DNA of 64,000 nucleotides from Escherichia coli (lineage in GTDB: Bacteria > Pseudomonadota > Gammaproteobacteria > Enterobacterales > Enterobacteriaceae): the NCBI RefSeq assembly GCF_024502345.1, contig NZ_JALDNN010000001.1, one strand, 5' to 3'. A program made the position numbers and the translations under genes. Below the pieces are notes generated by a model. It did not search any database, was not told the origin of the DNA, and was given only the letters and a program-made list of their open reading frames with translations. How positions within the stretch are numbered: the stretch's first letter is position 1; each line of letters opens with the position of its first letter. Of the stretch, positions 1 through 64,000 are shown in pieces.

Positions 1-316
1 GATCCATTTCATACTCTTCTTTATTTCTTCGTTTTTACCCTTCCTTTCTTGTTCTTGTTTTCATTTCCGTGAAGTGGATTCCACCGTCCAGGGCTAATGC
101 CAAAATCGGGCCTCATTGAACGCATTAATGTTGTGTTGTTGCACGGTGAGCCGCTATGGCGCGCTTTTTATACTGCTATTGCCAGATATAAACACGCGCC
201 GTATTCGGCGAACGACCTATAAAAACGGCAAAAAACACCCTACGTCACCTCTGATTTCCTGGCGATGTCGCAGTCCAGAGTGAGCGTGGCTAACGCGAAT
301 TTTCAGGAGTGCAACA

Positions 317-1669
317 ATGAGTTCTTTAAGTCAGGCTGCGAGCAGTGTGGAAAAACGCACGAATGCTCGTTACTGGATAGTGGTGATGTTGTTTATCGTC
401 ACATCCTTCAACTACGGCGACCGCGCTACGCTTTCTATTGCTGGTTCGGAAATGGCCAAAGATATCGGCCTTGATCCCGTGGGAATGGGCTATGTGTTCT
501 CTGCCTTCTCATGGGCTTATGTTATCGGGCAGATCCCTGGTGGTTGGTTGCTGGATCGTTTTGGTTCAAAACGCGTCTACTTCTGGTCGATCTTTATCTG
601 GTCGATGTTTACCTTGCTGCAAGGCTTCGTCGATATCTTTAGTGGATTCGGCATTATCGTTGCCCTGTTTACGCTGCGCTTCCTGGTCGGGCTTGCTGAA
701 GCGCCATCTTTCCCCGGCAACAGTCGCATTGTTGCGGCCTGGTTTCCGGCGCAGGAAAGGGGAACGGCGGTGTCGATTTTTAACTCCGCTCAATACTTCG
801 CAACGGTGATCTTCGCGCCGATTATGGGCTGGCTGACGCATGAAGTGGGCTGGTCACACGTCTTCTTCTTTATGGGCGGTCTGGGGATTGTCATCAGCTT
901 TATCTGGTTGAAAGTCATCCACGAGCCAAATCAACATCCGGGGGTAAATCAGAAAGAGCTGGAGTACATCGCCGCGGGTGGCGCGCTGATCAATATGGAT
1001 CAGCAAAACACCAAAGTTAAAGTGCCGTTCAGCGTGAAGTGGGGGCAGATCAAACAGCTGCTCGGGTCACGGATGATGATCGGCGTTTATATCGGTCAGT
1101 ACTGTATCAACGCCCTGACTTACTTTTTCATTACCTGGTTTCCGGTTTATCTGGTGCAGGCGCGTGGGATGTCGATTCTGAAAGCGGGCTTTGTGGCTTC
1201 CGTTCCGGCGGTTTGCGGTTTTATCGGCGGTGTGCTGGGTGGGATTATTTCCGACTGGCTGATGCGCCGCACGGGATCGCTGAACATTGCGCGTAAAACA
1301 CCGATCGTAATGGGCATGTTGCTGTCGATGGTGATGGTGTTCTGCAACTACGTCAACGTTGAGTGGATGATCATCGGCTTTATGGCGCTGGCCTTCTTCG
1401 GTAAGGGCATCGGGGCGCTGGGTTGGGCAGTAATGGCAGATACCGCGCCAAAAGAGATCAGCGGTCTTTCCGGTGGCCTGTTCAACATGTTCGGTAACAT
1501 TTCTGGCATCGTCACGCCAATCGCAATTGGTTATATCGTTGGCACGACTGGCTCCTTTAATGGGGCGCTGATTTATGTTGGTGTTCATGCCTTAATCGCG
1601 GTACTGAGCTACCTGGTGCTGGTGGGCGATATCAAGCGTATCGAGCTGAAACCTGTCGCGGGGCAATAA
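317..1669 (+). CDS. gudP: MFS transporter, glucarate/galactarate permease
   Basis: 450-aa ORF with multi-pass hydrophobic MFS profile, directly upstream of two enolase-superfamily dehydratase genes as in the gud operon. Confidence 0.85.
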
Positions 1670-1670
1670 G

Positions 1671-3011
1671 ATGACGACACAATCCAGTCCTGTTATTACT
1701 GATATGAAAGTCATTCCGGTCGCCGGGCACGATAGCATGTTGCTTAATATTGGTGGGGCACATAACGCATATTTCACCCGCAATATTGTGGTACTCACCG
1801 ATAACGCCGGGCATACCGGCATTGGTGAAGCGCCGGGCGGAGAGGTGATTTATCAAACACTGGTCGATGCTATTCCGATGGTTCTGGGCCAGGAAGTTGC
1901 GCGCCTGAATAAAGTGGTTCAGCAGGTGCATAAAGGTAATCAGGCAGCCGATTTTGATACCTTCGGCAAAGGTGCCTGGACTTTTGAATTGCGCGTTAAT
2001 ACCGTGGCGGCGCTGGAAGCCGCCTTGCTTGACCTGCTAGGTAAGGCGCTGAATGTTCCGGTCTGCGAACTGTTGGGGCCAGGCAAGCAACGCGAGACTA
2101 TTACCGTCCTCGGTTATCTGTTTTATATCGGTGATCGGACCAAAACCGATCTTCCTTATCTGGAAAATACGCCGGGCAACCATGAGTGGTATCAGTTGCG
2201 CCATCAGAAAGCGATGAACAGCGAAGCCGTTGTGCGTCTGGCGGAAGCCTCACAGGATCGCTATGGCTTTAAAGATTTCAAACTTAAGGGCGGGGTGTTA
2301 CCTGGCGAGCAAGAAATCGACACTGTTCGTGCATTGAAGAAACGCTTCCCTGATGCGCGGATTACCGTTGATCCCAACGGTGCCTGGCTGCTTGATGAAG
2401 CCATTTCTCTATGCAAAGGGCTGAATGATGTTCTTACCTATGCCGAAGATCCATGCGGCGCAGAACAGGGTTTCTCCGGTCGTGAAGTTATGGCGGAGTT
2501 TCGGCGGGCGACCGGCTTGCCCGTCGCGACTAACATGATCGCCACCAACTGGCGCGAAATGGGTCATGCGGTGATGCTCAATGCGGTAGATATTCCACTT
2601 GCCGATCCGCACTTCTGGACGCTTTCCGGTGCAGTCCGTGTGGCGCAGCTTTGCGACGACTGGGGGCTGACCTGGGGCTGCCATTCTAATAACCATTTCG
2701 ATATCTCTCTGGCGATGTTTACCCATGTGGGCGCGGCGGCACCGGGTAATCCTACCGCTATCGATACCCACTGGATTTGGCAGGAGGGCGATTGTCGCCT
2801 GACCAAAAATCCGCTGGAGATTAAAAACGGAAAAATTGCCGTTCCTGATGCGCCCGGTCTGGGCGTGGAACTGGACTGGGAACAGGTACAAAAGGCACAT
2901 GAGGCCTATAAACGTCTGCCTGTCGGTGCGCGTAACGACGCAGGTCCGATGCAGTACCTGATCCCCGGCTGGACCTTTGACCGTAAACGTCCCGTTTTCG
3001 GCCGTCATTGA
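1671..3011 (+). CDS. gudX: glucarate dehydratase-related protein (enolase superfamily)
   Basis: 446-aa ORF, paralogous to the next ORF (shared N-terminal [10 protein letters not shown] and C-terminal [11 protein letters not shown] blocks); gene order. Confidence 0.85.
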
Positions 3012-3031
3012 TTCTGAAAAAGGACATAAAT

Positions 3032-4372
3032 ATGAGTTCTCAATTTACGACGCCTGTTGTTACTGAAATGCAGGTCATCCCGGTGGCGGGTCATGACAGT
3101 ATGCTGATGAATCTGAGTGGTGCACACGCACCGTTCTTTACGCGTAATATTGTGATTATCAAAGATAATTCTGGTCACACTGGCGTAGGGGAAATTCCCG
3201 GCGGCGAGAAAATCCGTAAAACGCTGGAAGATGCGATTCCGCTGGTGGTAGGTAAAACGCTGGGTGAATACAAAAACGTTCTGACGCTGGTGCGTAATAC
3301 TTTTGCCGATCGTGATGCTGGTGGGCGCGGTTTGCAGACATTTGATTTGCGTACCACTATTCATGTAGTTACCGGGATAGAAGCGGCAATGCTGGATCTG
3401 CTGGGGCAGCATCTGGGGGTAAACGTGGCATCCCTGCTGGGCGATGGTCAACAGCGTAGCGAAGTCGAAATGCTCGGTTATCTGTTCTTCGTCGGTGATC
3501 GCAAAGCCACACCGCTGCCGTATCAAAGCCAGCCGGATGACTCATGCGACTGGTATCGCCTGCGTCATGAAGAAGCGATGACGCCGGATGCGGTGGTGCG
3601 CCTGGCGGAAGCGGCGTATGAAAAATATGGCTTCAACGATTTCAAACTGAAAGGCGGTGTACTGGCCGGGGAAGAAGAGGCCGAGTCTATTGTGGCACTG
3701 GCGCAACGCTTCCCGCAGGCGCGTATTACGCTCGATCCTAACGGTGCCTGGTCGCTGAACGAAGCGATTAAAATTGGTAAATACCTGAAAGGGTCGCTGG
3801 CTTATGCAGAAGATCCGTGTGGTGCGGAGCAAGGTTTCTCCGGGCGTGAAGTGATGGCAGAGTTCCGTCGCGCAACTGGCCTGCCGACCGCAACCAATAT
3901 GATCGCCACCGACTGGCGGCAGATGGGCCATACGCTCTCCCTGCAATCCGTTGATATCCCGCTGGCGGATCCGCATTTCTGGACGATGCAAGGTTCGGTA
4001 CGTGTGGCGCAAATGTGCCATGAATTTGGCCTGACCTGGGGTTCACACTCAAACAACCACTTCGATATTTCCCTGGCGATGTTTACCCATGTTGCCGCCG
4101 CTGCACCGGGTAAAATCACCGCGATTGATACGCACTGGATTTGGCAGGAAGGCAATCAGCGCTTGACCAAAGAACCGTTTGAGATCAAAGGCGGTCTGGT
4201 TCAGGTGCCGGAAAAACCGGGGCTGGGTGTAGAAATCGATATGGATCAAGTGATGAAAGCCCATGAGCTGTATCAGAAACACGGGCTTGGCGCGCGTGAC
4301 GATGCGATGGGAATGCAGTATCTGATTCCTGGCTGGACGTTTGATAACAAGCGCCCGTGCATGGTGCGTTAA
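3032..4372 (+). CDS. gudD: glucarate dehydratase
   Basis: Start taken at internal ATG ([10 protein letters not shown]), giving 446 aa; enolase-superfamily motifs; the track ORF begins 24 nt upstream. Confidence 0.85.
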
Positions 4373-4495
4373 GACAGAAAACCAAAACCGGCTCTATCTG
4401 GAGCCGGCTTGAGACTGATGCTAAACGCAAAATAGCCTGTTGTGCTATGTATCAGGTCTACATCATTTTTTAATTCATTGAATTTAATTGGTTTT

Positions 4496-4529
4496 GTAGG
4501 CCGGATAAGGCGTTAACGCCGCATCCGGC
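4496..4529. repeat. REP (repetitive extragenic palindrome) element
   Basis: gtaggccggataaggcgttaacgccgcatccggc, an imperfect palindrome of REP type in the convergent gudD/barA intergenic region. Confidence 0.6.
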
Positions 4530-4603
4530 ATAAACACAGGCACTTTGTCACCAATCTGAAACCAGCGTCATAAAAAGCCGATTGCTACTCGACAAGACGT
4601 CCG

Positions 4604-7360
4604 TTACCCGAGAATTTTGCTGGCTTCGCGCGCGACATTATCCATCTCGTCCAACAGTTCCAGCAGCTCCGGCTCCAAATCTTCTTCTTTAGTACCGCTA
4701 CGTAGCTGTTGTTCGATCAGTTGGCAGAGATTCTTCATACGCGGCACACCGCTATAGCCGCAACTGCCATGCAGTTTATGAATCAAATCAACCAGGCCTT
4801 CCGGGTTTTCTCCAACCAGCTGCTCCTCAACTTTGTTGCGAACTTCAGGCAGGAAATCGAGTAACATTTGCAGCATATCGCGCGCTAAATCGGTTTTTCC
4901 TGCTGCCTGGCGTAGTGCCAGTTGCCAGTCGAGGGTCGCATTCGGGTTCACCACAATTTCGTTGACTTCGGGCGTCACGACGCGAGACGAAATACCGCTG
5001 CCAGGCTTGTAGCGCAACAACAAATTATGCAATCGCTCTTCTTCAATCGGTTTCGCCAGATAATCGCTCATCCCTGCGCCAAGCAGCTTCTCTTTTTGCC
5101 CGGCCATTGCATGCGCCGTTACCGCGATAACCGGCGTTTGTTGCTGATGGGGGAGCTGGTGGATGAGCTCGCAGGCCCGAATGCCATCCATGTCAGGCAT
5201 TTGAATATCCATTAAGATCAAATCGAACGGCATCTGTTTCGCCCGTTCAACCGCCTGATGCCCGCTATCGCAAAGTTCCATATGTTGCACCATATCTTCC
5301 AGCAATGCGCCGATAAGTTTCAGGTTAGCGGGGTTGTCATCAACTGCCATGACTGTCATTGCCAGCTTGCTTTCATCGGTTACAGGCAAAAGCGTGTTTT
5401 GTTTGTGATGACAAAATTCCGTCAGGGCAGGCAACAGGCGCGTAGGTGTTAATGGTTTCAGCAGACACGCGCCGATACCATCTTGCTTGAGTTTTTCTGC
5501 ATTGACTTGTGCATGGCAAGGAAGTGCCAGCATCAGGAAATCGGTCATCGATACCGCTTTCGCTAATCGCTCATGTTGCATTGTTAGCGGCTCGCGGAAG
5601 GTCACCGCGATGCCTAACAACATCATGTCGTAATGCGCGGGAGGCAGCGCGGAGAACGTTGGGCTATAAACCACTTCCAGCGGCGTTTCACTTAAAATAT
5701 CCAGCGTGCATTGCGCTGCTGCGGAGTTTGGTTCGACATAGGCCAGGCGCTTACCGGCGAGGCACTGGGTGGATGGCCCTTCGATAATAATGTTCGGGTT
5801 CAGATCGAGATTAATGTGGAACCAGAAAGTTGAACCGCGATTCGGCTGGCTATGGAACGAAATATCGCCGCCCATTTCATTAACCAGTTTTTGTGTAATC
5901 ACCAGCCCCAGACCGGTGCCACCATGACGGCGGGAAATACTGGCATCAGCCTGTCGGAAGGCCTGGAATAAGCGCGATTGATCGCGTTCAGGAATACCAA
6001 TGCCGGTATCCCGAATCTGCACTTCAATCTGCACTTTGGTATTACTCAGCGCACGTTTTTCTACCAGAATATCAATGTTGCCATTCTCGGTGAATTTAAT
6101 TGCATTCCCCACCAGGTTAGTGATGATTTGCTGTAATCGCAGTGGGTCGCCGATCACGTTATCAGGCACGTCGCTTTTAATATTGAGCGTCAGTTCCAAC
6201 CCTTTATCGTGAGAAGAATGTGCCAGCAGAGTAACGACTTCATCCAGCGTGCTGCGTAGTGGGAATGGAATACTTTCCAGAATCAGCTTACCTGCTTCCA
6301 GTTTCGAGAAGTCGAGAACATCATTAATAATTGCCAGCAAATTATTTGCCGAACGTTCAATCGTATTCAGGTGATCGCGCTGCGTTGGTGTTAATTCTGT
6401 TTTCAGCGTCAGGCGGGTAAAGCCAATAACACCATTCAGTGGTGTACGCAGCTCGTGTGACATATTTGCCAGAAACTCGGATTTAATACGCGCCGCTTCC
6501 TGGGCGCGCTTTTTCGCCAGATCTAACTCAACGTTCTGAATTTCCATCTGCTCCAGCGTTTCACGCAGATCGGACGTCGCCTGGTCGATATTGTGCTGCA
6601 TCTCTTCGTGATAAGCAGCCAGCGACATTGCCATCGAGTTGATACCGTTTTTCAGCATATCCAGCTCGCCGAGCATAAATCCTTCCACCCGGCTGTCGAG
6701 TTGCCCGCGACGGATGCGGTCGACGGTATTCACCATGTTGCGAATCGGACCGGTTACATCGCGCATTAAGCGCCAGCCAAAAATAAGCGCAATACCGATA
6801 CAAAACAGCATCATCACGCTGGAAATAAAGATCTCTTTATATTGCTGCAAGCGAACCGATTTAAGATCCAGCTCCAGCGCAATATATCCCAACATATTTT
6901 GACTATTTTTGGCATCGCTACTGGGCGATTCGTCGGGGGAGTAACTCTCAGAAATAATCGGCGTGCGGAGGATCATAATATCGCCGTCACGAGTGACAGT
7001 GAGCTGGCGAGGAAACGGCACGTTGCTGCCGAGCTGCATTGATGAGGGATCAAGATGAAAATTGGAGGTGACAAAGAGTCGGTTATTTTCATCATAAACC
7101 GAAATCGCGCGAACAATATCGGAATGGCGACGATGCAGTACGCTTATTAACTGACCGATAGATTCGCGATTTTGCAGGCTCATGCCATATTCAGTAGAAA
7201 CTGCAAGCGGCTCAATAATGCTGGCACCGGCATCTTCCAGTTGACGCTGCAAGTCGTTATAGCGATGCACGACGAAAAAGATACTCAGCAATAAACCAAT
7301 AAGGACGGTCGGTGCCAGGATCAGAATCATCATGCGTGCGCGCAGGCTGTAGTTGGTCAT
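4604..7360 (-). CDS. barA: hybrid sensor histidine kinase BarA
   Basis: 918-aa ORF with N-terminal transmembrane segments, HAMP, HisKA (SHELRTPLN), HATPase, receiver and HPt regions. Confidence 0.93.
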
Positions 7361-7416
7361 GGAGTTCCGTTATGGGACAATTAAGGTCACACTGTTAAAT
7401 TGAGAAAGTCTCGCCA

Positions 7417-8718
7417 ATGGCGCAATTCTACTCTGCAAAACGACGCACGACGACGCGTCAGATCATAACCGTTTCAGTCAACGACCTCGACTCTTTTGGT
7501 CAGGGCGTGGCGCGACATAACGGCAAAACGTTATTTATCCCCGGATTATTGCCGCAGGAAAACGCGGAAGTTGCTGTTACTGAAGATAAAAAACAGTATG
7601 CCCGCGCTAAAGTCGTACGCCGGTTAAGCGATAGCCCGGAACGCGAAACGCCACGCTGTCCTCATTTTGGCGTATGCGGCGGCTGTCAGCAACAACACGC
7701 CAGCGTGGATTTACAGCAGCGAAGCAAAAGTGCGGCACTCGCCCGATTAATGAAACACGATGTCTCTGAAGTGATCGCCGATGTTCCCTGGGGCTATCGC
7801 CGCCGCGCGCGTTTAAGTCTGAACTACTTACCGAAAACACAGCAACTTCAGATGGGGTTTCGCAAAGCGGGCTCCAGTGACATTGTCGACGTTAAACAAT
7901 GCCCCATTTTAGTGCCCCAACTTGAAGCATTGCTGCCCAAAGTCAGGCCATGCCTGGGCAGCTTACAAGTTATGCGCCATCTTGGTCATGTTGAACTGGT
8001 ACAGGCAACCAGCGGCACGCTGATGATTTTGCGCCATACCGCACCGCTAAGTTCGGCAGATCGCGAAAAACTGGAACGCTTTTCGCATTCTGAAGGCCTG
8101 GATCTGTATCTCGCCCCCGATAGTGAGATACTCGAAACCGTCTCTGGTGAGATGCCCTGGTATGACTCAAACGGGTTGCGCTTAACTTTTAGCCCGCGCG
8201 ATTTTATTCAGGTCAATGCGGGTGTGAACCAAAAAATGGTAGCGCGTGCGTTGGAATGGCTGGATGTGCAACCTGAAGATCGCGTACTGGATCTGTTCTG
8301 CGGTATGGGCAACTTTACACTGCCATTGGCGAAACAAGCAGCCAGTGTGGTCGGTGTAGAAGGTGTTCCGGCGCTGGTGGAAAAAGGCCAGCAGAATGCG
8401 CGTCTTAATGGTTTACAGAATGTGACGTTTTATCACGAAAATCTTGAAGAAGATGTCACAAAGCAGCCGTGGGCGAAAAACGGCTTCGATAAAGTGTTGC
8501 TGGACCCGGCGCGAGCAGGTGCCGCAGGTGTTATGCAGCAAATTATAAAACTGGAACCTATTCGTATAGTTTATGTATCCTGTAACCCTGCAACGCTGGC
8601 TCGGGATAGCGAAGCGTTATTAAAAGCAGGATATACCATTGCGCGACTGGCGATGCTGGATATGTTCCCACACACGGGACATCTGGAATCGATGGTACTT
8701 TTCTCGCGCGTTAAATAG
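7417..8718 (+). CDS. rlmD: 23S rRNA (uracil1939-C5)-methyltransferase
   Basis: 433-aa ORF with N-terminal TRAM-like region, CxxC cluster and SAM-methyltransferase fold motif ([10 protein letters not shown]); divergent from barA. Confidence 0.9.
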
Positions 8719-8765
8719 TTACGATTTGCCGATTTCGGCAGGTCTGGTCCCTAAAGGAGAGGACA

Positions 8766-11000
8766 ATGGTTGCGGTAAGAAGTGCACATATCAATAAGGC
8801 TGGTGAATTTGATCCGGAAAAATGGATCGCAAGTCTGGGTATTACCAGCCAGAAGTCGTGTGAGTGCTTAGCCGAAACCTGGGCGTATTGTCTGCAACAG
8901 ACGCAGGGGCATCCGGATGCCAGTCTGTTATTGTGGCGTGGTGTTGAGATGGTGGAGATCCTCTCGACATTAAGTATGGACATTGACACGCTGCGGGCGG
9001 CGCTGCTGTTCCCTCTGGCCGATGCCAACGTAGTCAGCGAAGATGTGCTGCGTGAGAGCGTCGGTAAGTCTGTCGTTAACCTTATTCACGGCGTGCGTGA
9101 TATGGCGGCGATCCGCCAGCTGAAAGCGACGCACACTGATTCTGTTTCCTCCGAACAGGTCGATAACGTTCGCCGGATGTTATTGGCGATGGTCGATGAT
9201 TTTCGCTGCGTGGTCATCAAACTGGCGGAGCGTATTGCTCATCTGCGCGAAGTAAAAGATGCGCCGGAAGATGAACGCGTACTGGCGGCAAAAGAGTGCA
9301 CCAATATCTACGCGCCGTTGGCGAACCGTCTTGGGATTGGGCAACTGAAATGGGAGCTGGAAGATTACTGCTTCCGTTATCTGCACCCGACCGAATACAA
9401 ACGCATCGCAAAACTGCTGCATGAACGCCGTCTCGACCGCGAACACTATATCGAAGAGTTTGTCGGTCATCTGCGCGCTGAGATGAAAGCTGAAGGCGTT
9501 AAAGCTGAAGTGTATGGCCGTCCGAAACACATCTACAGCATCTGGCGCAAAATGCAGAAAAAGAACCTCGCCTTCGATGAGCTGTTTGATGTGCGTGCGG
9601 TACGTATTGTCGCCGAGCGTTTACAGGATTGTTATGCCGCACTGGGGATAGTGCACACTCACTATCGCCACCTGCCGGATGAGTTTGACGATTATGTCGC
9701 TAACCCGAAACCAAACGGTTATCAGTCTATTCATACCGTGGTTCTGGGGCCAGGTGGCAAAACCGTTGAGATCCAAATCCGCACCAAACAGATGCATGAA
9801 GATGCAGAGTTGGGTGTTGCTGCGCACTGGAAATATAAAGAGGGCGCGGCAGCTGGCGGCGCACGTTCGGGACATGAAGACCGGATTGCCTGGCTGCGTA
9901 AACTGATTGCGTGGCAGGAAGAGATGGCTGATTCCGGCGAAATGCTCGACGAAGTACGCAGCCAGGTCTTTGACGACCGGGTGTATGTCTTTACGCCGAA
10001 AGGTGATGTCGTTGATTTGCCTGCGGGATCAACGCCGCTGGACTTCGCTTACCACATCCACAGTGATGTCGGACACCGCTGCATCGGGGCAAAAATTGGC
10101 GGGCGCATTGTGCCGTTCACCTACCAGCTGCAGATGGGCGACCAGATTGAAATTATCACCCAGAAACAGCCGAACCCCAGCCGTGACTGGTTAAACCCAA
10201 ACCTCGGTTACGTCACAACCAGCCGTGGGCGTTCGAAAATTCACGCCTGGTTCCGTAAACAGGACCGTGACAAAAACATTCTGGCTGGGCGGCAAATCCT
10301 TGACGACGAGCTGGAACATCTGGGGATCAGCCTGAAAGAAGCAGAAAAACATCTGCTGCCGCGTTACAACTTTAATGATGTCGACGAGTTGCTGGCGGCG
10401 ATTGGTGGCGGGGATATCCGTCTCAATCAGATGGTGAACTTCCTGCAATCGCAATTTAATAAGCCGAGTGCCGAAGAGCAGGACGCCGCCGCGCTGAAGC
10501 AACTTCAGCAAAAAAGCTACACGCCGCAAAACCGCAGTAAAGATAACGGTCGCGTGGTAGTCGAAGGTGTTGGCAACCTGATGCACCACATCGCGCGCTG
10601 CTGCCAGCCGATTCCTGGAGATGAGATTGTCGGCTTCATTACCCAGGGGCGCGGTATTTCAGTACACCGCGCCGATTGCGAACAACTGGCGGAACTGCGC
10701 TCCCATGCGCCAGAACGCATTGTTGACGCGGTATGGGGTGAGAGCTACTCCGCCGGATATTCGCTGGTGGTCCGCGTGGTGGCTAATGATCGTAGTGGGT
10801 TGTTACGTGATATCACGACCATTCTCGCCAACGAGAAGGTGAACGTGCTTGGCGTTGCCAGCCGTAGCGACACCAAACAGCAACTGGCGACCATCGACAT
10901 GACCATTGAGATTTACAACCTGCAAGTGCTGGGGCGCGTGCTGGGTAAACTCAACCAGGTGCCGGATGTTATCGACGCGCGTCGGTTGCACGGGAGTTAG
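8766..11000 (+). CDS. relA: GTP pyrophosphokinase (ppGpp synthetase I)
   Basis: 744-aa ORF with RelA/SpoT synthetase domain and C-terminal TGS/ACT regions; position upstream of mazEF. Confidence 0.93.
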   Translation: MVAVRSAHINKAGEFDPEKWIASLGITSQKSCECLAETWAYCLQQTQGHPDASLLLWRGVEMVEILSTLSMDIDTLRAALLFPLADANVVSEDVLRESVGKSVVNLIHGVRDMAAIRQLKATHTDSVSSEQVDNVRRMLLAMVDDFRCVVIKLAERIAHLREVKDAPEDERVLAAKECTNIYAPLANRLGIGQLKWELEDYCFRYLHPTEYKRIAKLLHERRLDREHYIEEFVGHLRAEMKAEGVKAEVYGRPKHIYSIWRKMQKKNLAFDELFDVRAVRIVAERLQDCYAALGIVHTHYRHLPDEFDDYVANPKPNGYQSIHTVVLGPGGKTVEIQIRTKQMHEDAELGVAAHWKYKEGAAAGGARSGHEDRIAWLRKLIAWQEEMADSGEMLDEVRSQVFDDRVYVFTPKGDVVDLPAGSTPLDFAYHIHSDVGHRCIGAKIGGRIVPFTYQLQMGDQIEIITQKQPNPSRDWLNPNLGYVTTSRGRSKIHAWFRKQDRDKNILAGRQILDDELEHLGISLKEAEKHLLPRYNFNDVDELLAAIGGGDIRLNQMVNFLQSQFNKPSAEEQDAAALKQLQQKSYTPQNRSKDNGRVVVEGVGNLMHHIARCCQPIPGDEIVGFITQGRGISVHRADCEQLAELRSHAPERIVDAVWGESYSAGYSLVVRVVANDRSGLLRDITTILANEKVNVLGVASRSDTKQQLATIDMTIEIYNLQVLGRVLGKLNQVPDVIDARRLHGS

Positions 11001-11012
11001 GCCGAAATTTGC

Positions 11013-11060
11013 TCGTATCTACAATGTAGATTGATATATACTGTATCTACATATGATAGC
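11013..11060 (+). promoter_or_regulatory. mazEF promoter/operator region with alternating palindrome
   Basis: tctacaatgtaga ... tatctacatat inverted repeats immediately upstream of the mazE start. Confidence 0.45.
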
Positions 11061-11077
11061 GGTTTGAGGAAAGGGTT

Positions 11078-11326
11078 ATGATCCACAGTAGCGTAAAGCG
11101 TTGGGGAAATTCACCGGCGGTGCGGATCCCGGCTACGTTAATGCAGGCGCTCAATCTGAATATTGATGATGAAGTGAAGATTGACCTGGTGGATGGCAAA
11201 TTAATTATTGAGCCAGTGCGTAAAGAGCCCGTATTTACGCTTGCTGAACTGGTCAACGACATCACGCCGGAAAACCTCCACGAGAATATCGACTGGGGAG
11301 AGCCGAAAGATAAGGAAGTCTGGTAA
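11078..11326 (+). CDS. mazE: type II antitoxin MazE
   Basis: 82-aa ORF ([18 protein letters not shown]...), AbrB/SpoVT fold, overlapping the mazF start. Confidence 0.95.
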
Positions 11327-11661
11327 TGGTAAGCCGATACGTACCCGATATGGGCGATCTGATTTGGGTTGATTTTGACCCGACAAAAGGTAGCGAGCAA
11401 GCTGGACATCGTCCAGCTGTTGTCCTGAGTCCTTTCATGTACAACAACAAAACAGGTATGTGTCTGTGTGTTCCTTATACAACGCAATCAAAAGGATATC
11501 CGTTCGAAGTTGTTTTATCCGGTCAGGAACGTGATGGCGTAGCGTTAGCTGATCAGGTAAAAAGTATCGCCTGGCGGGCAAGAGGAGCAACGAAGAAAGG
11601 AACAGTTGCCCCAGAGGAATTACAACTCATTAAAGCCAAAATTAACGTACTGATTGGGTAG
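11326..11661 (+). CDS. mazF: type II toxin MazF, mRNA interferase
   Basis: 111-aa ORF ([19 protein letters not shown]...), PemK/MazF family, start overlaps the mazE stop. Confidence 0.95.
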   Translation: MVSRYVPDMGDLIWVDFDPTKGSEQAGHRPAVVLSPFMYNNKTGMCLCVPYTTQSKGYPFEVVLSGQERDGVALADQVKSIAWRARGATKKGTVAPEELQLIKAKINVLIG

Positions 11662-11731
11662 TGTTACTAACTCACTTCTATTCTGGTCACAGGTTTCCAC
11701 CTGATAGACCCGCAATTTTCAGGACAATTCA

Positions 11732-12523
11732 ATGAATCAAATCGACCGTTTGCTCACTATTATGCAGCGCCTGCGCGATCCGGAAAACGGCTGCCCGTGG
11801 GATAAAGAGCAGACATTTGCCACCATTGCGCCTTACACCCTTGAAGAAACCTACGAAGTGCTGGACGCCATCGCCCGTGAAGATTTTGACGATCTTCGCG
11901 GTGAACTGGGCGATCTGCTATTCCAGGTGGTGTTTTACGCGCAAATGGCTCAGGAAGAAGGGCGCTTTGACTTTAATGATATTTGCGCTGCTATTAGCGA
12001 TAAATTAGAGCGTCGCCATCCGCATGTTTTTGCTGATAGTTCTGCCGAAAACAGTAGTGAAGTGCTTGCCCGTTGGGAGCAAATCAAAACCGAAGAGCGC
12101 GCGCAGAAAGCGCAGCATTCGGCGCTGGACGATATTCCTCGTAGTTTACCGGCTTTAATGCGTGCGCAAAAAATCCAGAAACGTTGCGCCAACGTTGGCT
12201 TCGATTGGACGACGCTTGGTCCGGTAGTCGATAAAGTCTACGAAGAGATCGACGAGGTGATGTACGAAGCGCGGCAGGCTGTTGTCGACCAGGCTAAACT
12301 GGAGGAGGAAATGGGGGACCTGCTGTTTGCCACGGTCAATCTGGCTCGTCATTTAGGGACAAAAGCGGAAATCGCATTGCAAAAAGCGAACGAAAAATTT
12401 GAGCGTCGTTTTCGCGAAGTGGAGCGTATTGTTGCCGCGCGTGGACTGGAAATGACAGGTGTTGACCTCGAAACAATGGAAGAAGTCTGGCAACAGGTAA
12501 AACGGCAGGAAATTGATCTCTAA
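11732..12523 (+). CDS. mazG: nucleoside triphosphate pyrophosphohydrolase MazG
   Basis: 263-aa ORF with tandem MazG domains, downstream of mazEF. Confidence 0.9.
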   Translation: MNQIDRLLTIMQRLRDPENGCPWDKEQTFATIAPYTLEETYEVLDAIAREDFDDLRGELGDLLFQVVFYAQMAQEEGRFDFNDICAAISDKLERRHPHVFADSSAENSSEVLARWEQIKTEERAQKAQHSALDDIPRSLPALMRAQKIQKRCANVGFDWTTLGPVVDKVYEEIDEVMYEARQAVVDQAKLEEEMGDLLFATVNLARHLGTKAEIALQKANEKFERRFREVERIVAARGLEMTGVDLETMEEVWQQVKRQEIDL

Positions 12524-12735
12524 GGGAATTACGCGGTCAAGCGCCATTTGTGTCATTTTTTAAATGACAAGCGCTTGATTTGCGTCAAAAACATTTACCC
12601 CAAAGGGGCTATTTTCTCACTCCTGATTTCAATAGTGCGCTGGCGAAGAGGAGGGATAATGAAAGTTTGTGGCACAGGTCATGTTCGGGTATACTGCTTT
12701 CCCGTCCTGGTTATTCCATCGTCTTTTCAACCTAA

Positions 12736-14388
<1,653 letters not shown>

Positions 14389-14407
14389 GTAAAAAAGTTA
14401 GAACGGC

Positions 14408-14438
14408 AACGCGTACCCTGGGTACGCGTTGTTTGTCT
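14408..14438 (+). terminator. stem-loop between pyrG and eno (partial terminator or processing site)
   Basis: aacgcgtacc / ggtacgcgtt 10-bp stem followed by gtttgtctgg. Confidence 0.5.
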
Positions 14439-14460
14439 GGAGTTTCAGTTTAACTAGTGA

Positions 14461-15774
<1,314 letters not shown>

Positions 15775-15794
15775 GACTGACTTTATCTGATTTA

Positions 15795-15826
15795 AAAATG
15801 CCAGCCTCCGGGCTGGCATTTTTTAT
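15795..15826. terminator. bidirectional rho-independent terminator (eno and ygcG)
   Basis: aaaatgccagcc-tccg-ggctggcatttt hairpin flanked by A-run and T-run between convergent genes. Confidence 0.7.
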
Positions 15827-15833
15827 GGTTGAG

Positions 15834-16706
15834 TTACCAGCGGCCGGATGCGCCGCCACCTCCAGAAGAACCGCCACCGCCGCTAAATCCGCCGCCACTT
15901 GAGCCTCCACCGGAACCGCTGTTATCTGAATGATAACTTTTACCTGATGCTCTTTTCTGAAGTACACATAAACAGGTAAAGACCATAAATATGGTGAAAG
16001 TAAAAAAGAAGGAAAATACAGCAATGGAAAAAATTTTATCGGAGAACAGGAATAAATCTAAAAGATAGATTGCTGAAATATAGACTCCACTTTTACATGC
16101 GCGACAAAAATTACTGCCTTGATGAAAAAACCAGAAAGGGAAGAACATCACTGCAAATACCCAAAAAATAGCAAAGTAATAATGATCACTGGAAGACGCT
16201 GATTCACTTTCTGAAGGATTAGTCGGATATTGGTGTTGTGAAGTGAGTTGGTTATTCAAAGCGTTTATAGCTAGCTCTAATCCCTGAGCAAATTTTTGTT
16301 GTTTAAATGCGGGTATCATGTTGCTACGGATGATATCTCCAGCCAGAGCATCGGTTACCTTTTCTTCCAGCCCATAACCTACCTGGATGCGGACAGTACG
16401 ATCTGACCAGGCAACAATGATCAGTATCCCATCATTACGTTTGGCATCTCCTAAACGCCAATTGTCAAAAACTCTTGTAGCATATTGTTCAATTGTCTCG
16501 TCTTTGGTTGTGGGAACAATTAATACAGCAATTTGCACTTGGGTATTATTGAAAATAGATTCTAACTTGTGCGTCAGTTCTTTCTTTTCTTGTGAGTTTA
16601 AGCTACTCGTAAGATCCGTAACTTGTTGCTGTAATTGTGGGACAATAGTTGGTTGGGCTGCAACAAAGGAACATACGAAAGTGAACATTAGTATGAAATA
16701 GCGCAT
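15834..16706 (-). CDS. ygcG: TPM-domain membrane protein with glycine-rich C-terminal tail
   Basis: Start taken at internal ATG ([12 protein letters not shown]..., signal-peptide-like), giving 290 aa; hydrophobic segment and SGGG-rich tail. Confidence 0.75.
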
Positions 16707-16719
16707 TATAAATTTCTCA

Positions 16720-16860
16720 TTAAATCTGGATAAATAAATTGACGGCGGCATCGGTAATTTTAGATTCGTTATCATTAAAAACTAATACAGAAAAAATAAA
16801 TATAATTTTGGTGAATGTTTTGACATGATTAAATCCATTTTCTTTATTTTCTTCTGACAT
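16720..16860 (-). CDS. yqcG: small hydrophobic protein (46 aa)
   Basis: 46-codon [49 protein letters not shown], below the 60-aa track cut-off; I recall a K-12 small protein at this position. Confidence 0.5.
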
Positions 16861-16998
16861 AATACGTTACTCCCTTTAATTATTAACGATATGTTTCGCA
16901 TTTTTCTTTAAATCTGCCTGTAACAGAATGTTAATAAGACATGATTGTTGTGGCAGGATCTGCAATAATTAACAATTATCCACTTCACAGAGAATGCT

Positions 16999-17670
16999 AT
17001 GCAGTACCCGATTAACGAGATGTTCCAGACCCTGCAAGGTGAGGGTTACTTTACCGGCGTCCCCGCCATTTTTATTCGTTTACAGGGATGCCCGGTTGGC
17101 TGTGCCTGGTGCGACACCAAACACACCTGGGAAAAGCTTGAGGATCGGGAAGTCTCCCTTTTCAGCATTCTGGCGAAGACCAAAGAGAGTGATAAGTGGG
17201 GGGCGGCGAGCAGTGAAGACTTGTTGGCTGTCATTAGTCGCCAGGGATACACCGCGCGGCATGTGGTGATTACGGGTGGTGAGCCTTGCATTCATGATTT
17301 GCTACCACTGACTGATCTGCTCGAAAAGAACGGTTTTAGCTGCCAGATCGAAACCAGTGGTACTCATGAGGTACGCTGCACACCGAATACCTGGGTTACC
17401 GTATCACCAAAGCTGAACATGCGCGGCGGCTATGAAGTGTTGTCACAGGCACTGGAGCGAGCCAACGAAATCAAGCATCCAGTGGGGCGCGTACGTGATA
17501 TTGAAGCACTGGATGAACTACTGGCAACGCTGACCGATGATAAACCGCGAGTCATTGCACTGCAGCCGATTAGCCAAAAGGATGATGCCACACGTTTGTG
17601 CATTGAAACCTGCATTGCGCGTAATTGGCGTTTGTCGATGCAAACACATAAATATCTAAATATTGCCTGA
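16999..17670 (+). CDS. queE: 7-carboxy-7-deazaguanine synthase (radical SAM)
   Basis: 223-aa ORF with the unusual radical-SAM cysteine cluster CxxxxxxxxxxxxxCxxC (CPVGCAWCDTKH). Confidence 0.88.
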   Translation: MQYPINEMFQTLQGEGYFTGVPAIFIRLQGCPVGCAWCDTKHTWEKLEDREVSLFSILAKTKESDKWGAASSEDLLAVISRQGYTARHVVITGGEPCIHDLLPLTDLLEKNGFSCQIETSGTHEVRCTPNTWVTVSPKLNMRGGYEVLSQALERANEIKHPVGRVRDIEALDELLATLTDDKPRVIALQPISQKDDATRLCIETCIARNWRLSMQTHKYLNIA

Positions 17671-18009
17671 TTAAACATTTATAAGCGTTATAAATGGGTG
17701 GAACCTGTAAAGACTTCTACTCATTTATATTGTTTGTCGCCTCTGAAAACTCCTCCATTTTACCCATCCAGGGCTAATCATTAGCATTCTCTACAAATTC
17801 TGTGGCATTAATTTTTCGCTGGAGTGAAAATTATTGCGGTAAAGTTTGGTAGATTTTAGTTTGTATAGAGTTATTTTAAATATTTACCTTTTTAATCAAT
17901 GGATTAAGTGCTCTTTAACATAATGGATGTGTTGTTTGTGTGATACTATAAAGTTGGTAGATTGTGACTGGCTTAAAAAATCATTAATTAATAATAGGTT
18001 ATGTTTAGA

Positions 18010-18832
18010 GTGTTCCCCGCGCCAGCGGGGATAAACCGCGCGATTTGTTAGCGCCCGTTGCGCCTGGTGGGTGTTCCCCGCGCCAGCGGGGATAAACCGC
18101 GCGAGTTCGTGCGCATGGGGCGCATTTTTGGCGTGTTCCCCGCGCCAGCGGGGATAAACCGCGGCGTTCATGCCCTCCAGCACTGTTACGCGGGTGTTCC
18201 CCGCGCCAGCGGGGATAAACCGTAGTCAAGCGGTAATTCATCGCCTGCAGATCCGAGTTCCCCGCGCCAGCGGGGATAAACCGGCTAATTTACGTAATTT
18301 ACGTGCTATTGCACTGAGTTCCCCGCGCCAGCGGGGATAAACCGTGGGTCATGCCGGTGATCGCCTGCCCGTCGTGGAGTTCCCCGCGCCAGCGGGGATA
18401 AACCATCACCACCGCTTGTCATAAAATTAGCGTCATAGAGTTCCCCGCGCCAGCGGGGATAAACCGGGGAGTGGCACTTCTGGGGTAGCGGCGGCCCTGA
18501 GTTCCCCGCGCCAGCGGGGATAAACCGTCAACGCGCTCAGACGTTGCGTGAGTGAACCAGAGTTCCCCGCGCCAGCGGGGATAAACCGAAATATCCAGGG
18601 CTGGGCTGGAGGCAGACGGCGAGTTCCCCGCGCCAGCGGGGATAAACCGGCGTTGATGTTCTTGCGGGTGTTGCAAATATTGAGTTCCCCGCGCCAGCGG
18701 GGATAAACCGTTTCAGCAGTTCAGCGTAACACCGACGGTCACGAGTTCCCCGCGCCAGCGGGGATAAACCGCCCGGAATGCATTCTGAAGGTTTGCTGTA
18801 TATGAGTTCCCCGCGCCAGCGGGGATAAACCA
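18010..18832 (+). CRISPR. type I-E CRISPR array, 14 repeats and 13 spacers, leader on the low-coordinate side
   Basis: 29-bp repeat G(T/A)GTTCCCCGCGCCAGCGGGGATAAACCG at 18010, 18071, 18133, 18194, 18255, 18316, 18377, 18438, 18499, 18560, 18621, 18682, 18743, 18804; spacers 32 bp (one of 33). Confidence 0.97.
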
Positions 18833-19286
18833 CCATATAACCCGTTATCTCTTTCTCAAGTTTTTATATTAGCAGTACTTGTAATAAGCAACATATCCAC
18901 GTAACACCTCATGTTCAAAATAGTTCTCCATGCCAGAGAGGTTCACAATTATCGATACAAAAAATTAAATTTAATCAAAGTGTTATTTGTATGACTCTTA
19001 AATCGTTAAGAAATTTTAATCTATTATTTTTTTAATATTGAATTAATGCCTGTTAATTTTTTCTTTAGAATAACAGTATATTTTTTAAGCTTGTTATTCA
19101 TTGGTTAAGTAATAAATCTGGAAGTTTGTCTTTGTTTTGAGGCTAATGAGTGGTTTTACATAACCGCCTCTATACGCTGTTGATGAATAGTTCTTATGAA
19201 TAAAGATATCCAGTTCATACTTTAAGTGAAAATTGATAAAGTGCGATTCGTATTGTCTTTAATTCTAAAGACATCGAGTGTAGTTA

Positions 19287-19424
19287 ATATTCCTTGTAAA
19301 AACAGGGATAAACCGAACTAGTTAAAGTTTTTATTATGTTCCCTGCATCAGCGGGGATAAACCGGACTTGTTATCATTTTTTAAGTTGTCGAACTTATGT
19401 TCCCCGCGTCAGCGGGGATAACCA
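19287..19424 (+). CRISPR. degenerate CRISPR remnant (2-3 eroded repeats)
   Basis: cagggataaaccg (19303-19315), atgttccctgcatcagcggggataaaccg (19336-19364), atgttccccgcgtcagcggggataacca (19397-19424); one 20-bp and one 32-bp interval. Confidence 0.65.
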
Positions 19425-19437
19425 TTTAGGTATGTTC

Positions 19438-19463
19438 AGGCCGGGCAGTTTTCCGCCCGGCCT
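19438..19463 (-). terminator. GC-rich hairpin just downstream of ygcE
   Basis: aggccgggc-agttttcc-gcccggcct stem-loop; weak U-tract. Confidence 0.35.
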
Positions 19464-19470
19464 ACCTCAT

Positions 19471-20949
19471 TCACGCATTCGACCAGCTCTGGATCGAATC
19501 CACATTCCCCAATTCCCCATGCATCACTTCATACGATTTTTTCAGGATCACATCAGTATGTTTGGTTAGGTCTTTGAAAATGCCTTTATTCATCGCGTCG
19601 TAGCGTTTGGCATTGCTCTCAATCGGTATAAAGATATCTTTCACGCGAACCATCTTATCAACAGCCGTTGCGTAATCCGGGTATAGCCCCAGACCTACCG
19701 CTGTATTAATCGCTGCTCCCAGACTTGCACAACCGTTAATGGCGTTACGGCGTGCCGGAAGGTTGAACACGTCGGCAAAAATTTGCATAAACAGATCGCT
19801 GTTCGAACCGCCGCCAGTAATGATCACATGCTTCGCAAAGTGATTCATTTCATTACACATATTGTCGTAATTGTTCTTCAGCGTTAGCGCCACGCTTTCC
19901 AATATCGAACGATATATCCATGCGTAATCCATGCTGGAATCAAAGCCGATCATAATCCCGCGTTTGTACGGTTCCCACGGATTGGTCAGCCAGTCCAGCA
20001 CCGTCATCAGCCCATTACAGCCAGGTGGCACACTAGAGGCTTTCTTGTTGAGTAAATCTTCCGGTGAAAGATCCTGCGCCCTGGCATCCTGAATTAACGA
20101 CTCGCCTAACATGTCACGCAGCCAGCTCACCGTCCACATACCTTTGCGAATACCGTAACCTTCATACAGCAATGTTTGCGGAATAGAAGACATAATCGGC
20201 CAGTACGCCACCGGATCTTTCGGCAGTGCTTTGCCGTTCATCATCAATGCGATGTAAGTGCCAAGAGAAATTACCGCAGTTTCATCATCCAGTAATCCGG
20301 CCCCCAGAGCTTCTACCGGTTTATCACTGGTGGTACAAACAACCGGCAGTCCTGCCGGGAAATGTGTCGCCAGTGCGGCTTGTGGTGTGATATGTCCGAG
20401 GACGGTGCCAGGCATTTGCACATCAAACAGCATATGACGGGGGATATTAAACTTATCCATTACCGCAGCATCTTCGCTCCATGCCCAGCTCTTATAATCC
20501 ACCGGCCACTGACCAAAATAGTTGGCGATATTGTCTTTAAACTCGCCGGTTAAGCGATGCGTCAGATAACCCGAAAAAGAGGTGACATACGCCACGTCAG
20601 GATTCGTATGTTCGTAAGGGCGTGTAACGCGTGCATCCTGCCAGCTAATCAACGGCGCAGCTGGCGTGCCGTCGGCTTTCAATAACGCACGGCAGCAACG
20701 GATGGAGCCCAGGCCGATGCCAACAATATCTTCTTTATTCCCGGCAAACTGGCTCATCAAATCGTGACCTGCAAAACATAATGATGCCCATAAATCGTCG
20801 TCAGGATGTTCTGCAGTATCGGCATAAGGCGTGTGCATCGGCTGTAATAAGCCTTTACCTTCGCAAACCACATTACCTTCCAGATCGTACATCACCACTT
20901 TTGTGCTCTGACTTCCGCCATCAATCCCTATGATGTATTTTTTCGACAT
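19471..20949 (-). CDS. ygcE: FGGY-family carbohydrate kinase
   Basis: 492-aa ORF with FGGY kinase N- and C-terminal signatures (IGIDGGSQSTKVV, GGGSNSDLFMQIFADV). Confidence 0.85.
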   Translation of the reverse strand: MSKKYIIGIDGGSQSTKVVMYDLEGNVVCEGKGLLQPMHTPYADTAEHPDDDLWASLCFAGHDLMSQFAGNKEDIVGIGLGSIRCCRALLKADGTPAAPLISWQDARVTRPYEHTNPDVAYVTSFSGYLTHRLTGEFKDNIANYFGQWPVDYKSWAWSEDAAVMDKFNIPRHMLFDVQMPGTVLGHITPQAALATHFPAGLPVVCTTSDKPVEALGAGLLDDETAVISLGTYIALMMNGKALPKDPVAYWPIMSSIPQTLLYEGYGIRKGMWTVSWLRDMLGESLIQDARAQDLSPEDLLNKKASSVPPGCNGLMTVLDWLTNPWEPYKRGIMIGFDSSMDYAWIYRSILESVALTLKNNYDNMCNEMNHFAKHVIITGGGSNSDLFMQIFADVFNLPARRNAINGCASLGAAINTAVGLGLYPDYATAVDKMVRVKDIFIPIESNAKRYDAMNKGIFKDLTKHTDVILKKSYEVMHGELGNVDSIQSWSNA

Positions 20950-20975
20950 GATTTTTCTCCTGTAATTTTCCTGGC

Positions 20976-22253
20976 TTACTTGCTGCTAGCCATTGCGGGG
21001 GCGCTATCAGCAGTACGAATTTTTTGGAACAGCAAAAAGGTAAAGACAATCACCATGGCAAGCGCCGCCATTCCCATCAGCCACATATTGCGGTAGGCTT
21101 CTGCTGCGGGCAGGGTGTCTTGCCAGTGGCCGATAATCGGGTAAACGAAGACATCCGGCAGGAATCCAATCACCGAACAAATACCTACCGTGGTGCCCAT
21201 AATGTAAGACGGTGTTCTCGCTTCGCCAGGGCAGGCCCAGTACAGCCCGCGTGAGGCGTAACAGGTGAATCCCAGCAGTAAAATCAGGCCAATCCCCATC
21301 GCGACCGATTGCGGGTTAGAGTTCGTGACGAGCAGGGCAGTTAACGCCAGCAGGTCGAGTACGGAAAGGATTTGGATCACGCGGGTAGGGGATTTCACTT
21401 TACTGTAGGTGGTGATAATGCCGCCAAGTGGGCCGCACAGCGCGCGGAAGATTTTGTTGATCACAATCCCCATGTAGCTCGCTGCCACCAGCGACATGCC
21501 GTACATTTCGGTCAGATAGTTGGTGGAGTAACTCAGAATGGCGTAGATTGTGAAGACACCAAAAATCACCATGCTGCAATACCAGGTGGTGCTGATACGC
21601 AAAACGGCAAGGATGTCGCTAAGCTGGAATGACTGTTTTTCTTCGTTATTGGCACTGCGCAGGTTGTTGTTATCGCTAACAAAAAACCAGCACAGAATCC
21701 CCAACAAGATGTAAACCACACTGTAGATGATAATGACTGTTTTCAGGCTGGCGCTGTCATCCGGTGCAAAGCGAGAAAAGACCCACATGGTAAACACCGC
21801 CAGCGACATTACACCGACGCCGCGCAGCCCTTCCATCCAGCCCATAATTTTCCCTTGCTCACTATGATCGCCCAGCAACGAGGCGGCTTTAATCGACACC
21901 GACCACAGCATTAAAATCGTCGTTATCGCAAAGGCGACCTGAATACAGAGCATTACCCACAGCGGTGGATACGTTGCCATTAACAGACCCAGTAATCCGG
22001 TAATGATCATCGCGGAAGTAATCATTTTGCGGTGTGAAAATTTATCGGCAATAACGCCGCTGGGGGCATAAAGAATAATAGCCGCAATACCAAAGGTACT
22101 CATTATTAAACCTATCTCGGTATTGCTGAATCCCATAAATTTCGCCATGGGAATTTGATAAATATAACGTAAATAAGCCAGGTCAAAACTAACGCCGCCG
22201 CTAAAACTAATTATCGCGAGGGTTATCCAACGGCGATATGAGTTGTGTTGCAT
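20976..22253 (-). CDS. yqcE: MFS transporter
   Basis: 425-aa multi-pass hydrophobic ORF. Confidence 0.8.
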   Translation of the reverse strand: MQHNSYRRWITLAIISFSGGVSFDLAYLRYIYQIPMAKFMGFSNTEIGLIMSTFGIAAIILYAPSGVIADKFSHRKMITSAMIITGLLGLLMATYPPLWVMLCIQVAFAITTILMLWSVSIKAASLLGDHSEQGKIMGWMEGLRGVGVMSLAVFTMWVFSRFAPDDSASLKTVIIIYSVVYILLGILCWFFVSDNNNLRSANNEEKQSFQLSDILAVLRISTTWYCSMVIFGVFTIYAILSYSTNYLTEMYGMSLVAASYMGIVINKIFRALCGPLGGIITTYSKVKSPTRVIQILSVLDLLALTALLVTNSNPQSVAMGIGLILLLGFTCYASRGLYWACPGEARTPSYIMGTTVGICSVIGFLPDVFVYPIIGHWQDTLPAAEAYRNMWLMGMAALAMVIVFTFLLFQKIRTADSAPAMASSK

Positions 22254-22431
22254 ATCGTATTCCCATTTGTAATAGAAAAAAAAAAGAGAAAAGTAAGCCG
22301 CCCTTTCAGGTGGATTACTTTTCTCAGGTCTCTAGTAATTGCAATAAGAAATAACATGGAAAGCAGAGGTGTTGTGTGAGAGTAATCACGCTTCTGCTTT
22401 TTAAAACTATTTGACAATACGAATATCACAC

Positions 22432-22447
22432 TGTGATTACGATCACA
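22432..22447. promoter_or_regulatory. CRP-like binding site (TGTGA-N6-TCACA)
   Basis: tgtgattacgatcaca, perfect match to both CRP half-sites, in the yqcE/ygcW divergent intergenic region; a ttgaca hexamer lies at 22411-22416. Confidence 0.5.
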
Positions 22448-22500
22448 TTAGCAGTTATGCCGTTATGCTAAAAATTATCTCCAGTTACCAGAGATAATGA

Positions 22501-22547
22501 GAAAGGTAACTTCCCTCTCGCGGGGGAAGTTACCTTTCTTTTTTTTT
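22501..22547 (+). terminator. intrinsic terminator-like hairpin upstream of ygcW (candidate attenuator)
   Basis: Perfect 15-bp stem gaaaggtaacttccc / gggaagttacctttc, 8-nt loop, then nine T; 24 nt before the ygcW ATG. Confidence 0.6.
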
Positions 22548-22571
22548 GCCTTACGGAAATTGGAGCTAACT

Positions 22572-23357
22572 ATGTCAATCGAATCTCTCAATGCGTTCTC
22601 AATGGATTTTTTCTCACTGAAAGGTAAAACCGCAATTGTTACCGGTGGGAATAGCGGTTTAGGCCAGGCATTTGCCATGGCGTTGGCCAAAGCTGGCGCA
22701 AATATCTTTATTCCTAGTTTCGTCAAAGATAACGGCGAAACAAAGGAAATGATTGAAAAACAGGGTGTTGAGGTGGACTTCATGCAGGTGGATATCACCG
22801 CAGAAGGCGCGCCGCAGAAGATTATCGCTGCTTGCTGTGAGCGTTTCGGTACAGTTGATATTCTGGTAAACAATGCCGGTATTTGTAAGCTGAATAAGGT
22901 GCTGGACTTCGGTCGTGCCGACTGGGATCCGATGATTGATGTGAACCTGACCGCCGCATTCGAGTTAAGCTATGAAGCGGCAAAAATTATGATCCCGCAG
23001 AAAAGCGGCAAAATTATTAATATCTGTTCATTGTTCTCTTACTTAGGTGGACAATGGTCACCTGCATATTCTGCCACTAAACATGCTCTTGCCGGATTCA
23101 CCAAAGCTTATTGTGATGAACTAGGTCAATATAATATTCAGGTAAATGGTATTGCCCCTGGCTATTATGCAACAGATATTACGCTGGCGACACGCAGTAA
23201 TCCAGAAACCAATCAGCGCGTTCTTGATCATATTCCGGCAAACCGTTGGGGCGATACTCAGGATTTAATGGGCGCAGCTGTATTCCTCGCAAGTCCGGCT
23301 TCAAATTATGTCAATGGGCATTTATTAGTGGTCGATGGTGGTTATTTAGTGCGCTAA
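22572..23357 (+). CDS. ygcW: short-chain dehydrogenase/reductase (SDR)
   Basis: Start taken at MSIESLNAF (261 aa); Rossmann TGGNSGLG motif and catalytic YSATK; the track ORF starts upstream at 22497 and would read through the hairpin. Confidence 0.8.
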   Translation: MSIESLNAFSMDFFSLKGKTAIVTGGNSGLGQAFAMALAKAGANIFIPSFVKDNGETKEMIEKQGVEVDFMQVDITAEGAPQKIIAACCERFGTVDILVNNAGICKLNKVLDFGRADWDPMIDVNLTAAFELSYEAAKIMIPQKSGKIINICSLFSYLGGQWSPAYSATKHALAGFTKAYCDELGQYNIQVNGIAPGYYATDITLATRSNPETNQRVLDHIPANRWGDTQDLMGAAVFLASPASNYVNGHLLVVDGGYLVR

Positions 23358-23426
23358 TCCATAACGGTGGTTTCTGTTTTCTCTTATTAATGATTATTCC
23401 ATTTTTATTATCAGGAAGGAATTACT

Positions 23427-24881
23427 ATGTCTTTATCTCGCGCAGCGATTGTCGACCAACTAAAGGAAATTGTTGGTGCAGATCGCGTAATTACCGATGA
23501 AACAGTATTAAAGAAGAACAGTATTGACCGTTTTCGTAAATTTCCGGATATTCATGGCATTTATACTTTGCCGATTCCGGCAGCGGTCGTAAAACTCGGT
23601 TCCACAGAGCAAGTATCCCGTGTGCTGAATTTTATGAATGCGCACAAAATTAACGGTGTGCCGCGTACCGGTGCTTCCGCCACCGAAGGTGGGCTGGAAA
23701 CTGTTGTAGAAAACTCGGTGGTGCTCGACGGTTCCGCCATGAATCAAATCATTAATATTGATATTGAGAATATGCAGGCGACGGCGCAATGTGGCGTTCC
23801 CCTGGAAGTGCTGGAAAATGCGTTGCGTGAAAAAGGTTACACCACGGGGCATTCTCCGCAGTCAAAGCCGCTGGCGCAGATGGGCGGCCTGGTAGCAACC
23901 CGCAGTATCGGGCAGTTCTCCACACTCTACGGCGCAATCGAAGATATGGTCGTTGGTCTGGAGGCAGTGTTGGCAGATGGCACCGTCACACGCATTAAAA
24001 ACGTGCCACGCCGCGCGGCTGGCCCGGACATTCGTCACATCATCATCGGCAACGAAGGTGCATTGTGCTATATCACTGAAGTAACAGTGAAAATCTTTAA
24101 ATTCACCCCGGAAAACAACCTCTTCTACGGCTATATCCTGGAAGACATGAAAACCGGCTTCAACATCCTGCGTGAAATCATGGTGGAAGGGTATCGTCCG
24201 TCGATCGCTCGTTTGTATGACGCTGAAGATGGCACCCAACACTTCACCCATTTTGCCGACGGTAAATGTGTGCTGATCTTTATGGCTGAAGGCAATCCTC
24301 GCATTGCGAAGGCGACGGGCGAAGGGATTGCGGAAATCGTTGCCCGCTACCCGCAGTGCCAGCGCGTGGACAGCAAACTGATCGAAACCTGGTTTAACAA
24401 CCTGAACTGGGGACCGGATAAAGTGGCTGCCGAACGTGTGCAGATCCTCAAAACCGGCAACATGGGCTTTACCACTGAAGTGTCCGGCTGCTGGAGCTGC
24501 ATCCACGAAATCTACGAAAGCGTTATTAACCGTATTCGTACTGAGTTCCCGCACGCCGACGACATCACCATGCTGGGCGGTCACTCCTCTCATAGCTATC
24601 ATAACGGCACCAACATGTACTTCGTCTACGATTACAACGTCGTTGACTGTAAGCCGGAAGAGGAAATCGACAAGTACCACAATCCGCTCAACAAGATCAT
24701 CTGTGAAGAAACCATTCGCCTCGGCGGTTCGATGGTGCACCACCACGGTATCGGTAAACATCGCGTTCACTGGAGCAAACTGGAACACGGCAGCGCGTGG
24801 GCGTTGCTGGAAGGGCTGAAAAAGCAGTTCGATCCTAATGGCATTATGAATACGGGTACTATCTATCCGATTGAAAAATAA
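23427..24881 (+). CDS. ygcU: FAD-linked oxidase (FAD-binding PCMH type)
   Basis: 484-aa ORF with FAD-binding domain and C-terminal oxidase domain (HHHGIGKHR). Confidence 0.8.
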   Translation: MSLSRAAIVDQLKEIVGADRVITDETVLKKNSIDRFRKFPDIHGIYTLPIPAAVVKLGSTEQVSRVLNFMNAHKINGVPRTGASATEGGLETVVENSVVLDGSAMNQIINIDIENMQATAQCGVPLEVLENALREKGYTTGHSPQSKPLAQMGGLVATRSIGQFSTLYGAIEDMVVGLEAVLADGTVTRIKNVPRRAAGPDIRHIIIGNEGALCYITEVTVKIFKFTPENNLFYGYILEDMKTGFNILREIMVEGYRPSIARLYDAEDGTQHFTHFADGKCVLIFMAEGNPRIAKATGEGIAEIVARYPQCQRVDSKLIETWFNNLNWGPDKVAAERVQILKTGNMGFTTEVSGCWSCIHEIYESVINRIRTEFPHADDITMLGGHSSHSYHNGTNMYFVYDYNVVDCKPEEEIDKYHNPLNKIICEETIRLGGSMVHHHGIGKHRVHWSKLEHGSAWALLEGLKKQFDPNGIMNTGTIYPIEK

Positions 24882-24974
24882 TGTGTCAGGCAGCGTTCCG
24901 CGATGACGGGGCGTTGCCTTTTCGGCTTCTCAGGCGAGAAGCCGTTCTTATTACCGGACAATGAAGGGGTAAAG

Positions 24975-26312
24975 ATGAACACTTCACCGGTGCGAATGGA
25001 TGATTTACCGCTTAACCGTTTTCACTGCCGCATTGCTGCGCTCACTTTCGGCGCACACCTGACCGACGGTTATGTTCTCGGCGTCATTGGTTACGCCATT
25101 ATTCAGCTTACGCCCGCCATGCAACTGACGCCGTTTATGGCGGGAATGATCGGCGGCTCGGCGCTCCTTGGTTTGTTTCTTGGCAGCCTGGTTCTTGGGT
25201 GGATCTCCGACCATATTGGTCGGCAAAAAATCTTCACCTTCAGCTTTTTGCTGATTACGCTCGCTTCGTTCTTGCAATTTTTTGCCACCACGCCAGAGCA
25301 TCTTATTGGGCTGCGCATTTTGATCGGCATTGGGCTGGGAGGCGATTACTCAGTTGGTCACACCTTGCTGGCTGAATTTTCCCCGCGCCGCCATCGCGGT
25401 ATTTTGCTGGGCGCATTCAGCGTGGTGTGGACCGTAGGTTATGTGCTGGCAAGTATTGCCGGACATCACTTTATTTCCGAAAACCCGGAGGCCTGGCGCT
25501 GGCTGCTGGCATCGGCAGCTCTGCCCGCATTGTTGATTACGTTATTACGCTGGGGAACGCCAGAATCGCCACGCTGGCTACTGCGCCAGGGGCGTTTTGC
25601 AGAAGCTCACGCTATCGTGCATCGCTATTTTGGTCCCCATGTTTTACTGGGCGATGAAGTGGCAACGGCGACCCATAAACACATCAAAACCTTGTTCTCT
25701 TCGCGCTACTGGCGGCGTACGGCGTTTAACAGCGTCTTCTTTGTCTGCCTCGTAATTCCATGGTTTGTGATTTATACCTGGCTGCCAACTATCGCCCAGA
25801 CTATTGGACTGGAAGATGCGCTGACTGCCAGCCTGATGCTTAATGCGTTGTTAATTGTGGGCGCGCTGCTGGGATTAGTTCTGACGCACCTGCTGGCACA
25901 TCGCAAGTTTTTGCTGGGAAGTTTTTTGCTGCTGGCGGCAACGCTGGTAGTGATGGCCTGTTTGCCTTCCGGCAGTTCATTAACGCTACTGCTTTTTGTT
26001 CTCTTCAGCACCACCATTTCGGCAGTCAGTAATCTGGTGGGCATTTTGCCTGCGGAAAGTTTTCCTACTGACATTCGCTCGCTGGGCGTCGGTTTTGCCA
26101 CCGCCATGAGTCGGTTGGGGGCGGCGGTAAGTACTGGCCTGCTGCCGTGGGTGCTGGCGCAGTGGGGAATGCAAGTTACCTTATTGATCCTGGCGGCAGT
26201 GTTGTTAGTTGGTTTTGTCGTGACCTGGCTATGGGCACCAGAAACCAAAGCACTCCCGCTGGTGGCGGCGGGAAATGTAGGAGGTGCGAATGAACATTCT
26301 GTTAGCGTTTAA
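24975..26312 (+). CDS. ygcS: MFS transporter (sugar-porter-like)
   Basis: Start taken at MNTSPVRMDDL (445 aa); 12-TM-like profile. Confidence 0.8.
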   Translation: MNTSPVRMDDLPLNRFHCRIAALTFGAHLTDGYVLGVIGYAIIQLTPAMQLTPFMAGMIGGSALLGLFLGSLVLGWISDHIGRQKIFTFSFLLITLASFLQFFATTPEHLIGLRILIGIGLGGDYSVGHTLLAEFSPRRHRGILLGAFSVVWTVGYVLASIAGHHFISENPEAWRWLLASAALPALLITLLRWGTPESPRWLLRQGRFAEAHAIVHRYFGPHVLLGDEVATATHKHIKTLFSSRYWRRTAFNSVFFVCLVIPWFVIYTWLPTIAQTIGLEDALTASLMLNALLIVGALLGLVLTHLLAHRKFLLGSFLLLAATLVVMACLPSGSSLTLLLFVLFSTTISAVSNLVGILPAESFPTDIRSLGVGFATAMSRLGAAVSTGLLPWVLAQWGMQVTLLILAAVLLVGFVVTWLWAPETKALPLVAAGNVGGANEHSVSV

Positions 26313-27069
26313 AGCCGAACCGGATGCCGGAATGCTGGCGGAAAAAGAGTGGCAGGCGGCGGCTCAGGGTAATAGCGGACCGGATGTTTCGCTACTGCGA
26401 AGTTTACTCGGTGCTGATGAACAGGCTGCCGCCGCGCTGCTGTTGGCGCAGATAAAAAACGGTACGCCGATGTCTTTAACCGCGTTGAGCATGGGGGATG
26501 AACGGGCGTTACACTGGCTGCGCTATCTCATGGCTCTTGGGTTTGAGGAAGCTGTATTGCTGGAGACGGCGGCAGATCTGCGCTTTGCACCGGAATTTGT
26601 CGCTCGCCATATTGCCGAATGGCAGCGTCAGAATCCGCTGGATCTGATAATTACCGGCTGCCAAAGCAGCGAAGGGCAGAATTGGCAAACGCCATTTTTG
26701 CTGGCGGAAATGCTGGGCTGGCCCTGCTTCACCCAGGTGGAGCGTTTCACTCTCGACGCGCCGTTTATCACCCTCGAACAGCGTACTGAACATGGGTTGC
26801 GTTGTTGCCGGGTTCGCTTGCCTGCGGTGATTGCCGTGCGCCAGTGTGGTGAAGTGGCCTTGCCAGTACCGGGAATGCGCCAGCGAATGGCTGCGGGGAA
26901 AGCGGAAATTATCCGTAAAACTGTTGCTGCCGAATTGCCAGCGATGCAGTGTCTGCAACTGGCAAGAGCAGAGCAACGACGCGGAGCGACGCTGATTGAT
27001 GGGAAAACGGTAGCAGAAAAAGCGCAAAAGCTATGGCAGGACTATTTACGCCAAAGGATGCAGCCATGA
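26290..27069 (+). CDS. ygcR: electron-transfer flavoprotein beta-subunit-like (FixA-like)
   Basis: 259-aa ORF from the ATG after a GTG; SD aggagg upstream; paired with an alpha-like subunit gene. Confidence 0.75.
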   Translation: MNILLAFKAEPDAGMLAEKEWQAAAQGNSGPDVSLLRSLLGADEQAAAALLLAQIKNGTPMSLTALSMGDERALHWLRYLMALGFEEAVLLETAADLRFAPEFVARHIAEWQRQNPLDLIITGCQSSEGQNWQTPFLLAEMLGWPCFTQVERFTLDAPFITLEQRTEHGLRCCRVRLPAVIAVRQCGEVALPVPGMRQRMAAGKAEIIRKTVAAELPAMQCLQLARAEQRRGATLIDGKTVAEKAQKLWQDYLRQRMQP

Positions 27070-27926
27070 ATATCGCAATTGTGACAATAAATCAGGAGAA
27101 TGCCGCATTAGCGGGCTGGCTGGCGGCGCAGGATTTCAGCGGTTGTACCCTGGCGCACTGGCAAATAGAACCACAGCCCGTAGTGGTGGAACAGGTGCTG
27201 GATGCGCTGGTGGAACAGTGGAAGCGAACGCCTACGGACGTTGTTCTCTTTCCGCAGGGAACGTTTGGCGATGAACTGTCGACCCGGCTGGCCTGGCGTT
27301 TACATGGTGCAAGCATCTGCCAGGTGACTTCGTTAGATATTCCAACCGTAAGCGTGCGCAAATCCCACTGGGGAAATGCGCTAACGGCGACGCTGCAAAC
27401 AGAAAAACGCCCGCTATGCCTTTCCCTGGCGCGTCAGGCGGGAGCAGAGAAAAACGCCACGTTGCCCTCTGGTATGCAGCAACTGAACATTGTCCCAGGT
27501 GCGCTTCCCGACTGGCTGGTTAGCATAGAGAATCTGAAAAATGTTAGCCGCGACCCATTAGCTGAAGCCAGACGGGTGCTGGTGGTGGGGCAGGGCGGAG
27601 AGGCAGATAACCAGGAAATCGCTATGCTGGCAGAAAAGCTGGGAGCCGAAGTGGGCTACAGTCGGGCGCGAGTGATGAACGGTGGCGTTGATGCTGAAAA
27701 AGTGATTGGTATTTCCGGACATCTGCTGGCACCTGAGGTGTGTATTGTTGTTGGCGCTTCTGGCGCAGCAGCGTTAATGGCGGGCGTACGCAATAGCAAG
27801 TTTGTGGTGGCGATTAATCATGACGCCAGCGCAGCGGTATTTTCACAGGCAGATGTTGGCGTGGTTGATGACTGGAAAGTGGTGCTGGAGGCACTGGTGA
27901 CAAACATTGACGCAGAATGCCAATAA
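27066..27926 (+). CDS. ygcQ: electron-transfer flavoprotein alpha-subunit-like (FixB-like)
   Basis: 286-aa ORF (start at MNIAIVTINQ), overlapping the ygcR stop. Confidence 0.75.
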   Translation: MNIAIVTINQENAALAGWLAAQDFSGCTLAHWQIEPQPVVVEQVLDALVEQWKRTPTDVVLFPQGTFGDELSTRLAWRLHGASICQVTSLDIPTVSVRKSHWGNALTATLQTEKRPLCLSLARQAGAEKNATLPSGMQQLNIVPGALPDWLVSIENLKNVSRDPLAEARRVLVVGQGGEADNQEIAMLAEKLGAEVGYSRARVMNGGVDAEKVIGISGHLLAPEVCIVVGASGAAALMAGVRNSKFVVAINHDASAAVFSQADVGVVDDWKVVLEALVTNIDAECQ

Positions 27927-27970
27927 CGTGCTGCCGGATGATCCTGCCTACGGTTCTGGACTGGGGACCT

Positions 27971-28007
27971 GTAGGCCTGATAAGACGCGTTAAGCGTCGC
28001 ATCAGGC
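27971..28007. repeat. REP element
   Basis: gtaggcctgataagacgcgttaagcgtcgcatcaggc between convergent ygcQ and ygcP. Confidence 0.7.
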
Positions 28008-28072
28008 GCTGAAGGTCGGATGTGGCATGCAGCCTACAAATCACACAAATTCAATTCGTTACGATTATCCCG

Positions 28073-28648
28073 TCAAAGCAATTTTTTAGCTAACGTCCAG
28101 ACTCCGGTATTCGTGGTGGAAAGCGCCACGACACCCGCGTTAATCGCATTACGCGCATTTTCTTCATCGCATACCAGCCCGCCAGCAATCAGCGGTTGAC
28201 GGATTTTCTCCGTCACCCAGCCCAGCACTTTGGGCATACAGCCAGGCAGGATCTCAATACAATCCGGATTCGATTGCGCAACTTGCTTATCAATGTTGTG
28301 AAACGAAATTGAATCAACAATAAACAGGCGATGAATACAGAAAAAACCTTCCGCTCTTGCCGCTTTCAGCATTGAGGCTTTGGTACTGATAATTCCGTCC
28401 GCCTCGGTCACCAGTTTCAAAAACTGAATCACGACTTCTTTATTTGACGCGCCTTCCAGCAAATCAACATGAATAAAAGCATATTTCCCGGCGTTCTTAA
28501 TCTTTTTAACGATATTACTGATGGTGCAGATATTGCCGTACAACACGGAAATAAACTGGCATTCAGAGTCGATTGCCAGTTGCAGGCTGGCATTATCTTT
28601 AACGGCAGCAATCACCGGATTCTGGCGGAGCAGGTGTAAGAGGGGCAT
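28073..28648 (-). CDS. ygcP: GlpP-like glycerol-3-phosphate-responsive antiterminator family protein
   Basis: 191-aa ORF; family assignment from recalled similarity, not computed. Confidence 0.7.
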   Translation of the reverse strand: MPLLHLLRQNPVIAAVKDNASLQLAIDSECQFISVLYGNICTISNIVKKIKNAGKYAFIHVDLLEGASNKEVVIQFLKLVTEADGIISTKASMLKAARAEGFFCIHRLFIVDSISFHNIDKQVAQSNPDCIEILPGCMPKVLGWVTEKIRQPLIAGGLVCDEENARNAINAGVVALSTTNTGVWTLAKKLL

Positions 28649-28664
28649 AAATTATCCTTTTTAC

Positions 28665-28925
28665 TTATCCAAAGCGGTAGGTGATGCCGAATCCGGAAGG
28701 CGGATAGCGCCACTGTTGTAGTGTTTTTTCGTCGCACAGCAAACGGCAGGTGCCACACTCCAGGCAGCCGTGATAATCAACGCGTAAGTCACCTTCCGGT
28801 GTGAGCGAAAAAAGACCAGCCGGACAAGCGTTAATCAACCGTTGTACCGTCTGGCGCTCAACGGAGTCAGCCGGAACAATGTGCGGCGCATCGGCAACGC
28901 GCCAGAGATTACGGGCTACAGACAT
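28665..28925 (-). CDS. ygcO: ferredoxin-like protein (FixX-like)
   Basis: Start at MSVARNLWRV (86 aa); cysteine cluster CLECGTCRLLC. Confidence 0.75.
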   Translation of the reverse strand: MSVARNLWRVADAPHIVPADSVERQTVQRLINACPAGLFSLTPEGDLRVDYHGCLECGTCRLLCDEKTLQQWRYPPSGFGITYRFG

Positions 28926-30187
28926 CGAACACTCCTGATAACATCGCCCGCCAGATGCCACAGGCCATGACGACGTAAATGACGCCAGAGTAACTGGCGC
29001 AGCGGTGGAACAGGTTTATCACCCTGATCCCATAAATCGCGGGAAATATCCTGCATTAACGCAGGCCACGTACGGTACCATCCCGGGCGTTGCAAAAGCG
29101 CCGGAACATGCTGATAACGCTGTAGAACATCCCACAGCAGGCTGCGCTCGACGTTGTGATGATAAAGCGGAAACAGATTTTGCGGCTCGCGGTGCTGGCA
29201 GGCGCTTATCAGTGTTTGTGCCGCCGCCTGCGCGCCAGTTAGCGCCGTATCCATGCCGCGCACGGAAATTCCGGTATTGACGCAACTGCGCAACGCATCG
29301 CCTACCAGCAGCCAGCCGTTACCGGCGTATTGCACTGGCATACTGTGCAAGCCACCTTCTGGCACCAGATGCGCACCATACTCCAGTGATTCCGTGTTTT
29401 TGATAAGCGGGCGCACTGCCGGATGCGTTTTAAAGCGAGCCAGCAGCTCGCTTGCCGGAACACGACTTTGCGTAAGGGAAGAGAGCGGGCAAACAATCCC
29501 TAACGAGAGCGTTTGTTGATTAGTATAAAGAAATGCGCCGCCGGGAAAGTCATCACAGATTCCGCCGCTGAACAGCAACGCTGCGCCTTCGTTATTCTCC
29601 AGATGAAAACGTTCTTCAATAGCGGATGTTTCCAGCGACAGCACTTCTTTGATCCCCAACGCCATCGCTTCGCCAGCAGGACGAGTCACTAATCCGTGAC
29701 GTTCAGCCAGGACGCTGTTGGCACCTTCTGCCAGCACCACATAACGGGCGCGGAGAATATCGTCACCACAAATGACACCACACACCCTGCCGTTTTCTTC
29801 ATACAGTGCATTCACCGTCGCTCCGGGGATGCATTCGACACCTTCTTTTTCGGCTTCGGCAACCAGCCACGGATCGAACCGTGCACGTAATACACTCCAG
29901 GATTCACCGCCGGGCTGTAAGCTGGAAAATGTCGTTACGCCATCGGGCGTTAACAGGGAAAGGCTTTCGTGAGTGATGCGTCGTTCAAGAGGCGCGGTCA
30001 GATGAAATTGCGGGAGGAGTTCCGCGAGTGCATGGGTATATAACCGCCCGCCGGAAAGATTTTTGCTGCCGGGGATTTCAGCGCGTTCCAGTAACAAAAC
30101 GGATAAACCCGCTCGCGCGCAGCGTAACGCGCAAGCGGTGCCTGCAATACCGGCACCAATAATAATAATGTCGCAGTCGTCTTCCAT
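28916..30187 (-). CDS. ygcN: FAD-dependent oxidoreductase (FixC-like)
   Basis: Start at MEDDCDIIIIGAGIAG (423 aa); N-terminal FAD-binding GxGxxG. Confidence 0.78.
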   Translation of the reverse strand: MEDDCDIIIIGAGIAGTACALRCARAGLSVLLLERAEIPGSKNLSGGRLYTHALAELLPQFHLTAPLERRITHESLSLLTPDGVTTFSSLQPGGESWSVLRARFDPWLVAEAEKEGVECIPGATVNALYEENGRVCGVICGDDILRARYVVLAEGANSVLAERHGLVTRPAGEAMALGIKEVLSLETSAIEERFHLENNEGAALLFSGGICDDFPGGAFLYTNQQTLSLGIVCPLSSLTQSRVPASELLARFKTHPAVRPLIKNTESLEYGAHLVPEGGLHSMPVQYAGNGWLLVGDALRSCVNTGISVRGMDTALTGAQAAAQTLISACQHREPQNLFPLYHHNVERSLLWDVLQRYQHVPALLQRPGWYRTWPALMQDISRDLWDQGDKPVPPLRQLLWRHLRRHGLWHLAGDVIRSVRCL

Positions 30188-30264
30188 GTCATGCCCCAGA
30201 TATCCAGAACACAACACCCTAACATAGCGTTACTTAAGGGAAATTGACCGCCGACACACTCTTA

Positions 30265-30630
30265 TCATTCGCCGCGATAGATACAACCAGCGGTGCAGGT
30301 TTCTTTTACCATCACCGCACTTAACAGCGGCACAACGGGTTTAACCTGATCCCAAATCCATTTTGCTAAAACTTCGCTGGTCGGGTTTTCCAGGCCTGGA
30401 ATATCATTGAGATAATGGTGATCGAGGCGCTCATAAGTTGGCTTAAACGCTGCTTTCAGTTCAGCGAAATCGATAACCCAGCCCGTATGCGGATCGACTT
30501 CCCCGGTAATTTCCAGTCGCACCATAAAGGAATGCCCGTGCAGGCGACCACATTTATGCCCTTCCGGGACGTGTGGTAAGCGGTGAGCGGCTTCGAAGGT
30601 GAAATCTTTAAATAACGTGGTGGACATCAT
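30265..30630 (-). CDS. queD: 6-carboxy-5,6,7,8-tetrahydropterin synthase
   Basis: Start at [10 protein letters not shown] (121 aa); conserved His residues and CGRLHGHSF motif; the track ORF is extended upstream. Confidence 0.88.
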
Positions 30631-30945
30631 AATTTCTCTACAGGACGATAAAACCGCCGTAGAGTACCGGAAAGGCTGTTTTTTCGCATTATCTAAAACG
30701 ACTTTGTTGCGCAAAATCGCTGATTTATCTTAATGATTGGCTAAATTCATTTGTTTTTCATTAGGTTGGTTAATCTATTTTGTTGTTAAAGACTATTGCT
30801 AAAACAGGTTAGTCGATTTGGTTATTAGTTATCGCTATCCCGTCTTTAATCCACACCGTTCACCCCGTTAACCTTACCTTCTCTTCTGTTTTATGGGCGC
30901 TGACAGGGCGCAGAAACAGCTTTGCTTACTGGAACATAACGACGC

Positions 30946-32745
30946 ATGACGACACAGGTCCCACCTTCCGCGTTGCTTCCGTTGAACCCGGAGCAACTGG
31001 CACGCCTTCAGGCGGCCACGACCGATTTAACTCCCACCCAGCTTGCCTGGGTTTCTGGCTATTTCTGGGGCGTGCTCAATCAGCAGCCTGCTGCGCTTGC
31101 AGCAACGCCAGCGCCAGCCGCAGAAATGCCGGGTATAACTATTATCTCCGCCTCGCAAACCGGCAATGCGCGCCGGGTTGCTGAAGCATTACGTGATGAT
31201 TTATTAGCGGCAAAACTGAACGTTAAGCTGGTGAACGCGGGCGACTATAAATTCAAACAAATCGCCAGCGAAAAACTGCTTATCGTGGTGACGTCAACGC
31301 AAGGAGAAGGGGAACCGCCGGAAGAAGCCGTCGCGCTGCATAAGTTCCTGTTCTCCAAAAAAGCGCCGAAGCTGCAAAACACCGCATTTGCCGTGTTTAG
31401 CCTCGGCGATAGCTCTTATGAATTTTTCTGCCAGTCCGGGAAAGATTTTGACAGCAAGCTGGCGGAACTGGGCGGTGAACGCCTGCTCGACCGTGTCGAT
31501 GCCGACGTTGAATACCAGACCGCTGCCAGCGAGTGGCGCGCTCGCGTGGTTGATGCGCTTAAATCGCGTGCGCCTGTCGCGGCACCTTCGCAATCCGTCG
31601 CTACTGGCGCGGTAAATGAAATCCACACCAGCCCGTACAGCAAAGACTCGCCGCTGGTGGCGAGCCTCTCTGTTAACCAGAAAATTACCGGGCGTAACTC
31701 TGAAAAAGACGTTCGCCATATCGAAATTGACTTAGGTGACTCGGGCCTGCGTTACCAGCCGGGTGACGCGCTGGGCGTCTGGTATCAGAACGATCCGGCA
31801 CTGGTGAAAGAACTTGTCGAACTGCTGTGGCTGAAAGGCGATGAACCTGTCACCGTCGAGGGCAAAACGTTGCCTCTGAACGAAGCGCTACAGTGGCACT
31901 TCGAACTGACCGTCAACACCGCCAATATTGTTGAGAACTATGCCACGCTTACCCGCAGCGAAACGCTGTTGCCGCTGGTGGGCGATAAAGCGAAGTTACA
32001 GCATTACGCCGCGACTACGCCGATTGTCGATATGGTGCGCTTCTCTCCGGCGCAACTGGACGCCGAAGCGCTGATTAATCTGCTGCGCCCGCTGACGCCG
32101 CGTCTCTATTCCATCGCCTCCTCGCAGGCGGAAGTCGAGAACGAAGTACACGTCACCGTTGGTGTGGTGCGTTACGACGTGGAAGGCCGCGCCCGTGCCG
32201 GTGGTGCCTCCAGCTTCCTCGCGGACCGCGTGGAAGAAGAGGGCGAAGTTCGCGTATTTATCGAACATAACGATAACTTCCGCCTGCCCGCTAACCCGGA
32301 AACCCCGGTGATTATGATTGGCCCAGGCACCGGCATCGCGCCGTTCCGCGCCTTTATGCAGCAGCGCGCCGCTGACGAAGCGCCGGGTAAAAACTGGCTG
32401 TTCTTTGGCAACCCGCATTTTACGGAAGATTTCCTCTACCAGGTGGAGTGGCAGCGCTACGTCAAAGAGGGCGTGCTGACACGTATCGATCTCGCCTGGT
32501 CGCGCGATCAAAAAGAAAAAGTTTACGTACAAGACAAACTGCGCGAACAGGGCGCGGAGCTGTGGCGCTGGATCAATGACGGTGCCCACATTTATGTCTG
32601 CGGCGACGCTAATCGCATGGCGAAAGACGTTGAGCAGGCACTTCTGGAAGTGATTGCCGAATTTGGTGGCATGGACACCGAAGCGGCGGATGAATTTTTA
32701 AGTGAGCTGCGCGTAGAGCGCCGTTATCAGCGAGATGTCTACTAA
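30946..32745 (+). CDS. cysJ: sulfite reductase [NADPH] flavoprotein alpha component
   Basis: 599-aa ORF with flavodoxin-like and FAD/NADPH-binding domains; the cysI start overlaps its stop. Confidence 0.95.
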
Positions 32746-34457
32746 TGAGCGAAAAACATCCAGGGCCTTTAGTGGTCGAAGGAAAACTGACAGACGCCGA
32801 GCGCATGAAGCTTGAAAGCAACTACCTGCGCGGCACCATTGCGGAAGATTTAAACGACGGTCTGACCGGCGGCTTTAAGGGCGACAACTTCCTGCTGATC
32901 CGCTTCCACGGCATGTATCAGCAGGATGACCGCGACATCCGCGCCGAACGTGCTGAACAGAAGCTGGAGCCGCGCCACGCGATGCTGTTGCGCTGCCGTC
33001 TGCCGGGTGGGGTGATTACCACTAAACAGTGGCAGGCGATCGACAAATTTGCCGGTGAAAACACCATCTATGGCAGCATTCGCCTGACCAACCGCCAGAC
33101 GTTTCAGTTCCACGGCATTCTGAAAAAGAACGTCAAACCGGTGCACCAGATGCTGCACTCGGTCGGTCTTGATGCGCTGGCGACCGCTAACGACATGAAC
33201 CGTAACGTACTCTGCACCTCGAACCCTTACGAGTCGCAGCTACACGCGGAAGCGTATGAATGGGCGAAGAAAATCTCTGAACATCTGCTGCCGCGTACCC
33301 GCGCGTATGCGGAGATCTGGCTCGATCAGGAAAAAGTCGCCACCACCGATGAAGAACCGATCCTCGGCCAGACCTACCTGCCGCGTAAATTCAAAACCAC
33401 GGTAGTGATCCCGCCACAGAACGATATCGATCTGCACGCCAACGACATGAACTTCGTGGCAATCGCCGAAAACGGCAAGCTGGTGGGCTTTAACCTGCTG
33501 GTGGGCGGTGGGCTTTCCATCGAACACGGCAACAAGAAAACCTACGCCCGCACCGCGAGTGAGTTTGGCTATCTGCCGCTGGAGCATACGCTGGCAGTGG
33601 CGGAAGCCGTCGTGACAACTCAGCGTGACTGGGGTAACCGAACCGATCGTAAAAATGCCAAAACCAAATACACGCTGGAGCGCGTGGGGGTTGAGACGTT
33701 TAAAGCGGAAGTGGAGCGTCGCGCGGGGATCAAATTCGAGCCGATTCGCCCGTATGAGTTTACCGGACGCGGAGATCGTATTGGCTGGGTTAAGGGCATT
33801 GATGATAACTGGCACCTGACGCTGTTTATCGAAAATGGTCGCATCCTTGATTATCCGGGGCGTCCGCTGAAAACCGGCCTGCTGGAGATCGCGAAGATCC
33901 ACAAAGGCGATTTCCGCATTACGGCGAACCAGAATCTGATCATCGCCGGTGTGCCGGAAAGCGAGAAAGCGAAGATCGAGAAGATCGCTAAAGAGAGCGG
34001 GTTAATGAATGCCGTCACGCCGCAGCGTGAAAACTCAATGGCCTGCGTGTCATTCCCGACTTGCCCGCTGGCGATGGCGGAAGCGGAGCGTTTCCTGCCG
34101 TCTTTTATCGACAACATCGATAATTTAATGGCGAAACATGGTGTCAGCGATGAGCATATCGTGATGCGTGTAACAGGCTGCCCGAACGGTTGTGGTCGCG
34201 CGATGCTGGCGGAAGTGGGCCTGGTGGGTAAAGCGCCGGGTCGCTACAACCTGCATCTTGGCGGCAACCGTATTGGGACACGTATCCCACGGATGTATAA
34301 AGAAAACATCACCGAGCCGGAAATCCTGGCGTCGCTTGATGAACTGATAGGGCGCTGGGCGAAAGAGCGCGAAGCGGGTGAAGGCTTCGGCGACTTTACG
34401 GTGCGTGCGGGCATCATTCGCCCGGTGCTCGATCCGGCGCGCGATTTGTGGGATTAA
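32745..34457 (+). CDS. cysI: sulfite reductase [NADPH] hemoprotein beta component
   Basis: 570-aa ORF with siroheme/4Fe-4S cysteine motifs (CVSFPTC, TGCPNGC). Confidence 0.95.
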
Positions 34458-34472
34458 CCATCAGCCCGGTCT

Positions 34473-34509
34473 TGTAGGCCTGATAAGACGCGTGAGCGTC
34501 GCATCAGGC
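34473..34509. repeat. REP element
   Basis: gtaggcctgataagacgcgtgagcgtcgcatcaggc between cysI and cysH. Confidence 0.7.
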
Positions 34510-34530
34510 AAGGCAAACAGTGAGGAATCT

Positions 34531-35265
34531 ATGTCCAAACTCGATCTAAACGCCCTGAACGAACTGCCGAAGGTAGATCGCATTCTGGCGCTGGCGGAAA
34601 CTAACGCCCAACTGGAAAAACTGGACGCTGAAGGCCGCGTAGCTTGGGCGCTGGATAATCTGCCCGGTGAATATGTACTTTCTTCCAGCTTTGGCATTCA
34701 GGCGGCGGTGAGCCTGCATCTGGTGAATCAAATTCGCCCGGATATTCCGGTGATCCTCACCGATACCGGTTACTTGTTCCCGGAAACCTACCGCTTTATT
34801 GACGAGTTAACGGACAAACTCAAGCTCAACCTGAAAGTGTACCGTGCTACCGAAAGCGCAGCCTGGCAGGAAGCACGCTACGGAAAACTGTGGGAACAGG
34901 GCGTTGAAGGCATTGAAAAGTACAATGACATCAACAAAGTCGAACCGATGAACCGGGCGCTGAAAGAACTTAACGCGCAAACGTGGTTTGCTGGCCTGCG
35001 CCGTGAACAATCCGGCAGCCGCGCCAATTTACCGGTGCTGGCAATTCAGCGTGGCGTATTTAAAGTGCTGCCGATTATCGACTGGGATAACCGAACGATA
35101 TATCAGTATCTGCAAAAGCATGGCCTGAAATATCACCCATTATGGGACGAAGGATATTTATCGGTGGGCGATACCCATACAACCCGTAAATGGGAACCCG
35201 GCATGGCGGAAGAAGAAACGCGTTTCTTTGGCTTAAAAAGGGAATGTGGGTTACACGAAGGGTAA
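34531..35265 (+). CDS. cysH: phosphoadenosine phosphosulfate (PAPS) reductase
   Basis: Start at [14 protein letters not shown] (244 aa); C-terminal ECGLH motif. Confidence 0.93.
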
Positions 35266-35281
35266 ATATTGTCGGATAAAT

Positions 35282-35320
35282 TAAACGCCTCTGTCAGAAA
35301 TGATGGGGGCGTTTTTATTT
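35282..35320 (+). terminator. rho-independent terminator after cysH
   Basis: aaacgcc ... ggcgttt stem followed by ttttatttt. Confidence 0.55.
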
Positions 35321-35528
35321 TGCGAGCAGCATTCCTGATTTTAAACGTGAACGCCGCTGGAAGAATTATCAGGTATAGAATGGCGTCGGGTGCTTGAGGC
35401 TGTCTGGCGTTAAGCATTCGCGAGGTTCCAGATGGACAAAAGCCCCAGGCGATATTTCTATCAACCTGAGGCTCGCGTTCGAACGTAGCAATTCGAATGT
35501 TAGTCTCTTCTTTGCAGGGAGGCAAGAC

Positions 35529-35681
35529 ATGCTGACAAAATATGCCCTTGTGGCAATCATAGTGCTGTGTTTTACAGTACTGGGATTCACGCTGATGGTA
35601 GGCGACTCGTTGTGTGAGTTGAGTATCAGAGAACGTGGTATGGAGTTTAAGGCTGTTCTCGCTTACGAATCGAAGAAGTAG
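35529..35681 (+). CDS. hokX: Hok/Gef-family type I toxin (small membrane peptide)
   Basis: 50-aa [53 protein letters not shown]: single TM helix plus the family C-terminal pattern SLCEL-IR--G-E--A-LAYES; the symbol is my recollection for this position. Confidence 0.7.
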
Positions 35682-35687
35682 CCACCA

Positions 35688-35716
35688 CGCGGGGGTAAAA
35701 CCCCGCGTATTGAATT
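35688..35716 (+). terminator. hairpin terminator after the hok-like ORF
   Basis: cgcgggg-gtaaaa-ccccgcg stem-loop followed by tattgaatt. Confidence 0.5.
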
Positions 35717-35870
35717 GTGATGGTTTGGTCTCCTGCACCCTTTTTTAAATTTATATTTTTTATGTGAATATATTGTCTCTATTTATTATTATGAATTTCA
35801 AATGAAAATCATAAATTTATTCACAATATAAATGTTTTATTGGCTGATATATATCACAGATAATTTTTAA

Positions 35871-38135
<2,265 letters not shown>

Positions 38136-38231
38136 GTTAGACGTTCTTTAAAAATAAGGAAATGTTTTAATTTAGTTGGTAGATTGTTGATGCGGAATAA
38201 ATTTGTTTAAAAACAGTTATGTATGCTTAGT

Positions 38232-38443
38232 GTGTTCCCCGCGCCAGCGGGGATAAACCGGGGCCGACGGTCGCAGTATTGGACCATTTCAAGTGTTCCC
38301 CGCGCCAGCGGGGATAAACCGACTCTTACATGCTTAATCAGATTCTGGCGGATGTGTTCCCCGCGCCAGCGGGGATAAACCGGGCGCACTGGATGCGATG
38401 ATGGATATCACTTAGAATTCCCCGCCCCTGCGGTAGAACTCCC
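38232..38443 (+). CRISPR. short type I-E CRISPR array: 3 intact repeats, 3 spacers and a degenerate terminal repeat
   Basis: GTGTTCCCCGCGCCAGCGGGGATAAACCG at 38232, 38293, 38354; 32-bp spacers; degenerate repeat gaattccccgcccctgcggtagaactccc at 38415-38443; truncated leader 38136-38231. Confidence 0.92.
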
Positions 38444-38463
38444 AGCTCCCATTTTCAAACCCA

Positions 38464-39501
38464 TCAAGACGCCTTCGCCAGCTCCTTCACCAACGGTAGC
38501 ATTATCCGCATAACGTCACGGCAGCGACGTTCTATTCTTCCAGGAAGTGCCTTATCAATATGCTGTTGATTATCCAGTCTTACGTCATGCCAGCTATTTC
38601 CCGCAGGGAATGCGGCTGTTTTTGCGCGTTGCTGATAACCATCCTTATTCCCAAGATTCCAGTTAGTCGCTTCCACCGAAAGTACAGCAATGCCCGCTTT
38701 GTCGAATATTTCTGCGTCATTACAACACCCAGTGCCTTTCGGATAATTTTTATTCAGACTCGGATTGGTCGTTGCGGCTATTCCGTGACTGCGCGCAATT
38801 GCCAGCGCCCTGTCGCGCGTTAATTTCCTTACTGATTCAGGGGTTTTTACACCGCTGTTGAAATACAATTTATCGCCAACAATTAAGTTATCGAGATTAA
38901 TCACCAGCAGCGTATTTTTCTTTTCGGTGTCACTCATCCGCTTGAGTAAATTCTCAGCGCCTAATTTCCCTTCCTCTTCGCCGCTGGTCGCCACAAATCG
39001 AATACCATACTCGGTAGGCGTATTTTTCAGGCGTTCTGCCAGTTCCAGCATGACACCTAAACCTGCGGCGTTATCATCCATTCCTTGTAACGTCAGCCCG
39101 CCGAGATTGGCATCGGCGTCAGCATCGCTCAGCGGGGCGTAAGTATCCAGATGCGCCATAATGATGATCTGCTGCGGCGCTTTGCCTTCATGAGCGGCAA
39201 TCACCGTACTTCCCGTCACGTTATGCCAGCTCTTACGATTATCGCGGGCGGTATAAATATACCGACTATTAAATGTCCGAATATCACTGCGATAACCCAT
39301 TTGCTGAAACTGTTGGCGAATATAATCGGCAGATAACATTTCTGCAGGAGTTCCGGTCATGCGTCCCGGAAAGAAAGTAGCAATATGTCGTGCCTGAGTA
39401 TTAGCAAAATCGCCAGGTTTAGGTGACGAGGCGTGTACGGGGAGAATAAAGCATACGCCGAGCGCCAGGGCAGCGGTACGGTGGCGCAATGCGGAAAACA
39501 T
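38464..39501 (-). CDS. iap: alkaline phosphatase isozyme conversion aminopeptidase
   Basis: 345-aa ORF with signal peptide and M28-type metallopeptidase features; position next to the array and cysD. Confidence 0.88.
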   Translation of the reverse strand: MFSALRHRTAALALGVCFILPVHASSPKPGDFANTQARHIATFFPGRMTGTPAEMLSADYIRQQFQQMGYRSDIRTFNSRYIYTARDNRKSWHNVTGSTVIAAHEGKAPQQIIIMAHLDTYAPLSDADADANLGGLTLQGMDDNAAGLGVMLELAERLKNTPTEYGIRFVATSGEEEGKLGAENLLKRMSDTEKKNTLLVINLDNLIVGDKLYFNSGVKTPESVRKLTRDRALAIARSHGIAATTNPSLNKNYPKGTGCCNDAEIFDKAGIAVLSVEATNWNLGNKDGYQQRAKTAAFPAGNSWHDVRLDNQQHIDKALPGRIERRCRDVMRIMLPLVKELAKAS

Positions 39502-39752
39502 AGTGAGTCCTTAAATACCATGCAAATTTTTTTACCGCCATAGTATGAAACTGCCGCTGCGCTAAAACAATTTCAAATCTTCCTAAACGCCCGAAATCCG
39601 GTGCCTTAAGCACTTTTTGATATTAGCTTTGCCAAATCGTTATTCCGTTAAGGAACTACTCATTCTAATTGGTAATTTCATTCGTTCTCTTACGCTCCCT
39701 ATAGTCGAAACATCTGATGGCAAGAAAATAGCGGTATTGCAAAGGAACGGTT

Positions 39753-40661
39753 ATGGATCAAAAACGACTTACTCACCTGCGGCAACTGGAGGCGGAAAGC
39801 ATCCACATTATTCGCGAGGTGGCGGCAGAATTCTCAAATCCGGTGATGCTCTACTCTATCGGTAAAGATTCCAGCGTCATGCTGCATCTGGCGCGCAAGG
39901 CGTTTTATCCAGGTACGCTGCCTTTCCCGTTGCTGCATGTTGATACCGGCTGGAAATTCCGCGAGATGTATGAGTTCCGCGATCGTACGGCTAAAGCCTA
40001 CGGCTGCGAGTTGCTGGTGCATAAAAACCCGGAAGGCGTGGCGATGGGGATTAATCCATTCGTGCACGGCAGCGCGAAACATACCGATATTATGAAGACC
40101 GAAGGCCTGAAGCAGGCGCTGAATAAATACGGTTTTGATGCCGCCTTCGGTGGTGCGCGCCGCGACGAAGAGAAATCCCGTGCTAAAGAGCGTATCTACT
40201 CTTTCCGTGATCGCTTCCATCGCTGGGACCCGAAAAATCAGCGCCCGGAGCTGTGGCACAACTATAACGGGCAGATTAACAAAGGCGAAAGCATCCGCGT
40301 TTTCCCGCTCTCTAACTGGACCGAGCAGGATATCTGGCAATACATCTGGCTGGAAAATATCGACATTGTGCCGCTGTATCTCGCTGCGGAACGTCCGGTT
40401 CTGGAACGCGACGGTATGTTGATGATGATTGATGACAACCGTATCGACCTGCAACCGGGCGAAGTGATCAAAAAACGGATGGTGCGTTTCCGTACGCTGG
40501 GCTGCTGGCCGCTGACCGGTGCGGTGGAGTCAAATGCACAAACACTGCCGGAAATCATTGAAGAGATGCTGGTTTCCACCACCAGTGAACGTCAGGGCCG
40601 CGTGATTGACCGCGACCAGGCGGGATCCATGGAGCTGAAAAAACGTCAGGGGTATTTTTAA
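39753..40661 (+). CDS. cysD: sulfate adenylyltransferase subunit 2
   Basis: 302-aa ORF, PAPS-reductase-like fold ([12 protein letters not shown]). Confidence 0.95.
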
Positions 40662-40662
40662 G

Positions 40663-42090
40663 ATGAACACCGCACTTGCACAACAAATCGCCAATGAAGG
40701 CGGCGTCGAAGCCTGGATGATTGCGCAACAACATAAAAGCCTGCTGCGTTTTCTGACCTGTGGTAGCGTCGATGACGGCAAAAGTACCCTGATTGGTCGT
40801 CTGCTGCACGATACCCGCCAAATCTATGAAGATCAGCTCTCATCGCTGCATAACGACAGTAAGCGTCACGGCACCCAGGGCGAAAAGCTGGATCTGGCAC
40901 TGCTGGTGGACGGCCTGCAAGCTGAGCGCGAACAGGGCATCACCATTGACGTGGCTTACCGTTATTTCTCTACCGAGAAGCGTAAATTTATTATCGCCGA
41001 CACCCCAGGGCACGAGCAGTACACCCGCAATATGGCGACTGGCGCATCGACATGTGAACTGGCGATCTTACTGATCGATGCCCGTAAAGGCGTGCTCGAT
41101 CAAACCCGTCGTCACAGTTTTATCTCCACACTGTTGGGGATCAAACATCTGGTCGTGGCGATCAACAAAATGGATCTGGTGGATTACAGTGAAGAGACGT
41201 TCACCCGTATTCGTGAAGATTATCTGACCTTTGCCGGGCAGCTGCCGGGTCATCTGGATATCCGCTTTGTGCCGCTCTCCGCACTGGAAGGTGACAACGT
41301 GGCTTCGCAAAGTGAAAGTATGCCGTGGTACAGCGGTCCGACACTGCTCGAAGTGCTGGAAACCGTGGAGATCCAGCGAGTGGTGGATGCCCAGCCAATG
41401 CGCTTCCCGGTGCAGTACGTTAACCGCCCAAATCTCGATTTTCGTGGCTACGCCGGAACGCTGGCATCCGGTCGCGTGGAAGTCGGGCAACGTGTAAAAG
41501 TGCTGCCCTCTGGTGTGGAATCAAACGTCGCGCGGATCGTGACTTTTGATGGTGATCGCGAAGAAGCCTTTGCCGGAGAAGCGATCACCCTGGTGCTGAC
41601 GGATGAGATCGACATCAGCCGTGGCGATCTGCTGCTGGCGGCAGACGAAGCGTTACCAGCTGTGCAGAGCGCGTCGGTGGATGTGGTATGGATGGCGGAA
41701 CAGCCGCTTTCCCCGGGCCAGAGTTATGACATCAAAATTGCCGGTAAGAAGACGCGTGCGCGTGTTGATGGCATTCGTTATCAGGTTGATATTAATAACC
41801 TTACCCAACGCGAAGTTGAAAACCTGCCGCTGAACGGCATCGGCCTGGTGGATCTCACTTTTGACGAGCCGCTGGTGTTAGATCGTTATCAGCAAAACCC
41901 GGTTACCGGTGGGCTGATTTTTATCGATCGCCTGAGCAATGTGACCGTAGGTGCCGGTATGGTGCATGAGCCAGTTAGCCAGGCAACTGCTGCGCCATCT
42001 GAATTTAGTGCATTCGAACTGGAATTGAATGCCCTGGTTCGCCGCCACTTTCCACACTGGGGCGCGCGCGATTTGCTGGGGGATAAATAA
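40663..42090 (+). CDS. cysN: sulfate adenylyltransferase subunit 1 (GTPase)
   Basis: 475-aa ORF with GTPase motifs [18 protein letters not shown]. Confidence 0.95.
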
Positions 42091-42695
42091 TGGCGCTGCA
42101 TGACGAAAACGTCGTCTGGCATAGCCATTCGGTCACTGTGCAACAACGCGAGCTACACCACGGTCATCGTGGTGTAGTGCTGTGGTTTACCGGCCTCTCC
42201 GGGTCCGGTAAATCAACGGTCGCCGGGGCGCTGGAGGAGGCGTTACATAAACTCGGCGTCAGTACGTATCTGCTGGATGGCGACAATGTTCGCCACGGAT
42301 TATGCAGCGATCTCGGTTTTAGCGATGCCGATCGTAAAGAGAATATCCGTCGCGTCGGTGAAGTGGCGAATTTGATGGTTGAAGCCGGACTGGTGGTGCT
42401 GACCGCATTTATCTCGCCACACCGCGCCGAACGCCAGATGGTTCGCGAACGCGTAGGAGAAGGGCGCTTTATCGAAGTGTTTGTCGATACGCCGCTGGCG
42501 ATTTGCGAAGCCCGCGATCCCAAAGGCTTATATAAGAAAGCGCGTGCCGGTGAACTGCGCAACTTTACGGGAATAGATTCCGTTTACGAAGCGCCTGAAT
42601 CGGCAGAAATTCATCTCAATGGTGAACAATTAGTAACAAATTTGGTACAGCAATTATTAGATCTGTTGAGACAGAACGATATTATCAGATCCTGA
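42090..42695 (+). CDS. cysC: adenylylsulfate (APS) kinase
   Basis: 201-aa ORF with P-loop GLSGSGKST. Confidence 0.95.
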
Positions 42696-42744
42696 GACAC
42701 CACCGGGTTTCCATGCCCGGTTCGTCAAAGTAACAGGATCAAAT

Positions 42745-43068
42745 ATGCGTAATAGCCATAACATTACACTAACAAATAACGACAGCCTTACTGAGGATGA
42801 AGAAACCACATGGTCACTGTCTGGTGCCGTGGTCGGTTTTATCTCCTGGTTATTTGCGCTGGCGATGCCGATGTTGATTTATGGCTCTAACACGCTGTTC
42901 TTCTTTATCTACACCTGGCCTTTCTTTCTGGCACTGATGCCTGTCGCGGTAGTGGTGGGGATTGCGCTGCATTCATTGATGGACGGAAAGCTACGCTACA
43001 GTATTGTTTTCACCCTGATGACAGTAGGCATTATGTTTGGCGCACTGTTTATGTGGCTACTGGGCTAA
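42745..43068 (+). CDS. ygbE: inner membrane protein of unknown function
   Basis: 107-aa ORF with hydrophobic helices. Confidence 0.75.
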   Translation: MRNSHNITLTNNDSLTEDEETTWSLSGAVVGFISWLFALAMPMLIYGSNTLFFFIYTWPFFLALMPVAVVVGIALHSLMDGKLRYSIVFTLMTVGIMFGALFMWLLG

Positions 43069-43261
43069 TTTGTACTTTCCCGTCTCCTCTGTTCATAATT
43101 CAAACCGTAACTAATAATGAGATTATGTTCTGCACGCCCTGGGTATACGTAACAATGGACAAATGTGGTACATTTGCCCGCGTTGTCGCGGTATCCCCAA
43201 CAGAGGATGTAGAGTCGTCTTCGGATGCATGGGATGATGATGCCGTTTTTCAGGGGGCAGG

Positions 43262-43573
43262 ATGGGTAAACTAACGCTGCTGTTGCTGGCTATTCTGGTC
43301 TGGCTACAGTATTCGCTGTGGTTCGGTAAGAACGGTATACATGACTATACCCGCGTCAATGATGATGTGGCGGCACAGCAAGCTACAAACGCGAAACTTA
43401 AAGCGCGAAACGATCAACTTTTTGCCGAAATTGACGATCTCAATGGCGGCCAGGAGGCGCTCGAAGAGCGTGCGCGTAATGAACTCAGCATGACCAGGCC
43501 GGGCGAAACTTTTTATCGTCTGGTGCCTGACGCGTCGAAGCGCGCACAGTCTGCGGGGCAAAACAATCGATAA
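43262..43573 (+). CDS. ftsB: cell division protein FtsB
   Basis: 103-aa ORF with N-terminal TM segment and coiled coil. Confidence 0.88.
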
Positions 43574-43591
43574 ATCAGCCCGGGAATTAAC

Positions 43592-44302
43592 ATGGCAACC
43601 ACTCATTTGGATGTTTGCGCCGTGGTTCCGGCGGCCGGATTTGGCCGTCGAATGCAAACGGAATGTCCTAAGCAATATCTCTCAATCGGTAATCAAACCA
43701 TTCTTGAACACTCGGTGCATGCGCTGCTGGCGCATCCCCGGGTGAAACGTGTCGTCATTGCCATAAGTCCTGGCGATAGCCGTTTTGCACAACTTCCTCT
43801 GGCGAATCATCCGCAAATCACCGTTGTAGATGGCGGTGATGAGCGTGCCGATTCCGTGCTGGCAGGTTTGAAAGCCGCTGGCGACGCGCAGTGGGTATTG
43901 GTGCATGACGCCGCTCGTCCTTGTCTGCATCAGGATGACCTCGCGCGATTGTTGGCGTTGAGCGAAACCAGCCGCACGGGAGGGATCCTAGCCGCACCAG
44001 TGCGCGATACTATGAAACGTGCCGAACCGGGCAAAAATGCCATTGCTCATACCGTTGATCGCAACGGCTTATGGCACGCGCTGACGCCGCAATTTTTCCC
44101 TCGTGAGCTGTTACATGACTGTCTGACGCGCGCTCTAAATGAAGGCGCGACTATTACCGACGAAGCCTCGGCGCTGGAATATTGCGGATTCCATCCTCAG
44201 TTGGTCGAAGGCCGTGCGGATAACATTAAAGTCACGCGCCCGGAGGATTTGGCACTGGCCGAGTTTTACCTCACCCGAACCATCCATCAGGAGAATACAT
44301 AA
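43592..44302 (+). CDS. ispD: 2-C-methyl-D-erythritol 4-phosphate cytidylyltransferase
   Basis: 236-aa ORF; N-terminal [12 protein letters not shown] motif. Confidence 0.93.
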
Positions 44303-44781
44303 TGCGAATTGGACACGGTTTTGACGTACACGCCTTTGGCGGTGAAGGCCCAATTATCATTGGTGGCGTACGCATTCCTTACAAAAAAGGATTGCTGGCG
44401 CATTCTGATGGCGACGTGGCGCTCCATGCGTTGACCGATGCATTGCTTGGCGCGGCGGCGCTGGGGGATATCGGCAAGCTGTTCCCGGATACCGATCCGG
44501 CATTTAAAGGTGCCGACAGCCGCGAGCTGCTACGCGAAGCCTGGCGTCGTATTCAGGCGAAGGGTTATACCCTTGGCAACGTCGATGTCACTATCATCGC
44601 TCAGGCACCGAAGATGTTGCCGCACATTCCACAAATGCGCGTGTTTATTGCCGAAGATCTCGGCTGCCATATGGATGATGTTAACGTGAAAGCCACTACT
44701 ACGGAAAAACTTGGATTTACCGGACGTGGGGAAGGGATTGCCTGTGAAGCGGTGGCGCTACTCATTAAGGCAACAAAATGA
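44302..44781 (+). CDS. ispF: 2-C-methyl-D-erythritol 2,4-cyclodiphosphate synthase
   Basis: 159-aa [15 protein letters not shown] start. Confidence 0.95.
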
Positions 44782-45807
44782 TTGAGTTTGATAATCTCAC
44801 TTACCTCCACGGTGAACCGCAAGGCACCGGGCTGCTGAAAGCCAATCCGGAAGACTTTGTGGTGGTGGAAGATTTGGGCTTTGAGCCTGATGGTGAAGGT
44901 GAGCATATTCTGGTTAGAATCCTCAAAAACGGCTGCAATACCCGATTTGTGGCGGATGCACTGGCGAAATTCCTGAAAATTCATGCCCGTGAAGTCAGCT
45001 TCGCTGGGCAAAAAGACAAACATGCTGTTACGGAACAGTGGTTATGCGCTCGCGTGCCAGGCAAGGAAATGCCCGATCTGAGCGCCTTTCAACTGGAAGG
45101 CTGCCAGGTGCTGGAGTATGCGCGGCACAAGCGCAAGCTGCGTTTAGGCGCGCTGAAAGGTAACGCCTTTACCCTGGTTCTGCGCGAAGTGAGCAATCGC
45201 GATGACGTTGAACAACGTCTGATCGATATTTGCGTAAAAGGTGTACCGAACTACTTCGGTGCCCAACGTTTTGGGATTGGCGGTAGCAACTTGCAGGGGG
45301 CGCAGCGCTGGGCGCAAACCAATACTCCGGTGCGCGATCGCAATAAACGGAGTTTTTGGTTGTCGGCAGCCCGCAGTGCGTTGTTTAATCAGATTGTTGC
45401 TGAGCGCCTCAAAAAAGCAGACGTTAATCAAGTTGTTGACGGCGATGCGCTACAATTAGCCGGACGTGGTAGCTGGTTTGTCGCAACCACCGAAGAACTG
45501 GCGGAATTACAGCGTCGCGTTAACGATAAAGAGCTGATGATAACCGCCGCATTGCCGGGCAGTGGCGAATGGGGAACTCAGCGTGAAGCGCTGGCATTCG
45601 AACAAGCAGCTGTCGCCGCAGAAACTGAATTACAAGCTTTACTGGTGCGCGAAAAAGTTGAAGCCGCGCGCAGAGCGATGCTGCTGTATCCGCAACAATT
45701 AAGCTGGAATTGGTGGGATGACGTCACCGTAGAGATCCGTTTCTGGCTTCCGGCGGGTAGTTTTGCAACCAGCGTTGTCAGGGAACTTATCAACACAACA
45801 GGTGATT

Positions 45808-45827
<20 letters not shown>
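44778..45827 (+). CDS. truD: tRNA pseudouridine13 synthase
   Basis: 349-aa ORF overlapping the ispF stop. Confidence 0.9.
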
Positions 45828-47189
<1,362 letters not shown>

Positions 47190-47328
47190 AACGTGAGGAA
47201 ATACCTGGATTTTTCCTGGTTATTTTGCCGCAGGTCAGCGTATCGTGAACATCTTTTCCAGTGTTCAGTATGGTGCCTTGCACGGTAATTATGTCACTGG
47301 TTATTAACCAATTTTTCCTGGGGGATAA

Positions 47329-48468
47329 ATGAGCGCGGGAAGCCCAAAATTCACCGTTCGCCGCATTGCGGCTTTGTCACTGGTTTCGCTATGGCTGGCA
47401 GGCTGTTCTGACACTTCAAATCCACCGGCACCGGTCAGCTCCGTTAATGGCAATGCGCCTGCAAATACCAATTCTGGTATGTTGATTACGCCGCCGCCGA
47501 AAATGGGGACGACGTCTACAGCCCAGCAACCGCAAATTCAGCCGGTACAGCAGCCACAAATTCAGGCCACTCAACAACCGCAAATCCAGCCAGTGCAGCC
47601 AGTAGCTCAGCAGCCGGTACAGATGGAAAACGGACGCATCGTCTATAACCGTCAGTATGGGAACATTCCGAAAGGCAGTTATAGCGGCAGTACCTATACC
47701 GTGAAAAAAGGCGACACGCTTTTCTATATCGCCTGGATTACTGGCAACGATTTCCGTGACCTTGCTCAGCGCAACAATATTCAGGCACCATACGCGCTGA
47801 ACGTCGGTCAGACCTTACAGGTGGGTAATGCTTCCGGTACGCCAATCACTGGCGGAAATGCCATTACCCAGGCCGACGCAGCAGAGCAAGGAGTTGTGAT
47901 CAAGCCTGCACAAAATTCCACCGTTGCTGTTGCGTCGCAACCGACAATTACGTATTCTGAGTCTTCGGGTGAACAGAGTGCTAACAAAATGTTGCCGAAC
48001 AACAAGCCAACTGCGACCACGGTCACAGCGCCTGTAACGGTACCAACAGCAAGCACAACCGAGCCGACTGTCAGCAGTACATCAACCAGTACGCCTATCT
48101 CCACCTGGCGCTGGCCGACTGAGGGCAAAGTGATCGAAACCTTTGGTGCTTCTGAGGGGGGCAACAAGGGGATTGATATCGCAGGCAACAAAGGACAGGC
48201 AATTATCGCGACCGCAGATGGCCGCGTTGTTTATGCCGGTAACGCGCTGCGCGGCTACGGTAATCTGATTATCATCAAACATAATGATGATTACCTGAGT
48301 GCCTACGCCCATAACGACACAATGCTGGTCCGGGAACAACAAGAAGTGAAGGCGGGGCAAAAAATAGCAACCATGGGTAGCACCGGAACCAGTTCAACAC
48401 GCTTGCATTTTGAAATTCGTTACAAGGGGAAATCCGTAAACCCGCTGCGTTATTTGCCGCAGCGATAA
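47329..48468 (+). CDS. nlpD: murein hydrolase activator lipoprotein NlpD
   Basis: 379-aa ORF with lipobox LAGC, Q/P-rich repeat linker, LysM and C-terminal M23-like domain. Confidence 0.92.
47524..47622 (+). repeat. imperfect 24-bp tandem repeats inside nlpD (Q/P-rich linker)
   Basis: cagcaaccgcaaattcagccggta repeated about 3-4 times with substitutions, encoding QQPQIQPV-like units. Confidence 0.8.
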
Positions 48469-48530
48469 ATCGGCGGAACCAGGCTTTTGCTTGAATGTTC
48501 CGTCAAGGGATCACGGGTAGGAGCCACCTT

Positions 48531-49523
48531 ATGAGTCAGAATACGCTGAAAGTTCATGATTTAAATGAAGATGCGGAATTTGATGAGAACGGAGTTGAGG
48601 TTTTTGACGAAAAGGCCTTAGTAGAAGAGGAACCCAGTGATAACGATTTGGCCGAAGAGGAACTGTTATCGCAGGGAGCCACACAGCGTGTGTTGGACGC
48701 GACTCAGCTTTACCTTGGTGAGATTGGTTATTCACCACTGTTAACGGCCGAAGAAGAAGTTTATTTTGCGCGTCGCGCACTGCGTGGAGATGTCGCCTCT
48801 CGCCGCCGGATGATCGAGAGTAACTTGCGTCTGGTGGTAAAAATTGCCCGCCGTTATGGCAATCGTGGTCTGGCGTTGCTGGACCTTATCGAAGAGGGCA
48901 ACCTGGGGCTGATTCGCGCGGTAGAGAAGTTTGACCCGGAACGTGGTTTCCGCTTCTCAACATACGCAACCTGGTGGATTCGCCAGACGATTGAACGGGC
49001 GATTATGAACCAAACCCGTACTATTCGTTTGCCGATTCACATCGTAAAGGAGCTGAACGTTTACCTGCGAACCGCACGTGAGTTGTCCCATAAGCTGGAC
49101 CATGAACCAAGTGCGGAAGAGATCGCAGAGCAACTGGATAAGCCAGTTGATGACGTCAGCCGTATGCTTCGTCTTAACGAGCGCATTACCTCGGTAGACA
49201 CCCCGCTGGGTGGTGATTCCGAAAAAGCGTTGCTGGACATCCTGGCCGATGAAAAAGAGAACGGTCCGGAAGATACCACGCAAGATGACGATATGAAGCA
49301 GAGCATCGTCAAATGGCTGTTCGAGCTGAACGCCAAACAGCGTGAAGTACTGGCACGTCGATTCGGTTTGCTGGGGTACGAAGCGGCAACACTGGAAGAT
49401 GTAGGTCGTGAAATTGGCCTCACCCGTGAACGTGTTCGCCAGATTCAGGTTGAAGGCCTGCGCCGTTTGCGCGAAATCCTGCAAACGCAGGGGCTGAATA
49501 TCGAAGCGCTGTTCCGCGAATAA
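48531..49523 (+). CDS. rpoS: RNA polymerase sigma factor RpoS (sigma-38)
   Basis: Start at [11 protein letters not shown] (330 aa); sigma-70 family regions 2-4; no premature stop. Confidence 0.95.
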
Positions 49524-49538
49524 GTAAGCATCTGTCAG

Positions 49539-49575
49539 AAAGGCCAGTCTCAAGCGAGGCTGGCCTTTTTTCTTT
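49539..49575 (+). terminator. rho-independent terminator of rpoS
   Basis: aaaggccagtctc-aagc-gaggctggccttt hairpin followed by a T-run. Confidence 0.8.
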
Positions 49576-49643
49576 TGTTTGGGAAGCATGTGTTTTTGTC
49601 GCCTGGATAAGACACGTCAGCCTCCTACCCGGCAATCAGCATT

Positions 49644-50084
49644 CTATGTGCTCATCATCTTGCGCACCAACTGCATAAACAGCTCCTGCTCTTCTACACT
49701 CAAACGCCCCAAAAATTCCTCATCCACGCGGTCACCAATCGGTATCGCCGCAGCAAGTATCTTTTCTCCTTCGGCAGTCAGCCAGACAAAGCGTCGCCGC
49801 TTATCAGCGGCGTCATGTTCACGTCTGACTAAGCCACGATTTTCCATTCTTGCCAACATTTCTGCCAGCGTTGCTTTGGTGCTGACTGCTGCTTCTATCA
49901 GTGCCACCTGTTCGATACCAGGCTTATCAGCAATGGCACGCATCACCGCATACTGTGGTTTGGTCAGGTCAGGTAACTCGTGCTGCCAGCGAGCCGTGTG
50001 CTGCTGAAAAAGCTGTCGTAACTGATGGAACGCTTTATTTCGTAACGCCATGTAAACTCCGGGCAAACTATCTGCCGCTATCAT
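49644..50084 (-). CDS. MarR/SlyA-family transcriptional regulator
   Basis: 146-aa ORF with winged-helix region typical of MarR proteins; divergent from the UbiX-like gene. Confidence 0.75.
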   Translation of the reverse strand: MIAADSLPGVYMALRNKAFHQLRQLFQQHTARWQHELPDLTKPQYAVMRAIADKPGIEQVALIEAAVSTKATLAEMLARMENRGLVRREHDAADKRRRFVWLTAEGEKILAAAIPIGDRVDEEFLGRLSVEEQELFMQLVRKMMST

Positions 50085-50166
50085 AACGGTTTTTCAGTGA
50101 CGAAGGGGATGTTGTTACTTTTCAGTGCTTGCCGCAATGAGAACAGAGGCGTATTTTAATAATAAC

Positions 50167-50180
50167 GTTCGTATACGAAC
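50167..50180. promoter_or_regulatory. perfect 14-bp palindrome, candidate MarR-type operator
   Basis: gttcgtatacgaac, 18 bp upstream of the UbiX-like start codon. Confidence 0.45.
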
Positions 50181-50197
50181 AATTAAGAGAGTAAGCA

Positions 50198-50791
50198 ATG
50201 AAACTGATCGTCGGGATGACAGGGGCTACCGGTGCGCCTCTTGGTGTGGCATTACTGCAAGCGCTGCGGGAGATGCCGAATGTCGAGACTCATCTGGTGA
50301 TGTCGAAGTGGGCGAAAACCACCATTGAACTGGAAACGCCTTACAGCGCCCGCGATGTTGCTGCCCTCGCTGACTTCAGCCATAACCCGGCGGATCAGGC
50401 GGCGACCATCTCCTCAGGTTCCTTTCGTACCGACGGCATGATCGTTATTCCGTGCAGTATGAAAACGCTCGCCGGTATCCGCGCTGGTTACGCTGATGGC
50501 CTGGTAGGGCGCGCGGCGGACGTCGTGCTCAAAGAAGGCCGCAAACTGGTGCTGGTGCCGCGTGAAATGCCGCTTAGCACCATCCATCTCGAAAATATGC
50601 TCGCACTTTCACGCATGGGCGTGGCGATGGTGCCGCCGATGCCTGCCTTTTATAACCATCCCGAAACGGTAGATGACATTGTCCACCATGTAGTAGCCCG
50701 CGTGCTGGATCAATTTGGCCTCGAACATCCCCACGCCAGGCGCTGGCAAGGATTGCCGCAGGCCGGGAATTTTTCTCAGGAGAATGAATAA
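50198..50791 (+). CDS. UbiX-like flavin prenyltransferase (decarboxylase subunit B)
   Basis: 197-aa ORF, MKLIVGMTGATGAPLG start, flavoprotein fold. Confidence 0.85.
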   Translation: MKLIVGMTGATGAPLGVALLQALREMPNVETHLVMSKWAKTTIELETPYSARDVAALADFSHNPADQAATISSGSFRTDGMIVIPCSMKTLAGIRAGYADGLVGRAADVVLKEGRKLVLVPREMPLSTIHLENMLALSRMGVAMVPPMPAFYNHPETVDDIVHHVVARVLDQFGLEHPHARRWQGLPQAGNFSQENE

Positions 50792-52217
50792 TGGCATTTG
50801 ATGATTTACGCAGCTTTTTACAGGCGCTTGATGACCACGGCCAGTTACTGAAAATCAGCGAAGAGGTGAACGCGGAACCGGATCTGGCTGCCGCTGCCAA
50901 CGCCACCGGGCGTATCGGCGATGGTGCACCGGCGCTGTGGTTTGATAATATTCGCGGTTTTACCGATGCCCGCGTGGCGATGAATACCATCGGTTCCTGG
51001 CAGAACCACGCGATTTCCCTCGGCCTGCCGCCAAACACTCCGGTCAAAAAGCAGATTGATGAGTTTATCCGCCGCTGGGATAACTTCCCGATTGCCCCGG
51101 AGCGCCGCGCCAATCCTGCCTGGGCGCAGAACACCGTTGATAGCGACGAGATTAACCTGTTCGATATCCTGCCGCTGTTTCGTTTAAACGATGGCGATGG
51201 CGGTTTCTATCTCGACAAAGCGTGCGTGGTTTCCCGCGATCCGCTCGACCCAGATAACTTCGGCAAGCAGAACGTCGGCATCTACCGCATGGAAGTGAAG
51301 GGCAAGCGTAAGCTCGGCCTGCAACCGGTGCCGATGCACGATATCGCCCTGCATCTGCATAAAGCAGAAGAGCGCGGTGAAGATCTGCCGATTGCGATCA
51401 CGCTCGGTAACGATCCGATCATCACGCTGATGGGGGCCACGCCGCTGAAATACGATCAGTCTGAGTATGAAATGGCAGGCGCGCTGCGTGAAAGCCCGTA
51501 CCCGATCGCCACCGCCCCGCTGACCGGTTTTGATGTGCCGTGGGGTTCAGAAGTGATCCTCGAAGGGGTCATCAAAAGCCGTAAACGCGAAATCGAGGGG
51601 CCGTTCGGTGAGTTTACCGGGCACTACTCCGGCGGGCGTAACATGACCGTGGTGCGTATCGATAAAGTCTCTTACCGCACCAGGCCGATTTTCGAATCGC
51701 TGTACCTCGGCATGCCGTGGACCGAAATCGACTACCTGATGGGGCCAGCCACCTGCGTACCGCTGTATCAACAACTGAAAGCCGAGTTCCCGGAAGTGCA
51801 GGCGGTAAACGCCATGTACACCCACGGCCTGCTGGCGATTATCTCCACCAAAAAACGCTACGGCGGCTTTGCCCGCGGGTGGGCCTGCGTGCGATGACCA
51901 CGCCGCACGGTCTGGGCTACGTAAAGATGGTGATTATGGTCGATGAAGACGTTGACCCGTTCAACCTGCCGCAGGTGATGTGGGCGCTCTCCTCGAAAGT
52001 GAACCCGGCAGGGGATTTGGTGCAGTTGCCGAATATGTCCGTGCTGGAACTCGACCCAGGCTCAAGCCCGGCAGGGATCACCGACAAGCTGATTATCGAC
52101 GCCACCACGCCTGTTGCCCCGGACAACCGTGGTCACTACAGCCAGCCGGTGGTGGATTTGCCGGAAACCAAAGCCTGGGCTGAAAAACTGACCACTATGC
52201 TGGCTGCACGTAAATAA
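50791..52217 (+). pseudogene. UbiD-family decarboxylase (subunit C) interrupted by a frameshift near 51874-51879
   Basis: Two overlapping track ORFs (50791-51897 and 51717-52217) in different frames together span about 475 codons; the frame switches between GGFAR and VGLRAMTTPHGLGYVKM. Confidence 0.7.
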
Positions 52218-52227
52218 GGAGAACAAG

Positions 52228-52464
52228 ATGATTTGTCCACGTTGTGCCGATGAACAGATTGAAGTGATGGTGAAATCGCCGGTGAAAGATGTCTGGACGG
52301 TATATCAGTGCCAGCATTGCCTTTATACCTGGCGCGATACCGAACCGCTACGCCGCACCAGTCGCGAACATTACCCGGAAGCGTTCCGCATGACGCAGAA
52401 AGATATTGATGATGCGCCAATGGTGCCGAGCATCCCGCCGCTGCTGGCGGAAGGTAAGCGCTAA
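52228..52464 (+). CDS. small zinc-ribbon protein (decarboxylase subunit D-like)
   Basis: 78-aa ORF with CPRC ... CQHC pairs; third gene of the UbiX/UbiD-like operon. Confidence 0.7.
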   Translation: MICPRCADEQIEVMVKSPVKDVWTVYQCQHCLYTWRDTEPLRRTSREHYPEAFRMTQKDIDDAPMVPSIPPLLAEGKR

Positions 52465-52466
52465 AT

Positions 52467-52498
52467 AAAAAGGTCCGATGCCCATCGGACCTTTTTAT
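52467..52498. terminator. bidirectional rho-independent terminator
   Basis: aaaaaggtccgatg-ccc-atcggacctttttt between convergent genes. Confidence 0.75.
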
Positions 52499-52503
52499 TA
52501 AGG

Positions 52504-53868
52504 TCAAATTACCGCCCATACGCACCAGGTAATTAAGAATCCGGTAAAACCGAGAATGGTCGTTAACACTGTCCAGGTTTTCAGACCGTCTGCTACCGAC
52601 AACCCCAGATATTTGGTCACAATCCAGAACCCTGAGTCATTAATATGTGACGCGCCAAGCCCACCAAAGCAGGCTGCCAGCGTCACCAATACGCACTGAA
52701 TCGGATTCAATCCCATCACCGCTTCTGAGAGTAACCCGCCGGTTGTCAGGATTGCTACGGTTGCTGACCCCTGCGATGCACGCAGCGCCAGTGAAATAAT
52801 AAATGCGGCTGGTAACAGAGGCAGGTCAATCATTTGTAGCATGTTGGCAAGGGCTTTGCCGACGCCCGATTCCACCAGCACTTTGCCAAATACCCCTCCA
52901 GCACCAGTAACCAAAATCACTACCGCCGCAGTGGGAAGGGCTGAGCCCATAATGTCGCTGGTGTGTTGTAAGCTCCAGCCGCGACGTAAAGCCAATAACC
53001 AGAATGCCAGCACCAGCGCAATCATTAGAGCTACCATTGGTGAGCCGATCAGCTGTAGCGTACCAAGCAGGGGATGCGAAGGCGGCATCAGTGTTGCGGA
53101 AACCGTACCCGCCATGATAATCGCGATAGGAATAACAATTAGCGAGGTGACCAGCGCGACGCCCGGTGGATTTATTTTATCGCTTAATTTTGTCGCGCCT
53201 TCCTCACTGGCCGGAGCCAGTTGCATCTGTTCCAGTACTTCCACCGACATCGCATATTGGCGTTTATTGATTATTTTCGCTGCAAAGTAGCCAACAACCC
53301 CTACGGGAATAGAAATCGCAATACCGATGATGGTTAGCCAGCCGATGTCTGCGTGGAGTAACCCCGCTGCGGCGACAGGGCCTGGATGCGGCGGTACCGC
53401 CACGTGAACAGTGAGCATGATCCCAGCGACAGGCAGGCCAAATTTGAGTGGCGATATTTTGGCTACCTTGGCAAAACCGTAAATGATTGGCGCAAGAATA
53501 ATAAAGCCGACATCAAAGAAGACGGGAATACCGAGGAAGAACGCTGCCAGAGTCAGCGCAGCGATAGTTCGTTTGTCACCTAACTTGCGACTGAAATAAT
53601 TAGCCAGTGATTCTGCACCACCAGAGTGTTCGATCATACGCCCCAGCATAGCGCCCAGACCAATAATAATAGTGACGGAACCAAGCACACCGCCCATCCC
53701 GGCGATCATCACTTTACCCACTTCGCCCGCCGGTATACCCGCCGCAAGTGCGACTAACAGGCTGACGAGGAGCAGAGCAACGAATGGTTGTACCTTTGCC
53801 TTGATGACCAGCAGCAACAGCATGATTACGCCAGCTAACGCAATGCATAACAATGTAATTGTGGACAT
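52504..53868 (-). CDS. ygbN: GntP-family permease
   Basis: 454-aa multi-pass membrane ORF. Confidence 0.85.
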   Translation of the reverse strand: MSTITLLCIALAGVIMLLLLVIKAKVQPFVALLLVSLLVALAAGIPAGEVGKVMIAGMGGVLGSVTIIIGLGAMLGRMIEHSGGAESLANYFSRKLGDKRTIAALTLAAFFLGIPVFFDVGFIILAPIIYGFAKVAKISPLKFGLPVAGIMLTVHVAVPPHPGPVAAAGLLHADIGWLTIIGIAISIPVGVVGYFAAKIINKRQYAMSVEVLEQMQLAPASEEGATKLSDKINPPGVALVTSLIVIPIAIIMAGTVSATLMPPSHPLLGTLQLIGSPMVALMIALVLAFWLLALRRGWSLQHTSDIMGSALPTAAVVILVTGAGGVFGKVLVESGVGKALANMLQMIDLPLLPAAFIISLALRASQGSATVAILTTGGLLSEAVMGLNPIQCVLVTLAACFGGLGASHINDSGFWIVTKYLGLSVADGLKTWTVLTTILGFTGFLITWCVWAVI

Positions 53869-53956
53869 GGGAAACCCTGTCTGAAAGTTATAGTTAACCT
53901 ACCCCATCCGTAGATGGGGGGATGTATGGGTACGTTGTAATTAGGGATTTAACGAA

Positions 53957-54733
53957 TTAGCGCCAGGCGTCAAACCAGCCAAGCCCTTCTTCGGTGAGGC
54001 CACGAGGTTTATATTCACAACCGATCCAGCCCTGATATCCCACCTCATCGAACAGGCGGAACAGCCACGGATAGTTGATTTCTCCATCGTCCGGTTCATG
54101 TCGATCAGGTAGTCCGGCAATTTGTACGTGCGCATATTTCCCAGCGTAGTCGCGGATTAAATGCGTCAGGTTGCCATCTACTTTTTGCGCATGAAAAGTA
54201 TCTAGTTGAATAAACACGTTATCTCGCGCAACCTCTTCAACAATAGCCAGTGCCTGATACTGGCTGGAGAAGAGATAATGAGGCTTAACGTCGGGGCTGA
54301 GTGCTTCAACTAATATTCGCTTGCCGTGTAGCGCAAAGCGGTCGGCCGCGTAGCGGAGATTATCGATAAATACTGCCCGGTACCGTTCAGCGTCTTCGCC
54401 AGCGGGCACGACGCCTGCCATCACATGGACTTGTTCACAATTGAGCGCCAATGCATATTCCAGTGCCAGGTCGATGTCTGCGTGTGCTTCGTGCTCACGT
54501 CCGGGAAGGGCGGATAATCCCCATTCCCCCGCATTAATATCTCCGGGAGCGGTATTGAACAGCGCCAGTGTCAGATGGTTTTGCTCCAGTTGCTTTTGGA
54601 TTTGCAGGGTGGAGTAGTCATAGGGAAACAGAAATTCCACAGCATCGAACCCGGCTTTTCGCGCTGCGGCGAAGCGTTCAATAAAAGGCACTTCGGTGAA
54701 CATCATGGATAAATTAGCTGCAAAACGAGGCAT
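53957..54733 (-). CDS. ygbM: hydroxypyruvate isomerase-family protein (xylose-isomerase-like TIM barrel)
   Basis: 258-aa ORF; family and position. Confidence 0.85.
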
Positions 54734-54737
54734 TGCA

Positions 54738-55376
54738 TTAACTCCTTAATTCCGCAATTTCACCTGCGGTCAGATAACGGATCGGGCGGTCACCGAGAAT
54801 AAAAATCAGCTTTGCCGTTTCCTCCAGCTCTTCCATATTGTTGGCGGCTTCTTGCAGGCTTTCACCGCAAACCACTGGGCCATGATTTGCCAGTAAAAAA
54901 GCCTGATTGTCTGCTGCCAGTTCCGCCAGATCCTGTGCGATGCGTTTATCGCCCGGTCGGTAATAAGGCACCAGCGGGACATTTCCCATCCGCATCACCA
55001 CGTATGGTGTGAACGGACGAATAACGTTGCTGCTGTCCAGCCCTTGCAGGCAGGAAAGCGCCGTCGACCATGTGCTGTGCAAATGCACCACCGCTTTACA
55101 GCGCGGATTGTTGCGATACAGCGCCAGATGAAAGAGCACCTCTTTCGAGGGTTTGTCACCACTTAACCATTCGCCATCCGCGGCGACTTTGGAAAGCCGC
55201 TGCGGATCGAGATTGCCCAGGCATGAACCTGTCGGTGTCGCCAGTAAATTCCCGTCAGGTAAAAGCAGCGACAGATTGCCAGCCGAACCGGTTGCATAGC
55301 CGCGCTGAAAGAATGAACTGGCAATCCGCGTCATCTCCTCTCGCAAAGACTGCTCTACTTTTGCGAAATCGCTCAT
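54738..55376 (-). CDS. ygbL: class II aldolase/adducin-family protein
   Basis: 212-aa ORF. Confidence 0.85.
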
Positions 55377-56635
55377 GATAAAAACTCTCTTTGGGCTCGT
55401 GAAAAAAAGGCTTCATCACCGAAGTTGCCAGATTTAAGGGCGAGTGAGACAGGCTTATCCAGTGCGTTTACCCACGGCACGCCGGGGGAAATGGTTGGGC
55501 CAATATGAAACCCTTTTATGCCCAGGCTCTGTGTGACTACGCCGGAGGTCTCACCGCCTGCGACAATAAAGCGTGTCACGCCTTCCGCTGCTAACCGCGC
55601 CGCTAGTTGAGAAAACAGAGTTTCTACTGCCTGACTGGCTTTTTGTGCACCGTATTGCTGTTGAATTGCTGCCAATGCGTCAGTGCTGGCGGTGGCAAAA
55701 ACCAGTGGAGCAAGTACACTTTCCTGGCCCAGAACCCACTCTGCCAGTTCGTGTGCATAAGCGGCCAGAGTTTCGGTTGAGAGGCAGCGTGCCACATCAA
55801 CTTCACGGGCTGGTGCAATTTGACGGTAATGTGCCACCTGGCGGTTGGTCATTTGAGAGCATGAACCGGAGAGCACTACGCCGCGCCCAGCGAGCGGACG
55901 CCCTGCTTCGCGAGCCTGGTTACCGTTTTCTTGCGCCCACTGCCGGGCCAGGCCAATCGCCAGACCAGAACCGCCCGTTACCAGTGGGGCATCGCGCAAG
56001 GCTTCTCCCTGAATTTCCAGATGGTGTTCGGTCAGCGCATCAAGCACCGCGTAGCGGTAGCCTTCTTGCTGTAAGCGAGCCAGCTCTTGACGAACGGCAT
56101 CCACACCTTGTTCGAAAACATGTGCCGAAACGACGCCGCAGCGCCCTGTGGATTGCGCTTCAACCAGACGGGGAAGATAGCTGTCGGTCATGGGATTTAC
56201 CGGGTGATGGCGCATCCCGGATTCGGCCAGCAGTTGATTCATTACGAACAAATACCCCTGATAAACCGTACGTCCGTTGACCGGCAGGGCCGGAGAGAAG
56301 ACCGTAAACGGCGTGTCGAGAGCATCCATTAATGCATCGGTAACCGGGCCAATATTACCTTTCGCCGTACTGTCGAAAGTAGAGCAGTATTTGAAATAGA
56401 TCTGTTTGCAACCTTGCTGTTGCAACCAGCTCAGAGCCGCCAGCGATTGCTGTGTGGCTTCAACCACCGGACAGGAGCGCGTTTTCAGGCTGATCACCAG
56501 TGCGTCGATTGCTTCCGGCATTTTACCTGTTGGAACACCGTTAATTTGTACCGTTGGTAGACCGTTTTCCACCAGAAAACTGGCGATATCCGTCGCGCCG
56601 GTAAAATCATCGGCGATAACGCCAATCTTGATCAT
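55373..56635 (-). CDS. ygbK: four-carbon acid sugar kinase family protein
   Basis: 420-aa ORF with N-terminal IADDFTGATD motif. Confidence 0.8.
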   Translation of the reverse strand: MIKIGVIADDFTGATDIASFLVENGLPTVQINGVPTGKMPEAIDALVISLKTRSCPVVEATQQSLAALSWLQQQGCKQIYFKYCSTFDSTAKGNIGPVTDALMDALDTPFTVFSPALPVNGRTVYQGYLFVMNQLLAESGMRHHPVNPMTDSYLPRLVEAQSTGRCGVVSAHVFEQGVDAVRQELARLQQEGYRYAVLDALTEHHLEIQGEALRDAPLVTGGSGLAIGLARQWAQENGNQAREAGRPLAGRGVVLSGSCSQMTNRQVAHYRQIAPAREVDVARCLSTETLAAYAHELAEWVLGQESVLAPLVFATASTDALAAIQQQYGAQKASQAVETLFSQLAARLAAEGVTRFIVAGGETSGVVTQSLGIKGFHIGPTISPGVPWVNALDKPVSLALKSGNFGDEAFFSRAQREFLS

Positions 56636-57540
56636 GATTTCGCTCCCGGTAGAGTGATGCCAGAGAAAATCTTGATAACTGCGCTATCGTCTTCTTTCCC
56701 GTAACCCGCGTTACTGGCGCTGGTGAACATATTCAATGCTGTTGAGGCCAATGGCAGCGGGAAGTGCAGGGCTTTGGCTGTATCGGCAACCAGACCAAGA
56801 TCCTTAACAAAAATATCGACGGCTGAATGCGGGGTGTAATCGCCATCCACCACATGACGCATCCGGTTTTCGAACATCCAGGAATTTCCGGCGGCATTGG
56901 TCACGACGTCATACATCACATCCAGCGGGATCCCCGCACGGGCTGCAAGTGCCATCGCTTCGGCTCCGGCAGCAATATGTACGCCCGCTAACAACTGGTG
57001 AATAATTTTTACGGTCGAACCTAGTCCCGGTTCTGCACCTATGCGATAAACTTTTCCGGCAACGGCTTCCAGCACGGGTGCCAGTCGTTCAAAGGCAATA
57101 TCGCTACCGGAGGCCATGACAGTCATTTCACCGTTAGCGGCTTTTACTGCACCACCAGAAACTGGCGCATCCAGCATTTCCAGATCGAATCCAGCCAGAG
57201 CGGTAGCAATTTCTTGCGCATCAGCACTAGCGATAGTGGAAGAAACCATTACTGCCGTACCGGGTTTCAGATGTTGTGCAACGCCTGTTTCACCAAACAG
57301 CACCTGTTTAACCTGGGCCGCATTGACCACCAGCACCAGCAGAGCGTCCAGTTTTTCGGCAAACGTCGCGGCGTTATCAGAAACCCCGCAAGCACCTGCC
57401 TCTTTCAACGTAGCGCAGGCATTGCTGTTCAGGTCTGCGCCCCAGGTAGAAAGACCTGCGCGGACACATGACAGTGCTGCTCCCATTCCCATTGACCCTA
57501 AGCCAACGATACCGACATGAAACTCAGATCCCGTTTTCAT
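56632..57540 (-). CDS. ygbJ: NAD-dependent dehydrogenase (3-hydroxyisobutyrate dehydrogenase family)
   Basis: 302-aa ORF with Rossmann GLGSMG motif. Confidence 0.85.
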   Translation of the reverse strand: MKTGSEFHVGIVGLGSMGMGAALSCVRAGLSTWGADLNSNACATLKEAGACGVSDNAATFAEKLDALLVLVVNAAQVKQVLFGETGVAQHLKPGTAVMVSSTIASADAQEIATALAGFDLEMLDAPVSGGAVKAANGEMTVMASGSDIAFERLAPVLEAVAGKVYRIGAEPGLGSTVKIIHQLLAGVHIAAGAEAMALAARAGIPLDVMYDVVTNAAGNSWMFENRMRHVVDGDYTPHSAVDIFVKDLGLVADTAKALHFPLPLASTALNMFTSASNAGYGKEDDSAVIKIFSGITLPGAKS

Positions 57541-57705
57541 CTGCTCTCCTTGTTAATTTAAGTGATATTTTGTTTGATATTGTTAATATAAGCGCTGGAA
57601 GATAACGATATGGTGAGCTGATTCACATAAATTAACATTGTGTGTTATTTTATGTGAACTAAGCGTTAGTTGCGCCGCGCACGTTTCGCAGGCAAATAGC
57701 GTAGA

Positions 57706-58503
57706 ATGTCAGCAGGACAAAGGAAGGAGCAAAAGTTGATACCCGTAGAGCGTCGCCAAATCATCCTTGAGATGGTAGCTGAAAAAGGCATTGTCAGTAT
57801 TGCTGAACTAACGGACAGAATGAATGTGTCACATATGACCATTCGTCGGGATTTACAAAAACTGGAGCAGCAGGGAGCCGTTGTGCTGGTGTCCGGAGGC
57901 GTCCAGTCTCCGGGACGCGTGGCGCATGAACCTTCTCATCAGGTAAAAACTGCGCTGGCAATGACGCAAAAAGCGGCTATTGGCAAGCTGGCGGCAAGTC
58001 TTGTTCAGCCGGGAAGTTGTATCTATCTGGATGCGGGAACGACCACGTTAGCGATAGCACAGCATCTGATTCACATGGAGTCACTGACTGTGGTCACAAA
58101 CGATTTCGTTATTGCAGACTACTTGCTCGACAACAGTAATTGCACAATTATTCACACTGGCGGTGCAGTGTGTCGGGAAAACCGTTCCTGTGTCGGGGAA
58201 GCCGCTGCGACCATGCTGCGCAGCCTGATGATTGATCAGGCTTTTATTTCTGCATCGTCATGGAGTGTGCGGGGGATTTCTACGCCAGCGGAAGATAAAG
58301 TCACGGTGAAACGGGCGATTGCCAGTGCCAGCCGCCAGCGAGTTTTGGTCTGTGATGCGACGAAATATGGTCAGGTGGCGACATGGCTGGCGTTACCATT
58401 AAGCGAGTTTGATCAGATTATCACAGACGACGGTTTGCCGGAGAGTGCCAGTCGCGCGCTGGCGAAGCAGGATCTCTCTTTGCTGGTAGCGAAAAATGAA
58501 TAA
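57706..58503 (+). CDS. ygbI: DeoR-family transcriptional regulator
   Basis: HTH plus sugar-binding domain; true start may be the TTG at about 57736 (MIPVERRQ), preceded by aaggagc. Confidence 0.8.
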   Translation: MSAGQRKEQKLIPVERRQIILEMVAEKGIVSIAELTDRMNVSHMTIRRDLQKLEQQGAVVLVSGGVQSPGRVAHEPSHQVKTALAMTQKAAIGKLAASLVQPGSCIYLDAGTTTLAIAQHLIHMESLTVVTNDFVIADYLLDNSNCTIIHTGGAVCRENRSCVGEAAATMLRSLMIDQAFISASSWSVRGISTPAEDKVTVKRAIASASRQRVLVCDATKYGQVATWLALPLSEFDQIITDDGLPESASRALAKQDLSLLVAKNE

Positions 58504-58526
58504 TGGCCTGCAATAACATTTGGTTA

Positions 58527-58566
58527 CTCATGCTTCACAGAAGAAGCATGAGACTACTTTATTTTA
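58527..58566. terminator. hairpin between convergent ygbI and pphB
   Basis: ctcatgcttc-acagaa-gaagcatgag followed by a T-rich stretch. Confidence 0.45.
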
Positions 58567-59210
58567 TAAAATGACAGCCGCCCGCTTTTCGGCGTGCCGG
58601 TATCAATATAAATCTGGTTAGCGAACGTCTGAATGTTATCAAACATCATATGTCCAAATATAAAATAATCAGCGCCGTTTATTTGTTGTAACTCGCCATT
58701 AAGCGATTTCTGCACACGATCAACAGGCCAGAGTAATTCGCTCTCCGCTATTTCTTTACCAAAGAGATATTCACTCCCCGGATAATCTGCATGTGCGATG
58801 ACATATTTTATGTTGTCGTTAGTGATTTCAATAATATGTGGAAGGTGATGGAATTTCAGCAACAGATCTGTAGCTTCTTTTTGCTCTGAATCATTTAAAT
58901 CGAAAAACCAGTCACCACCGCTGGCAAGCCACATATTGCCATCGCCGGTCGCGAACGCATCCAGCGCCATTGCTTCGTGGTTGCCTTTAACGGAGATAAA
59001 CCAGGGCTGGTTTAGCAGGCGCAGGACGTCAAGACTCTCCGGCCCACGATCAATATTATCGCCGACAGAAATAAGTAAGTCGGTTTCAGGGCAAAAAGAG
59101 AGTTGATGTAAGCGGGATTGTAATAATTGATATTCACCATGAATATCACCAACGACCCATATATGGCGATAGTGATGGGCATTAATTTTTTGATAGCGTG
59201 TAGATGGCAT
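58554..59210 (-). CDS. pphB: serine/threonine protein phosphatase 2
   Basis: 218-aa ORF with metallophosphatase motifs GDIHG, GDNIDRG, GNHE. Confidence 0.9.
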   Translation of the reverse strand: MPSTRYQKINAHHYRHIWVVGDIHGEYQLLQSRLHQLSFCPETDLLISVGDNIDRGPESLDVLRLLNQPWFISVKGNHEAMALDAFATGDGNMWLASGGDWFFDLNDSEQKEATDLLLKFHHLPHIIEITNDNIKYVIAHADYPGSEYLFGKEIAESELLWPVDRVQKSLNGELQQINGADYFIFGHMMFDNIQTFANQIYIDTGTPKSGRLSFYKIK

Positions 59211-59315
59211 GGTTTTACCCTGTAAAATAAGCTTTCCTATTATACAGGGTGTTTTTATTTTATTCGTCAGTTGTCGTTAATATTCCCGATAGCAAAAGAC
59301 TATCGGGAATTGTTA

Positions 59316-61877
59316 TTACACCAGGCTCTTCAAGCGATAAATCCATTCCAGCGCCTGACGCGGAGTCAGTGAATCCGGGTCCAGGTTTTCCAGAGCTTCG
59401 ACCGCTGGCGAGGTTTCTTCCGGTACTGACAGCAAAGACATTTGCGTACCATCCACTTGCGTAGCGGCGGCGTTCGGCGAAATGCTTTCCAGCTCACGCA
59501 GTTTTTGCCGTGCGCGCTTAATCACCTCTTTTGGCACGCCTGCCAGAGCTGCAACCGCCAGGCCGTAGCTTTTGCTCGCCGCGCCATCCTGCACGCTATG
59601 CATAAAGGCAATGGTGTCTCCGTGCTCCAGCGCATCGAGATGCACGTTGGCGACGCCTTCCATTTTTTCCGGTAACTGGGTCAGCTCGAAATAGTGGGTA
59701 GCAAACAGCGTCAATGCCTTAATCTTATTCGCCAGATTTTCTGCGCACGCCCACGCCAGCGACAGACCATCGTAAGTGGACGTTCCACGCCCGATCTCAT
59801 CCATCAATACCAGACTGTACTCGGTGGCGTTATGTAAAATATTGGCGGTTTCGGTCATCTCCACCATAAAGGTTGAGCGCCCGGACGCCAGGTCATCTGC
59901 CGCGCCTACGCGGGTAAAGATGCGATCGATAGGTCCAATCTCGACTTTTTGTGCCGGTACATAGCTGCCGATGTAGGCCATCAGCGCAATCAGTGCGGTC
60001 TGGCGCATATAGGTACTTTTACCGCCCATGTTCGGACCGGTGATGATCAACATGCGGCGCTGCGGCGACAGATTCAGCGGGTTGGCGATAAATGGCTCAT
60101 TCAGTACTTGTTCAACTACCGGATGGCGACCTTCGGTAATGCGAATGCCCGGTTTATCAATGAAGGTCGGGCAGGTGTAGTTCAGGGTATAGGCCCGTTC
60201 CGCCAGGTTCACCAGCACGTCGAGTTCCGCCAGCGCGCTCGCGCTCTGTTGCAACGCTTCCAGATGCGGCAACAGCAGGTCGAACAACTCTTCATAAAGC
60301 TGTTTTTCCAGTGCCAGTGCTTTGCCTTTTGAGGTGAGAACTTTATCTTCGTACTCTTTTAGCTCTGGAATGATGTAGCGCTCGGCGTTTTTCAGCGTCT
60401 GGCGACGCATGTAGTTGATGGGTGCCAGATGGCTTTGCCCACGGCTGATTTGAATGTAGTAGCCGTGCACCGCATTAAAGCCAACTTTCAGCGTGTCCAG
60501 GCCGGTACGTTCACGCTCGCGGACTTCCAGACGCTCCAGATAATCGGTCGCGCCGTCAGCCAGCGCGCGCCACTCATCCAGCTCTTCGTTATAGCCCGAT
60601 GCGATAACACCACCGTCGCGTACCAGCACCGGCGGTGTGTCGATGATTGCTCGCTCCAGCAGATCGCGCAGCTCGGCAAACTCGCCCATCTTCTCACGTA
60701 GCGCCTGTACCGGTGCACTATCGACAGTTTCTAACTGCGCACGCAGCTCCGGCAGTTGCTGGAAAGCGTGGCTCATACGGGCCAGATCGCGTGGGCGAGC
60801 AGTTCGTAAAGCCAGACGTGCCAGAATACGTTCCAGGTCGCCGACCTGACGCAGTACCGGCTGTAGCCCGGCGGTGAAATCCTGCAATGCGCCAATAGTT
60901 TGCTGGCGCTCAAGCAACACGCGGGTATCGCGCACTGGCATATGCAGCCAGCGTTTCAGCATACGGCTGCCCATCGGCGTGACGGTGCAGTCGAGCACAG
61001 AAGCCAGCGTATTTTCCGCACCACTCGCCAGGTTCTGGGTGATTTCCAGATTACGACGCGTCGCGGCATCCATAATGATGCTGTCCTGCTCACGTTCCAT
61101 GGTGATGGAACGAATATGCGGCAGAGTCGTACGTTGGGTATCTTTCGCATACTGCAACAGACAACCGGCAGCACAAAGTCCGCGCGGCGCGTTCTCGACG
61201 CCAAAACCGACCAGATCGCGAGTGCCAAATTGTAGATTCAACTGCTGGCGCGCGGTGTCGATTTCAAACTCCCACAGCGGGCGACGGCGCAGGCCGCGAC
61301 GGCCTTCAATTAACGACATTTCAGCAAAATCTTCTGCATACAGCAGTTCCGCAGGATTAGTGCGTTGCAGTTCTGCCGCCATCGTTTCCCGGTCAGCCGG
61401 TTCGCTCAGGCGAAAACGACCGGAACTGATATCCAGCGTCGCGTAGCCGAAACCTTTGCTGTCCTGCCAGATAGCCGCCAGCAGGTTGTCCTGACGCTCC
61501 TGCAACAGGGCTTCATCGCTGATGGTGCCTGGCGTAACGATACGCACAACTTTGCGCTCAACCGGACCTTTGCTGGTCGCCGGATCGCCAATTTGTTCGC
61601 AGATGGCAACGGACTCGCCCTGATTCACCAGTTTGGCGAGGTAGTTTTCCACCGCATGGTAGGGAATCCCCGCCATCGGGATCGGCTCTCCCGCCGAAGC
61701 ACCGCGTTTGGTCAGTGAAATATCCAGCAGTTGCGACGCGCGTTTTGCGTCGTCATAAAACAGTTCATAAAAATCACCCATCCGGTAAAACAGCAGGATC
61801 TCGGGATGCTGGGCTTTCAGCTTGAGATACTGCTGCATCATGGGGGTGTGCGAGTCTAAATTTTCTATTATACTCAT
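59316..61877 (-). CDS. mutS: DNA mismatch repair protein MutS
   Basis: 853-aa ORF with Walker [10 protein letters not shown] and MutS domains. Confidence 0.97.
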
Positions 61878-62073
61878 CGGCTTGTGATGTCCATTCTCTT
61901 AATTTTTAATGAGTTAGTGGTTTTTATGGTTATCATTATGTTTCACGTTGTCTCATCGAATATCATGAAATCCTACATTTAAATGTAGGTTAAAGTGTAG
62001 CTTGCCAACCTATAGCTTGGTAAAATATGGGCACATACAGCACAACCTATATTTATGTTCATGACTGCATAAG

Positions 62074-63375
62074 GTGCATGATAACGGAGTCTTTATGGCA
62101 GGAAAACAAGAGGGAAAGCCACTTTCGTTTAAAGGGGTAGAAATGATGAAGCCAGGCGATAAAGATAAGGCTGATGTAGGCGAAAATCGTGGCTTACGTG
62201 TCTCCTGTGGTGCAACTGGTGTTAAGTCTTTTTTCTACCGTTACACAAGTCCTCTGACTGGCAAACTTGCTCAGGTTAAAATTGGTAACTTCCCGCAGAC
62301 TTCTCTCGCCGCTGCACGTCTTAAACTTCATGAATTAAAGCTCCTCCGGCAGGAAGGTCGGTGCCCTGCGTCAGAGCTTAAGCAAGATAAGCTCCAGCGT
62401 GCGATTGAAGCTGAACAGGCTAAGATCCCTGAATTGACCGTACAGGGATTAGTTGAACTGTATCTTACTGAACGTATTGAGGATCGTAAAACGAAGGACG
62501 GGAAGGTCATTCCCGGTGCCAGAAAACCGAAAGGACAGGCTGAGGTTCGTCGTACTCTCTATGGTGACGCTGTTAAAAGTTTAGGAACCCGGAATGCTGC
62601 TGAGATAACGCGCCAGGATGTTATTAATTTAATCAATGGCATTGTAGCTCGGGGCGCAACCGTACAGGCAGGGAATGTACTGAGAGAACTTTCACTCGCA
62701 TATGAATTTGCAATTGGACTTGGGCGCTTTGATGACAGTTTTGCGAATCCAGCGCTGTTAGCAAAATCTAGCTTACGACAGACCAGAATCAAGCTCACAA
62801 ATGGACGTGGAACACGAGTACTGAGTGAGGACGAGCTTGCAAAATTCCTTAAATGGCTACCGGGTTCGGCTTACACGCCAACGATCAAAAACGTGTTACG
62901 TCTGACTCTCTGGACCGGGTGTCGTACCGGTGAAGTCTGCAATATGGCATGGAAGGATGTTGATCTTGAAAAAGGCACCATTCATCTTAGAGAAACCAAG
63001 ACTGGAGTAGAGCGTTACGTTCAGTTATCGGATCAAGCGATCGACTTTCTCAAGGTTCTACGCCTTACCTCTGACAAATATCTATTCCCTTCACAAGCCA
63101 CTAAAAAGCCAATCCAGCAGAAGTATCTAACTGAAAACTCATGGCGTTTACGTGAAAGCGGTCAAATGCTTGATATACCTCATTGGACGCCGCATGATCT
63201 GCGTCGTACAGTACGAACGGGCTTATCTCGTTTGCAGTGTCCAAATGAGGTGGCTGAGGCCGTATTGGGGCATACACGAGGCGGTGTTGAAGGGATTTAT
63301 AATCTGTATAAGTATGATGCTGAGTGTAGGAAGTGGTTGCAGGTGTGGGCGGATTATTTAGATACTTTAACGTAA
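62074..63375 (+). CDS. int: tyrosine-type site-specific integrase (P4-like)
   Basis: N-terminal arm-binding pattern KPGDKDK...GLRV...RY; C-terminal catalytic HDLRRT and LGHTRGGVEGIYNLY; the true start may be a downstream Met. Confidence 0.85.
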   Translation: MHDNGVFMAGKQEGKPLSFKGVEMMKPGDKDKADVGENRGLRVSCGATGVKSFFYRYTSPLTGKLAQVKIGNFPQTSLAAARLKLHELKLLRQEGRCPASELKQDKLQRAIEAEQAKIPELTVQGLVELYLTERIEDRKTKDGKVIPGARKPKGQAEVRRTLYGDAVKSLGTRNAAEITRQDVINLINGIVARGATVQAGNVLRELSLAYEFAIGLGRFDDSFANPALLAKSSLRQTRIKLTNGRGTRVLSEDELAKFLKWLPGSAYTPTIKNVLRLTLWTGCRTGEVCNMAWKDVDLEKGTIHLRETKTGVERYVQLSDQAIDFLKVLRLTSDKYLFPSQATKKPIQQKYLTENSWRLRESGQMLDIPHWTPHDLRRTVRTGLSRLQCPNEVAEAVLGHTRGGVEGIYNLYKYDAECRKWLQVWADYLDTLT

Positions 63376-63445
63376 TTTGCCAATTAGATGTCCAATCATT
63401 TCGTTACATCAAAGTTGTGCTTAATTTTTATTTTATAAGGATAAT

Positions 63446-64000
63446 ATGGATATTTTTTCTGGAGAATCAATTCTTTCCCAAGTCCCTGATGTCAATCATT
63501 GGTTAGCTTCTTACGGCTTGAATTCAACTACATCAAGATATAGCAGATATATCTCTTATATTGATGCTTTTTTTGAGTCGAAAGATCCCACCTCATCTGA
63601 TGGAAGAGACAAATTTGATTTATTAACCAAGTCGTATGCAGAAATTATAGAAATAGTCAGCGTTAAAAAAGCGTTTGAACATGAAAGAAGCCCCGGATTT
63701 ATTGAGCGTTTAAGTAAGGTTGTTTCTGGAGTTGATCATGTTGGTATTAAAGAACCCAGTGAGCCAAGGAATTTTCTCTACGAATTACTTATGGCTGCCC
63801 GGCTAAAAAATGCTGGCTTTATTATTGATTTTGACCAAGGAACTGATGTTGTCGCATATGGATTTGGTCGTGCTATTTTCGTTGAATGTAAACGCACAAC
63901 ATCAATAAGAGGGTTCGAATCTAATTTCATTAAAGGTGGAAAGCAATTAGAGAGAAAGTTTAAGAGTACGAAACTTCCCCATTTTATGATTCGGGGATTT
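63446..64000 (+). CDS. hypothetical protein, 5' portion only (runs off the window)
   Basis: Open frame from ATG 63446 to the window end (185 codons, no stop), AT-rich; contains a D-x13-E-C-K stretch reminiscent of PD-(D/E)xK nucleases. Confidence 0.45.
   Translation, partial: MDIFSGESILSQVPDVNHWLASYGLNSTTSRYSRYISYIDAFFESKDPTSSDGRDKFDLLTKSYAEIIEIVSVKKAFEHERSPGFIERLSKVVSGVDHVGIKEPSEPRNFLYELLMAARLKNAGFIIDFDQGTDVVAYGFGRAIFVECKRTTSIRGFESNFIKGGKQLERKFKSTKLPHFMIRGF

Follow-up and report, generated by a model that had tools for sequence, protein, structure and literature searches.

The open reading frame (ORF) that runs off the right end of the window, by which we mean the whole stretch of 64,000 nt of Escherichia coli DNA analysed here, encodes the first part of a PD-(D/E)xK-fold protein of a rare, unnamed family whose members are carried singly by mobile DNA. 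We put the probability at roughly one half that this protein is a self-contained, metal-dependent PD-(D/E)xK DNA endonuclease, carried as a one-gene mobile module and acting against foreign DNA, and it is a reasonable candidate for a defence system of one gene directed at phages or at other DNA that enters the cell. The gene and those of its parts that fall within the window are the following.

63437-63441, plus strand: AAGGA, a Shine-Dalgarno-like sequence 4 nt 5′ of the ATG, read from the sequence
63446-64000, plus strand: first 185 of the 294 codons of the solitary PD-(D/E)xK-fold protein, from the translation and the identical locus in other genomes
63446-63760, plus strand: N-terminal all-helical domain, residues 1-105, from the secondary structure of the AF2 model and conservation in 140 homologues
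63761-64000, plus strand: start of the nuclease core, which runs past the window, with R108, E113, D134, E147-C148-K149-R150 and Q167
63782-63784, plus strand: codon of E113, on helix alpha1 of the nuclease core
63845-63847, plus strand: codon of D134 in the same ORF
63884-63892, plus strand: codons of E147-C148-K149 in the same ORF, reaching 63895 with R150
63944-63946, plus strand: codon of Q167, on the core helix that follows the ExK strand

Translation from the ATG continues for 185 codons up to the window end, just as the sequence-only reading had described it, and the full-length gene (positions 21447-22331 of locus L001, strain ET490) encodes 294 aa, deposited as WP_058690197.1 and annotated 'hypothetical protein'. 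The last 2 kb of the window recur as a 100% identical stretch in 4 of 5,426 complete E. coli genomes. The ORF is indeed AT-rich, as had been noticed, with a GC content of 35.8% compared with 56.1% for mutS, 46.7% for the integrase gene and 52.4% for the core genes on the left-hand side. It is separated from the integrase gene by 70 nt, and a scan of the plus strand of this gap found no consensus sigma-70 promoter, so that co-transcription with the integrase is possible; for the gene itself, promoter and terminator scans gave no promoter or terminator above shuffle expectation.

The ORF contains the peptide IIDFDQGTDVVAYGFGRAIFVECKR, and D134 lies 13 residues ahead of E147-C148-K149, the arrangement from which a PD-(D/E)xK active site had been proposed. 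In a single sequence, a lone D...ExK spacing is easily explained by chance. Conservation of the motif, which had been set beforehand as a check on the proposal, was read from an alignment of 140 full-length homologues extending down to about 20% identity. In this alignment R108, D134 and K149 are 100% conserved, R31, Y35 and G95 as well as E66, E113 and Q167 are 99% conserved, W19 and C148 97%, and R150 94%, while position 147 is occupied by E in 130 homologues (93%), by Q in 8 (6%) and by A in 2. The neighbouring aspartates of the quoted peptide, D128 and D130, are conserved in 56% and 37%, respectively. Because D134 and K149 are invariant and E147 is kept in 93% of the homologues, the motif is more than a chance occurrence and, judging from the alignment, is under strong selection. 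E113, a glutamate on the upstream helix that the earlier reading had passed over, fills out the canonical E...D...(E/Q)xK set.

The predicted structure points the same way. The AF2 model, built from a 22-sequence alignment, has a pLDDT of 89.4 and a pTM of 0.89. Residues 1-105 form a domain of helices (13-22, 31-43, 51-76 and 83-93) with no strands, and the core that follows has an alpha-beta-beta-beta-alpha-beta order: a helix at 106-122 bearing E113, a strand at 135-139 with D134 just before it, a strand at 142-150 bearing E147 and K149, a helix at 154-174 bearing Q167, a strand at 182-189 and then more strands. Model and homologues together thus hold the features of the superfamily, with a glutamate on the helix, an aspartate before the strand and (E/Q)xK on the next strand. 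The best structural matches of the core are PD-(D/E)xK nucleases, namely AF1548, NucC, NucS, NgoMIV and McrC. With Foldseek against the PDB nothing was found at E ≤ 0.001, and the protein as a whole has no counterpart among solved structures; the weak top matches were McrC, cap-snatching endonucleases, Nt.BspD6I, Cdn1, XisH, Hjc and HincII. The N-terminal domain is covered by no fold or profile match and is unlike any known modified-base reader. Since conservation, predicted topology and fold neighbours, three independent lines, agree, the nuclease fold is well backed, and we regard a PD-(D/E)xK fold with its active site as highly probable; structure prediction had also been named as a way in which the protein might be placed in a non-nuclease family, and both it and the fold search led to nucleases.

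A word-indexed search of 5.8 billion proteins returned 22 clusters of homologues, and an exhaustive phmmer search against 1.84 billion representatives returned 558 at E ≤ 0.001 and 108 at E ≤ 1e-10. Nearly all homologues are 280-310 aa long. The longer members (400-560 aa) have extra regions in which no Pfam domain was found and in which PADLOC gave weak noise only, and one relative in the AlphaFold database (AFDB), G8QIH1 (39% identical), has, going by its description, a fused 'Peptidase U49' region of the Lit type. The family is distributed patchily over phyla, and the AT content of the gene exceeds that of its host. The family was found in none of 50,697 phage genomes, in one of 2.9 million viral contigs and in two of 72,556 plasmids, both of them Alteromonas megaplasmids; a locus search with a shallower family alignment gave 13 genome loci and one viral contig.

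Searches with phmmer and hmmsearch, run with the single sequence and with profiles of 22 and 123 sequences, gave no significant match in Pfam, NCBIfam, PADLOC, PHROGs or the PDB sequences, so the protein does deserve the description 'uncharacterised' that it had been given. Even at E ≤ 10, PADLOC v2 had no match for WP_058690197.1. Among 123 members the only recurrent sub-threshold Pfam matches were Mrr_cat (6), PDDEXK_9 (5), HSDR_N (4) and Hjc (2); the six Mrr_cat (PF04471) matches lay at E 0.0036-0.1, with none at E ≤ 0.001 and none for WP_058690197.1 itself. Neither the accession WP_058690197.1 nor a mutS-adjacent hotspot was mentioned in any paper found.

The gene was thought to be the first cargo of an island, behind its integrase, and this is borne out by the features around it.

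59316-61877, minus strand: mutS, a core gene, with the island integrated at its 5′ end (ORF list, annotation, and Pfam MutS_I-V in other genomes)
61849-61886, no strand: left imperfect direct repeat, attL-like, equivalent to L001 19850-19887 and overlapping the mutS start codon at 61877
62095-63375, plus strand: P4-type tyrosine integrase of the island, 426 aa (annotation and Pfam)
L001 39544-39581, beyond the window: right copy of the direct repeat (repeat search)

The integrase carries the Pfam domains Arm-DNA-bind_3, Phage_int_M and Phage_integrase (1.4e-24, 5.9e-11 and 6.7e-06), and the WP_058690197.1 gene is the first gene after it on an insertion of 19.7 kb between mutS and ygbA. The repeat search paired the two copies of the direct repeat over 38 nt with 79% identity and a spacing of 19,694 nt, and the common sequence reaches about 10 nt further left (GCATCATGGG). 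What is repeated is the 5′ end of mutS: on the minus strand the right copy translates to MSAIENFDA, which we take to be the N-terminus of K-12 MutS, and the copy now joined to mutS translates to MSIIENLDS. Because the island integrates within the beginning of mutS, it has altered the initial codons of this gene and the region upstream of them, and it is the level of mutS expression that controls the mutation rate. The rest of the cargo comprises three small, convergent genes for hypothetical proteins together with an HTH gene; RadC, DUF2787, a CbtA pseudogene, DUF905, a second integrase and AlpA; type I hsdM/hsdS, then a Septu pair (PtuA 2e-215, PtuB 1e-99); and Fic. The three convergent genes and the HTH gene have no PADLOC match and do not accompany the family elsewhere. 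The exact protein occurs on 590 contigs of Enterobacter, Citrobacter, Salmonella, Klebsiella and E. coli, and in all eight of the long contigs examined its gene sits in the same place, after the same integrase and beside mutS. Fourteen other E. coli genomes have a related integrase at the same mutS site without the WP_058690197.1 gene.

Outside this island the gene keeps different company. We clustered all neighbouring ORFs of 20 independent loci, and the family itself was the sole cluster common to more than two of them; together with the annotation of the immediate neighbours, this rules out a conserved partner or operon. The proposal of a defence or abortive-infection (Abi) system of several genes, with this protein as its nuclease, is therefore not supported, since the 20 loci have no recurrent partner and the homologue in Vibrio cholerae is a one-gene cassette. 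Locus L040 of V. cholerae has an array of eight VCR-type attC repeats, with RelB/ParE cassettes adjacent; two consecutive repeats, with ends at 2746 and 3776, enclose the 53%-identical homologue (2765-3649) and no other gene, which makes it a one-gene superintegron cassette. The Clostridioides difficile homologue is on a Tn916/Tcp-type ICE and adjoins ArdA; in gut Firmicutes contigs a homologue adjoins a vanG-type cluster with AbiE 7 kb off; the island of another homologue holds ArdC, RadC, GmrSD and two type I restriction-modification (R-M) systems; and a Photobacterium homologue lies amid hypothetical genes, IS elements and a group II intron. One homologue in a metagenome-assembled genome is flanked by a DUF6414 gene and by a pair of reverse transcriptase and SLATT genes, another homologue adjoins a DUF4238 candidate, and several loci have housekeeping neighbours (PlsB, a TonB receptor, GNAT and a QueG-like protein). 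Recognised defence genes were present within about 8 kb in only roughly 6 of the 20 loci, so that the association with defence islands is no more than suggestive. The gene is thus an autonomous module of chromosomal islands, ICEs and integrons rather than part of a conserved operon.

That the protein serves in defence in some way is plausible. By analogy with Mrr and Shedu, the nuclease core would cut the foreign DNA of phages or other mobile elements, requiring neither a methyltransferase nor a partner. The N-terminal domain, which carries W19, R31, Y35 and E66, might confine cutting to DNA with some feature not present in the host's own, for instance a modified base, a free end or an intermediate of replication; alternatively, it might hold the nuclease off until such a feature appears. 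That this domain senses a cue or binds the substrate is a guess. A defence role would agree with the apparent fusion in G8QIH1 and with the Septu and R-M genes that the island carries. On the other side of the ledger, the family is in no defence catalogue searched. A solitary nuclease that was constitutively active would be toxic, which also counts against a reading as defence. A bolder version, which we hold only tentatively and think rather doubtful, would make the family a new and widespread kind of immune nuclease encoded by a single gene, in which the N-terminal domain is a novel sensor licensing cleavage on a phage or plasmid cue, perhaps as a new reader of modified DNA or of DNA ends; it would then be a new defence system, cassette-sized and occasionally fused to a Lit-type protease.

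Other readings of the gene have to be weighed against a defence nuclease. The protein could be a nuclease with a housekeeping role in the mobile element that carries it, perhaps an XisH-like accessory factor in excision or recombination, a structure-specific resolvase, or a factor with which ICEs and islands establish themselves or counter defences. Its constant position directly after the integrase in Enterobacterales would fit such a role, as would its place beside ArdA and ArdC on ICE-like elements, with an ArdC-like neighbour recurring in locus L025. However, most loci have no adjoining integrase or recombinase, XisH is about 130 aa long and has no equivalent of the N-terminal domain, and as an integron cassette the V. 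cholerae homologue cannot serve the recombination of its carrier; nor does the integrase need the WP_058690197.1 gene, because 14 E. coli genomes have the mutS-site integrase without it. We consider this reading unlikely, and somewhat less likely still is a toxin, an Abi effector or an orphan nuclease of the polymorphic-toxin or CDI type that is kept in check by an immunity or antitoxin protein with its gene close by or at another place. A SUKH/SMI1_KNR4 immunity-type gene does end 17 nt upstream of the homologue in one Vibrio metagenome contig, the island has remnants of the CbtA toxin, and the relative with the described fusion appears to carry a Lit-type Abi protease region. The SUKH neighbour, however, is confined to that single context and is missing from the remaining V. 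cholerae cassettes, the 20 loci share no recurrent small neighbour, and the protein is of uniform length, about 300 aa, without a secretion or delivery domain. An Abi effector would be compatible with the main hypothesis, with which it partly coincides.

A further candidate comes from database labels. UniRef and AFDB name a 100%-identical Enterobacter protein 'DUF1837 domain-containing protein', that is, HamA of Hachiman, and several whole-length structural neighbours in AFDB are labelled DUF1837 or HamA. HamA is a D-ExK nuclease of similar size, which acts as a heterodimer with HamB, a Ski2-like helicase (PMC12278908), and the protein might accordingly be an orphan HamA, the DUF1837 effector, that lost or never had HamB. 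The Pfam HamA model PF08878, however, did not match WP_058690197.1 at E ≤ 10 and matched none of 132 members (123 + 9) at E ≤ 0.1. This test works, because the same Pfam library recovered HamA in K-12 AbpA at 5.9e-41; likewise, the precomputed Pfam column shows PF08878 for AbpA relatives and is blank for all of about 90 members of the present family, for which it holds no Pfam domain at all. The HamA models of PADLOC gave no match to WP_058690197.1, hhalign gave a probability of 0.5% for AbpA and of 1.2% for a HamA alignment that is shallow and of the catalytically inactive AbpA type, and none of the 20 loci has an adjacent helicase. HamA membership is thereby largely ruled out and an orphan HamA is improbable; since the DUF1837 label could not be reproduced, we do not file the protein under HamA. 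Least probable of all is an incidental motif in a non-catalytic or non-nuclease protein, or in an ORF that is not a real gene. Its appeal lies in the ease with which D-x13-ExK arises and in the lack of a significant sequence-profile match. Set against this are the 558 homologue clusters of uniform length, catalytic positions conserved at 93-100% compared with 37-56% for the neighbouring aspartates, and a confident model with nuclease fold neighbours; inactive PD-(D/E)xK relatives, for example the HamA domain of AbpA, lose their catalytic residues (PMC12278908). Conservation and structure together effectively rule it out.

If the protein is an autonomous defence nuclease, it would be a compact (0.9 kb) addition to the one-gene immune modules, equipped with a sensor domain for which relatives have not been described, and at least 558 clusters that no domain or defence database covers would gain a name and a testable function. 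The DUF1837/HamA label is misleading in that it would make annotators expect a missing helicase. If, on the other hand, this is an ordinary orphan restriction-like nuclease without a phenotype, little changes.

Several known systems invite comparison with the putative defence nuclease. The cyclic-oligonucleotide-activated effectors of the restriction fold in CBASS and type III CRISPR (NucC, Cap4, Can2 and Cdn1) have unrelated N-terminal domains, and the neighbour census found no cyclase, CARF or SAVED domain in the protein or its neighbours. XisH (PDB 2okf and 2inb), the excision controlling factor of the fdxN element, has no N-terminal domain and works with the partners XisI and XisF, whereas the present family usually does not lie beside a recombinase.

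The Mrr-type type IV restriction endonucleases are more similar, being encoded by a solitary gene without a methyltransferase, and likewise having a PD-(D/E)xK core with D...(E/Q)xK and the alternation of E and Q at the first position of (E/Q)xK; the census of the 20 loci found no conserved methyltransferase neighbour for the present family either. Mrr_cat is the commonest sub-threshold Pfam match of the family, several of the AFDB neighbours bear the name Mrr or restriction endonuclease, and AF1548 (PDB 1y88), an Mrr-like structural-genomics protein, is grouped with the Mrr type as the nearest known kind. They differ in that Mrr has an N-terminal winged-helix DNA-binding domain, whereas here the N-terminal domain is all-helical, unique to the family and without a Pfam match; W19, R31, Y35, E66, R108, C148 and Q167 are invariants specific to the present family.

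Shedu (SduA, DUF4263) is also a one-gene system, in which a PD-(D/E)xK or Mrr-type nuclease is combined with a variable N-terminal domain, and the V. cholerae cassettes Epona, Divona and Damona have the same one-gene build, as does the cassette of the present family in that species. Single-gene integron cassettes of V. cholerae with Mrr or PD-DExK domains (Epona, Divona, Damona and Shedu) confer phage defence, and one-gene nucleases of the Shedu type are frequent in integron cassettes and islands (10.1101/2024.07.02.601686). The models of DUF4263 (PF14082), DUF4365 and DUF6602 and the Shedu models of PADLOC gave no match to the protein, and, judged by the descriptions, the present family is not among the systems of the integron-cassette defence screens in the literature. 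It differs from these systems in having no transmembrane or holin part, and no described cassette shares its architecture. Because the gene is solitary and mobile, with intact catalytic residues and with neither a methyltransferase nor a partner, it is closest to the Mrr-type enzymes or to Shedu and the one-gene cassettes. The fold, the chemistry and solitary nuclease defence genes as a kind are known already; what is new is an unnamed family, unmodelled or mislabelled in the databases, with a conserved and distinctive N-terminal domain and a strictly solitary way of life.

The 19.7 kb island, present whole in the E. coli ET490 locus (L001), is inserted within the first ~14 codons of mutS. Its ends and internal parts are as follows:

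Window 61849-61886: attL-like repeat spanning the mutS start at 61877, with its partner copy at L001:39544-39581
Window 61972-61999 and L001:39457-39475: perfect 18-bp palindrome CCTACATTTAAATGTAGG and copies of the TGTAGGTTAAARTGTA motif (repeat search, family D8)
L001, first module: integrase, target gene, small hypothetical genes, RadC, DUF2787, and CbtA pseudogene/DUF905, in that order
L001:27381-28328: second integrase, opening the second module (AlpA, R-M, Septu, Fic)
L001:32728-38404: R-M/Septu/Fic stretch of the same island, beyond the window

The far end of the island retains the displaced native mutS 5′ end, coding MSAIENFDA, and the mutS N-terminus is now supplied by the island as MSIIENLDS (A3I, F7L and A9S vs MSAIENFDA). 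The region upstream of mutS is likewise new and contributed by the island. These changes could affect how strongly mutS, on which the mutation rate depends, is expressed. Enterobacter, Citrobacter and Salmonella genomes show this island/mutS arrangement too, and 14 other E. coli genomes carry related integrases (85-96% identity) at the same mutS site without the target gene. The palindrome CCTACATTTAAATGTAGG lies between mutS and the integrase and the TGTAGGTTAAARTGTA motif recurs close to both island ends, and they are possible integrase or arm-binding sites.

The island looks composite: the first module and the second integrase, which opens the other module, occupy L001:20096-28328. In its defence cargo, the Septu pair (PtuA, 2e-215; PtuB, 1e-99) immediately follows type I hsdM and hsdS and is itself followed by a Fic gene; no hsdR was found among the annotated genes of the island.

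Homologues of the target gene occupy other settings. On gut Firmicutes contigs (L003-L006 and L028), a vanG-type cluster, comprising a VanR/VanS two-component system, a peptidase, a D-Ala-D-Ala ligase family gene and a membrane-bound racemase, lies directly downstream, and what flanks the homologues on the opposite side differs between contigs; they are therefore carried by the same mobile resistance element. The V. cholerae homologue (53% identical) forms a one-gene superintegron cassette, with successive VCR attC sites on its two sides (L040:2747-3776, contig ACAMGQ010000035.1), adjoined by a RelB/ParE (YafQ-type) toxin-antitoxin cassette. On a Vibrio metagenome contig, a SUKH/SMI1_KNR4 immunity-type gene (L037:7592-7984) ends 17 nt upstream of a 327-aa version of the Vibrio homologue with an N-terminal extension; this neighbour occurs in that single context and is absent from the other Vibrio cassettes.

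The entry identical to the target protein (UniRef/AFDB A0AB37VE00) and several relatives are publicly labelled as DUF1837 domain-containing (HamA). Neither the current Pfam HamA model nor PADLOC reproduces this label on the target protein and its relatives; the positive control, K-12 AbpA, matches. The label is probably a propagated annotation error. Longer relatives (P0068, P0081, P0158, P0162, P0169 and P0228-P0230) include a set of ~400-430 aa and one of 562 aa, whose extra regions gave no Pfam match. Another longer relative, AFDB G8QIH1 from Azospira oryzae (584 aa, 39% identical), is described as 'Peptidase U49', which suggests a fusion of a target-family protein with this Lit-type abortive-infection protease.
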